DNA of 49,223 nucleotides, taken from assembly GCA_051000335.1 (NCBI GenBank), contig JBPCOK010000107.1, positions 1 to 49,223 on the forward strand, in the 5' to 3' direction. This document shows positions 1 through 49,223 of this stretch, piece after piece. The notes under the pieces were generated by a model. The model worked only from the letters and a program-made list of their open reading frames with translations, made no database searches and was not told where the DNA came from. The first letter of the stretch is position 1. Each line of letters begins with the position of its first letter. This DNA comes from Candidatus Limnocylindria bacterium (lineage in GTDB: Bacteria; Chloroflexota; Limnocylindria; QHBO01). The position numbers and the translations under genes were made by a program.

Positions 1-962
<962 letters not shown>

Positions 963-1061
963 GGCGGGATTCGGGTGCATCGGCGCACCGCGTGACCCCC
1001 ATCGGGCCTGATCGAATGCTAGGGTTGCGCGACCGTAGTCCGTTCCGGAACGTGCTGTCCG

Positions 1062-1691
1062 ATGCGTGAACGATCCATGGAGACGACGCTGCGAGCGACG
1101 CTTGCCGACGTCGACATCGTCCGGCGGGCGCTCATCACCAGCCCGGCTCCGGGCCCGACCGTGGATGAGCTCGCCATCGCCGCGACGTCCGGAGACGTCG
1201 AAGCCGTCGGCCGCCTCTACGACGCCCTGTTCGACCCGATCTACCGCTATGTCGCCGTTCGCGTCCGGCATCGCGAGGATGCGCAGGACGTGACGCAGCT
1301 GGTCTTCGAGCGCATCGTGGCGGCGCTGCCCAGGTACCGGCACCAGGGCCGTCCGTTTGCGGCGTGGGCGTACCGCATCGCCCGGAACGCGGTCATCGAT
1401 CACCAGCGACGGTTGCGACCCACCGAGCCTCTCGGCTCCGTGGCAGAGCCCAGCGACGGCCCCGGCCTCGAGGCCATCTCGCTGCGGGATGAGGAGGTTC
1501 GCGAGCTGCGGGCGGCCATCCGGCGCCTCACGCCCGACCAGCAGGAGGCGATCGCGCTTCGGTATGCCGCCGGCCTCACCGCCGAGGAAGCGGCGACGGT
1601 CATGGGCCGACGCGCTGGCACGATTCGAGGGCTGACATTCCGGGCGATCGAGTCACTGCGCCGGCACCTCGCCGAGGGAGCGGGCCGATGA
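1062..1691 (+). CDS. ECF-type RNA polymerase sigma-70 family factor
   Basis: Region 2 is present (LYDALFDPIYRYVAVRV..AQDVTQLVFERI..ARNAVIDHQRR). Region 4 HTH is present (LTPDQQEAIALRYAAGLTAEEAATVMGRRAGTIRGLTFRA). The exact start codon is uncertain. Confidence 0.85.
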   Translation: MRERSMETTLRATLADVDIVRRALITSPAPGPTVDELAIAATSGDVEAVGRLYDALFDPIYRYVAVRVRHREDAQDVTQLVFERIVAALPRYRHQGRPFAAWAYRIARNAVIDHQRRLRPTEPLGSVAEPSDGPGLEAISLRDEEVRELRAAIRRLTPDQQEAIALRYAAGLTAEEAATVMGRRAGTIRGLTFRAIESLRRHLAEGAGR

Positions 1692-2587
1692 GCCTCTTCT
1701 CCCGGCACCTGCGGTCGCGCATGGACGGCGCCGATGACGCGGTGGAGCGATATCTGGCCGGCCTCGAATCCCGGATCGTGGCCGATCCGCTCTTTCGTCG
1801 GCGTCTCCGTTCGGACTCGATCAACCGATTCGTCATGGCGCGGGAGCAGCTCCCGCACGAGAGTCAAGGCCATGCGCGCCGGCACATGGGCAGGCTCGGT
1901 CGTGCCTGTCTCTACGCCAGCGTGACCCTCGCAACGACGGCGGCTGGCGTGCTCGGGGCGTCCGAGCAGGCGCTGCCGGGGGACGCCCTGTACGGCGTGA
2001 AGCTGCGGATCGAGGAGCTTCGTTTCGATATCGTGCCGGCCGAGCTCCACGCCGTCCTCGCGGCCGACGTCATCGCCCAGCGGATCGACGAGATGGCGCG
2101 CCTCATCGGATCAGGCCGGTCAGCCGAGGCGCGGGCCATGGCGCCGGTCATCGCGTCGGACATCGACGAGCTCGTCTCGCTGGAGGCTGCCGGCGGAGCG
2201 GCGGCTGAGGCTCGGATCGAGGCGAATCTCGTCGTGCTGGAACGCATGATCGAGGATCTCCCGATCTCGGCCGACTCGGCGGTCCGGGAAGCATGGGACC
2301 GCGTCCCCGGTACGCCATCAGGCCCGAACGGCCCGCGGGCCAGCGGTGGGCCTGCTGGCGCCGGTCCCGGCGGCCCCGCCGATCCCGCGGCGTCACCCGC
2401 CGGAACATCGAGGCCGAAGCCAACGGTGAGGCCGAAGCCGACTCCGGCTCAGGGTTCGGCCCAGCCTGCGTCACCGGCCACCGAGCCGTCGCATCCGGGG
2501 CCGGGCGACGGCGGTGGGTCCGAGGACCGCGGGGCGTCGCCCGTCAGGACGGCTCGACCGTCACCCGGAGCGAAGAACGCTCCATAA
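1688..2587 (+). CDS. Putative anti-sigma factor / DUF5667-like membrane protein
   Basis: Its start overlaps the sigma stop codon (ATGA, 4 nt). It has one hydrophobic span (ACLYASVTLATTAAGVLGA) and then a helical LPGDALYGVKLRIEELR-type domain. The tail is Pro/Ala/Gly-rich. Confidence 0.6.
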   Translation: MSLFSRHLRSRMDGADDAVERYLAGLESRIVADPLFRRRLRSDSINRFVMAREQLPHESQGHARRHMGRLGRACLYASVTLATTAAGVLGASEQALPGDALYGVKLRIEELRFDIVPAELHAVLAADVIAQRIDEMARLIGSGRSAEARAMAPVIASDIDELVSLEAAGGAAAEARIEANLVVLERMIEDLPISADSAVREAWDRVPGTPSGPNGPRASGGPAGAGPGGPADPAASPAGTSRPKPTVRPKPTPAQGSAQPASPATEPSHPGPGDGGGSEDRGASPVRTARPSPGAKNAP

Positions 2588-2610
2588 GGCACCGGCGTCC
2601 GGACACCAGA

Positions 2611-2642
2611 GAACGGGGTAGAGGCGAACCCCTACCCCGTTC
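2611..2642. terminator. Hairpin between convergent genes (candidate bidirectional terminator)
   Basis: GAACGGGGTAGAGG-cgaa-CCCCTACCCCGTTC forms a 14-bp stem with one mismatch. It lies between the anti-sigma stop (2587) and the minus-strand surface-protein stop (2732). There is no clear U-tract. Confidence 0.45.
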
Positions 2643-2731
2643 CTGCCAGGGGGCTGGATGAATCCGGACTCGGTCCGGCCGGCCTCAGCAGTCCGAGGCT
2701 CCGGCCGAACCGAGATCCGTGATCGGTTCCG

Positions 2732-3832
2732 CTAGCGGCGTGACCGGACTTCGACCACCTGAGCACCACCCAGGACACCCAGGGACAGGAGCGCGAGGAG
2801 CGCGACCAGCGTGCTCGTCGTGGATCCAGAACCCGCTGTCAGAGCGGTGTCGGGGAGCGCGCCGGGCGTCGGGGTTGGATTCCCGCCCTCTTCGCCTTCG
2901 CGCGGCGTCGTCGTCGGCGCAGGGGTCGGGGTTGGATTCCCGCCCTCTTCGCCTTCGCTCGGCGTCGCGGTCGGCGTCGGGGTTGCGCTGGGGGTCGGGG
3001 TCGGCGTCTCGCCGCCCTCATCAGCCAGCTTGTTCACGAACACTGCGTCCGGGCTGTTGCAATCACCGTCGTCGTCGACTTCGACGAGCTGAGACGCCTC
3101 GCCGGCGATCTCATAGCCCTCGGGGGCCTGGATCTCCGTGACCAGCCAATGGCTGTCGTTCGGCAGACCGGTGATGCAGAAGAAACCGCGCGCGTTGGTC
3201 GTGAACGTTCCCGACATGCCTTCGACGGTGAACACCGCGCCTGGCAGCCGATTGCCCTGCTCATCGAGCTTCCGGATGTTCAGCGCCGCATTGTCGCCTT
3301 CCGGACGTGGGGTCTTGGTCGGCTTCGGGGTCGGCGTGGCCGTCGGCGTCGGGGTGGGAGTTGCCTCACCCTCGTCCTCGCCGCACGTGACCCAGAAGAC
3401 CTTGTGCTTGATGTTCAGCTGCTCGCCCGGATTCGTGGCCCCTTCCCAGAACAGCTTGTAGTGGCCATCGGGGAGGGAGTACGTGCCGGTCTCCGGCTGG
3501 CGATCCTCGCCACCGGTCGCATCGTACGAGCCGGCCAGGACTACCGTGCCATCGCCGGTCGGAGGCCACGACTTGATCCACCAGTCGCCCGACTGGACAT
3601 CGTCGCCGAAGAAGAAGTGCAGGTGGAACGTGCACACCTGAGGCTCATTGGCGACGATCGGCTCGTCTTCGCTTGCCCCTTCATGAATCTTGACCGTCCC
3701 GTTGTTGCCGGCCGGATCGGGCTGTGTGGCAAGCACGGGCGCTGCGACCAGATAGACACTCGACAGAAGCAGCGTGATCGAGCTGGCCAATACCAGCAAC
3801 CGCGATCCCTTGCTCCGCCCATTCACTCTCAC
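2732..3832 (-). CDS. Secreted cell-surface protein with a SpaA/Cna-B-like prealbumin-fold domain and an LPDTA-type C-terminal sorting signal
   Basis: - The maximal ORF is 2732..3925. I place the start at GTG 3832, preceded by GGAAGGA; the upstream 90 nt are AT-richer and look non-coding.
- It has a signal-like segment (SRLLVLASSITLLLSSVYLVAAPVLA).
- It has a domain LNIRKLDEQGNRLPGAVFTVEG..ITGLP..WLVTEIQAPEGYE.
- It has PT-rich linkers.
- The C-terminus is LPDTA, a hydrophobic stretch, then RSRR. Confidence 0.7.
   Translation of the reverse strand: MRVNGRSKGSRLLVLASSITLLLSSVYLVAAPVLATQPDPAGNNGTVKIHEGASEDEPIVANEPQVCTFHLHFFFGDDVQSGDWWIKSWPPTGDGTVVLAGSYDATGGEDRQPETGTYSLPDGHYKLFWEGATNPGEQLNIKHKVFWVTCGEDEGEATPTPTPTATPTPKPTKTPRPEGDNAALNIRKLDEQGNRLPGAVFTVEGMSGTFTTNARGFFCITGLPNDSHWLVTEIQAPEGYEIAGEASQLVEVDDDGDCNSPDAVFVNKLADEGGETPTPTPSATPTPTATPSEGEEGGNPTPTPAPTTTPREGEEGGNPTPTPGALPDTALTAGSGSTTSTLVALLALLSLGVLGGAQVVEVRSRR
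2868..2958 (-). repeat. In-frame tandem repeat (57-nt period, two copies) inside the surface-protein gene
   Basis: The 34-nt core GTCGGGGTTGGATTCCCGCCCTCTTCGCCTTCGC occurs identically at 2868..2901 and 2925..2958. It encodes (S/R)EGEEGGNPTPTP twice. Confidence 0.9.
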
Positions 3833-4064
3833 GATGAGTCCATTCCTTCCCTGGATGATCTCCAGCTTCCCCTGATGCAGAACGCCGGACAACGAAAAAT
3901 GAGTCCTTGAGCGTATCGCCGCCACAGCATAGGAAGGGGTCTGGGACTTTGGTACCCCGGCCCCCGTGCGGTGCTGAGGGGTCTGCGTCAGTCCGGTTCG
4001 GAACGGTAATCGCGAATCCGGTGCATCCGCGCACCGCGGGTCCTAGGACGAAGGGGGCAGGCCC

Positions 4065-4718
4065 TCAGGATCGGCGACGCCGGGTGCGTGCGTCGAGTGC
4101 TCCAAGCACGGCGAGCGACGCGGTGATCACTACCAGGAGCGCAGTCGGCACCGACGAAATCGGCGCCTCGTCTGTGGCCGTATCGGGCAGCAACAGCCCG
4201 GGCGTGGGAGTCGGGTTCCCGCCGAGCGTGTCATCCCGAGGGGGTGCCGGCGTCGCGACGGGCGCTTCCGGAGCCGCCGGGGTGGGCGTTGGCGTCGACT
4301 CCGATGCCTGGCTCCGGCCATTCACGAAGACGGCATCCGGACTGTTGCAATCGCCGTCGTCGTCAACCTCCACGGCCTGCGAGCTGGGCTGCGCGAGCTC
4401 GTAGCCGGCAGGGGCCTCGACCTGCGTGACGGTCCAGACCGAGTCAGCCGGCAGTCCGGTGATGCAGAAATGGCCGAATGACCCAGAGATGAACGTTCCA
4501 TCCATGCCGTCGACCGTATACGTCGCGCCGGGGAGCCGGGCTCCCTGGTCATCCAGGGTGCGGATGTTGAGCGCTGCCGGCCCGGTCTCCATGGCTGCCG
4601 TGCGGGAGGCCAGGACGGCGCTCATGCCCACGGCGAGCGCGAGGGACGTTCCTGCCACGATCAAGAGCCACGACCGCGCGGGATCGATTCGGCCGACGTA
4701 AGAATGATTCCGCGCCAT
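4065..4718 (-). CDS. Secreted cell-surface protein, shorter paralog of 2732..3832 (SpaA/Cna-B-like domain, LPDTA sorting signal)
   Basis: - The maximal ORF is 4065..4781. I place the start at ATG 4718 (MARNHSYVGRIDPARSWLLIVAGTSLALAVG..).
- LNIRTLDDQGARLPGATYTVDG..ITGLP..WTVTQVEAPAGYE and VEVDDDGDCNSPDAVFVN match the neighbouring gene almost exactly.
- The C-terminus is GGNPTPTPGLLLPDTA, a hydrophobic stretch, then RTRRRRS. Confidence 0.75.
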   Translation of the reverse strand: MARNHSYVGRIDPARSWLLIVAGTSLALAVGMSAVLASRTAAMETGPAALNIRTLDDQGARLPGATYTVDGMDGTFISGSFGHFCITGLPADSVWTVTQVEAPAGYELAQPSSQAVEVDDDGDCNSPDAVFVNGRSQASESTPTPTPAAPEAPVATPAPPRDDTLGGNPTPTPGLLLPDTATDEAPISSVPTALLVVITASLAVLGALDARTRRRRS

Positions 4719-4826
4719 GTCCTGCCCTCTTCTGCGTGCCGGGCGAATCAGCGCTTCGCGTACCTGTCCCACAGCGGTCACAGTATACGGCGCCGATGCC
4801 CCATCGGTACCATCGGTAGGGGGGAC

Positions 4827-5468
4827 TCAGCTCGTTCGGCCGCGAGCCTCGAGCACCACGACCTGGGTCTCGTCCGGCAGCGAGTTCGGGGTGAACTGTG
4901 CCTTCGGCTGCCGGATCGGCTCAGTAGCCATCTCATGGAGAAAGCGCTCGGGCCCGCCGAGATCCTTCGACGCCCCGTCGACGCCGAAATGCATGGGGAT
5001 CACGATCTTCGGGCCGATCTGGGACACCACCTCCGCGGCCTCGGATGGCGTCAGCGTCGTCTCGCCACCGACGGGCACCAGCAGGACGTCGACCGGGCCG
5101 AGCTCGCTGACCTGCTCATCGGTCAGGAGGTGGCCGAGGTCGCCCAGGTGGCAGACGTGAACGCCATCGATCTCGACGGCGAAGATCATGTTCTCGCCCC
5201 GTGCTGCACCGGCCTCGCCGTCGTGATAGGTCCGCACGCCGGTCACGAGGAGCTCGCTGAACTCGTACTCGCCGGGTCGGGTCAGGGTCAGGCCGGCCTT
5301 GATCGATCGGGTGTAGGTGTGGTCCGGGTGATCGTGGCTGATCGTCAGCAGCTCGACGTCGTGCTTGCCTGCCACGAAGCCGGTGGAGGGAGGGCAGGGG
5401 TCGGTGATGACGGTGGCGTCCTTCCCCTTAAGGCGGAAGCAGGCACGTCCGTACCAGGTGATTTCCAT
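4827..5468 (-). CDS. Metal-dependent hydrolase, MBL fold (UPF0173 family)
   Basis: MEITWYGRACFRLKGKDATVITDP.., TISHDHPDH and HLGDLGH motifs are present. The true start is ATG 5468; the 415-aa track ORF (to 6074) is an upstream extension that runs over the divergent neighbour. Confidence 0.85.
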   Translation of the reverse strand: MEITWYGRACFRLKGKDATVITDPCPPSTGFVAGKHDVELLTISHDHPDHTYTRSIKAGLTLTRPGEYEFSELLVTGVRTYHDGEAGAARGENMIFAVEIDGVHVCHLGDLGHLLTDEQVSELGPVDVLLVPVGGETTLTPSEAAEVVSQIGPKIVIPMHFGVDGASKDLGGPERFLHEMATEPIRQPKAQFTPNSLPDETQVVVLEARGRTS

Positions 5469-5637
5469 CGGTGCGCCGATGGTAACGGATCGGGAGATAG
5501 CACGAGCCCCGGTGCCCGCCCAATGACACCGGGGCTCGAAGGAGGGAGGGTGGAGGTAGAAATCCTTGGATCTCCAACTCGCACGATGAACACTACGAGG
5601 CACATCTAAATCGGGGGCTTGCCCAACCTTAAGAAAC

Positions 5638-6999
5638 GTGAACGTTGGCGGTGTGAGCGGCATGCGTAGAATGGCGCGGATGTCCAAGACTCCCGGATCC
5701 CTGGCCGCGGCCACGGTGGCCGTACTCGTCGTGATCGCGGTTGCCGTGCTCGCGCTTCGCGCCGGAGGAGCGGGCATCGCCCAGGGTCCGCTCGCCAGCG
5801 TCACTCCATCCTCGTCGCCCGCGGCATCAGCCGCGCCGACACCCACGGAGTCGGACGCCGACCCGTCACCGTCCCAGCTTGACGAGACGGAGACGCTCGC
5901 CATCCTGGCCGAGATCGAGCACCAGGTCATTGCCATCCGCGGCCTGCCCGCGGCGGAGATCGGCCCCGCGCAGATCATCAGTCGCGACGAGCTCGGCGCG
6001 GAGCTCCAGGCCATCTTCGACGAGGAGTACCCGCCGGAGGAGCGGGAACGCGACAATCGCGCGCTCCGCGCCATGGGTCTCTTGGGCCCGGACGACGACG
6101 TCGCCGAGCTGTCGCTCGAGCTGCTGGGCGACCAGGTGCTCGGCTTCTACGACGATGTCGAGCAGAGGATGGTCGTCGTCTCGGACGCCGGGCTCAACGT
6201 CGAGGCCCGGATCACCTACGCGCACGAGTACACACACGCCCTGCAGGACGCCGCCTTCGGCCTTGATTCGCTGGAGACCGATGCAGCGGGCCAGGATGAC
6301 CGCGGGCTGGCACGGACCGCTCTGATCGAGGGGGACGCCACTGTCACGATGCTGGCCTGGATGCTCCAGAACCTGAGCCAGCAGGAGATCCTCGAGTACG
6401 TCGCGGGCGCCGAGATTCCGGATACCACCGGCATCCCGTCGTGGATGGTCGCCCAGCTCGCGTTTCCGTACGAGTCCGGACTGACGTGGACCACCAGCCT
6501 GGCGGGCGGGGATCCGACCCAGCCGGAGTTCGGCGAGATCGATGCGGCGTACGACGACCCGCCCGACAGCACGGAGCAGGTGATCGACATCGACAAGTGG
6601 GAGCCCCGTGAGGCGCCGGACCCGATCGGGACGACGGACCTGGCCGCTGCTCTCGGCGATGGATGGGAGGAGGTCGAATCGACCCCGATCGGCCAGGCGA
6701 CGATCGAGATCATGCTGAGCTACTTCGGTGCGTCAGCGACCGATGCCCGCGAGGCGGCCGCCGGATGGGGTGGCGACCGCGCGGTGATCGCGAGCGGACC
6801 CGATGACGGGTTCGCCATGGCATGGCGGCTCTCCTGGGACTCGGCCTCGGACGCCGACGAATTCGTCGCTGCCTACGAGTCGGTGATCGGGACGCTCGAT
6901 TTCCCCGCGCAGGTCGTCCAGCTCGATGGCGGTGACGTGCTGGTCGCCCACGCGTCGTCCGGCGAGCTGCTGGCGCAGACGGTGGACGCCGCGAGCTGA
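5638..6999 (+). CDS. Membrane-anchored or secreted putative zinc metalloprotease (HExxH)
   Basis: It has an N-terminal hydrophobic anchor (SLAAATVAVLVVIAVAVLAL) and then a Ser/Pro/Ala linker. YAHEYTHALQD carries HExxH, followed by LIEGDATV. Several start codons are possible between 5638 and 5680. Confidence 0.6.
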   Translation: MNVGGVSGMRRMARMSKTPGSLAAATVAVLVVIAVAVLALRAGGAGIAQGPLASVTPSSSPAASAAPTPTESDADPSPSQLDETETLAILAEIEHQVIAIRGLPAAEIGPAQIISRDELGAELQAIFDEEYPPEERERDNRALRAMGLLGPDDDVAELSLELLGDQVLGFYDDVEQRMVVVSDAGLNVEARITYAHEYTHALQDAAFGLDSLETDAAGQDDRGLARTALIEGDATVTMLAWMLQNLSQQEILEYVAGAEIPDTTGIPSWMVAQLAFPYESGLTWTTSLAGGDPTQPEFGEIDAAYDDPPDSTEQVIDIDKWEPREAPDPIGTTDLAAALGDGWEEVESTPIGQATIEIMLSYFGASATDAREAAAGWGGDRAVIASGPDDGFAMAWRLSWDSASDADEFVAAYESVIGTLDFPAQVVQLDGGDVLVAHASSGELLAQTVDAAS

Positions 7000-7000
7000 C

Positions 7001-8653
7001 CTACATCGTCTCCGGGGCGGAGATGCCCAGGAGGTCCAGGCCGTTGGCCAGCACCGATCGCGTCGCGTCGACCAGCGCAAGCCGGGCCGATGACATAGCC
7101 GCATCCTCGGTGAGGACCTTGCAATCCCGGTAGAAGGCGGAGAACGCGCTGGCCAGCTCATAGCAATAGCGTGGCACCTCGTGCGTCTCGCGGCGCTCGG
7201 CCGCGGTTGCCAGCGCATCGGGGAAGTCGAGGAGGTGCCGGACGAGCTCCTGCTCGGCGGGGTGGAGGAGGAGGGTCCCCGCCTCGGCGGCATCGGGCCG
7301 AAGGCCGGTGTCCTGCCCGTGGCGCAGGATCGACGAGGCTCGGGCATGCGCGTACTGCACGTAGTACACCGGATTCTCGTTGCTCTGCTTCTTCGCGAGC
7401 TCGAGGTCGAAGTCGATGCCAGTCGTGTAGGCGCGCGAGCTGAAGAACCAGCGAGCCGCGTCCACACCGACCTCGTCCAGCACCTCGTCGAGGGTGATGA
7501 ACTCGCCGGAACGCTTGCTCATCGGGATCTCCACGCCGTCGCGGACGAAGCGCACCCACGCGATCAACAGCATCCGGACCGCCTCGCGATCGTGACCCAT
7601 GGCCTGGGCGGCGTTGCGGACTCGAGCCACCGTCCCGTGGTGATCGGCGCCCCAGACGTAGATGAGCTCGTCGAATCCCCTGCTCAGCTTCTCCGTCACG
7701 TAGCCGATGTCGGACGCGAAATACGTGGAGAGGCCGTTGGACCGGTAGATGACGCGGTCCTTGTCGTCGCCGAACTCGGTCGAGCGAAACCATGTCGCGC
7801 CGTCGGCGTCGTAGACGTGGCCGGCGTTCCTCAGCTCGTCGACGGCGCGCGCAACCCAGCCGCCGTCGTGCAGTGAGCTCTCCTCCTTCCACGCGTCGAA
7901 GCGAACGCCGAGCCGCGCCAGGCTGGCCTCGATCCCGGCGCGCACGCGCTCGGTGGCCCAGGCGCCGACGATGCGACCCGCGTCGTCCGGGTCGCCATCG
8001 GCCCGGGCCATGAGCTCGGACGGAATGGCCTCGGCCAGCTCCTGCACGTAGGCACCGTGGTACCCGTCGGGCGGCAGCTCGCTTCCGGTGCGGCGCGCCA
8101 GCACGGACAAGCCGAGATTCACGACCTGCGCGCCGAAGTCGTTGAAGTAGTACTCCCGCCCGACGTCATGGCCGACGGCGCCCAGCACGCGGCTCAGCAC
8201 GTCGCCGACGAAGGCACCGCGCGCGTTCCCGACATGGAGCGGGCCCGTAGGGTTGGCACTGACGAACTCGACGTTGATGCGCTGGGGCGTGGCCGCGGTC
8301 CCTAGACCGAAGTCGCGACCGGCGTCACGGATCGGGCCGACCTGTGCGGCGACCCATCCCGGGTCGAGGCGGATGTTCAGGAATCCTGGCGGTGCCACCG
8401 AGACGTCGGCGACCGCGGGCGGGGCACGGAACGAGTTGGCGATCGCCTCGGCAATCCGCATCGGCGCGGCGCGCGCGACGGGCGCGAGCTGCATGGCAAC
8501 GTTGCTCGCCCAGTCACCGTGCTCCGGCTTGGCGGGACGTTCGAGACCGATGTCTGGGAGTGGCGTGCCATCGGCAACGGTTAGGAGGCCGGCGCTCATG
8601 GCGCGGTCGCGCGCCTCGGCGATGGCGACGGCGAGATCGTTGCGGAGGCTCAT
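7001..8653 (-). CDS. argS: Arginine--tRNA ligase
   Basis: Full-length 550 aa. It has SANPTGPLHVGNARG (HIGH-type) and MSKRSG (KMSKS-type) motifs, and the typical C-terminal anticodon-binding domain ending in M. Confidence 0.95.
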   Translation of the reverse strand: MSLRNDLAVAIAEARDRAMSAGLLTVADGTPLPDIGLERPAKPEHGDWASNVAMQLAPVARAAPMRIAEAIANSFRAPPAVADVSVAPPGFLNIRLDPGWVAAQVGPIRDAGRDFGLGTAATPQRINVEFVSANPTGPLHVGNARGAFVGDVLSRVLGAVGHDVGREYYFNDFGAQVVNLGLSVLARRTGSELPPDGYHGAYVQELAEAIPSELMARADGDPDDAGRIVGAWATERVRAGIEASLARLGVRFDAWKEESSLHDGGWVARAVDELRNAGHVYDADGATWFRSTEFGDDKDRVIYRSNGLSTYFASDIGYVTEKLSRGFDELIYVWGADHHGTVARVRNAAQAMGHDREAVRMLLIAWVRFVRDGVEIPMSKRSGEFITLDEVLDEVGVDAARWFFSSRAYTTGIDFDLELAKKQSNENPVYYVQYAHARASSILRHGQDTGLRPDAAEAGTLLLHPAEQELVRHLLDFPDALATAAERRETHEVPRYCYELASAFSAFYRDCKVLTEDAAMSSARLALVDATRSVLANGLDLLGISAPETM

Positions 8654-8693
8654 GGGGCGTCGAGTCTAGCGCTTCGACCGCCGCGGCCTCGGG

Positions 8694-8861
8694 CTACGGT
8701 TGGGCGGGACCGACGACCGCGGCAGCGGTGTCCACGTCCGTGGTGGAATCCGAGTTCACGACGCCGCCGATCGCGAATGACAGGATCATCCAGGCCGCGG
8801 CGAGCGCGATCAGCACGCGATTGGGTCGGCGATGGGCAACGGTTCGGGCGGTCTGTTGCAT
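8694..8861 (-). CDS. Hypothetical small single-pass membrane protein
   Basis: MQQTARTVAHRRPNRVLIALAAAWMILSFAIGGVV.. lies between the formimidoyltransferase gene and argS on the same strand. There is no clear SD and no recognisable family. Confidence 0.25.
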   Translation of the reverse strand: MQQTARTVAHRRPNRVLIALAAAWMILSFAIGGVVNSDSTTDVDTAAAVVGPAQP

Positions 8862-8965
8862 GGGTGGTTTGGACGACTCGGCGCGAGTTTTGTTTCCCAG
8901 TCGTCCCGTCAATGCAAGCCATCTGCCAATGCCCGTCACCTGTGGTGCCTGGTGTCACCGCAGTC

Positions 8966-9880
8966 CTAGCGATCCCGGGCCAGCCGCAGCTCCAGCGCCT
9001 GGCCCGCGCTGAAGTCCATGAGGCCGAGCGCATCGGCGGCAACATCGAGCAGGGCTCCCGCCGGCGCAAGTCCGATGAGCTCGCAATGATCGATCTGCGT
9101 GCCGGCGTCACCCGCCAGGCGGCGCACCTCCCGCACGACCGCGGCGATGCCGGTGCGCTGCCAGTCGACGAGGTTGGTGCTGACCTGGGCCATTCTCGGC
9201 TGGCCGGGGTTCTCGAGCAGGACTCCCATTGCCTGCACGGCCGGCATCCCGCCCGAGCTCTCGCGAATCGCGTTGGCGATCTTGATGGCGAGGCCCAGGT
9301 CGTCGGAGCGCAGGTTGATGTTGAAGGCGATGAGCGGCTTCCGCGCGCCGACGGCCACCGCCCCGCCCCGCGGGTGAACCCGGGATGGCCCGAAGTCGGG
9401 TGCCCGATTGGGCCGGTCTCCGATCTCGTCGCGGATCGCCTCGTACTGGCCGCGACGAACCTCCGCGAGACGCCGCCGTTCGGGACGCAGGGCCGCGTCA
9501 CCGTACAGGTAGACCGGCAGGTCGAATCGACCGGCAATTTGCTCGCCGAACCGTCGGGCGAGGTCGACACACTCCTCGATGCGGGTCGTGCCGAGCGGAA
9601 CGAACGGGATGACATCCACCGCCCCGATGCGCGGATGGGCGCCGGTGTGCTGCTCCATGTCGATGAGCTCCAGCGCGCGGCCCACGGCGGCCGTCGCGGC
9701 GCGCACGACCGGCTCGGCGCTCCCGGCGAACGTGACGACGCTCCGGTTGTGCGTCTCGTCGCGCGTGTGGTCGAGCACGGTCACGCCCTCGATCGACCCG
9801 ACGGCGCGGACGATCTCGTCGACGACCTCTGCCCGCCGGCCCTCGCTGAAGTTCGGTACACACTCGATCAATCCGCGCAC
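8966..9880 (-). CDS. Glutamate formimidoyltransferase (FtcD N-terminal-type)
   Basis: It has the hallmark N-terminus LIECVPNFSEGRR. I place the start at GTG 9880; the 372-aa track ORF extends over the divergent rsmI start, which is implausible. Confidence 0.85.
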   Translation of the reverse strand: MRGLIECVPNFSEGRRAEVVDEIVRAVGSIEGVTVLDHTRDETHNRSVVTFAGSAEPVVRAATAAVGRALELIDMEQHTGAHPRIGAVDVIPFVPLGTTRIEECVDLARRFGEQIAGRFDLPVYLYGDAALRPERRRLAEVRRGQYEAIRDEIGDRPNRAPDFGPSRVHPRGGAVAVGARKPLIAFNINLRSDDLGLAIKIANAIRESSGGMPAVQAMGVLLENPGQPRMAQVSTNLVDWQRTGIAAVVREVRRLAGDAGTQIDHCELIGLAPAGALLDVAADALGLMDFSAGQALELRLARDR

Positions 9881-9935
9881 GCCCCAGATCGTAGCGGGGC
9901 CGGTCCCGCGGTGACGGGCTGGTAGGCTCGGCCTG

Positions 9936-10790
9936 ATGACGGCATCGAGAGCCCAGGGCCCGACCGGACGCCTGTACCTGGTGGCCCTACCGATCGGCAA
10001 CCCGGACGACATGACGCCTCGCGCCGTGGCAATCCTCGGTGCGGTGGCACTCGTGGCGGCCGAGGACACCCGCCACTTCGCCACGCTCGCGCGGCGTCAC
10101 GGCATTCGAGCCCGAGCCGTGAGCTACCACGATCACAACGAAGACCGGAGGTCGCGGGAGCTGCTTGCGCGGCTCGAGGCCGGGGACGATGTCGCCTTGG
10201 TTTCCGATGCCGGCACGCCGCTCGTCAGCGATCCGGGATACCGGCTGGTGCAGGCCGCGATCCGTGCGGGGATCGATGTCACGAGCCTGCCCGGGGCGTC
10301 GGCGGTCACGACGGCGCTCGCGGCGTCGGGGCTGCCGCCTCACCCGTTCCGGTTCGTGGGATTCCTGCCTCGCAGCCGGGCGGCACGGCGCACGGCCCTT
10401 GCGGCGCTGGTGGCGGATGACGCCACGCTGGTCGCCTTCGAGGCGCCGCGCCGAATCGTGGCCACCCTGGTCGATGTCCGGGAGGTGCTCGGCGATCGGC
10501 TTGCCTGCGTGGCCCGTTCGCTCACCAAGGAAGGCGAGCGGTACCAGCGAGGGCCGGTGTCGCGGCTGATCGATGAGCTGCGTGCCGAGGACGAGGTGCG
10601 CGGCGAGTGCACCCTGCTGGTGGCCGGCGCCGACGCGACCACTGGATCGATGGCCGATGCCGAGGACGATGCCACGCTCTTGTTGGCCTGTGGCGCTCCC
10701 GCGCGAGCCGTGCAGGACCTGCTGGTGCAGCGCCACGGTCTGCCGCGGCGCGAAGCGTATGCCCTGGTGCTCAGGCTGCGGGACCGATGA
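9936..10790 (+). CDS. rsmI: 16S rRNA (cytidine1402-2'-O)-methyltransferase
   Basis: LYLVALPIGNPDDMTPRAVAILGAVALVAAEDTRHFATL.. is present, along with a tetrapyrrole-methylase-fold signature (SDAGTPLVSDPGYRLV). Confidence 0.9.
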   Translation: MTASRAQGPTGRLYLVALPIGNPDDMTPRAVAILGAVALVAAEDTRHFATLARRHGIRARAVSYHDHNEDRRSRELLARLEAGDDVALVSDAGTPLVSDPGYRLVQAAIRAGIDVTSLPGASAVTTALAASGLPPHPFRFVGFLPRSRAARRTALAALVADDATLVAFEAPRRIVATLVDVREVLGDRLACVARSLTKEGERYQRGPVSRLIDELRAEDEVRGECTLLVAGADATTGSMADAEDDATLLLACGAPARAVQDLLVQRHGLPRREAYALVLRLRDR

Positions 10791-11581
10791 CCTCGGAGAT
10801 CGTGGAGCGCGTGCTTCGCTCGTCCAGATACCGCGACGTCGATCCCGCCCTGCTGGGTCGGCTGGCCGAGGAGGAGCTGGCCCGAGCACGGAACGTCGAC
10901 GACGCGGTCAAGCGCGTGAAGCGCCGCCTGCACCAGGCGGTCGGCGCATTCCGCGGCTCGCGCCGAGCGAGCCGACTCGCCGACGCCTGGAACGGCGACC
11001 TGGAGGATCCGGTGTTCCGGGACGCCTGCATCGAAGCCATGCGCGGCCATGCGTCGACTCGCGAGCGGCTGAACGCGATCGACGCGCTCTACCCGGCGAT
11101 CTGGTCCGTCACCGGCACGCCGGGGTCCGTCCTGGATCTCGGGTGCGGGCTGAACCCGCTGACGCTCCCCTGGATGGGAATCTCGCCCGTTGCGCGGTAC
11201 ACCGCCTCGGACGTCGACCGCCGTCCGCTGAGCACGGTCACCGCATTCCTCGAGCTCGTCGGCCAGGCGCATCGCATCGAGGTGCGCGATCTCGTCAGCG
11301 ATCCACCCGAGGAGCGCGCCGACGTTGCCCTCCTCCTCAAGCTCGTCACGACCCTCGACCGCCAGGACCCCGGCGCCGCCGCCCGGCTCATCGACGCGCT
11401 CGACGTTCGGCATGTGGTCCTCTCCTTTCCGCTGCGGTCGCTCGGCGGCGGAAAGCGGGGCATGGGTCGAACCTACCGAGCGCGACTGGATCGCCTGCTG
11501 GAGGCATCGGTACGGGCTCGAACGCTGACCGAGGTCCCGGTCCCCGATGAGCTGGTCGCCGTGGTGGGGCTCGATGGCTGA
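10787..11581 (+). CDS. 16S rRNA methyltransferase of the FmrO/Kgm/Sgm/Rmt/ArmA family (m7G1405-type, aminoglycoside-resistance class)
   Basis: - The start ATG 10787 overlaps the rsmI stop (ATGA).
- The N-terminus (VERVLRSSRYRDVDPALLGRLAEEELARARNVDDAVKRVKRRLHQAVGAF) closely parallels the Sgm/KgmB N-terminus as I recall it.
- It has a SAM motif (VLDLGCGLNPL).
- It has SFPLRSLGGGKRGM, compared with the family motif SFPT.SLGGRSKGM. Confidence 0.8.
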   Translation: MTSEIVERVLRSSRYRDVDPALLGRLAEEELARARNVDDAVKRVKRRLHQAVGAFRGSRRASRLADAWNGDLEDPVFRDACIEAMRGHASTRERLNAIDALYPAIWSVTGTPGSVLDLGCGLNPLTLPWMGISPVARYTASDVDRRPLSTVTAFLELVGQAHRIEVRDLVSDPPEERADVALLLKLVTTLDRQDPGAAARLIDALDVRHVVLSFPLRSLGGGKRGMGRTYRARLDRLLEASVRARTLTEVPVPDELVAVVGLDG

Positions 11582-12659
11582 GCCGATCACCACCGGTCGC
11601 GGCAGCCTTGCCGTTCCGACCTTCCTCCCGGACGCGACCCGCGCCGGCGTGCGCGGCGTGAGCAGCGAGGATCTGCGCGCGGTCGGGATCGAAGGCGTGG
11701 TCGTGAACGCATTTCACCTCCTCCGGCGCCCAGGAGCGCGCGTGGTCCAGGCCGCCGGCGGCATCCATCGGTTCATGGATTGGTCGGGTCCGATCCTGTC
11801 CGACTCGGGCGGATTCCAGGTCTGGAGCCTCATCCGGCAGGATCCCAATCGCGGCGTCATCCGCGACAACGAGGTGATCTTTCGCGAGCCGTCCACCGGG
11901 GAGAAGTGGAATCTGACCCCCGAGCGCGTGATCGGGGTGCAGTTCCAGCTTGGCTCCGACATCGTGGTGTGCCTGGACGACTGCACCGATGCCGAAGGTC
12001 CGGAGGCCGAGCAGGAGCGATCGGTCGAGCGGACCCTCCGCTGGGCACGTCGCAGCCGCGAGGAGTTCGACCGGCGGGTTGCCGAACGCCGGGCCGACGT
12101 GCCACCGCGGATCTTCGCGGTCGTCCAGGGTGGAGGGTCGGAGCGGCTGCGTCGCCAGTGCGCGACCGAGCTGGCGTCCATCGGCTTCGACGGGTACGGA
12201 TTCGGGGGATGGCCGCTGGACGCCGAGAGCGCCCTCCTGGCCGATCCGCTGCGCTGGGTCGCCGAATCATTGCCGGCCGATGCTCCGAAGCACGCGTTGG
12301 GCATCGGCCGACCCGATCACGTGGTCAGCGCCGCAGCCCTCGGCTATTCGATCTTCGACTGCGCGCTCCCCACGCGCGATGCTCGACACGGCCGGCTCTA
12401 TGCCTTCCGATCAGGGTGGCAGGACCGCCGGCCGTCGCCGGGAGACCATTTCTACCGCGCGATTCGCATCCACGACGCCGAGCACCGGGTTGCCCATGGA
12501 CCGATCGAGGACGGCTGTGACTGTCCGCTGTGCGCGCGCCACTCCGCCGCGTACCTCCACCACCTCTTCAAGGTCGGCGACCTCTCGGCCGAGCGGCTGG
12601 CCACGCTCCACAACCTTCGGTTCTACGTCAGGCTGTTCGAGCTGCTGCGAGCCGGCTAG
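11574..12659 (+). CDS. tRNA-guanine transglycosylase (TGT) family base-exchange enzyme, divergent
   Basis: - It aligns along its whole length to bacterial TGT: GPILSDSGGFQVWSL, LGSDIVVCLDDC, LRWARRSREEFD, IFDCALPTRDARHG.
- The zinc site CDCPLC..HHL..LHNL is present.
- The start is ATG 11574, an 8-nt overlap with the upstream gene; an alternative is 11547.
- The GGLAVGE pocket motif is replaced by GGWPLDA. Confidence 0.85.
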   Translation: MAEPITTGRGSLAVPTFLPDATRAGVRGVSSEDLRAVGIEGVVVNAFHLLRRPGARVVQAAGGIHRFMDWSGPILSDSGGFQVWSLIRQDPNRGVIRDNEVIFREPSTGEKWNLTPERVIGVQFQLGSDIVVCLDDCTDAEGPEAEQERSVERTLRWARRSREEFDRRVAERRADVPPRIFAVVQGGGSERLRRQCATELASIGFDGYGFGGWPLDAESALLADPLRWVAESLPADAPKHALGIGRPDHVVSAAALGYSIFDCALPTRDARHGRLYAFRSGWQDRRPSPGDHFYRAIRIHDAEHRVAHGPIEDGCDCPLCARHSAAYLHHLFKVGDLSAERLATLHNLRFYVRLFELLRAG

Positions 12660-13756
12660 GCATGCGCGGCAGCCTGCGCCGGATCCTCGCGCCCGAGGGT
12701 ATCGGGATTGACATTGCGGGCGCGTGCCATGCGCTCGGTGAGCAGCTGGAGCGAGATCGCGGCGCCGAGCAGCGCCGGGGCGGGGCCCGGGATGCGTCCG
12801 GCGCGGGGCGGGACCACGCGGCCGGCCGGCGTGAGGTCATCGTCGAGGCTTCGCGAGACCTCGGCCGAAAGGATGGCCGCCGCCGGAACCGAGAGCGACG
12901 CCGCCGCGGCCAGCAGGCGTTCGGCGCGCTGACGGACCTCGGGTATCGGCGCGGCGTCGGCGACGATGAGGATGAGCCCGGTCCAGCGGGTGGCTGCGGC
13001 GAGGTGGCCGTGGTGCAGGGTCTCGAGCTGGTAGGCGGAGGCCGGCAGATGGGCGCCCTCCGCGATCTTGAGTGCGAGCTCGCGCGCCGAGACATGGTCC
13101 GGCCCGGCGCCGGCGACCATGATTCGGTCGCATCCGGCGAGCGCCGAGGCAACCGTGGCGGCCGTATGGGGATCGATCGCGCCATCGAGCAGGGATCGGA
13201 TCCCGATGACGTCGGGCTTGCGGTCGGCCAGCCGCGCGCCTGCCGCGATGCCGACGAGGATGGGTGACAGGTAGCCGACGGTATGGCACCAGCTCTGGTC
13301 CTGCTCGTCGGTCGTGATGACGATGCGGGCCGTCTCCGCCCCCGGTGACCCGGCTCCGACGGTGATGAGGGCGGTCGCCACCCCGGCCCTCGAGGCCGCG
13401 TGCAGTGCCGCATTCGTCATCGCCGTCCCGCCCTCGTGAGAGACGCCGATGAGCAGGCCGCTGTCGGGCGGGCGGGGTAACAGCTCCAGCGCCTGGACGG
13501 CCCGTACCTCGCGACCCGAAGGCAATCCGAGGCCCTCGGTCAGCAGCTCCGCGACGGCCATCGCCGCGTGCTCCGACGTGCCGCAGCCCGTCACCATGAT
13601 CGGCTGGTGGGCGGCCACGGCTGTGCGGATGGCGTCGACGAGATCGGCGAGCGCGGGATCGGATGCGAGGCGGTGAAGCAGGCGTTCGGCGAGCGCGGGC
13701 TCGGCCGCGATCATCTCGCTCATCACGTACGGCGCGCGTCCACGGAACGCCGGCAT
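12656..13756 (-). CDS. Tandem SIS-domain sugar-phosphate isomerase/aminotransferase-like protein (GlmS C-terminal-like, no glutaminase domain)
   Basis: GCGTSEHAAMAVAELL and SHEGGTAMT motifs are present, plus a second SIS repeat (VAGAGPDHVSARELALKI). I place the start at ATG 13756, because the track start at 13900 would overlap the end of hutU by 77 nt. The N-terminus YVMSEMIAAEP resembles the M..EI.EQP start of GlmS isomerase domains. Confidence 0.7.
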   Translation of the reverse strand: MPAFRGRAPYVMSEMIAAEPALAERLLHRLASDPALADLVDAIRTAVAAHQPIMVTGCGTSEHAAMAVAELLTEGLGLPSGREVRAVQALELLPRPPDSGLLIGVSHEGGTAMTNAALHAASRAGVATALITVGAGSPGAETARIVITTDEQDQSWCHTVGYLSPILVGIAAGARLADRKPDVIGIRSLLDGAIDPHTAATVASALAGCDRIMVAGAGPDHVSARELALKIAEGAHLPASAYQLETLHHGHLAAATRWTGLILIVADAAPIPEVRQRAERLLAAAASLSVPAAAILSAEVSRSLDDDLTPAGRVVPPRAGRIPGPAPALLGAAISLQLLTERMARARNVNPDTLGREDPAQAAAHA

Positions 13757-13823
13757 CTCGGACGGGGCCCACGGATCGGGAGGTCCGGGCAGCGGCTCGT
13801 TCGCCGCACGTTGTGCCAACGCG

Positions 13824-15506
13824 TCAGCGATCGTCGGATCGCATGGGGATCCGGACCCCGCGCTCGTCAGCGACCTCGAGCGCCCGCTCGTAGCCGGCAT
13901 CGGCGTGGCGGATGACGCCCATGCCGGGATCGCTGGTCAGGACCCGCTCGAGCCGAGCCGCCGCCTCGGGGGTGCCATCGGCGACGACGACCATGCCGGC
14001 ATGGAGCGAGTAGCCGATGCCGACGCCACCGCCGTGATGGAAGCTGACCCAGGTGGCCCCGGCGGCCGTGTTCACCAGTGCGTTGAGGATCGGCCAGTCG
14101 GCGATGGCGTCGGACCCGTCGCGCATGGCCTCGGTCTCACGGTGCGGTGACGCTACCGAGCCGGCGTCGAGGTGGTCACGGCCGATGACGATCGGGGCAC
14201 TCACCTCGCCCGACGCCACGAGGTCGTTGATGGCGGCGCCGGCGCGTGCGCGTTCGCCGTAGCCAAGCCAGCAGATACGCGCCGGAAGGCCCTGGATCGG
14301 GACCTTCTCGGCGGCCAGCCGCAGCCAGCGCTGGAGCCCCTCGTCGTCGGGGAAGAGGCCGGCGAGCGCCTGGTCGATGCGCGCGATGTCCTCGGCGTCG
14401 CCGGAGAGCGCCGCGACCCGGAACGGGCCGCGGCCCTCGCAGAAGAGCGGACGGATGAAGGCGGGGACGAACCCGGGGAAGTCGAACGCATTCTCGACGC
14501 CGCCCTCACGAGCGACCTGGCGGATGTTGTTGCCGTAGTCGAAGGTGACGGCGCCTGCGGCCTGGAATGCCAGCATGGCCCGCACGTGCTCCGCCATCGA
14601 TGCGGTGCTACGTCGGATGTACTCGTCAGGATTGGCTTCCCGAATGGCGGGCGCATCGGCCGGTGAGATGCCGATCGGGACGTAGCCGCCGAGCGGGTCG
14701 TGGGCGCTCGTCTGGTCCGTGACGAGATCCGGGCGCCAGTCTCGACGCACCAGCTCCGGCAGAACCTCGGCGGCATTCCCGACAAGCGCCACGGATCGGC
14801 TCCGGCGATCGGAGCGCCAGGATTCGACCATGGCGAGGGCTGCGTCCAGGTAATAGACCACGTCGTCCACGTACCCCGCGGCGAGCCGTCGGCGGGCCCG
14901 GGATTCATCGACTTCGACGACGAGGGCCACCCCTTCGTTCATGGTCACGGCCAGCGGCTGCGCGCCACCCATGCCGCCGAGCCCGGCCGTCAGCGTCACC
15001 GTTCCCGCGAGGCTACCGCCGAAGTGCTGGCGCGCCGCCTCGGCGAAGGTCTCGTAGGTTCCCTGAATGATTCCCTGGGTTGCGATGTAGATCCACGACC
15101 CTGCCGTCATCTGGCCGTACATCGTCAGTCCGGCGCGCTCCAGCTCCCGGAACTTCTCCCAGGTTGCCCAATGCGGCACCAGGTTCGCGTTTGCGATGAG
15201 AACCCGCGGCGAGTCAGGCGTGGTGCGGAAGACGCCTACCGGCTTGCCGGACGCCACCAGGAGCGTCTCGTCGTTCTCCAGGCGTCGAAGCTCGGCGACG
15301 ATGGCATCGAACGCGTCCCAGCTGCGCGCGGCGCGGCCCGTGCCGCCGTAGACGATGAGGTGGTCCGGATCCTCGGCCACATCGGGGTCGAGATTATTCA
15401 TCAGCATCCGCAGCGCGGCTTCCTGCTGCCACCCCTTGCAGGTCAGTTCCCTGCCGCGAGGGGCGCGAACGGTGCGGGGACCGCTTCGCGGTCCGACGGC
15501 TGTCAT
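13824..15506 (-). CDS. hutU: Urocanate hydratase
   Basis: [38 protein letters not shown] and [12 protein letters not shown] are present. The start is ATG 15506, giving 560 aa; the 642-aa track ORF is an N-terminal extension. Confidence 0.95.
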
Positions 15507-15655
15507 GCGCCGATGATACGGCTCGCCGCGAGGCACCAGCGCGGTGGCGTCATGCGCGAGAGAGGAGGAACGCCGTCGCGGGCTGCGGCGCCAAGTACGA
15601 GCGTGGACCCGGCGAGCATCCCCCACAGGCCCGCCACGATCGGCTCGGGCATGCC

Positions 15656-16400
15656 TCAGTCGTCCCCGAATGGATTCGGTCGCTTGGGACCGTCGGGAGG
15701 CAGGCGGAACAGGTCGTCCGGATCGCGCTGCCGGGGGAGTGGCAGGGGCCATTCGTCGCCCTCATCGGGTTCGGCGGCGCGCAGTAGTCCGGACCATGCG
15801 TCGGCATCGGTCTCGCCGGTCAGCTCGCGCCGGTAGACCGGGTAGCGATCGTCGCCGGCCGCCCGCTCGAAGCCGGCCCCCTCGTAGGCGGACGCCGGAC
15901 CCGGTGACGGCAGCCATGGATCGGCGGACGCTTCAGGATAGGCCTCGACCGCGGTGATTCCGCGCCCGTCGAGCTCGGCGCACACTGCGTTGAGCAGCGC
16001 AACGGCGGAAGTGTGCCGGTCGGACTCGGCAGGAACGATCTGCAGGCAGGTGATCACCCAGGGAGCCGGCGAGTCCGGGAGCTGCGGATATCGCTCGCGG
16101 ATCGATTGAGCGCGGGGGTAGGCGCTCAGCGGACCGAACTGCGCGTAGCCCATCGCCTCGCCCGGATTCGACCCGGTCGCGTAGGCGAGCATGGCGTACG
16201 AGCCGGAGATCCCCTGGCCGGCGAGGAGACGCCGTCGCTTCAATGCCGCGCGGGAATCGACATCGGTGGCGTCGTCGGGCGGAGTCGCGCGGGTGCCATC
16301 GATGCGCTCCCAGTAATCACAGGTCTGGCATCGGGCTCCTGGGAGGCCCGGAGCCGGGATGTCGCCGACGTTCGATTCGTCGACGAGCTCGAACCGCAGG

Positions 16401-16408
<8 letters not shown>
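15656..16408 (-). CDS. Hypothetical protein, GNAT-acetyltransferase-like, with an acidic/Pro-rich tail
   Basis: The start ATG 16408 overlaps the hutH stop by 8 nt. It has an N-terminal CQTCDYWE motif. The segment [24 protein letters not shown] resembles the GNAT core. The family call is tentative. Confidence 0.4.
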
Positions 16409-17930
<1,522 letters not shown>

Positions 17931-17950
17931 CGGTCCCTATACTACGCACC

Positions 17951-18784
17951 GTGCGACGGCTGCCGGACCCCATGAGACGCCTCGTGGTGAGCGACGAGGC
18001 GGCGAACCGGCTCGGCGGGGCGGTGCCCAGCCCGGCGGCGGCGTTCCTGCTGGCCGTGATCGCCCTTCCCGGCCTCTTCTGGCTCGTGATGCTGAAGCGG
18101 ACGACCGTCTACACCGCTCCCGAGGAGTGGATGATGACGACCATCATCCCGGGCATTCACTCGTGGGTCGAGACGAACCTGCCTCCGGTCGAGCTGCTCG
18201 TCATTGCGATCAGCGCCCTGGGCAGCGGGTGGTTCGTGGCGTTGGCCTTCGCCGGCTTCGGGCTCCTGGCCCTTGCCAAGCAGCGCCGCGACCTCGCGCT
18301 GCTGTTCGCCCTGGGCACGCTCGCCTTCCCGATGGAGTGGGCGCTGAAGTACTTCACCTCGTCCGAGGCGATCAGCTTCACGGCGCTGCTCGGCGCCATC
18401 GTCAACGTCAACAACGTCGGTCTCGACGACATCGCCGACTTTCCGGCCGGGCACGCGCTGCGAGCCACGGTCCTGTACGGCATCGCGGCGTTCAGCGTGG
18501 CACGGCTGGCGCACGATCATCGGCAGGGCCAGGTGGCGTACGCAGTCGCCGCGGTCTTCGTCGGTGCCATCAGCGCCACCCGCATCTATCTCGGCGCCCA
18601 CTATCCGATGGACATCCTCGGCGGCCTCATGGCGGGCGCGGCGCTGCTGGCGATCCTGGTCGCGGTCCACGTCCTGAGGGTCGACGAACGCGCGCGCGCT
18701 CGGGAGTTGGCCGAGCAGGCCGAACGTGCCGCGTCGGGCCGTCGCCGCGTGGCCGTGCCCCGTCGCAGCCAGGTCGAAGGCTAG
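17951..18784 (+). CDS. PAP2-family phosphatase (membrane)
   Basis: It has several hydrophobic spans. PAP2 motifs FPAGHA and TRIYLGAHYPMDILGG are present. The start codon is GTG. Confidence 0.8.
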   Translation: MRRLPDPMRRLVVSDEAANRLGGAVPSPAAAFLLAVIALPGLFWLVMLKRTTVYTAPEEWMMTTIIPGIHSWVETNLPPVELLVIAISALGSGWFVALAFAGFGLLALAKQRRDLALLFALGTLAFPMEWALKYFTSSEAISFTALLGAIVNVNNVGLDDIADFPAGHALRATVLYGIAAFSVARLAHDHRQGQVAYAVAAVFVGAISATRIYLGAHYPMDILGGLMAGAALLAILVAVHVLRVDERARARELAEQAERAASGRRRVAVPRRSQVEG

Positions 18785-18832
18785 ACCCTGCTCGACTTCA
18801 TCGACCGCGAGGTCATCCCGTTCGTCCTCCAG

Positions 18833-19459
18833 ATGTACGACGCCGTCGGCTACGTCGGCGTCGCCTTGGCCGTCGCCCTCGAGACGATCGTGGCGCCGAT
18901 CCCCTCAGAGGTGATCCTCCCGATGGCGGGCTGGAAGGTCAGTCAGTCGGCCGCCGATGCGTCGGTGCTGGAGCCGCTGACCGGTCTGCCGTGGAACATC
19001 CAGCTGGCGGTCGTCCTGGCGACCGTGGGCAGCGTGGTGGGCGCGGTCGTCGGCTACTACATCGGCGCGTGGGGAGGCCGCCCGTTGCTCGACCGCTACG
19101 GACGATACGTCGGCATCGGCGCCAGTGACCTCGATCGTGCCGATCGCTGGTTCGAGCGCTGGGGAACGTGGGCGGTGTTCTTCGGACGCATGGTGCCGCT
19201 GGTCCGCACTTTCGTGAGCTACCCCGCCGGCATCAGCCGGATGCCGATGGGGCGGTTTCTGCTGTACAGCACGCTCGGCTCGCTGCCGTGGAACGCGGCG
19301 CTGATCTATGCGGGATTCGTGGTCGGCGAGAACTACGTCCAGATCGAGGCGGCGATCAAGCCGTACGAGTACCTGATCTACGCCGTCGTCCTCGCCATCG
19401 CGGCCGTCGTCATCATCCGATGGCAGGTGAGCAAGCGGCGGCAGGTGAACGCCAGTTGA
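18833..19459 (+). CDS. DedA-family membrane protein
   Basis: LETIVAPIPSEVILPMAG and FFGRMVPLVRTFVSYPAGISRM are typical DedA/SNARE-associated motifs. Confidence 0.85.
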   Translation: MYDAVGYVGVALAVALETIVAPIPSEVILPMAGWKVSQSAADASVLEPLTGLPWNIQLAVVLATVGSVVGAVVGYYIGAWGGRPLLDRYGRYVGIGASDLDRADRWFERWGTWAVFFGRMVPLVRTFVSYPAGISRMPMGRFLLYSTLGSLPWNAALIYAGFVVGENYVQIEAAIKPYEYLIYAVVLAIAAVVIIRWQVSKRRQVNAS

Positions 19460-19484
19460 CCCGATGATCCGCGCGTGCCACGAT
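19456..19484 (+). promoter_or_regulatory. Candidate sigma-70-type promoter for the riboswitch transcript
   Basis: TTGACC (19456..19461, overlapping the DedA stop codon), a 17-nt spacer, then CACGAT (19479..19484). It lies about 20 nt upstream of riboswitch helix P1. The -10 is weak. Confidence 0.3.
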
Positions 19485-19504
19485 CGGCGTTCGAACGAAT
19501 CCAT

Positions 19505-19661
19505 CGTCTTCGGGGCGGGGTGAAACTCCCCACCGGCGGTCGGCTCATGATCTGGGCCAGCCCGCGAACCGCATCGGCAACGCGCCGACGCGGCTGACCT
19601 GACCCCCGGCACCCGCCGGGGCAGACAGGGCCGACGGTCATAGTCCGGATGGGAGAAGACG
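19505..19661 (+). promoter_or_regulatory. FMN riboswitch (RFN element) aptamer
   Basis: - P1 is formed by CGTCTTC..GAAGACG.
- Conserved cores are present: GGGGCGGGGTGAAACTCCCCACCGGCGGT, AGCCCGCGAACC and GCCGACGGTCATAGTCCGGATGGGAGAAGACG.
- These match the RFN consensus as known from the Bacillus ribD leader. Confidence 0.9.
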
Positions 19662-19737
19662 ACCGCGCGACTCGCCGTGTCCCGGCGAGGAGCGATGGCG
19701 TGGTCCCGTGCGCGATGGCGAACCGCACGGGAGCGCC

Positions 19738-20571
19738 ATGACCGCCGCCAGCATCGACCCACGAGGTCTCGATCTCGCGATCCGCGACGTGAGCGTGCTG
19801 TTCTCCTCATCCCGCGGCGATGTCCTCGCGCTCGATGACCTCAGCCTCGACATTCCGGCGGGTTCGTTCACCGTGGTCATCGGGCCGAACGGGTGCGGGA
19901 AGAGCACGATGCTGCGTCTCGTCGCCGGGCTCCTGCCGCCGACCGGGGGATCCGTCACGGTCGGGGCGCAGGCGCCCCATCCGGGCGATGGCCGCGTCGG
20001 TCTCGCGTTCCAGCAACCCCGGCTCGTCCCGTGGCGCACGACGCTCGACAACGTCGCACTTCCTCTCGAGCTGATCGGAGTGTCGCCGAGCGATCGGCGC
20101 GCGCGCGCCGCGGATGCACTGGAGCGCGTCGGCCTGGGCGCTGTGACCCAGCTTCGGCCGCGCGAGCTGTCGGGAGGCATGGCCCAGCGCGCGGGGCTGG
20201 CCCGAGCCCTCATCAGCGATCCGCCCGTCCTCCTGCTGGACGAGCCATTCAGCGCACTGGACGCGCTGACCCGTGAGACCTTCGACGCGGAGCTTCAGCG
20301 CCTGTGGATGGACCGCCGGCGGACGGTTGTCCTCGTGACCCACAGCGTCGCCGAAGCGGTCCAGCTCGCCGACCGCGTGGTCGTCATGACGCCGCGGCCG
20401 GGTCACGTCGCCCGCATGGTGGAGGTCCCGCTGCCGCGACCCCGGGACGCGGATCTGATCGGGAACCCCACGGCGGCGGCGGTCGCGGCCGAAGTGCGGA
20501 GCGCCCTCGTCTCGGGTCACGCGAACGAGCTGCGTCCATGGGCGGGCAGCGCTGCGGAGGGCGTGGCATGA
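19738..20571 (+). CDS. ABC transporter ATP-binding protein (NitT/TauT / ThiZ-like)
   Basis: Walker A (GPNGCGKST), signature (LSGGMAQR) and Walker B (VLLLDEPFSALD) are present. The start ATG 19738 is preceded by GGGAG; the track start at GTG 19708 lies inside the riboswitch expression platform. Confidence 0.9.
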   Translation: MTAASIDPRGLDLAIRDVSVLFSSSRGDVLALDDLSLDIPAGSFTVVIGPNGCGKSTMLRLVAGLLPPTGGSVTVGAQAPHPGDGRVGLAFQQPRLVPWRTTLDNVALPLELIGVSPSDRRARAADALERVGLGAVTQLRPRELSGGMAQRAGLARALISDPPVLLLDEPFSALDALTRETFDAELQRLWMDRRRTVVLVTHSVAEAVQLADRVVVMTPRPGHVARMVEVPLPRPRDADLIGNPTAAAVAAEVRSALVSGHANELRPWAGSAAEGVA

Positions 20572-21308
20572 GCCGGGTCGTCGCCGCGCTCGTGAGCCTC
20601 GCCGCGTTCCTGGTGATCTGGAAGGTGGCCGTCGTCATCGGCGGCTATCCCGAATACATCCTGCCGGCCCCGGACGTCGTGGCGGCGCGCGGATGGCGGG
20701 CCGTGGGCTCCGGCATCCTGTGGCAGCACACCGCGGTCACCGTGCTCGAGATCGTGCTCGGGTTCGCCGCCGGCGCGACGGCGGCCATCGCCACCGGCGT
20801 GGCACTCGGCAAGAGCGTCCTGGTCGAGCGCGTCCTGTCGCCGTACATCGTGGCGGCGCAGGCCGTGCCGATCCTGGCACTCGCGCCGCTGCTCGACATC
20901 TGGTTCGGCGGCGGCCTGCTGGCCCGTGTTGCGATCTGCGCGCTCATCGTCTTCTTTCCGATCGCCATCGCCACCATGGTCGGCATCCGATCCACGGATC
21001 CGCAGCTCGCCGAGATGCTGCGCGGCATCGGTGCCGGGCCGGCACAGCGGGTTCGCCTGCTCGACATTCCATCGGCGCTTCCCGTGATCTTCGGCGGGCT
21101 CCGCGTCGGCGTGACGCTCGCCGTGATCGGTGCCGTCGTGGCCGAGTGGGCGGGAGCATCGGTCGGGCTCGGCGTCCTCATCAACATCGCGAACCAGGGT
21201 TTGTTCGACACGCCACTCATGTTCGTCGCGCTCGCCACGCTCGCCACCATCGGCCTCGCCTTCTACGGCGCCGTGGTGCTCGTCGAGCGACAACTGATCA
21301 GCCAATGA
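20568..21308 (+). CDS. ABC transporter permease (ThiX-like, binding-protein-dependent family)
   Basis: The start overlaps the ATPase stop (ATGA). It has six predicted hydrophobic spans and an EAA-like loop (AEMLRGIGAGPAQRVRLLDIPSALP). Confidence 0.9.
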   Translation: MSRVVAALVSLAAFLVIWKVAVVIGGYPEYILPAPDVVAARGWRAVGSGILWQHTAVTVLEIVLGFAAGATAAIATGVALGKSVLVERVLSPYIVAAQAVPILALAPLLDIWFGGGLLARVAICALIVFFPIAIATMVGIRSTDPQLAEMLRGIGAGPAQRVRLLDIPSALPVIFGGLRVGVTLAVIGAVVAEWAGASVGLGVLINIANQGLFDTPLMFVALATLATIGLAFYGAVVLVERQLISQ

Positions 21309-21319
21309 AAGGACGACCG

Positions 21320-22315
21320 ATGTCTCCATCCCGCCTTCTCGTCGCAAGCCTGGCCACGATGCTGGTTCTTGCGGCGTGCCAACCCACGAGCTCGGGCGAC
21401 TCGACGGCCAGCTCGGGCGAGCTGCGTCAGGTGACGTTGCTGCTCGGGTATCGGCCTGACGTGCAGTTCGCGCCGTTCTATGTCGCGCAGCGCGAGGGGT
21501 TCTACGCCGATGCCGGACTGGACGTCGAGATCGAGCACCAGCAGGCGCCGGACGTTCAGCGCCTGGTCGCCAGTGGCGAGGCCGAGTTCGGCGTCGCCGA
21601 CGCCACCGACGTGATGATCGCCCGCACGTCGGGCATCCCGATCCGTTACGTCAGCACGCTGTACCAGGGCTTCCCCGTCGCGTTAATCGGCAAGTCGAGC
21701 GACGTGCCGACGGATCCCGCGGGGCTGGCGGGGGCGTCGATCGGCACGCCCGGGCGGTTCGGTTCCTCGTGGCACGCTTTGCTCGCCCTACTGGAGGCCG
21801 GGGGCCTGACTGAGGACGACGTCACGATCCGGGAGTACCCGCAGTTCAACCAGGTCGATGGCCTCTCGAATGGCGACGTCGACCTGATCACCGGGTTCCG
21901 CAACAACGAACCGCTGCGTCTGGAGGCGCGGGGCATGGACCTCGGACTGCTGACCGTCGACGAGATCGCCCCATTGCCCGGACCCGGGGTCATCGTGGGG
22001 GATGATCTCCTCGCCTCGGATCCGGCGCTGGTCCGCGCGTTCACCGAGGCCACGGCCGCGGCACAGGCCGCGGTCATCGCCGATCCGGATCTGGGCTTCG
22101 CCGCCGCGGAGGCGACTGTGCCGAGCGTCGCCGAGGACCCGGAGGTCGCGCGGTCGATCCTCGACGCGACCGTGGAGCTGTGGACCGGCGACGGATTCGA
22201 CGAAGGCGCGATCGACCAGATGGCGTGGTCGGCGGGCTACGACACGATGGTGCGTCTCGGATTCATCGACGGCAGCGTGCCGTTGGCGGAGATGATCGGC
22301 GAGCCCGGGCCCTAG
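21320..22315 (+). CDS. ABC transporter substrate-binding lipoprotein, NMT1/THI5-like (ThiY-like)
   Basis: It has a signal peptide with a lipobox (LVLAAC) and LLLGYRPDVQFAPFYVAQREGFYADAGLDVEIEH, typical of the NMT1/THI5 SBP fold. The start ATG 21320 follows AAGGA; an alternative is ATG 21305. Confidence 0.85.
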   Translation: MSPSRLLVASLATMLVLAACQPTSSGDSTASSGELRQVTLLLGYRPDVQFAPFYVAQREGFYADAGLDVEIEHQQAPDVQRLVASGEAEFGVADATDVMIARTSGIPIRYVSTLYQGFPVALIGKSSDVPTDPAGLAGASIGTPGRFGSSWHALLALLEAGGLTEDDVTIREYPQFNQVDGLSNGDVDLITGFRNNEPLRLEARGMDLGLLTVDEIAPLPGPGVIVGDDLLASDPALVRAFTEATAAAQAAVIADPDLGFAAAEATVPSVAEDPEVARSILDATVELWTGDGFDEGAIDQMAWSAGYDTMVRLGFIDGSVPLAEMIGEPGP

Positions 22316-23166
22316 CCGGGTCGGTTCGCGGACGCGGCGCGCTCCGCCGCCTCGACGGTCTGCCGCAGGACCATCATCGGCGTGACGGGCCCGACGCCCC
22401 CGGGGACCGGGCTGATGGCGGTGACCAGGGGGGCGACCGACGGAGCGTCGACGTCGCCAACGACGCCTCTCGGAGTGGCGTTGATGCCACAGTCGATGAC
22501 GATGGTGGACGAGTTGACCATCTCGGGCCCCACGAGGCCCGGCGATCCGGCGGCCACCACCAGGAGCTCCGCGCGCTGCGCCTCGCCCGCCAGATCAACG
22601 GTGGCCCGGTGGCAGATGACGACGGTCGCATCTCTCGCCACGAGCAGCGACGCGACCGGACGGCCCACTACGGCCGACCTGCCGATGATGACCGCGCGCC
22701 GGCCGGCAACCGAGATGCCATGAGCCTCGAGCAGCGCGATGACCGCCAGCGCGGTCGCCGGGACGAATGCGGGTTCGCCGCGTGCCAGCCATCCAGCGTT
22801 CGCCGGCGTCGCGCCGTCGACGTCCTTCGCCGGATCGATGCGTTCGACAAGGCGTCGCCCGAGCTCCGGGTCGGATAACGGCTGCGCCACGACGATGCCG
22901 GCGACCCGCGGGTCGCCGTTCAGACGGTCGATGGTCTCGATCAATGGACCCGAGTCGTCGGTCAACGCGAGCGGTTCGACCCCGACCCGTCGCGCGGCTC
23001 GTTCGAGGCTCGACGCGTAGAGCGCGGACGCTTGGCTGGAGCCGGAGCGCAGGATGGCGAGCCGCGGCGGCCCGCTGGAATCTCCGTCCAGGCGAGCGAC
23101 CCGGTCGGCCAACTCGATCCGGAGATCCGACGCGACCCCGCGTCCGTCGAGGAGTCGGGCCGTCAC
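22312..23166 (-). CDS. folD: Bifunctional methylenetetrahydrofolate dehydrogenase / methenyl-THF cyclohydrolase
   Basis: LLDGRGVA.., GRSAVVGRPVASLL and SPVPGGVGPVTPMMVL are present. Confidence 0.92.
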   Translation of the reverse strand: MTARLLDGRGVASDLRIELADRVARLDGDSSGPPRLAILRSGSSQASALYASSLERAARRVGVEPLALTDDSGPLIETIDRLNGDPRVAGIVVAQPLSDPELGRRLVERIDPAKDVDGATPANAGWLARGEPAFVPATALAVIALLEAHGISVAGRRAVIIGRSAVVGRPVASLLVARDATVVICHRATVDLAGEAQRAELLVVAAGSPGLVGPEMVNSSTIVIDCGINATPRGVVGDVDAPSVAPLVTAISPVPGGVGPVTPMMVLRQTVEAAERAASANRPG

Positions 23167-23801
23167 GGCATGCGGTCCGCGACTGTGGAGCGCACGGCGG
23201 CCTCGCGCTCGCCGACGCTGTCCAGCAACGTGCGGATCTCGGCCGCGGCGTCATCGCGCAGGGTCTCGTCGCCCTTCACCATCGGGAGGTTGATCTCGAC
23301 GTTGAGCGCCGCACCGCGCAGAGCGGTGCTCGCAAGCATTGCGCCAACCCCGACGTCGCTGATCGCTTTGCGATTGCCGATCGGTGCCAGCCGCGCGGCC
23401 AGATCGAGCACCTCGGACGCAGCACGGGCCACCGCCAAGGGTGCTCGGACGGCTTCGCGAATGGCGGCATCGAACTGCACCCGGCGCGCCTCGCGCTCCC
23501 GTTCCGTGGTCCTGGGCAGGCGCCGCGAATGGACGACAGCGGCATACGCGACGGCATCGGCATCAACCAGGCCCATGAGCTCCGACTGGAACTGCGCCGA
23601 GGCCACGCCGATCTCGGTGAGTGGCACGGCGAAATTCTCGGTGTCGGGCCGGCCCACGCTGAGTTCCACGACCATGTGGATCAGCGCCGCGCCCATTGCT
23701 CCGGCCATCGCGGCCGCGCTTCCCCCGCCCGGCACGGGATCGCTGGTGGCCATCCGGTGGACCAGGTAGCGCATCGGCTGATCGACGAGGCGCTCGTCCA
23801 T
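23163..23801 (-). CDS. Formimidoyltetrahydrofolate cyclodeaminase (FtcD C-terminal-type)
   Basis: It has the PVPGGGSAAAMAGAMGAALIHMV signature. Its stop overlaps the folD start by 4 nt. Confidence 0.85.
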   Translation of the reverse strand: MDERLVDQPMRYLVHRMATSDPVPGGGSAAAMAGAMGAALIHMVVELSVGRPDTENFAVPLTEIGVASAQFQSELMGLVDADAVAYAAVVHSRRLPRTTEREREARRVQFDAAIREAVRAPLAVARAASEVLDLAARLAPIGNRKAISDVGVGAMLASTALRGAALNVEINLPMVKGDETLRDDAAAEIRTLLDSVGEREAAVRSTVADRMP

Positions 23802-23889
23802 CGCTCACAGCTCCTCGGGTGCGGCTGCCCCGGGGACGAGAATCGGCCCGGACGACGCCGAGCCGATTGTAGGCGGGTCGGCGGGGTCG

Positions 23890-24153
23890 TCAGGCGGCGT
23901 GCTCGACGGCCTCGAGGAACCAACGTCGGCGACGCCCGTCGAACGACACCGATGCGCGGCTGCCGTCTGCGCCCGACAGAACGTAGGTCACGCGCGGTCC
24001 GCGTTCGGCCGGATAGGCCGAGCGCTCGTCGCGCACGGCGTCGAGATTCGTGATCCGGAGTGAATGGCCGTTCCAGCGGATCTCGGACGGGCGTGCCGCC
24101 TGGCGGTCCCAGCGAACGCGTGCCTCGATGGGCGTGATGTTGACGAGTGCCAT
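23890..24153 (-). CDS. Small hypothetical protein (87 aa), predicted to be SOS-regulated
   Basis: The start ATG 24153 is preceded by GAGGAG. The protein (MALVNITPIEARVRWDRQAARPSEIRWNGHSLRITNLDAVRDE..) belongs to no family I can name. It has its own promoter with two LexA boxes directly upstream. Confidence 0.6.
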   Translation of the reverse strand: MALVNITPIEARVRWDRQAARPSEIRWNGHSLRITNLDAVRDERSAYPAERGPRVTYVLSGADGSRASVSFDGRRRRWFLEAVEHAA

Positions 24154-24193
24154 GGTGCAGGTGCTCCTCACGATGCGGCCTGCGCGGGCACGC

Positions 24194-24205
24194 GAACAGG
24201 CGTTC
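24194..24205. promoter_or_regulatory. LexA operator (Cheo-type SOS box), promoter-distal copy
   Basis: GAACAGGCGTTC matches GAAC-N4-GTTC. It sits about 12 to 25 nt downstream of the predicted -10 of the small-ORF promoter. Confidence 0.7.
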
Positions 24206-24219
24206 TATTCAGGGACGTC

Positions 24220-24249
24220 ATCATACCGAACAGGTGTTCGGAACGTCAA
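24220..24249 (-). promoter_or_regulatory. Sigma-70-type promoter of the small ORF, with the LexA operator in the spacer
   Basis: The minus strand reads TTGACG-N18-TATGAT. The spacer contains the palindrome CCGAACACCTGTTCGG (box at 24228..24239). The -35 overlaps the dinB stop codon. Confidence 0.7.
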
Positions 24250-25463
24250 GCATCGTCTTCGACCTCAGGATCCACGCCGTCGGCCCGCTCCCCGAAGTCG
24301 AATCTGCGTCTCGGACGCTCGGCCAGGAGCCGGGCGCGGGTGATCGCCGCCTCCCCGAAGCGCTCGCGGACCGCGTCGATCGACTGGGAGAGTCGGTCTT
24401 CTCGAGCGGGCGTCCCGAACAGCGTCAGCTGCTGGGCGTCCGTCAGCGAGATGGCCGTCAGGCCGATGAGGCGGACGCCGCGTCCCGGCACCTGCGTCCG
24501 ACGCAGGAGGGCCAGCGCCGCTTCGTACAGGGGATGGCTGTCGCGCGTCGGGTGCGGCAGTGGCGCCTGCCGGGTCAGGGTTTCGAATCCCTCGTATCTC
24601 AGCTTGAGCTGGACGGCCCGGGTCGCGAGGTCATGCCGCCGCAGCCGGCTGGCCACGGACTCGGCAAGGTCGAGCAGCGTGGCCTCGAGCCGGCCTGCGT
24701 CGGCGCTGTCGGTGTCGAACGTGTGCTCGTGCCCCACACTCTTCGGCGCGTGCGTGGTCGCGACTCGGCCGGGGTCGAGGCCACGGGCCCGCGCCGCCAG
24801 CTCCGCGCCGTGGCGTCCGAAGCGCCGCTCGAGCGTCGCGGTCCCCAGCGCGGCGAGCTGCCCGATCGTCGAGACACCGTAGTCGGAGAGTGCCCGCTGC
24901 GCCTTCGGCCCAACCCCCCAGAGGCGACGGATCGGAAGCGGGGCCAGGAATGCGGCCTCAGTGCCCGGCGGAACGACGACGAGCGCGTCCGGCTTGCGAA
25001 GGTCGGATGCGACCTTCGCGCACAGCTTGTTCGTCGCCACCCCGACGGACACGACGAGACCGACCTCCTCAAGGACGCGCCGCTTGAGATGTCGTGCGAT
25101 GGTCGGTCCGTCACCGAACGCGGCCACGCTGTTCGAGACGTCGAGGAATGCCTCATCCAGGCTGATCGGCTCGACGATGGGCGTGTACGAGGCGAAGATC
25201 GCCATGACGCGCTGCGACAGCTCGCGGTAGCGCTCGGGCCGACCCGGAAGGAAGACACCCTGCGGACAGCGGCGCGCCGCGGTGCGGAGCGGCATGGCCG
25301 AAACGACGCCGAAGGCCCGCGCCTCGTAGGACGACGCGCTCACGACGCCGCGCTCATCGGGACGTCCCCCCACGATCACCGGCCGGCCGCGCAGGGCTGG
25401 GTTGTCGAGCTGCTCGACGCTGGCGTAGAACGCGTCGAGATCCGCGTGCAGGATCGTCGGCAT
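24246..25463 (-). CDS. dinB: DNA polymerase IV (Y-family)
   Basis: ILHADLDAFYASVEQLDNPALRGRPVIVGG, LSLDEAFLDV-type (ISLDEAFLDV) and SVGVATNKLCAKVAS motifs are present. The start is ATG 25463, 7 nt after the upstream stop; the track ORF start at 25544 is an extension. Confidence 0.92.
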   Translation of the reverse strand: MPTILHADLDAFYASVEQLDNPALRGRPVIVGGRPDERGVVSASSYEARAFGVVSAMPLRTAARRCPQGVFLPGRPERYRELSQRVMAIFASYTPIVEPISLDEAFLDVSNSVAAFGDGPTIARHLKRRVLEEVGLVVSVGVATNKLCAKVASDLRKPDALVVVPPGTEAAFLAPLPIRRLWGVGPKAQRALSDYGVSTIGQLAALGTATLERRFGRHGAELAARARGLDPGRVATTHAPKSVGHEHTFDTDSADAGRLEATLLDLAESVASRLRRHDLATRAVQLKLRYEGFETLTRQAPLPHPTRDSHPLYEAALALLRRTQVPGRGVRLIGLTAISLTDAQQLTLFGTPAREDRLSQSIDAVRERFGEAAITRARLLAERPRRRFDFGERADGVDPEVEDDA

Positions 25464-25470
25464 CGTGGGC

Positions 25471-26613
25471 TCAGACGCTGATCGCCACGCGGCGGTCGGC
25501 GGCAGCCGGGGCAAGCACCGCGAGGACGCGCTCGGCCTCGGCAATCAACAGGTCCAGCTCGCGGGGTGGGATGGGGCCGAACGGCCGCAGCTCGAGCAGC
25601 GTGGCGTCAGTGTCTCGGATGAAGTCCCACGTTCCGGCCACCATGCCCTCGACGAGGAATGTCGGCCGCACGTCCGCGTTCCGGCTGAAGACCGCCGCTC
25701 GATGATCGTCCGTGATGACCCGATCGCGGTGCTTCGGCTCGTGCGACAGGAGGAGGCTGTCCCATCGGGCCAGCAGTCGCGGCGGCGCCTCGATCGCCGC
25801 GTCCGGCCGAGGTGCGGACTCGAGGTCGAGCAGCGTCCGGCCCTTCTCATCGCTGAAGGTGCGCAGCTCATCGGCGATCGATTCGACGGCCTGGCGCCAG
25901 ACGCCGATGCCGCCGCGGCCCCGACCGACGTATGCCGCGAGGTCCTCGACGCTGGCCGGTCCGAAGGCCGCCAGGTACCGCCGGGCGATATGGACCCGCG
26001 CCGTGCCGATGTCGACGTGCGGCGGCTCCATCTGCAGCCAGTCCGCCGCGACCGCGTACCGGGATCGGCCGTATCCCTCTCCGGCATGCGGGACGTGCAC
26101 CATCGGCACCAGCGCCGCGAGATGCCGCCAGTGAATGCGCTGGGCCGCGGTTGTGATCGGTCCCGCCTCCGCCTCGAGCAGACGGTCCAGCTCGGTCGAG
26201 CTGCGCGGGCCTTCGGAGAGGACAGCCATGGCCGCTCGATGGGCGGCGATCAGGCGGCGGCCGAGGTCGGAATCGATCGGGTCCTCCTTCGCCAGGAGAC
26301 GCCATTGGGCGAGGCGAAGTGGCTGGCACACCGTGAACATCGGCCAGAGGTCGTCGGCGGTGACGACGTGGATCGTGATCCGCATGAGCGAGCTGCGCAC
26401 CACCTCACGACGGTCGAGCGCGCCGGCGAGGTCGGAGGTCCGGTCGTCCGTGGACCGCGCAGCGAGCGCCACCGGAGGCCACTCCGGATGCTGAGCCTGG
26501 AGAGATCCGACGCGTTCGACCGTGTCGCGTGCGGAGACGCCGATCATCGGGTCGAGGAGCCCTTGCCGAGCCAAGGTCGCGCGATTCAACTCGCGCACCG
26601 TCACGGGCGCCAC
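25471..26613 (-). CDS. Winged-helix HTH_42 (DUF1006) protein, AlkZ/YcaQ-like DNA glycosylase family
   Basis: RELNRATLARQGLLD..VERVGSLQAQHPEWP..EVVRSSLMRITIHVV is the characteristic N-terminal pattern of this family. It has a QxQ motif (LQAQ). The start is GTG 26613, 12 nt after the lexA stop. Confidence 0.8.
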   Translation of the reverse strand: MAPVTVRELNRATLARQGLLDPMIGVSARDTVERVGSLQAQHPEWPPVALAARSTDDRTSDLAGALDRREVVRSSLMRITIHVVTADDLWPMFTVCQPLRLAQWRLLAKEDPIDSDLGRRLIAAHRAAMAVLSEGPRSSTELDRLLEAEAGPITTAAQRIHWRHLAALVPMVHVPHAGEGYGRSRYAVAADWLQMEPPHVDIGTARVHIARRYLAAFGPASVEDLAAYVGRGRGGIGVWRQAVESIADELRTFSDEKGRTLLDLESAPRPDAAIEAPPRLLARWDSLLLSHEPKHRDRVITDDHRAAVFSRNADVRPTFLVEGMVAGTWDFIRDTDATLLELRPFGPIPPRELDLLIAEAERVLAVLAPAAADRRVAISV

Positions 26614-26625
26614 CGCGGTACGGGT

Positions 26626-27279
26626 CTAGGTGAGGCGGCGAATGACGCCGACGACCTTGCCCTGGATCTGGACCTCGGCCGCGTAGATCGGCTCCATCTC
26701 GGCATTGGCCGGCTGCAGCCTGATCCGATCCTTCTCGCGGAAGTAGCGCTTGAGCGTGACGCCGTTGTCCTCGAGCAGGGCGACGACGATGTCGCCGTCA
26801 CGCGCCGTGGCCTGTGGCTGCACGATCACGAAGTCACCATCGTCGATCAGGGCGTCGATCATGCTCTTGCCTCGGACGCGCAGCACGTACGAGTCCTCGC
26901 GCGCCTCCATCGACCGCGGGACTGCGAGCGTCTCGGCGGCGTCCGCGTATGCTTCGATCGGCTGGCCGGCGGCGATCTCGCCCAGGACGGGCAGCGTCAA
27001 CGTCTCACGCTCGACCGGCATCCGGAACGGCGTGACCTTGGCCGGGTCCGCGGCGCGGTCCCGCGGACGGGTGACGCGCAGCGCTCGCGAAGCGTGCGTG
27101 CCACGCTCGAGCAGGCCGTCTCGCTCGAGGGCAATGAGGTGATGATGGACCGCGCTGGTGGACGCAAGGCCGACGGCATCGGCGATCTCGCGGACGGAGG
27201 GCGGATAGCCGCGCTCCTCTACGGTGCCTGCGATGCAATCCAGGATTCGCTGGCGTCGCTCCGCGTCATGCCGGGTCAT
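26626..27279 (-). CDS. lexA: LexA repressor
   Basis: The N-terminal wHTH is GYPPSVREIADAVGLASTSAVHHHLIALERDGLL. The Ser/Lys peptidase core is LRVRGKSMIDA..LKR. The start ATG 27279 is preceded by GGAGG. Confidence 0.95.
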   Translation of the reverse strand: MTRHDAERRQRILDCIAGTVEERGYPPSVREIADAVGLASTSAVHHHLIALERDGLLERGTHASRALRVTRPRDRAADPAKVTPFRMPVERETLTLPVLGEIAAGQPIEAYADAAETLAVPRSMEAREDSYVLRVRGKSMIDALIDDGDFVIVQPQATARDGDIVVALLEDNGVTLKRYFREKDRIRLQPANAEMEPIYAAEVQIQGKVVGVIRRLT

Positions 27280-27322
27280 CTGCGTTCCTCCAGGTCGGGC
27301 TGCGCTGCACCGACGTCCCACG

Positions 27323-27352
27323 ACCTTACCAGAACGCTTGTTCTAATGTCAA
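27323..27352 (-). promoter_or_regulatory. lexA promoter with an embedded LexA operator (autoregulation)
   Basis: The minus strand reads TTGACA-N18-TAAGGT. The spacer TTAGAACAAGCGTTCTGG contains the GAAC-N4-GTTC box at 27332..27343. Confidence 0.75.
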
Positions 27353-27380
27353 ACCGGCAGGCGACACCGGCCCTGCTATC

Positions 27381-27905
27381 ATGCCCAACCCATCCAGACC
27401 TCCGGAGTTCGGCGTGAACCTGTCCTCGTCCTCGCGCTATCTGCGCATGGGCCGTCTCATCGTGAAGCTCCCCACCTATGCCCGCATGGTGTGGGGACTC
27501 GTGCGCGATCCCCGCACGCCGCTCGGTCTCAAGGGGATGCTGCTGGCGGCGCTGGCGTACGTCGTGATGCCGGTCGACCTGATCCCGGACGTCATCCCGA
27601 TCCTCGGCCAGGCCGATGATCTCACCGTGCTGCTGCTGGTCCTGGATCTCTTCATCCAGAATGCGCCGCCCGAGGTCCGCGCCGAGCACTCGGCCCGCGC
27701 TCGCAACGGGACGGCCGATCTCGATCGGGACCTGGCGCGACTGCGCAACCTGATGGGCGATCGATTCGATCGCATCAGGGACGACCTCCCGGAGCTGCTG
27801 GACCGATACGGACGCATGCGCGACCCCGACGAGGTGAAGCGCGCACTTGCCTCGTGGCGCCGGCAGCGATCACTCACCACGACATCGATGAAGGAGTTGG
27901 AATGA
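27381..27905 (+). CDS. DUF1232 (YkvA-like) membrane protein
   Basis: LLAALAYVVMPVDLIPDVIPILGQADDLTVLLLVL is the DUF1232 signature. It is divergent from lexA. Confidence 0.75.
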   Translation: MPNPSRPPEFGVNLSSSSRYLRMGRLIVKLPTYARMVWGLVRDPRTPLGLKGMLLAALAYVVMPVDLIPDVIPILGQADDLTVLLLVLDLFIQNAPPEVRAEHSARARNGTADLDRDLARLRNLMGDRFDRIRDDLPELLDRYGRMRDPDEVKRALASWRRQRSLTTTSMKELE

Positions 27906-28351
27906 AGGTCATTCTCAAGCGGGACGTGAAGGGACTCGGCCGCGAGGGCGACCTCAAGGACGTCAAGGACGGCTATGCCCGCAACTTCCTGCTTCCGACG
28001 GCGGCCGCCGTCGTGGCGGACAAGGGGGCCGTTGCGAACTGGGAGCGGCATCGCGATCAGCGCGAGGAGCGAGATCGCAGCATCCGGGCCGAGGCCGAGG
28101 CGACCGCCGAGAAGATCCGCGAGATGAAGCTCGAGATCCCGGTCAAGGCCGGTGAGCGGGGGCGCCTCTTCGGCGCGGTCACTGGCCACCAGATCGGCGA
28201 GCTCATCAACCGCGAGGGCATCGAGCTCGACCGGCACGCCCTCCATCTTCGCGAGCCGATCAAGGCCCTGGGCGACTACCGGATCGATGTGAAGATCATG
28301 GCCGGCGTGGAGGCCGTGCTGAGCGTGAGCGTGGTGGCCGCCGAGGCCTGA
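27902..28351 (+). CDS. rplI: 50S ribosomal protein L9
   Basis: MKVILKRDVKGLGREGDLKDVKDGYARNFLLP is present. The start overlaps the DUF1232 stop (ATGA). Confidence 0.93.
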   Translation: MKVILKRDVKGLGREGDLKDVKDGYARNFLLPTAAAVVADKGAVANWERHRDQREERDRSIRAEAEATAEKIREMKLEIPVKAGERGRLFGAVTGHQIGELINREGIELDRHALHLREPIKALGDYRIDVKIMAGVEAVLSVSVVAAEA

Positions 28352-28592
28352 GCGCCGATCGCGACGGTGACACGTGAGCTGTCGGATCAGCGTGCGGTAA
28401 TCGGCCGGTACGTCACCGCGGGATACCCTTCCACATGCCGTCCACACCTGTGAGCCCGTTATCCCCACCCGCGGGGATAAGTCCGTTGAGTGGCCTGCGA
28501 CCATGAAGGAGCGCTCGGTGGTCACGGGTCCCCTCAACGGACCGGCCGGGCGCGCTTCATGCGCGCCACACCCCGTGCGAGATCGATAGAAC

Positions 28593-29939
28593 GTGAGCAT
28601 CGACAAGCTGGCTCCCCAGGCGGTCGAGGCCGAGCAGAGCGTGCTCGGCTCGATCCTCATCGACGCGGATGCCGTCCTGAAGGTCGGCGACTTCCTGAAG
28701 CCATCGGACTTCTACCGCGCGCAGCACGCCGATATCTACGAGGCGATGCTCGCCCTCCATGGGCAGCGAGAGCCGATCGACCTCGTCACGCTCGGGGACG
28801 AGCTCCGTCGTCGGGATCGGTTCGAGAACATCGGCGGACCGGCGTACCTGACGTCGCTCATGAACGCCGTGCCGACCGCCGTCCACGCCGAGCACTACGG
28901 CCGGATCGTGGAGCGCAAGTCCGTGCTGCGCAACCTCATCGGCGCCGCTGGAAAGATCGCCGCCGTCGGCTACGAGGAGGCGAACGATGCGGAGGCAGCC
29001 ATCGATCGCGCGGAGTCGATCCTGTTCGAGATCAGCCAGCGGCGGACCGACGGCGGCTTCGAGTCACTCTCCATCCTGCTCGGGCAGGCCTACGATCGGC
29101 TCGAGTACCTCCACGAGCACCGCGGCCAGATCCTCGGCGTGCCGACCGGGCTCAGCCAGCTTGACGCCCTGCTCGGTGGATTCCAGCAGTCCGACCTCGT
29201 GATCCTTGCGGCGCGCCCCTCGGTCGGAAAGACCTCCCTGGCGCTCAACGTTGCTCAGCATGCCGCCGTGCGCGAGGGCAAGAAGGTCGCCGTGTTCAGC
29301 CTGGAGATGAGCAAGGAGCAGCTCGCGCTGCGCCTGCTCTCCGCCGAGAGCGGCATCAATCCGCGCCCGCTGCAGACCGGGTTCGTGGACGAGACGGACT
29401 GGACGAAGATCGCGACGGTCATGAACGACATGGCCTCGGCGCCGATGTGGATCGACGACTCGCCGGCCCTGTCGGTGATGGAGCTGCGCACCAAGGCCCG
29501 GCGTCTCGAACTCGAGCAGCGCGGGCTGGACCTCGTCATCGTGGATTACCTCCAGCTGATGCAGGCGTCCAGCCCGAGCAGGGACGCGAATCGGGTCCAG
29601 GAGGTCTCCGAGATCAGCCGCGGTCTGAAGCAGCTCGCGCGCGAGCTCAAGGTTCCGGTGGTCGCGCTCTCACAGCTGTCACGTGGCGTCGAGCAGCGCG
29701 GCACCGCCGAACCGCGCCTCTCCGACCTGCGCGAGTCGGGCAGCATCGAGCAGGACGCGGATGTCGTCATCTTCCTGTACCGGGACGGCGAGCAGAATCC
29801 GGACGCCGAAGTCGAGCTCGTCAAGGCGAAGGTGGCGAAGCATCGCAATGGGCCGATCGGCGAGGTCCCGCTGCAGTTCCGCAAGGAGAACACGCGCTTC
29901 TACACGGTCGCTGCGCGCGAGGAGATTGCCGCGTACTGA
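28593..29939 (+). CDS. dnaB: Replicative DNA helicase
   Basis: PQAVEAEQSVLGSILID, Walker A (ARPSVGKTS), VIVDYLQLM and SIEQDADVV are present. The start codon is GTG. There is no intein. Confidence 0.95.
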   Translation: MSIDKLAPQAVEAEQSVLGSILIDADAVLKVGDFLKPSDFYRAQHADIYEAMLALHGQREPIDLVTLGDELRRRDRFENIGGPAYLTSLMNAVPTAVHAEHYGRIVERKSVLRNLIGAAGKIAAVGYEEANDAEAAIDRAESILFEISQRRTDGGFESLSILLGQAYDRLEYLHEHRGQILGVPTGLSQLDALLGGFQQSDLVILAARPSVGKTSLALNVAQHAAVREGKKVAVFSLEMSKEQLALRLLSAESGINPRPLQTGFVDETDWTKIATVMNDMASAPMWIDDSPALSVMELRTKARRLELEQRGLDLVIVDYLQLMQASSPSRDANRVQEVSEISRGLKQLARELKVPVVALSQLSRGVEQRGTAEPRLSDLRESGSIEQDADVVIFLYRDGEQNPDAEVELVKAKVAKHRNGPIGEVPLQFRKENTRFYTVAAREEIAAY

Positions 29940-30146
29940 CGCGGCAGCGGCCAAGCGGTCGAGCGTAGAGACGGGAGGGTTGAAATCGGGGTGTACACTC
30001 GGGCGCTGTAACGACCGGCCTCATCAACGTCTGACCCGAGTTCGCTCCGATCCGCGCCTTTCTTCACGGCAGATCCTGGCCTCTCTTCAGACCGCGACCG
30101 TCCAAGTTCGGGCCGGACGTGCGAGAGCAGGAGGCACTGGAGAAGG

Positions 30147-30461
30147 GTGTACGCCGACAAGACGATCCGCTGTCGCGATTGCGGCATGGACTTCGTGTTC
30201 TCAGCGGGCGAGCAGGAGTTCTACGCCAGCAAGGGTCTGGTGAACGAACCTCAGCGCTGCCAGAGCTGTCGAGCCATTGCCAAGCAGAATCGAGCGCTTG
30301 GCATCGTTGGAGGGGGAGGAAACGGGAACGGGGGCCAGCGCGAGATGCACGCGGCCGTCTGCGCCGAATGTGGAGGACAGGCGCTCGTGCCGTTTCTTCC
30401 ACGGAACGATCGACCGGTCTATTGCTCCAACTGCTTCGACAAGGTGCGTGCCAGGGTCTGA
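30147..30461 (+). CDS. Double zinc-ribbon protein of unknown function
   Basis: It has two CxxC..CxxC units (CRDC..CQSC and CAEC..CSNC) separated by a Gly/Asn linker. The N-terminal unit matches the widespread FxFxxGEQEFY zinc-ribbon family. Confidence 0.7.
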   Translation: MYADKTIRCRDCGMDFVFSAGEQEFYASKGLVNEPQRCQSCRAIAKQNRALGIVGGGGNGNGGQREMHAAVCAECGGQALVPFLPRNDRPVYCSNCFDKVRARV

Positions 30462-30486
30462 CGCTCGACGCATCCATCCCGATGAA

Positions 30487-30516
30487 GCGCCGCCGCCGAG
30501 GCGGCGCTTTCGCATT
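30487..30516 (+). terminator. Intrinsic terminator after the zinc-ribbon gene
   Basis: GCGCCGCC-gccga-GGCGGCGC forms an 8-bp GC stem and is followed by TTTCGCATTTCG. Confidence 0.6.
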
Positions 30517-30576
30517 TCGACGACCACGGTAGGATGTCGCGGTTCCCACTAGCCGAGAGGTCGTCGTCTTCACGCC

Positions 30577-31881
30577 ATGTCCGTCACCGCTGTCGTTGGT
30601 GCCCAGTGGGGAGATGAGGGCAAGGGACGTGTGGTCGACTACCTGGCCGATGACGCCGACCTCGTCGTCCGGTACGGGGGCGGCAACAACGCAGGGCACA
30701 CCGTGGTCAATCCGCACGGCCACTTCAAGCTGCACCTGATTCCCTCCGGCATCTTCCATCCGGGCGCGCGCAACCTGCTCGGAAACGGCGTCGTGATCAA
30801 CCCACCGGCCCTCGTCAGCGAGCTCGACGGCCTGCGCACGGCCGGCTTCGACGGCACCAACCTGTTCATCAGCGATCGCGCGCACCTCGTCATGCCCTAC
30901 CACGTGCTGCTCGATCAGCTCGAGGATCGCGAGCGCGGCACCGGCCGCCTGGGGACGACGTCACGGGGCATCGGGCCGGCGTACGTCGATAAGGTGGCGC
31001 GACGCGGCCTGCGCATCATCGACCTCGTGGAGCCGGACGTCTTCCGCGCCCGGCTCGCCGACGCTCTTCCCCGGGTGCGGCGCGTGGTTGCGGGCTACGC
31101 CGACGCGCAGGACGAGCTGGCGGCCGAGATCGCCGAGGCGACCGACGAGACCCGCATCCTGGATTCGTACCTCGCCGCAGGCGATCGGCTGCGCCGGCAC
31201 GTGACCGACGGTCAGGCCCTCGTGGACGACGCGCTGACGCGAGGCGACCGCATCCTGCTCGAGGGCCAGCTGGGCACGATGCGGGACCTCGACTGGGGAA
31301 TCTATCCGTACGTGACGAGCTCGTCGCCGATCCCCGGCGGGGCCAGCCTCGGCGCCGGTCTCCCGGCGGTCGCCATCGATCGAGTCCTGGGCATTGCCAA
31401 GGCCTATACCACCGCCGTCGGGGCCGGGCCGTTGCCGACGGAGCTCGAGGATGCCGAGGGGGAGCTCCTCCGCGAACGCGGCCAGGAGTACGGGACCTCG
31501 ACCGGCCGCCCCCGCCGATGCGGCTGGTATGACGCGGTCGCCGTCCGCTTCAGCGTTCGGCTGGCCGGATACTCCAGCATCGCGCTGACGAAGGTCGACG
31601 TCCTTGATGGATTCGATCGGATCCGCATCGCCCGCGCCTATCGCGATCCGCTGGACGGACGCGAGTGGACGACGGTCCCGGCCTCGACCTCGGTCTACGA
31701 GCGGCTCGAGCCGGTCTACGAGGACCTGCCGGGATGGCACGTCGACACCACCGGATGCCGCGTCTGGGCCGATCTCCCCGACGCCGCCCGTGCGTACGTC
31801 GAACGGTTGGAGGAGCTCGCCGCTGTGCCGATCAGCCACGTGAGCGTTGGCCCCGAACGTGCCCAGATGATCGTTCGTTGA
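30577..31881 (+). CDS. purA: Adenylosuccinate synthase
   Basis: VVGAQWGDEGKGRVVDYL, GGNNAGHT and TTSRGIGPAY are present. Confidence 0.95.
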   Translation: MSVTAVVGAQWGDEGKGRVVDYLADDADLVVRYGGGNNAGHTVVNPHGHFKLHLIPSGIFHPGARNLLGNGVVINPPALVSELDGLRTAGFDGTNLFISDRAHLVMPYHVLLDQLEDRERGTGRLGTTSRGIGPAYVDKVARRGLRIIDLVEPDVFRARLADALPRVRRVVAGYADAQDELAAEIAEATDETRILDSYLAAGDRLRRHVTDGQALVDDALTRGDRILLEGQLGTMRDLDWGIYPYVTSSSPIPGGASLGAGLPAVAIDRVLGIAKAYTTAVGAGPLPTELEDAEGELLRERGQEYGTSTGRPRRCGWYDAVAVRFSVRLAGYSSIALTKVDVLDGFDRIRIARAYRDPLDGREWTTVPASTSVYERLEPVYEDLPGWHVDTTGCRVWADLPDAARAYVERLEELAAVPISHVSVGPERAQMIVR

Positions 31882-31915
31882 GGACAATCGCAGCGCGAAT
31901 CGGAGGACACGACGA

Positions 31916-32821
31916 ATGAAGCTGGGCGTCATCGTCCCACAGGGATGGACGGGAGAGTACGACGGCTGGGAGCCAGCGCGCGCGTGGCAGCGCACCATCG
32001 AGGTGGCGCAGCAGGCGGATCGGCTCGGGGTCGACTCGCTCTGGCTGTTCGACCACTTCCACACCGTCCCGAAGCCGACGGACGAGCTGACCTTCGAGTC
32101 CTTCACGTCCCTGGCCGCGCTCGCCGCGCTGACCGAGCGGGTGAGGCTCGGACACATCGTCATCTGCAACGGATTCCGCAATCCGGCACTCACCGCGAAG
32201 ATGGCGTCGACGCTCGACACGATCTCGGGCGGCCGATTCGAGCTTGGTATCGGCGCCGGCTGGAAGAAGGACGAGTGGCTTGCGTATGGGTACGGCTTCC
32301 CCGAGACACGCGAGCGGCTCGCCATGCTCCACGATGCGCTCGAGGTCATCACCCGCATGCTCGAGCCCGGACGGACCGCCCACGCGACGTTCGACGGCAA
32401 GCATCATCACGTGGACGACGCCCGCAACCTCCCGAAGCCGATCCAGGCCACCGGCATGCCGATCATGGTCGGCGGCAACGGGCCGAAGGTGACCTGGCGG
32501 CTGGCGGCTCGCTACGCGGATGAGCTGAACCTCGACGGCATGTCACCGGACGAGGTTCGCGAGGCGCTCCCCGTCATTCGTGCTCGCTGCGAAGAGATCG
32601 GCCGAGATCCCGATTCGCTCGACGTCTCGGTCCACATCTGGTGGGGGACGGACGCGTGGCGGACGTCCGGATCGGCTCGTCAGAAGTTGCTGGCGGACTA
32701 CGCCGAGCGCGGCGTCTCGCGGGTGATGGGGCTGCTCCGCGCCGCCGCCGATGACGATGGGGAGGTTGACCGGCTGGTCGATGATGCGCGCGCCGCGGGC
32801 GTCGAGCTGGCCGAGGAGTAG
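31916..32821 (+). CDS. LLM-class (luciferase-like) oxidoreductase, probably F420-dependent
   Basis: MKLGVIVPQG..ADRLGVDSLWLFDHF.. and GRFELGIGAGW resemble the TIGR03560-like F420-dependent LLM group. Confidence 0.75.
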   Translation: MKLGVIVPQGWTGEYDGWEPARAWQRTIEVAQQADRLGVDSLWLFDHFHTVPKPTDELTFESFTSLAALAALTERVRLGHIVICNGFRNPALTAKMASTLDTISGGRFELGIGAGWKKDEWLAYGYGFPETRERLAMLHDALEVITRMLEPGRTAHATFDGKHHHVDDARNLPKPIQATGMPIMVGGNGPKVTWRLAARYADELNLDGMSPDEVREALPVIRARCEEIGRDPDSLDVSVHIWWGTDAWRTSGSARQKLLADYAERGVSRVMGLLRAAADDDGEVDRLVDDARAAGVELAEE

Positions 32822-32859
32822 ATCCTCCTCGCGACATGTGACGGCGCCTCCGCCCCGTA

Positions 32860-34281
32860 GTGCGGGGCGTGACGCGCCATCGCCGCTCGATCGCCTGGTT
32901 CCGGCGCGACCTGCGGCTCACCGACAACCGGATGCTCGAGGCCGCGACGCGCAATGCGCTGGCGTGGCCAGTCTTCGTCATCGATCCCGCTTTGGTCGAG
33001 GAGCACGCGGCCGCGCTCGGTCGGCGGGCTTGGTTCGACGCTTCGGCACAAGACCTCGACGCGCGACTCCGGGAGCATGGGTCCGGCCTCACGGTCCTGC
33101 ACGGACAGCCTGAAGCGGTGCTGCGTGACTTCGCGCAGTCGGTCGGTGCCGACCGGGTGGTGGCCTCGGCCGATGAAGATCCGCGCGCGATCGGGCGTGA
33201 TGAACGGGTCGCAGGCGCCGTCGACCTCCAGCTCGTCGACGACCAGCGAGTGGTGGCACCGGCAGAGGTGCGCACGGCGGACGGTGGGCCCTACGCGGTG
33301 TACACCCCGTTCCGTCGCGCGCTGGAAGCCCGGATCGACGCGGACCCGGACTCGGCCTTCGCTCCGGCCCAACCCCTGCTGGCCAATCTGTCGCCGCCCG
33401 CGGATGATCGCGAAGTGTCGCTCGGGTGGCCTGCTGCTCCGCACGACCTGCCGCCGGCCGGCGAGGGTGCGGCATCCCATGCGCTGCGCAACTTCTTCCG
33501 GTCCGACGTCGGGGCCTACCGCGAGGACCGGGACCGGCCCGATCGGGACGCAACGTCGCGTCTCTCGCCGCACCTTCGCGTGGGATCGCTCAGCGTCCGG
33601 GCCGCTTGGCGGGCGGCGGCCGGGGCCGGGCAGCGAGCGCACGACCGTGGTGACGCCAACCTGCGCCGGGGCGTGGCGTCGTGGCGGGGCGAGCTCGCCT
33701 GGCGCGAGTTCTTCGGCCACGTCCTGGCGGCACACCCTCGCATTGCGAGCGAAAGCTTTCGCGCCGAGTACGACGCGATCGAGTGGGCGACGGGTTCCGG
33801 CGCTGATGAGCTCCTGGAGGCCTGGCGCACCGGACACACGGGCTATCCGCTCGTGGATGCGGGCATGCGCCAGCTCGTCGCCGCTGGCTGGATGCACAAC
33901 CGAGCGCGACTCGTCACTGCCAGCTTCCTCGTCAAGGATCTCGGCCTCGACTGGCGTCGCGGGGCAGCCGTCTTCGCCGCCCACCTGCTCGACGCCGACG
34001 TCCAGCAGAACGATGGCAACTGGCAATGGGTCGCCGGCGTGGGGATGGATGCCGCACCGTTCTTTCGCATCTTCAACCCGACGCTGCAGGCGAAGAAGTT
34101 CGATCCCGAGGGAACATACATTCGGCGCTGGGTCCCGGAGCTCGAGGGCATCGATGACGAGCACATCCACGAGCCATGGAAAGCCGGCTCGCAAGCGCAG
34201 GGCTATCCGCCGCCGATCGTCGACCATGCCGAGGCACGAGAGCGAACGCTGGCTCGATATCGGGCCATCAGCGAACGCTGA
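32860..34281 (+). CDS. phr: Deoxyribodipyrimidine photolyase / cryptochrome family
   Basis: IAWFRRDLRLTDN, TGYPLVDAGMRQL, GWMHNRARLVTASFLVKDL and DADVQQNDGNWQW are present. The start is GTG 32860 or 32869. Confidence 0.9.
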   Translation: MRGVTRHRRSIAWFRRDLRLTDNRMLEAATRNALAWPVFVIDPALVEEHAAALGRRAWFDASAQDLDARLREHGSGLTVLHGQPEAVLRDFAQSVGADRVVASADEDPRAIGRDERVAGAVDLQLVDDQRVVAPAEVRTADGGPYAVYTPFRRALEARIDADPDSAFAPAQPLLANLSPPADDREVSLGWPAAPHDLPPAGEGAASHALRNFFRSDVGAYREDRDRPDRDATSRLSPHLRVGSLSVRAAWRAAAGAGQRAHDRGDANLRRGVASWRGELAWREFFGHVLAAHPRIASESFRAEYDAIEWATGSGADELLEAWRTGHTGYPLVDAGMRQLVAAGWMHNRARLVTASFLVKDLGLDWRRGAAVFAAHLLDADVQQNDGNWQWVAGVGMDAAPFFRIFNPTLQAKKFDPEGTYIRRWVPELEGIDDEHIHEPWKAGSQAQGYPPPIVDHAEARERTLARYRAISER

Positions 34282-34310
34282 CGCCCGTATACTTTCTCCA
34301 CCAGCATCGC

Positions 34311-35492
34311 ATGTGGCCGAGGTCGCGGTTGATCGAGCACAATCCGGTTCGGAACGCAACGGAGTCACGCCTGCGCCGCGCCTACGGATTCGAGGAGGTC
34401 GCCCTCGTCCCCGGAGCGGTGACGGCTGATCCGGCGGAGGTCGATCTCAGCGTGGATCTCGCCGGATTCCGTCTGGAGATTCCGTTCCTGGCGGCGGCCA
34501 TGGACGCGGTCGCCGATGCGGACTTCGCCGTCCGCATGAGCCGGCATGGCGGTCTGGCCGTCATCAACCTCGAGGGCCTTTACACGCGCTACGAGGATGC
34601 GTCCCCGATCATCGAGCGGGTCATCGCCGCCAACGACGGCCGGGCCGCGGCACATGTCCTGGCGGAGGCTTACGAGCAGCCGATCCGCGACGACCTCATC
34701 ACGGCGCTCATCACCCGCGTGAAGTCGCAGGGCGGCATCGCCGCGGTGGCCACGACGCCCGCATCGGCGTGGCACCAGGCGGAGGTCGCCGCGGATGCCG
34801 GCGCGGACCTCCTCCTCGTCCAATCGCAGGTCTCATCGGCACGCCACATCTCGACCTCGACGCGGGTGCTCTCTCTCGCGGATCTCACCGGCGGGCTCAA
34901 GCTGCCGGTGCTGGTGGGAAACACCGTGAGTGGCGAGGCCGCGTACCAGCTCATGCACCAGGGCGCTGCCGGCATCTTCGTGGGTGTCGGCCCCGGAGCG
35001 GCCTGCACGACGCGCGAGGTGCTCGGGATCGGCGTGCCGCAGGTGAGTGCCACGCTCGAGGTGGCGGCGGCTCGCGACCGGTTCGAGCGCGAAACGGGAC
35101 GCTACGTTCCGATCGTGACCGACGGCGGCATGAAGACCGGCGGCGACATCGCGAAGGCGGTCGCGTCCGGGGCGGATGCCGTGATGCTGGGCTCCCCCTT
35201 CGCCGGCGCGCTCGAGGCGCCTGGCCGTGGATTCAACTGGGGCATGGCCGCTCCGTCACCGACGCTGCCGCGTGGGACCCGCATCCGCATCGGCGAGCGG
35301 CTGCCGCTCGAGCAGATCCTGTTCGGCCCGGCCGAGACGACCCACGGCACGCAGAACCTGGCCGGCGCCCTCCGTCAGTCGATGGCCGCGCTCGGCGCCC
35401 GGACGATCCGCGACATGCACGAGGTGGAGATGGTCATCGCGCCGTCCATCGCCACCGAGGGCAAGTCCTGGCAGCTCGCCGGCCGCGAGTAG
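34311..35492 (+). CDS. GuaB3-type IMP dehydrogenase-related protein
   Basis: RRAYGFEEVALVPG.., AAMDAV and the TIM-barrel GGxK..GADAVMLGS pattern are present, without a CBS pair. The start is ATG 34311, the first ATG after the photolyase stop; TTG 34329 is an alternative. Confidence 0.8.
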   Translation: MWPRSRLIEHNPVRNATESRLRRAYGFEEVALVPGAVTADPAEVDLSVDLAGFRLEIPFLAAAMDAVADADFAVRMSRHGGLAVINLEGLYTRYEDASPIIERVIAANDGRAAAHVLAEAYEQPIRDDLITALITRVKSQGGIAAVATTPASAWHQAEVAADAGADLLLVQSQVSSARHISTSTRVLSLADLTGGLKLPVLVGNTVSGEAAYQLMHQGAAGIFVGVGPGAACTTREVLGIGVPQVSATLEVAAARDRFERETGRYVPIVTDGGMKTGGDIAKAVASGADAVMLGSPFAGALEAPGRGFNWGMAAPSPTLPRGTRIRIGERLPLEQILFGPAETTHGTQNLAGALRQSMAALGARTIRDMHEVEMVIAPSIATEGKSWQLAGRE

Positions 35493-35565
35493 CCGAGGCC
35501 GTTCCACGCCTCGCGCTCGATGGATCGAGCGGATATCCCATGAACGCACTTCCGCGTGTCGGCTG

Positions 35566-35693
35566 CTCGAAATTCCGAGCGCCGGCAGACGTGAAGGGCC
35601 CGCCCGCGTGATCCTCACGCTTCGGAGCGCTCGATATATCGCGAGCGCCGCACGCCGCAGGCCCGTCGTGTCAACAATGCTCGAAATTGCGAG
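35566..35693. promoter_or_regulatory. Three copies of an AT-cored palindromic motif (candidate operator array)
   Basis: - The copies are CTCGAAATTCCGAG (35566..35579), CTCGATATATCGCGAG (35630..35645) and CTCGAAATTGCGAG (35680..35693).
- All lie in the 250-nt spacer upstream of the second AlkZ-like gene.
- They are the only AT-rich islands in that spacer. Confidence 0.4.
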
Positions 35694-35744
35694 TGGCACG
35701 CGGCGCGACCCGGCGCCGCACCGCCGGTCAAGCACCGCACGGCC

Positions 35745-36800
35745 GTGATGGCGGAGCCGATGCTGTCGCCCCAAACCCTGAACCGCGCGCTCCTGGATCG
35801 GCAGCTGCTGCTCGAGCGATCCGACCAACCCCTGACCCGGGTCATCGAGCAGATGGGCGGAATCCAGACGCAGTACGCGCCGGCGGGCTCGATTGGCCTG
35901 TGGTCGCGCATGCGCGACTTCGAACGGCCGATGCTGACGGCGGCGCTGGAGGATCGCCGGGCCGTCCAGGCGACGATGATGCGGGTCACCATTCACACCG
36001 TCTCGGCCGCTGACTACTGGCCGATGATGGCCGGAATCCTCCCCGCGACCCGGGCATGGCTGGCGCGAAGTCATCGCTCCGAGCTGGGCGGAGTGGATCT
36101 CGAGATCGTGGCGGCAGACATCCGAAAGGAGCTGGCGGACGGCCCTCTTCGCATGCCCGAGCTGGTGTCGCGCGTGGAAGGCCGTGGCCATCCGGCACGG
36201 GCCGTCGCGTGGGCCACGCAGCTCATCGAGCTCGTTCGCATCCCTCCCTCGGGCACCTGGGAGCGTCGACGCGCGGACATCTACGGCCTGGCCGAGCGGT
36301 GGCTGACTCGCGTGGAGACGAGCGAGGGCGAGGGGATCGAGCTCCTCGTGCGCCGCTATCTCGGCGCCTTCGGCCCGTCGCCGCTGCGCGACATCGCGAC
36401 CTGGATGGGCCTCAAGGTTGGCGCCGTCCGGCCGGTGGCCGAGCGCATGGACCTGCGTCCTTACCGGGATCTGGATGGAAGGCCATTGCTCGACCTGCCG
36501 GATGCGACGCTGCCGGATCCCGAGACGCCGGCGCCGGTCCGCTTCCTCGCGGTCTGGGATGCCATGCTCCTCGTCCACGCGCGGCGCACCGAGGTTCTGC
36601 CCGAGGTGCTGCGGCCGCTCATCTTCAACACGAAGACGCCGCACTCGGTGAACACGATCCTCGTCGACGGCCAGGTGGCCGCGACGTGGCGACACGCCGA
36701 CGACCGGATCCATGTCGAGCCGCTGCGCCGGATGAACGCCGACGAGCAGCGCGAGATCGAGACGGAGGCCGACCGGCTCGCCGCACTCCACGCGGACTGA
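35745..36800 (+). CDS. Winged-helix HTH_42 (DUF1006) protein, AlkZ/YcaQ-like DNA glycosylase family, second paralog
   Basis: LSPQTLNRALLDRQLLLERS..VIEQMGGIQTQYAPAG..RAVQATMMRVTIHTV is present, with a QxQ motif (IQTQ). The start codon is GTG. Confidence 0.8.
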   Translation: MMAEPMLSPQTLNRALLDRQLLLERSDQPLTRVIEQMGGIQTQYAPAGSIGLWSRMRDFERPMLTAALEDRRAVQATMMRVTIHTVSAADYWPMMAGILPATRAWLARSHRSELGGVDLEIVAADIRKELADGPLRMPELVSRVEGRGHPARAVAWATQLIELVRIPPSGTWERRRADIYGLAERWLTRVETSEGEGIELLVRRYLGAFGPSPLRDIATWMGLKVGAVRPVAERMDLRPYRDLDGRPLLDLPDATLPDPETPAPVRFLAVWDAMLLVHARRTEVLPEVLRPLIFNTKTPHSVNTILVDGQVAATWRHADDRIHVEPLRRMNADEQREIETEADRLAALHAD

Positions 36801-36818
36801 CCGGCGTACGATTCGCCG

Positions 36819-37199
36819 ATGAACCGATCCGACGTCCAGGCCTGGCTGGACCGATACATCGACGCCTGGCGCACGAATGCCTCCGACAAGGTCGAGGACC
36901 TCTTCTCCGAGGACGCGGTGTACAGCTACCGACCGTGGAACAGCGAGGACCACACGATCCGTGGACGCGGGGCGATCGTGGCGAGCTGGCTCGAGGAGCC
37001 CGACGCGCCCGGCAGCTGGGACGCGAAGTACGAGCCATTCGCCGTCGAGGGAGATCGTGCCGTTGCGGTCGGCTGGAGCCGGTACGCACCGACCGGCGAC
37101 AAGCCCGAGCAGACGTATCACAACGCGTACCTGCTCCGATTCACGGACGACGGCCGATGTGCCGAATTCCGCGAGTACTACATGCTCGAGGGAACCTGA
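36819..37199 (+). CDS. SnoaL-like / NTF2-fold protein
   Basis: VQAWLDRYIDAWRTN..EDLFSEDAVY.. is a typical SnoaL-like N-terminus. The protein is 126 aa. Confidence 0.7.
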   Translation: MNRSDVQAWLDRYIDAWRTNASDKVEDLFSEDAVYSYRPWNSEDHTIRGRGAIVASWLEEPDAPGSWDAKYEPFAVEGDRAVAVGWSRYAPTGDKPEQTYHNAYLLRFTDDGRCAEFREYYMLEGT

Positions 37200-37203
37200 G
37201 CCG

Positions 37204-37995
37204 ATGCCATCGGTCTGGCGCGAGGTCGGCGACCGGGTCTGGATCCGGCGCTACGCGTCGCTGGATCAGACCATCGGCGTCATCAGTGGAACGGATGGAC
37301 TGGTGGTCATCGACACGCGGGCGCACCACCGAGCCGCCGATGAGCTGCGCGACGACCTGAAGCAGCTCCCGGGATCGGTGGTGGCCGCGGTGAACACCCA
37401 CGGGCACTGGGACCATGCCTTCGGCAACGCCCGCTTCGCGACGACGCCGATCTGGGGTCACAGCAGATCCGCGGCGATGATCACCGAGGGAGGCGAGGAG
37501 ACGCGAACGCGCCTGCTCGGCCAGTACCCCGGCGAGCCGTTCGACGAGGTAGAGCTCACGCCACCATCCGACCTCATCGAGGAATCGGCGACCCTGGAGC
37601 TCGGGGACCGCCGGATCGAGCTGCGCCATCTCGGGCTCGGACATACCGACAACGACGTCATCGTGCTGGTGCCCGAAGCATCGGTCCTGTTCGCCGGCGA
37701 CCTGCTGGAGAATGCCCCCGCACCGGGGTTCGGCGACAGCTACCCGATGTCCTGGCCCGCCACCGGGCGGCGCCTCCTGGATCTCGTGGGCGGCACCGTC
37801 GTACCGGGCCACGGCGATCCGTTCGATGGGCCATTTGCGGAGGACCAGGTGGCCGCCCTCGGGGCGCTCGCCGAGCTGTGTCGGGACGTCGTGGGCGGTG
37901 CGATCGACGTCGATCGCATGCTTCGCGAATCGCCGTTCCCGCCCGAACCGACCCGCGAGGCGCTTGTGCGCGCCAGGCTCGAACTCAGTGAGTAA
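37204..37995 (+). CDS. MBL-fold metallo-hydrolase
   Basis: It has the HxHxDH motif (NTHGHWDH) and then GHTDND and PGHG. The start ATG 37204 lies 4 nt after the SnoaL-like stop; the track ORF start at 36877 is an out-of-context extension. Confidence 0.85.
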   Translation: MPSVWREVGDRVWIRRYASLDQTIGVISGTDGLVVIDTRAHHRAADELRDDLKQLPGSVVAAVNTHGHWDHAFGNARFATTPIWGHSRSAAMITEGGEETRTRLLGQYPGEPFDEVELTPPSDLIEESATLELGDRRIELRHLGLGHTDNDVIVLVPEASVLFAGDLLENAPAPGFGDSYPMSWPATGRRLLDLVGGTVVPGHGDPFDGPFAEDQVAALGALAELCRDVVGGAIDVDRMLRESPFPPEPTREALVRARLELSE

Positions 37996-38046
37996 TATCA
38001 CTCAGACTACTGAGTAAAACTACTCGGGAGAGTGAGTGCATGAGTC
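37983..38046. promoter_or_regulatory. AT-rich cluster of ACTCA/TGAGT palindromes upstream of the ATPase gene
   Basis: ACTCAgTGAGT occurs at 37983..37993 and ACTCAGactaCTGAGT at 38000..38015. TGAGT(A/G) recurs at 37989, 38011 and 38033, a 22-nt phasing. The cluster lies between the MBL stop and ATG 38040. Confidence 0.35.
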
Positions 38047-39260
38047 GCGCCCCGAAGGTCTATCGGCGCCCGATCTACAACGAGATCCTCGAGCGAGCGC
38101 ACGAGCCGCGACAGTTCATCCAGGTCCTGGCCGGCCCGCGGCAGGTGGGCAAGACGACCGTGGCGCGACAGGTCATGGACGCCATCGGCATCCCCGGTCA
38201 CTTCGCCTCGGCGGATGCCCCCGACCCCGAGGACATCGGCTGGATCTACACGCAGTGGGCCATCGGGCGCCAGCAGGCGGCCATGGGTGGCCGGGCCGGC
38301 GGGCTGCTCATCCTGGACGAGGTCCAGAAGGTGCGTGCCTGGTCCGACGTCGTCAAGGAGCTCTGGGACGAGGACAGCGCGGCCGGGACGCCGCTGCGCG
38401 TGATGCTGCTCGGATCGGCCCCGCTGCTCGTGCGGCAGGGGCTCTCCGACAGTCTGGCCGGGCGCTTCGAGGTGATCCGCGTCACGCACTGGACCCTTGC
38501 CGAGATGCGCGATGCCTTCGGCTGGGACCTCGACACTTACCTTTTCTACGGTGGGTACCCTGGCGCCGCGCCGCTGATCAAGCGGCACGAGCGATGGGAG
38601 GAGTACATCCTCGACTCGATCGTCGAGACGAACCTGTCGCGCGACATCCTCATGCTCAACCGGGTCGAGAAGCCGGCACTGCTCCGGCAGCTATTCCGGC
38701 TGGCCTGCTCCTACTCGGGCCAGGTCCTCAGCTACACGAAGATGCTCGGCACGCTGACCGATGCGGGCAACACCGTGACGCTGTCCCACTACCTCGAGCT
38801 GCTCGGCGGCGCCGGCATGGTCACCGGCATCGGCAAGTACTCGGGGTCGGCGGTCCGGCGCCGCGCTTCGTCGCCGAAGCTCCTCGCCCTCAACACGGCG
38901 CTCGTCAACGCCACGGCGCGCACCACCTTCGCGCGAGCGAGGGCCGATCATGAGGCCTGGGGCCGGCTGGTCGAGACGGCGGTCGGGGCTCACCTCTGGG
39001 CGCACGCGGACCCCGACGAGCTCGGCTATTGGCGCGAGGGCAACGCGGAGGTCGACTGGGTGATCCGTCCCGGCAAGCTGCTGCGCGGTCGCGATGCCCC
39101 GCTGGCCATCGAGGTGAGGACCGGCCATCCGCGCGGAACGCCCGGCACGGTGGCCTTCACCCATTCGCACCGGGGCTCGCGATCACTGATCGTCGGCGCC
39201 GGAGGCATCGACCTCGAGGCCTTCCTGTCCAGCCACCCGCGCGAGTGGCTGGACGCCTAG
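38040..39260 (+). CDS. AAA-type ATPase with a DUF4143-like C-terminal domain
   Basis: It has Walker A (AGPRQVGKTT) and Walker B-like (LLILDEVQ) motifs. The architecture and length are typical of the AAA_14 plus DUF4143 family. Confidence 0.75.
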   Translation: MSRAPKVYRRPIYNEILERAHEPRQFIQVLAGPRQVGKTTVARQVMDAIGIPGHFASADAPDPEDIGWIYTQWAIGRQQAAMGGRAGGLLILDEVQKVRAWSDVVKELWDEDSAAGTPLRVMLLGSAPLLVRQGLSDSLAGRFEVIRVTHWTLAEMRDAFGWDLDTYLFYGGYPGAAPLIKRHERWEEYILDSIVETNLSRDILMLNRVEKPALLRQLFRLACSYSGQVLSYTKMLGTLTDAGNTVTLSHYLELLGGAGMVTGIGKYSGSAVRRRASSPKLLALNTALVNATARTTFARARADHEAWGRLVETAVGAHLWAHADPDELGYWREGNAEVDWVIRPGKLLRGRDAPLAIEVRTGHPRGTPGTVAFTHSHRGSRSLIVGAGGIDLEAFLSSHPREWLDA

Positions 39261-39314
39261 CGATGTCGACCGACAGCGCCTCGCCGACGCGGCGCGCGCC
39301 GAGCTCGTCGCTCG

Positions 39315-40160
39315 ATGGGGCGACCGTGGGGTACGCTGATCCCGATGGACGCCGCCGACCCGACCGGACGCCGTAATCGGTTCCGCCAGCTCCACGAACG
39401 GGGCATGTTCGTCATGCCCAACCCGTGGGACATCGGCTCGGCACGACTCCTGGCCTCGATGGGCTTTCCTGCCCTGGCCACCACGAGCCTCGGGCATGCC
39501 GCGTCGCTCGGCAAGGTGGACCAGTCGGTCACGCGCGACGAGCTGCTGTCCCACGTCGCGACGATCGTGGCGGCCGTCGATCTTCCGCTCAACGTCGATG
39601 CCGAGCGCTGCTTCGCCGACGACCCCTCCGGCGTCGCCGAGACCGTGTCGCTCGTCGCCGAGGCCGGTGCGGCCGGCTGCTCGATCGAGGACTACGACCC
39701 GGCGATGGGGCGGATCGACTCCATCGAGGTCGCAGCCGAACGCGTCGCCGCGGCGGCGGACGCCGCGCACCGACACGGCATGCTGCTCACGGGACGGGCC
39801 GAGAACGCCCTGTACGGGATCGATGACATCGACGACACGCTTTCCCGCCTCCGCGCCTACCGCGATGCCGGTGCCGACGTGGTCTATGCCCCGCGCCTGA
39901 CCGATCCGGACCAGATCCTGCGCGTGGTCCAGGAGACCGACGCGCCGGTGAACGTCCTGGCGATGCGCCACGGCCCCTCGATCCCGGAGCTGGCTGAGCT
40001 CGGCGTGCGACGGGTGTCGATCGGCGGCCCGCTGGCACGTGCCGCGTACGGCGCGCTGCGGCGCGCTGCCGAGGAGCTCCTCGGCCCCGGAACGTCGGCG
40101 TACCAGGACGTCGCCATGACCAGCGACGACCTGGTCCGCGCATTCGGCGGCAGATCCTAG
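39315..40160 (+). CDS. Isocitrate lyase / PEP mutase superfamily protein (2-methylisocitrate-lyase-like)
   Basis: FRQLHERGMFVMPNPWDIGSARLLASMGFPALATTS and the DAE..GAAGCSIEDY pattern are present. The start is 39315 or ATG 39345. Confidence 0.8.
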   Translation: MGRPWGTLIPMDAADPTGRRNRFRQLHERGMFVMPNPWDIGSARLLASMGFPALATTSLGHAASLGKVDQSVTRDELLSHVATIVAAVDLPLNVDAERCFADDPSGVAETVSLVAEAGAAGCSIEDYDPAMGRIDSIEVAAERVAAAADAAHRHGMLLTGRAENALYGIDDIDDTLSRLRAYRDAGADVVYAPRLTDPDQILRVVQETDAPVNVLAMRHGPSIPELAELGVRRVSIGGPLARAAYGALRRAAEELLGPGTSAYQDVAMTSDDLVRAFGGRS

Positions 40161-40220
40161 TCGATCGGCCAGCCGTGTCGCTAGACTCAGCGGACAGTCA
40201 TCATCGCCGACGGAGCGGCA

Positions 40221-41951
40221 TTGAGCGAGCGCCAGCAACCATCCGACGATCACGAGAAGCCGCCGCCCCGCGACCGCGGGCGGACCGTCCATGGCGAGCC
40301 GGCAAACGCGGGTCACCGCGTTCTCGCCCCCGATGACGCCGAGGTCGAGGCGTATCTCGAGCAGGCGCTCAACGCGCCACCGGGCCTCCGCGTCGAGACC
40401 GAGGCGCCCGAGCCCCCCGAGACCGTTGCGGTGCTCGACTTCGGAAGCCAGTTCGCCCAACTGATCGCGCGGCGGGTGCGCGAGCTGAACGTGTACTCCG
40501 AGCTCCTGCCGCACGACACGCCGATGGCCGAGCTCGAGCGGCGCGGCGTGAAGGCCGTGATCCTTTCCGGCGGGCCGTCCTCGGTGTATGACGCCGATGC
40601 GCCGCGCGCCGACCCCGCGCTGTGGTCCGGCCGGATCCCGGTGCTCGGCATCTGCTACGGCCTCCAGCTCATGGCTCATGAGCTCGGCGGCGAGGTCGTT
40701 CCTTCCACCAAGCGCGAGTATGGGCCGGCGACCGTGAGCGTGACCGATTCCGCGGGCCTGTTCGCCGGGATCGAGCGCGAGCAGCCGGTCTGGATGAGCC
40801 ACGGCGACTCCATCCTTCGCCCTCCGGAGGGCTTCGCCTCCACGGCGCAGACTGACTCGACCCCGTACGCGGGCCTCGCCGATGCGGGTCGCAACCTCTA
40901 CGGCATCCAGTTCCATCCCGAGGTGGTCCATACGCCCATTGGCCGCGGCGTGCTGCGCAACTTCGTGGTCGGGATCGCCGGGGTGCGTGACAACTGGACC
41001 GCCGCGAACCTCGTCGACACGACGGTCGCGGAGATCCGCGAGCGGGTGGGCGATGGCCACGTCATCTGCGCCCTGTCAGGCGGCGTGGACTCGGCCGTGG
41101 CGGCGACGCTCGTGCATCGGGCCATCGGCGACCAGCTGACGTGCATCTACGTCGACCATGGGCTCATGCGCAAGCGGGAGTCCGAGCTGCTGCGGGTCAC
41201 GTTCGAGCGCGACCTCGGCATGCAGCTCGTGATGGTGGACGCGCGCGAACGCTTCCTGGCGCGACTCGCGGGCGTGGAGGACCCGGAGGAGAAGCGCCGG
41301 ATCATCGGCGACGAGTTCATCCGCGTCTTCGAGGAGGAGGCCGCGAAGCTCGGCCAGATCGACTTCCTGACCCAGGGCACGCTCTATCCCGATGTCATCG
41401 AGTCGAAGACGTCGGAGACGAAGACCTCGCAGAAGATCAAGACTCACCATAACGTCGGGGGGCTGCCGTCCGACCTGCGCTTCAAGCTCATCGAGCCGCT
41501 GCGCTACCTGTTCAAGGACGAGGTACGGCGGGTGGGGCTCGAGCTCGGGCTGCCGGATGCGATGGTCCAGCGCCAGCCGTTCCCCGGACCGGGCCTGGCG
41601 ATCCGGATCATCGGCGAGGCCACGGCCGAGCGGCTCGACACCCTGCGCGAGGCCGACTGGATCGTGATCGACGAGATCAAGGGCGCGGGGCTGTATCGGT
41701 CGCTCTGGCAGTCGTTCGCGATCCTCACGCCGGTCCGCTCAGTCGGAGTCATGGGGGACGGTCGGACCTATGCCAACGTCGTCGCCATCCGCGCGGTCAC
41801 CTCGGATGACGGCATGACCGCGGATTGGGCGCGGTTGCCGTACGACGTGCTCGCGAAGATCAGCAGCCGGATCGTGAACGAGGTCTCCGGCGTGAACCGC
41901 GTGGTCTACGACATCAGCTCGAAGCCTCCCGCCACCATCGAGTGGGAGTGA
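40221..41951 (+). CDS. guaA: GMP synthase (glutamine-hydrolysing)
   Basis: [33 protein letters not shown], the ATP-PPase loop SGGVDSAV and the C-terminus KPPATIEWE are present. The start is TTG 40221, giving a roughly 70-aa N-terminal extension; the only other in-frame start is GTG 40431. Confidence 0.92.
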
Positions 41952-42231
41952 GCCGATGCGGAGAGCGCCGGTCGGCCTGATCGCGATCGTCGCCATGGTC
42001 GAGTGTGGCATCGGGCTCGGCGTCGGGCAGCCCTGATGTGCCCGATTGCGGCCAGCGCAAGCAACTACGAGGTTGGGCGGGATCGCGGCGGTTAGATGCG
42101 GGAGACCGCAATTCACGGTCAAGGATCAAGCCCCGAAGCCCCGTTCCTCGTAGTTAGTTGCGCCTGCCGCAAACGGCACGTTCCGCGACGCCTCAGCGTG
42201 CCGAATCCGGTCCAGAGCAGGACCGGGTAGC

Positions 42232-45204
42232 ATGGGTCGCTACATGTCATCTTGGTTCGACAAGCTCCTCGAGGAGCTGCAACGCCGCCAGGAAGAGGCC
42301 GACGCGCGCAGCGAGGGGCGACCCTTCGAGCGCCGCAGCCGCGACGCGCGCTCGGAGCGCAATGTCACGCCGATCGACGAGGAGCGCAAGCAGCGCCGAT
42401 CGGGACCGACGAACGGCGGCGGCAACGGCCCGACCTTTCCGCCCGTAGCCGGCGCGGATCTGCCGTGGCGCCGCTGGGTGTTCATCGGCGGCGGTCTCAT
42501 CGCCCTGCTGTTCGTGCTCGGTCTGCTGGGCGGTGTCGTCAACCTGATCACCGACATCATGTGGTACGGAGCGCTCGACCGGCGCGACGTGCTGTTCACC
42601 CGGTTCTGGGCGCAGCTCGGGCTGTTCGGGATCGGATTCGTGGCCATGCTCATCCCGGTGCTGCTCAGCGTCTGGCTGGCCGGGCGCATCGCGCCCCAGG
42701 CCCCGGTGCGCCAGCTGGGCGGGATCGAGCTGCCGGATGCGTCGCGCCTCATCGGTATCGGGTTGGTGGTGATCGCGGTCCTGCTGGCCCTCGGCTCGGG
42801 CGCCGCGTGGAGCGGCAGCTGGGAGACCGTCCTGCTGTTCTTCAACGGCGGCGACTGGGGCGCGACCGATCCGACGCTGGGACGCGACATCGGCTTCTAC
42901 ATCTTCGACCTGCCGTTCTGGCGCTTCATCCTGGGATGGGCCTCGACCACGCTCATCGTCATCGGCCTGTTGACCCTGGGGACGTATGCCGCGCGGGCCC
43001 TGCGCTGGCAGTTCCACCTGACGGCGCCGGTGCGGGCGCACCTGTCGGTCATCGGCGCGCTGCTGCTCGTCGTCATCGCCGCGGGGTACCAGCTCGACAT
43101 CTCCGAGCTCGCGTACTCGACGCGCGGCATCGGCGGCGCGGTCCAGGCAGCAACCTTCACCGACATGAACGCCCAGTACCCCGCCTACGTGATCCTGACC
43201 GTTGTCGCGCTCGTCTCGGCGGGGCTGCTGCTGGCGAACACGTTCTTCCGCACCCTCTGGCTGCTCGGGCTGGCCGCCGGCGCGTGGTTCGTGCTCTCGA
43301 TCCTCGTGGGAAGCCTCTATCCAGGCTTCGTACAGCGCGTCCAGGTCGAGCCCAACGAGCTGACCGTCGAGCGACCGTTCCTGCGCAACCACCTCGAGGC
43401 CACCCGCGCCGCGTTCGATCTCGATGTCGAGACCCGGACCTTCACCGGTGAGCAGGAGCTGACCCGCGAGGTCTTCGAGCAGGACGAGGCCACGGTCAAC
43501 AACCTGCGCCTGTGGGACTACCGCCCATTGCTCACGACGTTCGGGCAGCAGCAGATCCTGCGGCAGTACTACACGTTCCGCGATGTCGACATCGACCGCT
43601 ACCAGATCAACGACGAGCAGCGTCAGATCATGCTCAGCGCACGAGAGCTCGACATCGATCGGCTGGCCGACCAGGCGCGGACGTGGACGAACGAGAAGCT
43701 CGTCTTCACCCACGGCTACGGCATCACGGCCGTTCCCGTCGACGCCGTCACGCCGCAGGGCCAGCCCGATTACCTGGTCAGCGGCATCAACCAGGATCCC
43801 CAGCTGCCGGTGACGCAGCCTCGCATCTACTTCGGCGAGGAGACCGACACGTACGTCGTCACCGGGACGACCACCGACGAGTTCGACTTCCCGCTCGATG
43901 ACCGCGAGGCGGGTGCCGTCACGACCTGGGACGGGACCTCGGGCGTCGGGATCGGCAACCCGCTGACCCGGGCGCTCTTCGCCCTGCGCTTCAGCGACCT
44001 CAACCTGCTGATCAGCAACCAGCTGACCGACAACTCGCAGGTCCTGTTCAAGCGCGACATTCGCGAGCGGGTGCCCGAGCTTGCCCCATTCCTGGCCTAC
44101 GACGCCGATCCGTACCTCGTCAGCGCCGATGACCGCCTGGTCTGGATCTGGGACGCGTACACCGTCAGCAATCGGTACCCGAACGCGCAGCCGCTCGGGA
44201 CCGGCCCGTTCACCGGCGCCAACTACGTGCGCAACAGCGTCAAGGTCGTGGTGGATGCCTACGACGGCAGCGTGGACTTCTACATCGCCGATGCCGAGGA
44301 CCCGATCATCGCGGCCTACGCGCGAATCTTCCCGACGCTCTTCCAGCCGATCGACGCGCTCTCCGACGAGCTGCGGGCCCACCTGCGCTATCCCGAGGAC
44401 CTGTTCACGGCCCAGAACCAGGCGTCGCTCGTCTACCACCTGCCCGCGACCGACACCGGAGCGGCGACCTTCTACAACCAGGAGGACCGGTGGGCGATCC
44501 CGGCGGACGTCTCGACCAGCGAGGCGGCGCCGATGGAGCCGTATTACGTCACGATGCGCATTCCCGGCGAGGACGAGCCGGAGTTCGTGCTGATCCAGCC
44601 GCTCGTCGCCGAGAGTCGGCCGAACATGATCGCCTGGTCCGCTGCCCGATCGGATCCGGGCTTCTACGGCGACCGCATCATCTTCCGCTTCCCCTCGGAC
44701 ACGACGACCCTCGGGCCGGCCCAGGTCGAGGCGCGCATCAACCAGAACGACACGATCAGCGAGCAGTTCACCCTGTGGTCGAACGCCGGATCGCGCGTGG
44801 TGCGTGGCAACCTGCTCGTGCTGCCGATCGGCGACGACGGGTTGATCTACATCGAGCCGATTTTCCTCCAGGCCGAGGGCGCTCCGTTCCCCGAGTTCGT
44901 CCGGGTGATCATGGTCGACCAGCGACGGGTCGCCTTCGCCGAGACGGTGGAGGAGGGCCTGCGCCAGCTCCTGGGCGAGGCCGAACCGCCGCCGCCCGAG
45001 GACCCCGGCCCGGTCGAGCCCTCGCCGTCGCCCGGGGAGTCGCCGGGGCCGTTGCCCGGCGACGTGGCCGGGCTCATCGCCGAGGCCCAGCGCCTGTACG
45101 ACGCCGCACAGTCGGCGCTCGACCGGGGCGATCTCGGCACCTACCAGCAGCGCATCGACGAGCTTGCCGAGGTGCTCGACGCCCTCGAGGCGTTGTCGGA
45201 GTAG
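42232..45204 (+). CDS. UPF0182-family large integral membrane protein
   Basis: It has an N-terminal multi-span region and then a large extracytoplasmic domain (NLRLWDYRPL, FTHGYGI). The protein is 990 aa, the typical size and pattern of UPF0182. Confidence 0.85.
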   Translation: MGRYMSSWFDKLLEELQRRQEEADARSEGRPFERRSRDARSERNVTPIDEERKQRRSGPTNGGGNGPTFPPVAGADLPWRRWVFIGGGLIALLFVLGLLGGVVNLITDIMWYGALDRRDVLFTRFWAQLGLFGIGFVAMLIPVLLSVWLAGRIAPQAPVRQLGGIELPDASRLIGIGLVVIAVLLALGSGAAWSGSWETVLLFFNGGDWGATDPTLGRDIGFYIFDLPFWRFILGWASTTLIVIGLLTLGTYAARALRWQFHLTAPVRAHLSVIGALLLVVIAAGYQLDISELAYSTRGIGGAVQAATFTDMNAQYPAYVILTVVALVSAGLLLANTFFRTLWLLGLAAGAWFVLSILVGSLYPGFVQRVQVEPNELTVERPFLRNHLEATRAAFDLDVETRTFTGEQELTREVFEQDEATVNNLRLWDYRPLLTTFGQQQILRQYYTFRDVDIDRYQINDEQRQIMLSARELDIDRLADQARTWTNEKLVFTHGYGITAVPVDAVTPQGQPDYLVSGINQDPQLPVTQPRIYFGEETDTYVVTGTTTDEFDFPLDDREAGAVTTWDGTSGVGIGNPLTRALFALRFSDLNLLISNQLTDNSQVLFKRDIRERVPELAPFLAYDADPYLVSADDRLVWIWDAYTVSNRYPNAQPLGTGPFTGANYVRNSVKVVVDAYDGSVDFYIADAEDPIIAAYARIFPTLFQPIDALSDELRAHLRYPEDLFTAQNQASLVYHLPATDTGAATFYNQEDRWAIPADVSTSEAAPMEPYYVTMRIPGEDEPEFVLIQPLVAESRPNMIAWSAARSDPGFYGDRIIFRFPSDTTTLGPAQVEARINQNDTISEQFTLWSNAGSRVVRGNLLVLPIGDDGLIYIEPIFLQAEGAPFPEFVRVIMVDQRRVAFAETVEEGLRQLLGEAEPPPPEDPGPVEPSPSPGESPGPLPGDVAGLIAEAQRLYDAAQSALDRGDLGTYQQRIDELAEVLDALEALSE

Positions 45205-45261
45205 CGATCCCGATCACCGATTCATCGGTGGTCTTCGGCCAGGGTCCGTAGACTCCGGGAC

Positions 45262-46539
45262 ATGGATGTCCTCGTCATCGGGTCGGGCGGACGCGAACAC
45301 GCTCTCGCATGGCGCCTGGCGCGCGACGAGGGCGTTCGATCGGTGCGGACCGCCCCGGGCAATGCGGGGACCATGGCGGTCGGGGAAAACGTCGACCTCG
45401 ACCCGACCGATGTGACGGCGGTTGCCCGCCACGTCGTGCGGGAGCGCTACGGGCTGGTGGTGATCGGCCCGGAGGGCCCGTTGGCCGCGGGGTTGGCCGA
45501 CGAGCTGGCTGCCGCGGGCATTCCGACGTTCGGACCCGGCCGCGCGGCCGCGCGCCTCGAGTCGAGCAAGGCATTCGCCAAGGAGCAGATGCGGCGCGCG
45601 GGCGTCCCGACCGCCACGGCTCGCGGCTTCACCGATCCCGATGCGGCACTCGCCCACGTGGCGGCCGCCGAGCGCCCGCCGGTCGTCAAGGCCGACTGGC
45701 TTGCGGCCGGCAAGGGGGTCGTGGTTCCCGAGACGACCGAGGAGGCGGCCGACGCCGTGCGCGCGCTGTTCGACAGCGTGGCCTCCGGGGCGCGGGTGCT
45801 TCTCGAGGAGCGGCTGACCGGTCCGGAGGCGAGCGCGTTCGCGCTCGTCGGCGACGAGACGGTCGTGCCGTTGGCCGTGGCGTGCGACTACAAGCGCCTG
45901 GGTGGCGGCGATACCGGACCGATCACCGGCGGGATGGGCGCCTATACCCCGGTCCCGTGGTTCGGATCGCGCGAGCTCGAGGGAATCGCCGCCGAGGTCT
46001 TCGAGCCGATCGCCTGGCGCATGGCACGCGACGGCTTTCCGTACCGGGGCGTGCTGTACGCGGGCCTCATGATCACCGACGACGGGCCGATGGTCATCGA
46101 ATTCAACGCACGGTTCGGCGACCCGGAGGCCCAGGTCCTGCTGCCGATGCTCGAGGGCGACCTGGCCGGCGCGCTGATGGGCTGCGCGACCGCCGATCGT
46201 GGACTGATGGAGGGTTCGGTTGGCTCCCGCTCCGGCGCTGCCGTCGGCGTCGTCGTGGCGTCGGAGGGCTACCCGGGGAACCCGGAGACGGGCCGACCGC
46301 TTGTCGGAGCCGAGCCATCATCGGCGTCGGACGACGGTGACGTGCTGTGCTTCCACGGCGGCGTGGCGCGCAGGCCCGACGGATCGTATGAGGCGCGCGG
46401 AGGACGCGTGTTGACCATGGTCGGACGAGGCTCGACGATTGCGGCAGCACGCGACGCGGCCTACCGCGGAGTGGCGGACGTCGAGCTCGAGGGCGGGCAG
46501 TTCCGCGCGGATGTTGCGGCGCGCGAGCTCAACGGCTGA
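45262..46539 (+). CDS. purD: Phosphoribosylamine--glycine ligase
   Basis: MDVLVIGSGGREHALAWRLA and the ATP-grasp core (VVKADWLAAGKGV, VIEFNARFGDPE) are present. Confidence 0.95.
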   Translation: MDVLVIGSGGREHALAWRLARDEGVRSVRTAPGNAGTMAVGENVDLDPTDVTAVARHVVRERYGLVVIGPEGPLAAGLADELAAAGIPTFGPGRAAARLESSKAFAKEQMRRAGVPTATARGFTDPDAALAHVAAAERPPVVKADWLAAGKGVVVPETTEEAADAVRALFDSVASGARVLLEERLTGPEASAFALVGDETVVPLAVACDYKRLGGGDTGPITGGMGAYTPVPWFGSRELEGIAAEVFEPIAWRMARDGFPYRGVLYAGLMITDDGPMVIEFNARFGDPEAQVLLPMLEGDLAGALMGCATADRGLMEGSVGSRSGAAVGVVVASEGYPGNPETGRPLVGAEPSSASDDGDVLCFHGGVARRPDGSYEARGGRVLTMVGRGSTIAAARDAAYRGVADVELEGGQFRADVAARELNG

Positions 46540-46557
46540 GCCCGCGCGCCATGCTGG

Positions 46558-47907
46558 TCAGCGTCGGGCGCTGCCCGGCACCATGAGGTCGACCCACACC
46601 AGTCGATGGTCGCTGCTCGGCACCGGGAAGCCGGTTCCGGTCAGGTACACGAGGTCGTTGCCTGGCTCCGGCCAGAAGACCGCGGCGTCGACGATCCGCA
46701 GGTTTCGACTCGGCAGCACGTAGTCCGCGCGCAGATTGCCGGGCCCACTGCACGGCGGGAACGCCGGCGTGTCGCAGAAGTCCGCGGTATCGAACGCCGG
46801 ATCGCTCCGATGCGAGTCGTTGAGGGCATCCTGGACCGCGGCCCACTCAGTGCCACCTATGCTCGATGGCGTCACCGTCGTGTTGATCCGTGGGTTGTCC
46901 AGCAGCTGCTGGATCGAGCCGGGGATGCTGTCGCCGTCGAGTGGGTCGGAGTTCTGATCCCCGGCGATCACGAACTTCGAGCCCGGCTTGAGCCCTCCGA
47001 AGGTGGCGGCATCGTCGTACAGATACGCGCCGGCGCCGGGCGTCACGTAGTCGGCCCAGAGCCGGATCTCGTCGGAGTTGCGCCGGCCGTTGCGGTCCTC
47101 GGCTCCGTCGAAGACCGGCGGAGTCGGATGGCTGACCAGGAAGTGGACCGTCGTGCCGCTCACATCGATCGGCACGTCCCAATGGCTCTTGCTCGAAAGC
47201 GGCAGGACGGCGAGCTCCTCGGGGCTGTACCAATCGCTCGGCGCGCCGGTGGTTGAATCGTCCGGCAGGAGCGCCCCCGGCATGTCAGCCCACTTGAAGT
47301 CCTTGAACGTGCGGGCGTCGTCGTAGGCGATCGGGTGCTGGCTGAAGACGGCCATGCCGAACTGGCCGGGGAACTGGCCGAAGCCGAGCGAGTCGTCGCC
47401 GTAGCCGTTCGCCAGCGGGGTCGTCACCACCGCGCCGTTGTTGTTGAGGTCGAATCCGGATGCGATCCCGGTGTTCGATGGCGCGACGAAGATGTACGGG
47501 TACTGGATCGGCGCCTGGCCGTTGTGGCTGACGCCCAGGTAGTTGGCCTGGAACGCCGCCGTCAACGCGTTGCCTGTCACCGGACCCTCCACGTAGTCGA
47601 ACTCGTTGACGAGCAAGACCTCGGGGCGGGTGCGCTGGATGATCTCGGCCACGGCCGCAGCCTGCGCGCGCCGACCGCGGAGGGCTGCGTCGGGCTCGGC
47701 GGGATCGAATGGGGCGGACAGGTCGCTCAACGCCTGCCCCGGCGCGTTGCGATTGAGCGACGCGTTGAACGTCGCGAAGCGGATCGGCTCCGGTGGGCCC
47801 TTGCCCTCGACGGTCGGCGCGACCAGCAGACTTGTCAGGCCCAGCACAGCCGCCAGCAGGAGCGCGGCGGTCCGACGGGTGGGGTGCATCGCGTGGGAGG
47901 TGGTCAT
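46558..47907 (-). CDS. Secreted endonuclease/exonuclease/phosphatase (EEP) family protein
   Basis: It has a signal-like N-terminus (RRTAALLLAAVLGLTSLLVAP). FATFNASLNR, LLVNEFD and the C-terminal SDHRLVWVDL are EEP motifs. The start is ambiguous (47934, 47907 or 47889). Confidence 0.8.
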   Translation of the reverse strand: MTTSHAMHPTRRTAALLLAAVLGLTSLLVAPTVEGKGPPEPIRFATFNASLNRNAPGQALSDLSAPFDPAEPDAALRGRRAQAAAVAEIIQRTRPEVLLVNEFDYVEGPVTGNALTAAFQANYLGVSHNGQAPIQYPYIFVAPSNTGIASGFDLNNNGAVVTTPLANGYGDDSLGFGQFPGQFGMAVFSQHPIAYDDARTFKDFKWADMPGALLPDDSTTGAPSDWYSPEELAVLPLSSKSHWDVPIDVSGTTVHFLVSHPTPPVFDGAEDRNGRRNSDEIRLWADYVTPGAGAYLYDDAATFGGLKPGSKFVIAGDQNSDPLDGDSIPGSIQQLLDNPRINTTVTPSSIGGTEWAAVQDALNDSHRSDPAFDTADFCDTPAFPPCSGPGNLRADYVLPSRNLRIVDAAVFWPEPGNDLVYLTGTGFPVPSSDHRLVWVDLMVPGSARR

Positions 47908-47984
47908 TGCAGCCTCGCTGTGGAGATGGCGCACATTGCACCATACCCGCGGCCACCCGCGCGACCGAGGCTATCCTTCCGCAC

Positions 47985-48470
47985 GTGCCATCCATCGCCG
48001 TCGTGTGCGGCTCCCGATCCGATCTCGCCACCCTGAAGGGGTGCTTCGACGTGCTCGATGACTACGCGATCACGTGGGAGGCCTCGGTCATCAGCGCCCA
48101 TCGCCAGGCCGATGCGCTCCACGCCTACGTCGCCGAGGCCGAAGCGGCCGGCGTCCGGCTCTTCATCGGGGCCGCGGGGCTTGCGGCTCACCTGCCCGGC
48201 GTGCTGGCCAGCCTGACGGCCAAACCGGTCATCGGCGTGCCGCTGGATGGTGGCTCCCTCGGTGGCGCCGACGCGCTGTACGCGGTGGTGCAGATGCCAC
48301 CCGGCGTCCCGGTGGCGACCGTGGCGATCGGGAGCGCCGGTGCCAAGAATGCGGCGCACTTGGCGGCACGAATCCTTGCCCTGGCCGATGGTCCGATCGC
48401 GGAGCGGGTGAATGCATTTCGCAGCGAGCAGGCCGCGAAGGCGGAGCTCCGGATCGATCCCCGCGCCTGA
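47985..48470 (+). CDS. purE: 5-(carboxyamino)imidazole ribonucleotide mutase
   Basis: IAVVCGSRSDL.., AHRQAD, AAGLAAHLPGVLAS and PVIGVP are present. The start is GTG 47985; the track ORF start at 47793 overlaps the divergent EEP gene. Confidence 0.92.
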   Translation: MPSIAVVCGSRSDLATLKGCFDVLDDYAITWEASVISAHRQADALHAYVAEAEAAGVRLFIGAAGLAAHLPGVLASLTAKPVIGVPLDGGSLGGADALYAVVQMPPGVPVATVAIGSAGAKNAAHLAARILALADGPIAERVNAFRSEQAAKAELRIDPRA

Positions 48471-48477
48471 CTGATCT

Positions 48478-48930
48478 TTAGGGGCGCGCGCCGGCCTCGA
48501 GCAGTCCCACGATGCGCCGGTCGAGCTCCAGGATCCGTTCCTCGAGCTTCGCGACGTGCTCGAGAATCGCCCGGTTCCCGAGCAGCAGCTCCTCGTTCTG
48601 ACGCTCCTCGACATCGGATTGCGTCGCTGCGTGTTCCAGCGTCATCCGATCGCGTCGCGCCGCGCGGTTCCCGGCCAGCAGGATGAGCGGCGCCGCGTAG
48701 GCCGCCTGGGTGGAGAACGCGAGGTTGAGGAGGATGAACGGGAACGGGTCGAAGCTCACGTTCAGCAGGTGATAGACGTTCGTGCCGACCCACATCAGCA
48801 CGATCACCGTCTGGATGACGATGAACGTCCAGCTGCCCATGAAGCCGGTCACGCGGTCGGCGATGCGGGCGCCGAGTGGCGCGTCGACCACGAGCTCACG
48901 ATTCACCGGATGCCGAAATTCGTCCGCCAT
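48478..48930 (-). CDS. DUF1003 membrane protein
   Basis: GSWTFIVIQTVIVLMWV..DPFPFILLNLAFSTQAAYAAPLILL is the DUF1003 signature. The start ATG 48930 follows GGAG; the track ORF start at 49215 is an extension over the purB start. Confidence 0.8.
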   Translation of the reverse strand: MADEFRHPVNRELVVDAPLGARIADRVTGFMGSWTFIVIQTVIVLMWVGTNVYHLLNVSFDPFPFILLNLAFSTQAAYAAPLILLAGNRAARRDRMTLEHAATQSDVEERQNEELLLGNRAILEHVAKLEERILELDRRIVGLLEAGARP

Positions 48931-49008
48931 GTCGCTCCTCATCAGCCGTGGGTGGCGGCATCGTAGGGCATCCCTGCGACCGGACGCCGTCGCCGGTATG
49001 CTCGGCCC

Positions 49009-49223
49009 GTGATCGATCGCTACGCGCTTCCCGAGCTGCTCGAGATCTTCGGCGAGACGCGCAAGCTCGAGCTCTGGCTGCGCATCGAGCTGCTGACCGT
49101 CGAGGCGCTGCACGAGGCCGGCGTGGTGCCGACCGCCGACTGGGAGCGCATCCGCAACGCCGCCACCTCGGTGGATCCCGGACGCGCCCGGGAGATCGAG
49201 CGCGAGTCGCAGCATGACGTGAT
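49009..49223 (+). CDS. purB: Adenylosuccinate lyase, N-terminal fragment (3' end beyond the window)
   Basis: This gene is not in the ORF track because it has no stop in the window. My own translation from GTG 49009 gives VIDRYALPELLEIFGETRKLELWLRIELLTVEALHEAGVVP..REIERESQHDV. This matches the PurB N-terminus (..RY..PEM..IW....K...WL.VE......E.G.IP; ..E....HDV). Confidence 0.8.
   Translation, partial: MIDRYALPELLEIFGETRKLELWLRIELLTVEALHEAGVVPTADWERIRNAATSVDPGRAREIERESQHDV

Follow-up and report, generated by a model that had tools for sequence, protein, structure and literature searches.

Enzymes of the tRNA-guanine transglycosylase (TGT) family carry out base exchange in tRNA and DNA and base conjugation to protein. 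To our knowledge, no TGT-family enzyme acts on rRNA, there is no report of a 7-deazapurine or of base exchange there, and no set of decoding-centre modifications that includes a base-exchange enzyme has been described. In tRNA-Asp/Asn/His/Tyr, bacterial Tgt replaces G34 with preQ1. Bacterial Tgt alternates between guanine and preQ1 through a Leu231/Ala232 peptide switch (PMC3660597), and its ribose-34 pocket has been defined (PMC5395182). For the methyltransferase RmtC, the functionally critical residues are Y21, H54, Y60, S107, D160, K204, R211, K236, and M245 (PMC10054953).

The window analyzed here, a stretch of 49,223 bp from a Candidatus Limnocylindria bacterium (Chloroflexota; contig JBPCOK010000107.1), carries a three-gene unit in which rsmI, an FmrO/Rmt-type gene, and a TGT-family gene follow one another with overlaps of 4 and 8 nt. 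The first gene, rsmI (9936..10790, plus strand; TIGR00096, PF00590), encodes a 284-aa 16S rRNA (cytidine1402-2′-O)-methyltransferase. Its stop shares the plus-strand ATGA at 10787..10790 with the start of the fmrO-like gene (10787..11581, plus strand), whose 264-aa product is a homologue of the FmrO/Rmt-family 16S rRNA (guanine1405-N7)-methyltransferases, as judged from PF07091, Sgm, and the RmtC residues. The stop of this gene overlaps, in ATGGCTGA at 11574..11581 (plus strand), the start of the gene for a 361-aa variant TGT-family enzyme, hereafter TGTv (11574..12659, plus strand; PF01702, alignment, and AF2 model). Both junctions are kept in relatives: ATGA or GTGA joins rsmI to fmrO in 58 of 61 related loci, and the 8-nt overlap ATGGCTGA/GTGGCTGA joins fmrO to TGTv in 60 of 71. 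A second open ATG for TGTv lies upstream, at 11547; we prefer the start at 11574 because homologues are 359–363 aa long and because the ATGGCTGA/GTGGCTGA junction recurs.

Histidine-utilization genes on the opposite strand flank the unit on both sides, so that rsmI, fmrO, and TGTv stand as a discrete three-gene block. According to the ORF map and Pfam, a minus-strand formimidoyltransferase gene ends at 9883 and is separated from rsmI by a divergent intergenic region of 52 bp (9884..9935), the presumed promoter region. At the other end, ORF coordinates and Pfam place the end of the operon in a convergent 4-nt overlap (12656..12659) between the stop of TGTv and that of a minus-strand SIS-domain gene. 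Throughout Limnocylindria the whole neighborhood (argS, hut genes) is syntenic. A scan of positions 9500–13000 found no sigma-70 consensus, promoter, or terminator, as expected for a non-model genome of 70% GC. No preQ1 riboswitch was found in the window or in seven Anaerolineae clusters, where the search returned only an FMN riboswitch and one tRNA.

Profile searches upheld all three family assignments (RsmI, FmrO/Rmt, and TGT) made in an earlier note on this DNA, and the sequence bears out the shared ATGA and the 8-nt overlap that the note had pointed out. The window RsmI scores 218 bits against TIGR00096, passing the equivalog threshold of the family (167.9), and 110 bits against PF00590; it is a bona fide RsmI member. 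The product of the middle gene matches the FmrO profile PF07091 over its full length (192 bits, profile positions 1–253 of 255). Its nearest solved structure is Sgm (E = 3e-42; 38% identity over the A3 alignment), to whose residues 19–278 it aligns, N-terminal 30S-docking subdomains included. With the generic Rmt model NF000466, which we take to be tuned to acquired resistance enzymes, it scores 216.6, under the cutoff of 250. Alignment to 8GHU showed that the RmtC residues Y21, H54, S107, D160, K204, T207, R211, and M245 are kept, while Y60F and K236R are conservative replacements. Judged by sequence, the protein retains the RmtC residues for 30S docking and G1405 flipping and is a predicted m7G1405 methyltransferase. 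FmrO being the best profile and the functional residues of RmtC being kept, the middle gene does belong to the FmrO family, as had been proposed, and not to an unrelated methyltransferase class.

TGTv scores 321 bits against PF01702 and is ∼36%–40% identical to bacterial Tgt. The PF01702 match and an AF2 model (pLDDT 95.6) reveal the TGT TIM-barrel fold with its zinc subdomain, and the TM score of the model is 0.87–0.88 to Z. mobilis TGT (0.88 to the tRNA-bound structure 1Q2R). In an alignment with E. coli and Z. mobilis TGT, residues D102, D156, Q203, G230, D280, R286, and R289 and the zinc site CxCxxC..H are kept. The catalytic Asp102/Asp280 pair, the base contacts Asp156/Gln203/Gly230, and the zinc ligands are invariant across the TGTv subfamily, and the dimer-interface aromatics of tRNA-binding Tgt are retained. 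The pockets are altered. The base pocket reads GGWPLD(A) versus the canonical GGL[AS]VGE; Ala232 is replaced by Pro, which offers no amide NH, and Glu235 is lost, changes that remove the Leu231/Ala232 peptide switch, which Glu235 backs in canonical Tgt. The canonical ribose-34 pocket is likewise absent: FLPDAT stands in place of FMPVGT, with Val45 changed to an invariant Asp, Gly46 to Ala, and Val282 to Ala. TGTv further contains two insertions, of 4 and ∼15 aa; the extensions that canonical Tgt has at its N and C termini are missing, and the chain stops directly after the zinc subdomain.

Against the Tgt model TIGR00430, TGTv scores 313.4 bits (cutoff 306.75) and its relatives score 303–322, on both sides of the cutoff; the control, Bacillus Tgt, reaches 638 bits, about double the TGTv score. 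When variant and canonical models were compared directly, all 52 FmrO-linked TGTs favored the variant model by 150 to 297 bits, and all 80 canonical controls gave differences of −183 to −297 bits. By these sequence measures, TGTv is a separate TGT subfamily and not an ordinary tgt. Databases annotate its members as Tgt or queuine tRNA-ribosyltransferase, a label that may have led to mistaken predictions of the queuosine pathway in Chloroflexota, Armatimonadota, and other lineages. Two other TGT identities were rejected for TGTv: DpdA (NF041059, 28 bits versus a cutoff of 200; no dpdB or dpdC in the neighbor census) and ArcTGT (TIGR00432, 91 bits versus a cutoff of 350; no ArcS and no C-terminal PUA domain). 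Two CPR-type relatives (L095 and L097), which have a GARP motif and lack both the zinc ligands and FmrO, were set aside as members.

A survey seeded with TGT found FmrO adjoining TGTv in 72 of 76 Limnocylindria-type loci, 63 of them also with RsmI, and in 19 of 21 distant loci, 15 of them also with RsmI. FmrO adjoins nearly all of the 153 TGTv loci, often together with rsmI, rsmH, rsmF, or rsmE; RsmH, RsmE, and RsmF share TGTv clusters in Oscillospiraceae and Anaerolineae. None of the 153 has queA within 6–10 kb, compared with 99 of 147 canonical tgt loci, and these 147 controls have neither FmrO nor RsmI. When Pfam families were counted among the three nearest genes on each side of TGTv at 25 diverse loci, only FmrO (22), RsmI-type (8), and RsmB/F (7) proteins recurred. 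In the reciprocal survey, seeded with FmrO, a TGT was present in 47 of 71 non-actinomycete loci, always of the variant type and directly adjacent in 38. TGTv stands without an adjoining FmrO at L069, L087, and L092, and FmrO occurs without TGTv in Promineifilaceae, CPR, and Micromonospora. We conclude that the genomic coupling of TGTv with FmrO and the decoding-centre methyltransferases is exclusive and reciprocal.

The trio is present in ∼60 Limnocylindria species, and the module recurs with other gene orders in Anaerolineae, Ktedonobacteria, Oscillospiraceae, Armatimonadota, Latescibacterota, Coatesbacteria, Aminicenantes, Zipacnadales, and Actinomycetota MAGs; depending on lineage, the order is RsmI-FmrO-TGTv, RsmI-TGTv-FmrO, or TGTv-FmrO-RsmI. 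Pair or trio is thus kept in at least eight bacterial phyla, in unrelated neighborhoods. Complete genomes with the pair include that of the cultured Ktedonosporobacter rubrisoli SCAWS-G2 (NZ_CP035758.1; L328), those of Armatimonadota (CP070816.1 and OY970296.1) and Latescibacterota (OZ252228.1), and that of Ca. Leptofilum (NZ_OZ244997.1). The partners are also found fused: TGTv-FmrO fusions form at least eight distinct clusters, one of them merely 37% identical to the rest, and RsmI-TGTv fusions also exist. Of the fusion loci, L166, L167, and L249 were examined, and in all three the third gene lies alongside. The conserved overlaps and these natural fusions agree with the earlier note in favoring coupling over chance adjacency, and its expectation that the trio would be conserved in relatives proved right for Limnocylindria and, in shuffled order, for further phyla. 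The combination of three activities, which the note had thought undescribed, appears to be so: literature searches on TGT with FmrO, with m7G1405, or with rRNA found no published description of the module.

The conserved pairing and fusion suggest an undescribed base exchange in rRNA. We give roughly even chances to the proposal that TGTv acts with RsmI and the FmrO-type methyltransferase on helix 44 of 16S rRNA. The three genes would then constitute one co-translated operon modifying this decoding-centre helix: RsmI would methylate C1402 at the 2′-O position, and the FmrO-type enzyme would dock on the 30S subunit, flip out G1405, and methylate its N7. TGTv would be not a queuosine enzyme but a small-subunit partner of these two, whose Asp nucleophile most likely swaps a guanine in or beside helix 44, G1405 or m7G1405 being the prime candidate, and the incoming base would probably be a salvaged 7-deazaguanine. 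That TGTv acts on the 30S subunit or its 16S rRNA, which nucleotide it targets, and which base it brings in are all inferences. Counting against exchange in rRNA are the base pairing of G1405 within helix 44, the absence around it of the UGU context that Tgt substrates have, and the loci at which TGTv or FmrO stands without the other.

A possible, though doubtful, alternative is that TGTv is a tRNA-G34 transglycosylase with altered base preference, for instance for a salvaged queuosine precursor without QueA, and that it is co-selected and co-expressed with the helix-44 methyltransferases, all of them tuning decoding and aminoglycoside tolerance. The retained R286/R289 and dimer aromatics and a fold that matches tRNA-bound Z. 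mobilis TGT leave room for a tRNA substrate, and the TGTv proteins pass or nearly pass TIGR00430. Aminoglycoside tolerance in Vibrio cholerae requires canonical tgt (PMC11703503), and salvage-type TGTs with changed pockets are known (PMC11570991). A YhhQ-type queuosine-precursor transporter (TIGR00697) occurs in Anaerolineae TGTv clusters, which fits ordinary tRNA salvage equally well. The known queuine-salvaging TGTs, however, have GG[LS][AS]G and not GGWP (PMC11570991). The neighborhood surveys revealed no recurring tRNA-modification or que gene near TGTv, and a tRNA enzyme would hardly be expected to be fused covalently with two different methyltransferases specific for the 30S subunit. Canonical Tgt was found in Coatesbacteria, and at a coarse taxonomic level both TGT types were seen within Coatesbacteria, Latescibacterota, and Oscillospiraceae. 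The listed rows of the supplementary tables of PMC11570991 name no “tgt-only” Chloroflexota taxa.

The linkage and the fusions are equally compatible with a decidedly unlikely scheme in which TGTv works on the 30S subunit without introducing a new base, either as an eraser or repair enzyme for the labile cationic base at m7G1405, which it would remove or replace by guanine again, or chiefly as a partner that helps FmrO by flipping bases or acting as a scaffold. A pocket that has no NH donor toward guanine N7 and has gained a Trp would suit an N7-methylated guanine, and at most TGTv loci, the window included, no gene for deazaguanine transport or synthesis lies nearby. But a writer co-translated or fused with its own eraser would run a futile cycle, and the invariant catalytic set and zinc site argue that TGTv performs transglycosylation instead of serving as a scaffold. 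Finally, it is very improbable that the genes are adjacent just because housekeeping RNA-modification genes commonly cluster and are passed on as syntenic blocks, without any specific functional link: conservation in Limnocylindria, where the surroundings are syntenic too, proves little alone, but pair or trio outlasts order shuffling across phyla and unrelated neighborhoods, is missing from the canonical tgt loci, and has undergone gene fusion, and the cross-phylum survey excludes chance adjacency.

Within the proposal that TGTv acts on helix 44 alongside its partner methyltransferases, one specific “mark and swap” scheme, tentative and on balance unlikely, makes m7G1405 the TGTv substrate and a 7-substituted 7-deazaguanine its replacement. 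N7 methylation of the flipped G1405 by the FmrO-type enzyme would turn the base into a cationic, activated leaving group; TGTv, having lost the N7-reading NH donor and gained a Trp, would accept m7G1405; and a salvaged base such as preQ0 or preQ1 would be installed at position 1405. If this is true, rRNA would have its first known 7-deazapurine and its first known base-exchange modification, the 4,6-aminoglycoside site would be blocked in a chemically stable manner, and the module would become a candidate ancestor of the clinical Rmt/ArmA resistance enzymes. Any decoding-centre transglycosylase, if real, would represent a new chemical class of ribosome modification, exactly at the aminoglycoside-binding site. 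Among the sampled loci, FmrO/Rmt proteins outside antibiotic producers are mostly partners of TGTv, which bears on the origin of clinical 16S methyltransferases.

Compared with bacterial Tgt, TGTv has in common the fold, the Asp nucleophile and general base, the Asp156/Gln203/Gly230 contacts, the zinc site, and the dimer aromatics; it differs in GGWPLD, in the Val45-to-Asp change, in its two insertions, and in having no terminal extensions. Bacterial tgt is usually found as queA-tgt, whereas TGTv is never beside queA and almost always beside FmrO. With the Rmt, Arm, Kgm, Sgm, and FmrO enzymes, which methylate G1405 at N7 and confer resistance to 4,6-deoxystreptamine aminoglycosides, the FmrO-type protein of the window shares conserved residues for 30S docking, helix 44 distortion, and SAM binding; unlike them, it is encoded by a chromosomal, housekeeping-like gene located outside any mobile element or gene cluster for aminoglycoside biosynthesis. 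FmrO homologues of Micromonospora, Saccharomonospora, and Actinokineospora show no TGT coupling or fusion, while FmrO of the window type is translationally coupled or fused to a TGT-family enzyme. The methyltransferases RsmH and RsmI (C1402), RsmF (C1407), and RsmE (U1498) all occur in TGTv clusters. DpdA-DpdB-DpdC, which place 7-deazaguanine in DNA, and ArcTGT-ArcS likewise pair a retargeted TGT-family enzyme with partner enzymes; in contrast to both, the partners of TGTv are rRNA methyltransferases.

Three plus-strand ORFs occupy positions 9936–12659 of the window, which has a GC content of about 70% and whose proteins find their matches in Candidatus Limnocylindria MAGs (Chloroflexota). The first two genes share an ATGA junction at 10787–10790 (+), and the second and third overlap in ATGGCTGA at 11574–11581 (+). 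Profile searches matched the first product to RsmI (TIGR00096, 218 bits versus a cutoff of 167.9) and the second to FmrO over its full length (PF07091, 192 bits); against the generic Rmt model the second stayed below the cutoff of 250, at 216.6. The third matched TGT (PF01702, 321 bits) and scored 313.4 on the Tgt equivalog model TIGR00430, marginally over the cutoff of 306.75; Bacillus Tgt scored 638 on the same model. The earlier note's description of three RNA-modification genes joined by overlaps thus holds, as do its family assignments. We refer to the third protein and its relatives as TGTv, to distinguish them from canonical Tgt of the queuosine pathway.

Minus-strand genes called from ORFs and Pfam lie on both sides of the trio: a formimidoyltransferase gene (8966–9883) upstream and, downstream, genes for a SIS protein (12656–13900, its stop overlapping the TGT stop), urocanase (13824–15752), and histidine ammonia-lyase (16401–17930). 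The trio is therefore a discrete unit, embedded on the opposite strand in a histidine-utilization neighborhood whose synteny is shared with other Limnocylindria; argS is at 7001–8653. A pattern scan around the trio found no sigma-70 promoter or intrinsic terminator patterns. In some Limnocylindria (contigs L003–L005, 4728–5177), the unit has a fourth gene, for a NUDIX hydrolase, which shares 4 nt with the start of rsmI; such a gene is absent from the window. The only Rfam match in the window was an FMN riboswitch (RF00050, 19502–19664, +, 82 bits versus a gathering score of 66.2), and no riboswitch clue to trio function, such as a preQ1 type, was found there or in seven Anaerolineae clusters.

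TGTv of the window shares about 36%–40% identity with Tgt of E. coli and Z. mobilis, and its confidently predicted structure (pLDDT 95.6) fits onto Z. mobilis TGT with a TM of 0.87–0.88. Alignment shows that Asp102, Asp156, Gln203, Gly230, Asp280, Arg286, and Arg289 are retained, as is the CxCxxC..H zinc site. TGTv lacks the N- and C-terminal extensions of canonical Tgt and carries two insertions, one of 4 and one of about 15 residues. FLPDAT takes the place of the canonical FMPVGT motif, with an invariant Asp at the position of Val45, and GGWPLD that of GGLAVGE. In canonical Tgt, a Leu231/Ala232 peptide flip, backed by Glu235, presents either NH, for guanine, or C=O, for preQ1 (PMC3660597); TGTv, which has Pro at position 232 and lacks Glu235, cannot operate this switch. 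In a two-model test, FmrO-linked TGTs (n = 52) preferred the variant model by 150–297 bits and canonical TGTs (n = 80) the canonical model by 183–297 bits; intermediates are present among 50%-identity cluster representatives, including a CPR-type branch without zinc ligands. We conclude that TGTv is a distinct TGT subfamily. The CPR-type relatives (L095 9953–11062; L097 8456–9715) have the PDAT motif and 4-residue insertion in common with TGTv, carry GARP in place of GGWP, and have lost all zinc-binding Cys and His; each gene lies downstream of one for a DUF11 protein, with no FmrO nearby.

Conservation of the linkage was assessed almost wholly in MAGs, using our own ORF and HMM calls, and all counts are among matches listed. 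In surveys seeded with TGT, Limnocylindria-type loci contained FmrO in 72/76 cases and RsmI in 63/76; where both flanks were present, FmrO was found in 60/61. Because the whole Limnocylindria neighborhood is syntenic, more distant relatives weigh more. TGTv at 41%–64% identity occurs in Anaerolineae, Ktedonobacterales, Oscillospiraceae and other Bacillota, Coatesbacteria, and Latescibacterota, and among 21 such loci listed, 19 had adjoining FmrO and 15 RsmI. Gene order varies by lineage: it is RsmI-TGTv-FmrO on Armatimonadota chromosome CP070816.1 and in Zipacnadales, and Oscillospiraceae have RsmH upstream of the block. Linkage was also seen in Aminicenantes, Actinomycetota MAGs, and cultured Ktedonosporobacter rubrisoli SCAWS-G2 (L328). 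The trio that the earlier note had asked about in relatives is thus found, reshuffled, in other phyla. A larger decoding-center cluster in Anaerolineae (L085 4692–12544; also L089, L093, L094, L096, L098, L301, and L322) encodes an RsmI-like protein, TGTv, two FmrO paralogues, RsmF, RsmE, a TIGR00697 queuosine-precursor transporter, and another RsmI; the GM(245) motif is gone from the second of the FmrO paralogues. In a Pfam census of 25 diverse TGTv loci (three genes on each side), only FmrO (22), RsmI-type (8), and RsmB/F (7) families recurred, and no que or tRNA-modification family did. A DDE transposase gene (L082 3954–4832) lies immediately 5′ of the block in a Ktedonobacterales MAG. Contigs L012, L017, L031, and L055, filed as Binatia, Steroidobacteraceae, Angelobacter, and Zixiibacteriota MAGs, encode TGTv 78%–87% identical to that of the window and are probably mis-binned Limnocylindria.

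Among 147 canonical tgt loci listed (flanks of 6–10 kb), neither FmrO nor RsmI was found and queA was present in 99; queA was found at none of the 153 TGTv loci listed. TGTv is uncoupled from queA at the surveyed loci. A reverse survey was seeded with FmrO, Sgm being the first query. No TGT lay beside FmrO homologues of Micromonospora, Saccharomonospora, or Actinokineospora, and 47 of the 71 non-actinomycete loci listed had a TGT, every one of the variant type (directly adjacent and on the same strand in 38 of the 47). Of the FmrO loci with at least 2.5 kb on each side, 34/47 had a TGT. Loci lacking TGT belonged to CPR bacteria and to Promineifilaceae/Ardenticatenaceae; in the Promineifilum and Ardenticatenaceae genomes (L270, L279, L287, L313, and L323), the order is FmrO-FmrO-RsmE and the nearest 5 kb contain no TGT, so FmrO paralogue pairs also occur without adjacent TGTv. 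In two Actinomycetota MAGs (L256 166–5792; L257), an Sgm-like FmrO, 61%–64% identical to Sgm, stands back to back with a divergent RsmI-TGTv-FmrO block, possibly linking producer-type resistance methyltransferases to the module.

Some partners are fused. P0249 (628 aa) is a TGTv-FmrO fusion with RsmI encoded directly upstream, and P0260 (710 aa) an RsmI-TGTv fusion with FmrO directly downstream. The TGTv-FmrO architecture comprises at least eight clusters at 90% identity, one of them just 37% identical to the rest and likewise preceded by an RsmI gene; the fusions are evolved architectures, not artifacts of single contigs. Among other representatives, P0324, P0361, P0382, and P0383 are canonical TGTs with a C-terminal Methyltransf_30 (PF05430) fusion, and one TGT has an inserted DUF559 endonuclease-like domain.

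TGTv is thus coupled reciprocally and specifically, at times by fusion, to two 30S-specific helix-44 methyltransferases. The nearest solved structure to the FmrO protein of the window is Sgm, and alignment places in it the RmtC residues Y21, H54, Y60 (F), S107, D160, K204, T207, R211, K236 (R), and M245, which in RmtC dock the enzyme on 30S, distort helix 44, and position flipped G1405 (PMC10054953). Since these residues are kept, the protein is very probably a 30S-directed G1405 N7-methyltransferase; together with the full-length PF07091 match, they support the earlier placement of the middle gene in the FmrO family. No aminoglycoside gene cluster surrounds it in the window. We infer that TGTv acts on the small subunit, where its most likely reaction would be the exchange of a guanine within or close to helix 44. 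The base leaving its pocket may be the m7G1405 made by the FmrO-type enzyme, because a pocket with no NH donor for N7 and a new Trp would suit m7G. A hint that the incoming base may be a 7-deazaguanine comes from the YhhQ-type transporter of one lineage.

TGTv could instead act on tRNA, with a changed preference for the base, and have been selected jointly with decoding-center methylation; the effect of canonical tgt on aminoglycoside tolerance (PMC11703503) speaks for this reading, which we consider rather unlikely. Still less probable is a role as an eraser or scaffold on the 30S subunit. Plain synteny is effectively excluded by the cross-lineage surveys; the earlier note had argued against chance adjacency from the tight coupling.

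We found no publication on such a TGT-methyltransferase module in the literature, with journals covered in part, in keeping with the earlier note, to whose author no described module of these three activities was known. Among known systems, bacterial TGTs that salvage queuine carry the motif GG[LS][AS]G (PMC11570991), from which the GGWPLD of TGTv differs.

Follow-up and report, generated by a model that had tools for sequence, protein, structure and literature searches.

A tRNA-guanine transglycosylase paralog with a rewritten base pocket, paired with decoding-site rRNA methyltransferases

Introduction

Catalysis by tRNA-guanine transglycosylases (TGTs) is described as depending on two aspartates, D102 as general acid/base and D280 as nucleophile (PMC4425180). 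In the canonical bacterial enzyme (Tgt), the NH of A232 is reported to bind guanine, and E235 to drive the peptide flip that distinguishes guanine from preQ1 (PMC3660597). Methyltransferases of the Rmt group are described as producing m7G1405 in 16S rRNA unaided (PMC13602947). Members of the YhhQ/COG1738 family import preQ0/preQ1, and the gene is otherwise a queuosine-salvage gene (PMC5372724).

Here, we describe a TGT paralog encoded in a 49,223-nucleotide stretch of a Candidatus Limnocylindria genome (Chloroflexota; contig JBPCOK010000107.1), which as a whole is called the window. It is the third gene of a row:

9936..10790, + strand: rsmI, 16S rRNA C1402 2'-O-methyltransferase (TIGR00096, 218 bits for a cut-off of 167.9; Pfam TP_methylase)
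10787..11581, + strand: FmrO/Rmt-family methyltransferase, 264 aa (PF07091, 191 bits, positions 1-253 of 255)
11574..12659, + strand: TGT2, the TGT paralog, 361 aa (ATG at 11574, stop at 12657-12659)

TGT2 is our own label for the Rmt-associated TGT subfamily delineated below, and not the name of a curated family. All or part of the window is contained in eight DNA sequencing runs.

Results

The rsmI-fmrO-tgt2 operon

The three genes are translationally coupled: the TGA of rsmI, the first gene of the operon, overlaps the next ATG by 4 nt (ATGA), and an overlap of 8 nt (ATGGCTGA) joins the FmrO stop to the ATG of TGT2. The start at 11574 is backed by the closest database relatives of TGT2, which are 359 to 366 aa long and span 99-100% of it. 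RsmI and FmrO each gave a single match in this genome, which is 76% complete. The best solved relative of the window FmrO is Sgm (3lcu, E 3e-42, residues 19-278 of 281), the HASTRER and LDLxCGLNP motifs are kept, and the score against the general Rmt model NF000466 was 215.6 bits, for a cut-off of 250. As judged from these matches, it is a homologue of the 16S rRNA G1405 N7-methyltransferases.

TGT2 is a paralog of the Tgt of the same genome

TGT2 matched the Pfam TGT profile over positions 8-337 of 357 with 320.8 bits, and scored 313.4 bits with the NCBIfam model for Tgt (TIGR00430), just above its cut-off of 306.75. Its AlphaFold2 model (pLDDT 95.1, pTM 0.92) is a TIM barrel with a zinc subdomain, and compared by Foldseek with the Zymomonas mobilis TGT it gave a TM-score of 0.85-0.89. 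Identity to the solved bacterial TGTs is 35-36%.

On another contig, next to queA, the same genome has a canonical tgt gene (GGLSVGE; Pfam TGT score 485 bits), whose product is 39% identical to TGT2. Since the genome carries this second gene, the window TGT2 is a true paralog, as had been proposed in the preliminary description of this DNA, and it belongs to a clade of its own. It was therefore discarded as the Tgt orthologue of the queuosine pathway. Membership of the archaeal ArcTGT (TgtA) family was discarded as well (91.2 bits, for a cut-off of 350), the chain stopping at the zinc subdomain. The C-terminus, which had been noted as about 20 residues short, ends about 24 residues before that of the Z. 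mobilis enzyme, about 28 before that of the E. coli chain, and 20 before that of the canonical Tgt of the genome.

The active site is kept and the specificity pocket is rewritten

TGT2 was aligned by HMMER with the Z. mobilis and E. coli TGTs, and the alignment is free of gaps around the pocket. The segments of interest are the following (residue equivalences refer to Z. mobilis):

11628..11639, + strand: PDAT motif, in which canonical V45 is replaced by Asp; nearby, K52 is replaced by Arg
11799..11819, + strand: SDSGGFQ, in which D77 is D102, the general acid/base
11973..11987, + strand: LDDCT, in which D135 is D156 (guanine recognition) and C137 is C158
12204..12224, + strand: GGWPLDA, in place of GGLAVGE
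12354..12377, + strand: FDCALPTR, in which D262 is D280 (nucleophile) and R268 is R286
12408..12452, + strand: 15-residue insertion within a beta-hairpin, facing gaps in the Z. mobilis and E. coli TGTs
12516..12611, + strand: zinc site, CDCPLC (C315, C317, C320) and H346, equivalent to the zinc ligands of solved TGTs

The alignment also places F81 at Y106, Q185 at Q203, G211 and G212 at G229 and G230, and R271, just past FDCALPTR, at R289. Residues D102, S103, Q107, D156, Q203, G229, G230, D280, T285, R286 and R289 are each present in at least 94% of TGT2 and canonical sequences alike, and conservation of the catalytic and base-binding residues reaches 97-100% across the TGT2 subfamily, which led us to reject the idea of a pseudo-enzyme. 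Two assignments of the preliminary description need correction: SDSGGFQ, taken for the nucleophile region, holds the general acid/base, the nucleophile being in FDCALPTR, and the Asp of GIGRPDH, taken for the second Asp region, is not a catalytic residue and is not kept across the subfamily, whose sole invariant residues in this motif are G243, G245 and P247.

The replacement of GGLAVGE by GGWPLDA, already pointed out from the sequence, is borne out by the alignment. W213 stands for L231, P214 for A232, L215 for V233, D216 for G234 and A217 for E235. Five differences between TGT2 and canonical sequences are fixed: L231W, G234D, V45D, K52R and M260L. Position 45 is Asp in 97% of TGT2 sequences (Val in 82% of canonical ones) and position 52 is Arg in 100% (Lys in 85%). 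Among core-clade TGT2 (n = 36), W231 is conserved in 94% and D234 in 86% of sequences, and P214 is invariant in an alignment of 17 sequences. E235, present in 100% of canonical sequences, is lost, and the last residue of the segment varies within the subfamily. In place of the published L231/A232 peptide switch and E235, TGT2 thus has Trp-Pro and a variable residue, here Ala; because A232 is replaced by Pro, the amide NH at position 232 is lost. What the change takes away is precisely the guanine/preQ1 switch described earlier (PMC3660597). Pro232 would leave the pocket with only its carbonyl-exposed, preQ1-type state, to which an Asp is added.

In the model, the hairpin insertion is flanked by two strands, at residues 274-278 and 294-298; in the alignment, it is a block present throughout the subfamily.

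TGT2 forms a large, distinct subfamily

The motif GGWP[LI]D is the mark of a large and well-supported TGT subfamily, whose signature is completed by PDAT, the hairpin insertion and the short C-terminus, and the window protein has all of these. In a FastTree phylogeny, a set of 37 rows, all GGWP, had a support of 98 and included all FmrO-linked loci along with the window protein, a FastTree value being weaker than one from IQ-TREE. Profile scores were bimodal, TGT2 sequences scoring 471-543 bits and canonical ones at most 340. In the Chloroflexota sample, 40 of the 43 genomes with TGT2 also gave a canonical Tgt match. The TGT2-like gene of a WWE3 genome is its sole TGT, and is a variant outside the core clade; this gene, as well as the TGT2-like genes of Gammaproteobacteria, is not accompanied by FmrO.

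TGT2 co-occurs with methyltransferases of the decoding site

Among 201 Chloroflexota genomes, 43 had TGT2, and FmrO was found in all 43, at less than 400 bp from TGT2 in 38. The only two other Chloroflexota genomes with FmrO hold fragments: in one (G132) both genes are broken side by side, and in the other (G189) FmrO is in pieces. Among 401 genomes of Bacillota, the phylum of one of the Clostridia loci, 9 had TGT2 and FmrO, adjacent to each other, and the other 392 had neither. FmrO was absent from all 14 control genomes.

At the level of loci, FmrO adjoins TGT2 in 19 of 22 core-clade cases and is encoded elsewhere in the genome in the remaining 3. A further 33 TGT2 regions contained FmrO in 31 cases and an RsmI-family gene in 22. 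No FmrO or RsmI match was scored at 53 canonical tgt loci (L028, L031-L082). RsmH lies directly upstream of TGT2 in two Clostridia loci, and each of the 8 loci with tandem FmrO genes, which belong to one TGT2 subclade, continues with an RsmF-like gene. Fusion proteins were also found, all with GGWP: six between TGT2 and FmrO (P0129, P0271, P0272, P0274, P0275 and P0276), one between RsmI and TGT2 (P0140), and one between RsmH and TGT2 (P0273, whose RsmH part scores 340 bits).

A Pfam scan of 15 loci showed no queA, other que gene or tRNA-modification gene next to TGT2, and an Rfam scan of 11 TGT2 loci detected no preQ1 or other riboswitch. The window itself has a single Rfam match, to an unrelated FMN riboswitch.

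Supply of the base

Six of the 8 tandem-FmrO loci, and two further regions, have a YhhQ/COG1738 gene (PF02592) downstream of TGT2 in the same orientation, a linkage restricted to one TGT2 subclade. QueC was missing from 11 of the 14 genomes of the TGT2 clade that were checked (10 of 13 core-clade genomes, and WWE3 genome G003), so that base salvage would be needed there. In the window's own family neither QueC nor YhhQ was found, and its genome, the sole member of the family searched for QueF, gave no QueF match. Of the que and dpd genes that the preliminary description proposed to search for, queA lies next to the canonical tgt, QueC and QueF gave no match in the genome, and TGT2 has no dpd-like neighbour.

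TGT2 genes accompany rmt genes on clinical plasmids

TGT2-type genes (45-49% identity) occur in twelve plasmid records, where they are annotated as ordinary Tgt; every other plasmid match is at 38% or below. Four records were inspected, with the gene orders rsmH-tgt-rmtG-[RsmI fragment], tgt-rmtG (in two copies), tgt-rmtD2 and tgt-phosphoesterase-rmtB2. The tgt gene is thus directly upstream of rmtG and rmtD2, and one gene further upstream for rmtB2. The order matches that of the environmental operons, on pKP13f even to the rsmH upstream and the RsmI fragment downstream. The three plasmid tgt genes that were translated are all intact, and all encode GGWPL. The rmtD and rmtG literature reportedly mentions a plasmid "tRNA ribosyltransferase" gene. 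Our literature search found no functional study of the plasmid tgt genes or of the TGT2-FmrO pairing.

Discussion

A proposed role at the 16S decoding site

TGT2 is predicted to be catalytically competent and distinct from the queuosine enzyme, and may form one unit with FmrO/Rmt (of m7G1405 type) and the C1402 methyltransferases RsmI and RsmH. On the strength of the operons, the strict co-occurrence and the fusions with FmrO/Rmt, RsmI and RsmH, we propose that TGT2 exchanges a guanine in the decoding site of 16S rRNA, working together with the m7G1405 methyltransferase, a proposal that we believe about as much as we doubt. Within the 30S subunit, the most likely site would be at or close to G1405, in the uppermost part of helix 44. 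The incoming base could be a salvaged 7-deazaguanine of preQ1 type, since the pocket is predicted to be carbonyl-exposed and has gained an Asp, and since YhhQ is clustered with TGT2 in one subclade. Methylation would come first and TGT2 second, because Rmt enzymes work alone, whereas every core-clade TGT2 that was found had FmrO with it. The reverse arrangement, in which FmrO methylates a base inserted by TGT2, was rated lower, as the partners RmtG, RmtD2 and RmtB2 are G1405 N7-methyltransferases that work without TGT2.

The observation of the preliminary description is thus confirmed and its interpretation partly supported: of the different base, the different target, or both, that it predicted, gene context points to a new target in the 16S decoding site. 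If TGT2 does act on 16S rRNA, base exchange would no longer be confined to tRNA and DNA and would reach the ribosome, at the very site where aminoglycosides bind. The name "tRNA guanosine(34) transglycosylase", under which these proteins are listed, is probably wrong for this subfamily, which has thousands of database members.

Several points count against the proposed exchange on rRNA. G1405 is presumably in a helical position and a C-G-U context. TGT2 keeps R286, R289, T285, the zinc subdomain and H333, which are common to the tRNA enzymes, and it scores above the TIGR00430 cut-off. Canonical Tgt is described as requiring a U-G-U loop (PMC4425180), and the part of a 2026 compendium of rRNA modifications available to us lists no 7-deazaguanine (PMC13602947). 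Since Rmt enzymes give m7G1405 unaided, TGT2 is not required for this mark. FmrO does not accompany the TGT2-like genes of Gammaproteobacteria and of the WWE3 genome, the YhhQ linkage is limited to one subclade, and the window's family gave no QueC or YhhQ match, nor its genome a QueF match.

A more specific version of the rRNA proposal, which we regard as speculative and rather unlikely, is an exchange primed by methylation, in which FmrO/Rmt makes m7G1405 and TGT2 swaps the m7G for a salvaged preQ1-type 7-deazaguanine. The cationic m7G would be a good leaving base, and it would suit a pocket with a new Trp and Asp and locked by Pro232 in the carbonyl-exposed state. The methyltransferase would pick the site and the transglycosylase would rewrite it. 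If true, rRNA would have its first known 7-deazapurine, the two-enzyme logic would be new, and the clinical rmt genes would be the mobilised first half of this pathway. In any event, rmtG, rmtD and rmtB, which confer pan-aminoglycoside resistance, keep a TGT2 partner gene on plasmids, and the function of TGT2 bears on the origin of the clinical rmt genes and on their native product.

Alternative explanations

The alternative that survives best, although we consider it somewhat unlikely, is that tRNA is still the substrate of TGT2, at position 34 or elsewhere, with a different base or set of tRNAs; its co-inheritance with the methyltransferases would then reflect wobble-base chemistry and an m7G1405/m4Cm1402 ribosome tuned together. 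In its favour are the residues shared with the tRNA enzymes, the score above the TIGR00430 cut-off, the full TGT architecture, the WWE3 genome with no TGT other than the TGT2-like one, and the usual place of YhhQ in queuosine salvage. However, position 34 is already served in the 40 of 43 Chloroflexota genomes that have a canonical Tgt match besides TGT2, the 15 scanned neighbourhoods are devoid of que and tRNA-modification genes, and the fusion partners RsmH, RsmI and FmrO are described as acting on the 30S subunit (PMC13602947).

TGT2 might instead swap m7G1405 back to guanine, as an eraser or a repair enzyme for a labile base, no 7-deazaguanine being involved. Recognition of m7G typically involves Trp and Asp, and TGT2 has gained both in a pocket that has lost the NH reading an unmethylated N7; the failure to find QueC or YhhQ in the window's family, or QueF in its genome, also fits. 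Yet a writer and an eraser coupled in one operon, or even fused, would mean a futile cycle, and intact TGT2 genes accompany rmtG, rmtD2 and rmtB2 in clinical isolates, where selection presumably favoured rmt resistance. We therefore hold this to be very improbable.

We give hardly any credence to a non-catalytic TGT2 that, like eukaryotic QTRT2, aids substrate binding by the methyltransferase: fusion to, and obligate pairing with, enzymes would be in keeping with such a role, but the catalytic and base-binding residues are almost invariant, and QTRT2, by contrast, is described as devoid of the nucleophile Asp (PMC4425180). Action on DNA, for which a second tgt copy retargeted to DNA sets a precedent (PMC5699537), is the least probable of all, as TGT2 scored 28.3 bits with the DpdA model, for which the cut-off is 200, matched the DNA-guanine transglycosylase 7ui4 with an E value of only 6e-4, and has no recurrent dpd-type or DNA-metabolism genes in its neighbourhoods; the analogy with DpdA drawn in the preliminary description holds as a precedent for retargeting and fails as kinship.

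Comparison with known systems

TGT2 shares with the bacterial Tgt of Z. mobilis, E. coli and T. maritima the TIM barrel and zinc subdomain, together with D102, D156, Q203, G230, D280, R286, R289 and the zinc ligands. It differs from them by Trp-Pro and Ala in place of the L231/A232/E235 switch, by G234D, V45D, K52R and M260L, by the 15-residue hairpin insertion and by the absence of some 24 C-terminal residues. It also forms a separate clade that coexists with true Tgt, and its neighbours are rRNA methyltransferases rather than queA.

As for TGT2, the new substrate of DpdA, a second tgt copy, is described as having first been predicted from gene clustering (PMC5699537), but DpdA belongs to another branch of the family, with another pocket and other neighbours. 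In ArcTGT/TgtA the specificity segment is also unlike that of bacterial Tgt, V197/V198 replacing L231/A232, and the target position differs, according to the same source (PMC5699537); only the core region aligns with TGT2, which lacks the C-terminal C1-C3/PUA-type domains.

The window FmrO aligns over its full length with Sgm, RmtC and RmtB, and differs from these m7G1405 methyltransferases and ArmA in falling below the NCBI Rmt cut-off, in being chromosomal and in having TGT2 as its constant partner in both of the sampled phyla. Finally, the plasmid "Tgt" genes of Klebsiella, Enterobacter and Providencia share GGWPL[DG], PDAT, FDC and CxCxxC with the window TGT2; they have been mobilised in pathogens, on segments of IS91/ISCR type or bounded by IS26, whereas the window gene is part of a chromosome, in a Chloroflexota genome of soil or sediment type.

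Active site and specificity pocket of TGT2

The transglycosylase gene, for whose product and GGWP[LI]D subfamily we use the label TGT2 (not a curated family), and its altered pocket segment are located as follows.

11574-12659, + strand: TGT2 open reading frame, 361 aa
12204-12224, + strand: GGWPLDA in place of GGLAVGE, from HMMER alignment to solved TGTs

The closest database relatives of TGT2 are 359-366 aa long with 99-100% coverage, and come from soil-type metagenomes, being assigned to 'Candidatus Limnocylindria' or Chloroflexota where named. The protein scored 320.8 bits against the Pfam TGT model, and 313.4 against the NCBI Tgt equivalog model, barely above its cut-off of 306.75. Membership of the ArcTGT (91, cut-off 350) and DpdA (28, cut-off 200) families was rejected. 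A second TGT gene in the same genome (76% complete) carries GGLSVGE, adjoins a queA fragment and shares 39% identity with TGT2, which is therefore indeed a paralog, as had been proposed.

Aligned with HMMER to the TGT structures of Z. mobilis and E. coli, the protein showed no gap around the pocket. D77, D135, C137 and Q185 of TGT2 correspond to D102, D156, C158 and Q203 (Z. mobilis numbering), G211/G212 to G229/G230, and D262 to D280; the zinc ligands are C315/C317/C320/H346. W213-P214-L215-D216-A217 occupy the places of L231-A232-V233-G234-E235, so that GGLAVGE is replaced by GGWPLDA, in agreement with the preliminary description. The C-terminal truncation noted there was also found, about 24 residues of Z. 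mobilis TGT being missing, and a beta-hairpin is lengthened by a 15-residue insertion. The AlphaFold2 model, for which 17 subfamily sequences were used, had a pLDDT of 95.1 and superposed on Z. mobilis TGT with a TM-score of 0.85-0.89. Two motifs had been mislabelled: the Asp of SDSGGFQ, taken for the nucleophile region, is the general acid/base, and the true nucleophile lies within FDCALPTR, as described in passages of PMC4425180 and PMC3660597.

We compared 36 sequences of the core clade (the 37-row all-GGWP set of the tree below) with 68 canonical ones. D102, S103, Q107, D156, Q203, G229, G230, D280, T285, R286, R289 and H333 are common to both; fixed differences are V45D, K52R, I201V, L231W, G234D, L259A and M260L; E235, R257 and D277 are conserved in canonical sequences only. 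In canonical Tgt the L231/A232 peptide is described as flipping, with its NH toward guanine or its carbonyl toward the preQ1 aminomethyl group, while E235 grips whichever side faces away (PMC3660597). L231 and A232 are given as the specificity determinants, V/V in ArcTGT for preQ0 (PMC5699537). Residue 232 of TGT2 is a Pro, without NH, and E235 is lost; the guanine/preQ1 switch therefore cannot operate as described. TGT2 is a TGT with a complete active site in which this switch has been replaced. Judging from the sequence, the pocket would be left with the carbonyl-exposed state alone, gains a Trp as well as an Asp at 234, and would favour a base whose position 7 donates a hydrogen bond or carries a positive charge. 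Candidate groups would be the preQ1 ammonium and the cationic m7G imidazolium, rather than the guanine N7 lone pair or the preQ0 nitrile.

The operon

The genes around TGT2 in the window are listed below; FmrO/Rmt denotes the 16S rRNA G1405 N7-methyltransferase family, and RsmI and RsmH are C1402 methyltransferases.

8966-10084, - strand: formiminotransferase gene, upstream, divergent from rsmI
9936-10790, + strand: rsmI (TIGR00096 at 218 bits), the sole RsmI match in the genome
10787-11581, + strand: FmrO/Rmt-family methyltransferase gene, ATGA overlap with rsmI
11574, + strand: ATG start of TGT2, 8-nt overlap with the FmrO stop
12656-13900, - strand: SIS-domain (GlmS C-terminal-like) gene, downstream, convergent with TGT2, stop codons overlapping by 4 nt

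From these start/stop overlaps, rsmI, the FmrO-like gene and TGT2 form three translationally coupled genes. The FmrO-like protein aligned over its full length with Sgm (E 3e-42), and also with RmtC and RmtB; HASTRER and the SAM motifs are retained, and the score against the NCBI Rmt model was 215.6, under the cut-off of 250. The SIS-domain and formiminotransferase genes did not recur near TGT2 at other loci. The sole Rfam match in the window was an FMN riboswitch at 19502-19664 (+), with 82 bits for a gathering score of 66.2; no riboswitch was found at the 11 TGT2 loci scanned against Rfam.

Distribution of TGT2

A FastTree phylogeny, from which all clade supports are taken, was built on the best 150 representatives of 50%-identity clusters (140 usable rows, 47 of them with GG[WYF]P). 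A 52-row set split from the canonical enzymes with support 96; nested in it with support 98, the core clade takes in the window protein together with all FmrO-linked loci. These loci belong to Chloroflexota, Clostridia, Latescibacterota, Armatimonadota and one alphaproteobacterial MAG. Outside the core lie a gammaproteobacterial GGWP clade and the GGY[AM]V variants of WWE3 and Bdellovibrionota.

The gammaproteobacterial GGWP-type TGTs (L024:3028-8032; L025:4742-7080) have no FmrO; one has a large serine recombinase gene on one side and a MiaB/RimO-like radical-SAM gene on the other, and in a second case the preceding gene encodes a 419-aa protein that weakly matches PD-(D/E)XK. The specificity segment is altered in further TGT clades (P0166, P0214, P0238, P0265; P0131, P0135, P0193; P0197, P0208, P0215-P0217, P0224, P0249, P0253, P0258): it reads GGET[IV]G[YF] or GGESVGF in the first and GGR[HP][IV]D in the second, which is sister to TGT2, and the third combines DSGGFQMIR (or DSGGFQI[IV]R) with GGL[CS][IL]GE.

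Genome context was examined in 80 loci, fetched from an alignment of 17 subfamily members. FmrO directly adjoins TGT2 in 19 of the 22 core-clade loci, as a tandem pair of paralogs in 8 of these 19; in the other 3 it lies elsewhere in the genome (in two pieces in that of L026). No FmrO or RsmI match was found at the 53 canonical-tgt loci (L028, L031-L082). Pfam annotation of 15 loci, with seed searches, gave the order RsmH-TGT2-FmrO-RsmI in two Clostridia loci (L012, L016), preceded in L016 by ybeY-cdd-era-recO, and [RsmI-like]-TGT2-FmrO-A-FmrO-B-RsmF-like in all 8 tandem-FmrO loci.

In tandem-FmrO clusters (L011, L014, L017, L020, L094, L104), the gene immediately upstream of TGT2 encodes a short paralog of RsmI type (97-128 bits against the window RsmI), and a better-scoring second RsmI (119-194 bits) is found a few kb off; the clusters may therefore have a 2'-O-methyltransferase of their own. 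A phosphoesterase gene of two unrelated folds recurs beside TGT2-FmrO (L004:4312-5388, L007:7904-8617, L119:6131-6940): PHP-domain proteins in two Chloroflexota loci and, on a Providencia plasmid, a calcineurin-like metallophosphoesterase that separates tgt from rmtB2. One Chloroflexota genome has a 387-aa ORF with no Pfam match between TGT2 and FmrO (L091:7207-8370).

Among 201 Chloroflexota genomes at least 85% complete, plus the window genome at 76%, FmrO was present in 45 and TGT2 in 43 (471-543 bits, versus at most 340 for canonical Tgt), all 43 falling within the 45; these counts include one unpublished genome, G042. Of the 43 genomes, 38 have less than 400 bp between the two genes, 2 have them on the same contig at distances of 1.3 and 6.4 kb, and 3 carry them on separate contigs. 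In G042, the sole basis for this observation, TGT2 and FmrO lie within one 770-aa open frame. The other two FmrO genomes hold decayed copies: in one, FmrO and TGT2 are adjoining fragments interrupted by stop codons (G132:C209:412-1781), and in the second FmrO is in two pieces and no TGT2 was detected (G189:C37:14859-15409), which looks like joint loss of the pair. Among 401 genomes of the phylum of L016, FmrO (over cut-off) and TGT2 were found in the same 9, always adjacent, and neither in the other 392. Another 33 TGT2 regions include 31 with FmrO and 22 with an RsmI-family gene (8/8 Bacillota regions among these). All of these counts carry less statistical weight than they seem to, related genomes not being independent, but the pattern does come back in at least 25 Chloroflexota genera and a second phylum.

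Fusions

Searches for longer relatives and among representatives yielded six TGT2-FmrO fusions (P0129, P0271, P0272, P0274, P0275, P0276), one RsmI-TGT2 (P0140) and one RsmH-TGT2 (P0273, RsmH full length at 340 bits), each with the GGWP motif. The partners of canonical-type TGTs differ, being QueA or a PF05430 methyltransferase. RsmH and RsmI are described as making m4Cm1402 late in 30S maturation, and Grm, KgmB and ArmA-type enzymes as making m7G1405 on the 30S subunit (PMC13602947). TGT2 and enzymes of the 1402-1407 stretch of helix 44 are inherited together and form a predicted unit of transcription, in some cases of translation as well.

The canonical-type fusions comprise a 1038-aa QueA-TGT (P0278) and eight PF05430 (Methyltransf_30)-TGT proteins (P0279-P0286). 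In P0277, a GGWP-type TGT is joined to DUF5680.

Clinical plasmids

A tblastn search of 72,556 plasmids returned 12 records at 45-49% identity to TGT2; other matches, at most 38% identical, resemble ordinary tgt. Gene order was inspected in four of the 12.

pKP13f: rsmH-tgt-rmtG, then a 98-aa TP_methylase (RsmI) fragment truncated by an IS91-family element
pEc09 (Enterobacter, L120): tgt-rmtG unit twice in tandem, at 5001-6879 and 9013-10891
2964TF: tgt-rmtD2
p12100-NDM: tgt followed by a calcineurin-like phosphoesterase gene and rmtB2

The four-gene order of the Clostridia operons is retained in the rmtG segment. Three plasmid tgt genes, once translated, had no internal stops and kept GGWPL[DG], PDAT, FDC and CxCxxC. 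With an intact tgt beside plasmid rmt genes, the partners of TGT2 therefore include enzymes of established m7G1405 activity. Papers on the rmtD/rmtG environment reportedly mention a 'putative tRNA ribosyltransferase' beside the gene.

Base supply

No QueC was found in the window genome (76% complete), whose sole match was partial, at 21.8 bits, with a PP-loop motif, nor in two same-genus genomes (96% complete), two same-family genomes, the 99%-complete Chloroflexota genome G073 from another family, five further TGT2 genomes, or the WWE3 genome G003, whose TGT2-like variant falls outside the core clade. It was found in 3 other genomes checked, and in the 5 genomes tested for QueF the pattern was the same. 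YhhQ/COG1738 (PF02592) is described as an experimentally supported preQ0/preQ1 importer family (PMC5372724). It was not found in the family of the window organism; G073 carries it some 4 kb downstream of the TGT2 cluster, as do 6 of the 8 tandem-FmrO loci farther downstream and in the same orientation. Since YhhQ sits in or near these clusters, TGT2 is tied to salvaged 7-deazaguanines, in one subclade only.

Proposed role

We found no literature on the function of this subfamily, and passages of the 2016 TGT family review cover bTGT, ArcTGT, QTRT1/2 and DpdA only (PMC5699537). As the likeliest role, we propose that TGT2 would swap out a guanine in the decoding site of 16S rRNA, acting on the 30S subunit. 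That its target is rRNA appears to us evenly balanced; the specific model, in which m7G1405 is swapped for preQ1, is unlikely in this exact form.

A tRNA target, receiving a new base and co-adapted with the modified decoding site, is a possible, if doubtful, alternative. It is quite improbable that TGT2 erases m7G, as a writer and an eraser fused together would be futile. A non-catalytic partner is very improbable given the 97-100% conservation of the catalytic residues, and a DNA target is hardly credible.

For the proposed exchange on the 30S subunit, the methyltransferase would act before TGT2. This order is suggested because the pocket would suit a cationic 7-substituted base in both half-reactions, and because Rmt enzymes work alone in clinical strains and core-clade TGT2 was never seen without FmrO (FmrO present in 43/43, 9/9 and 3/3).
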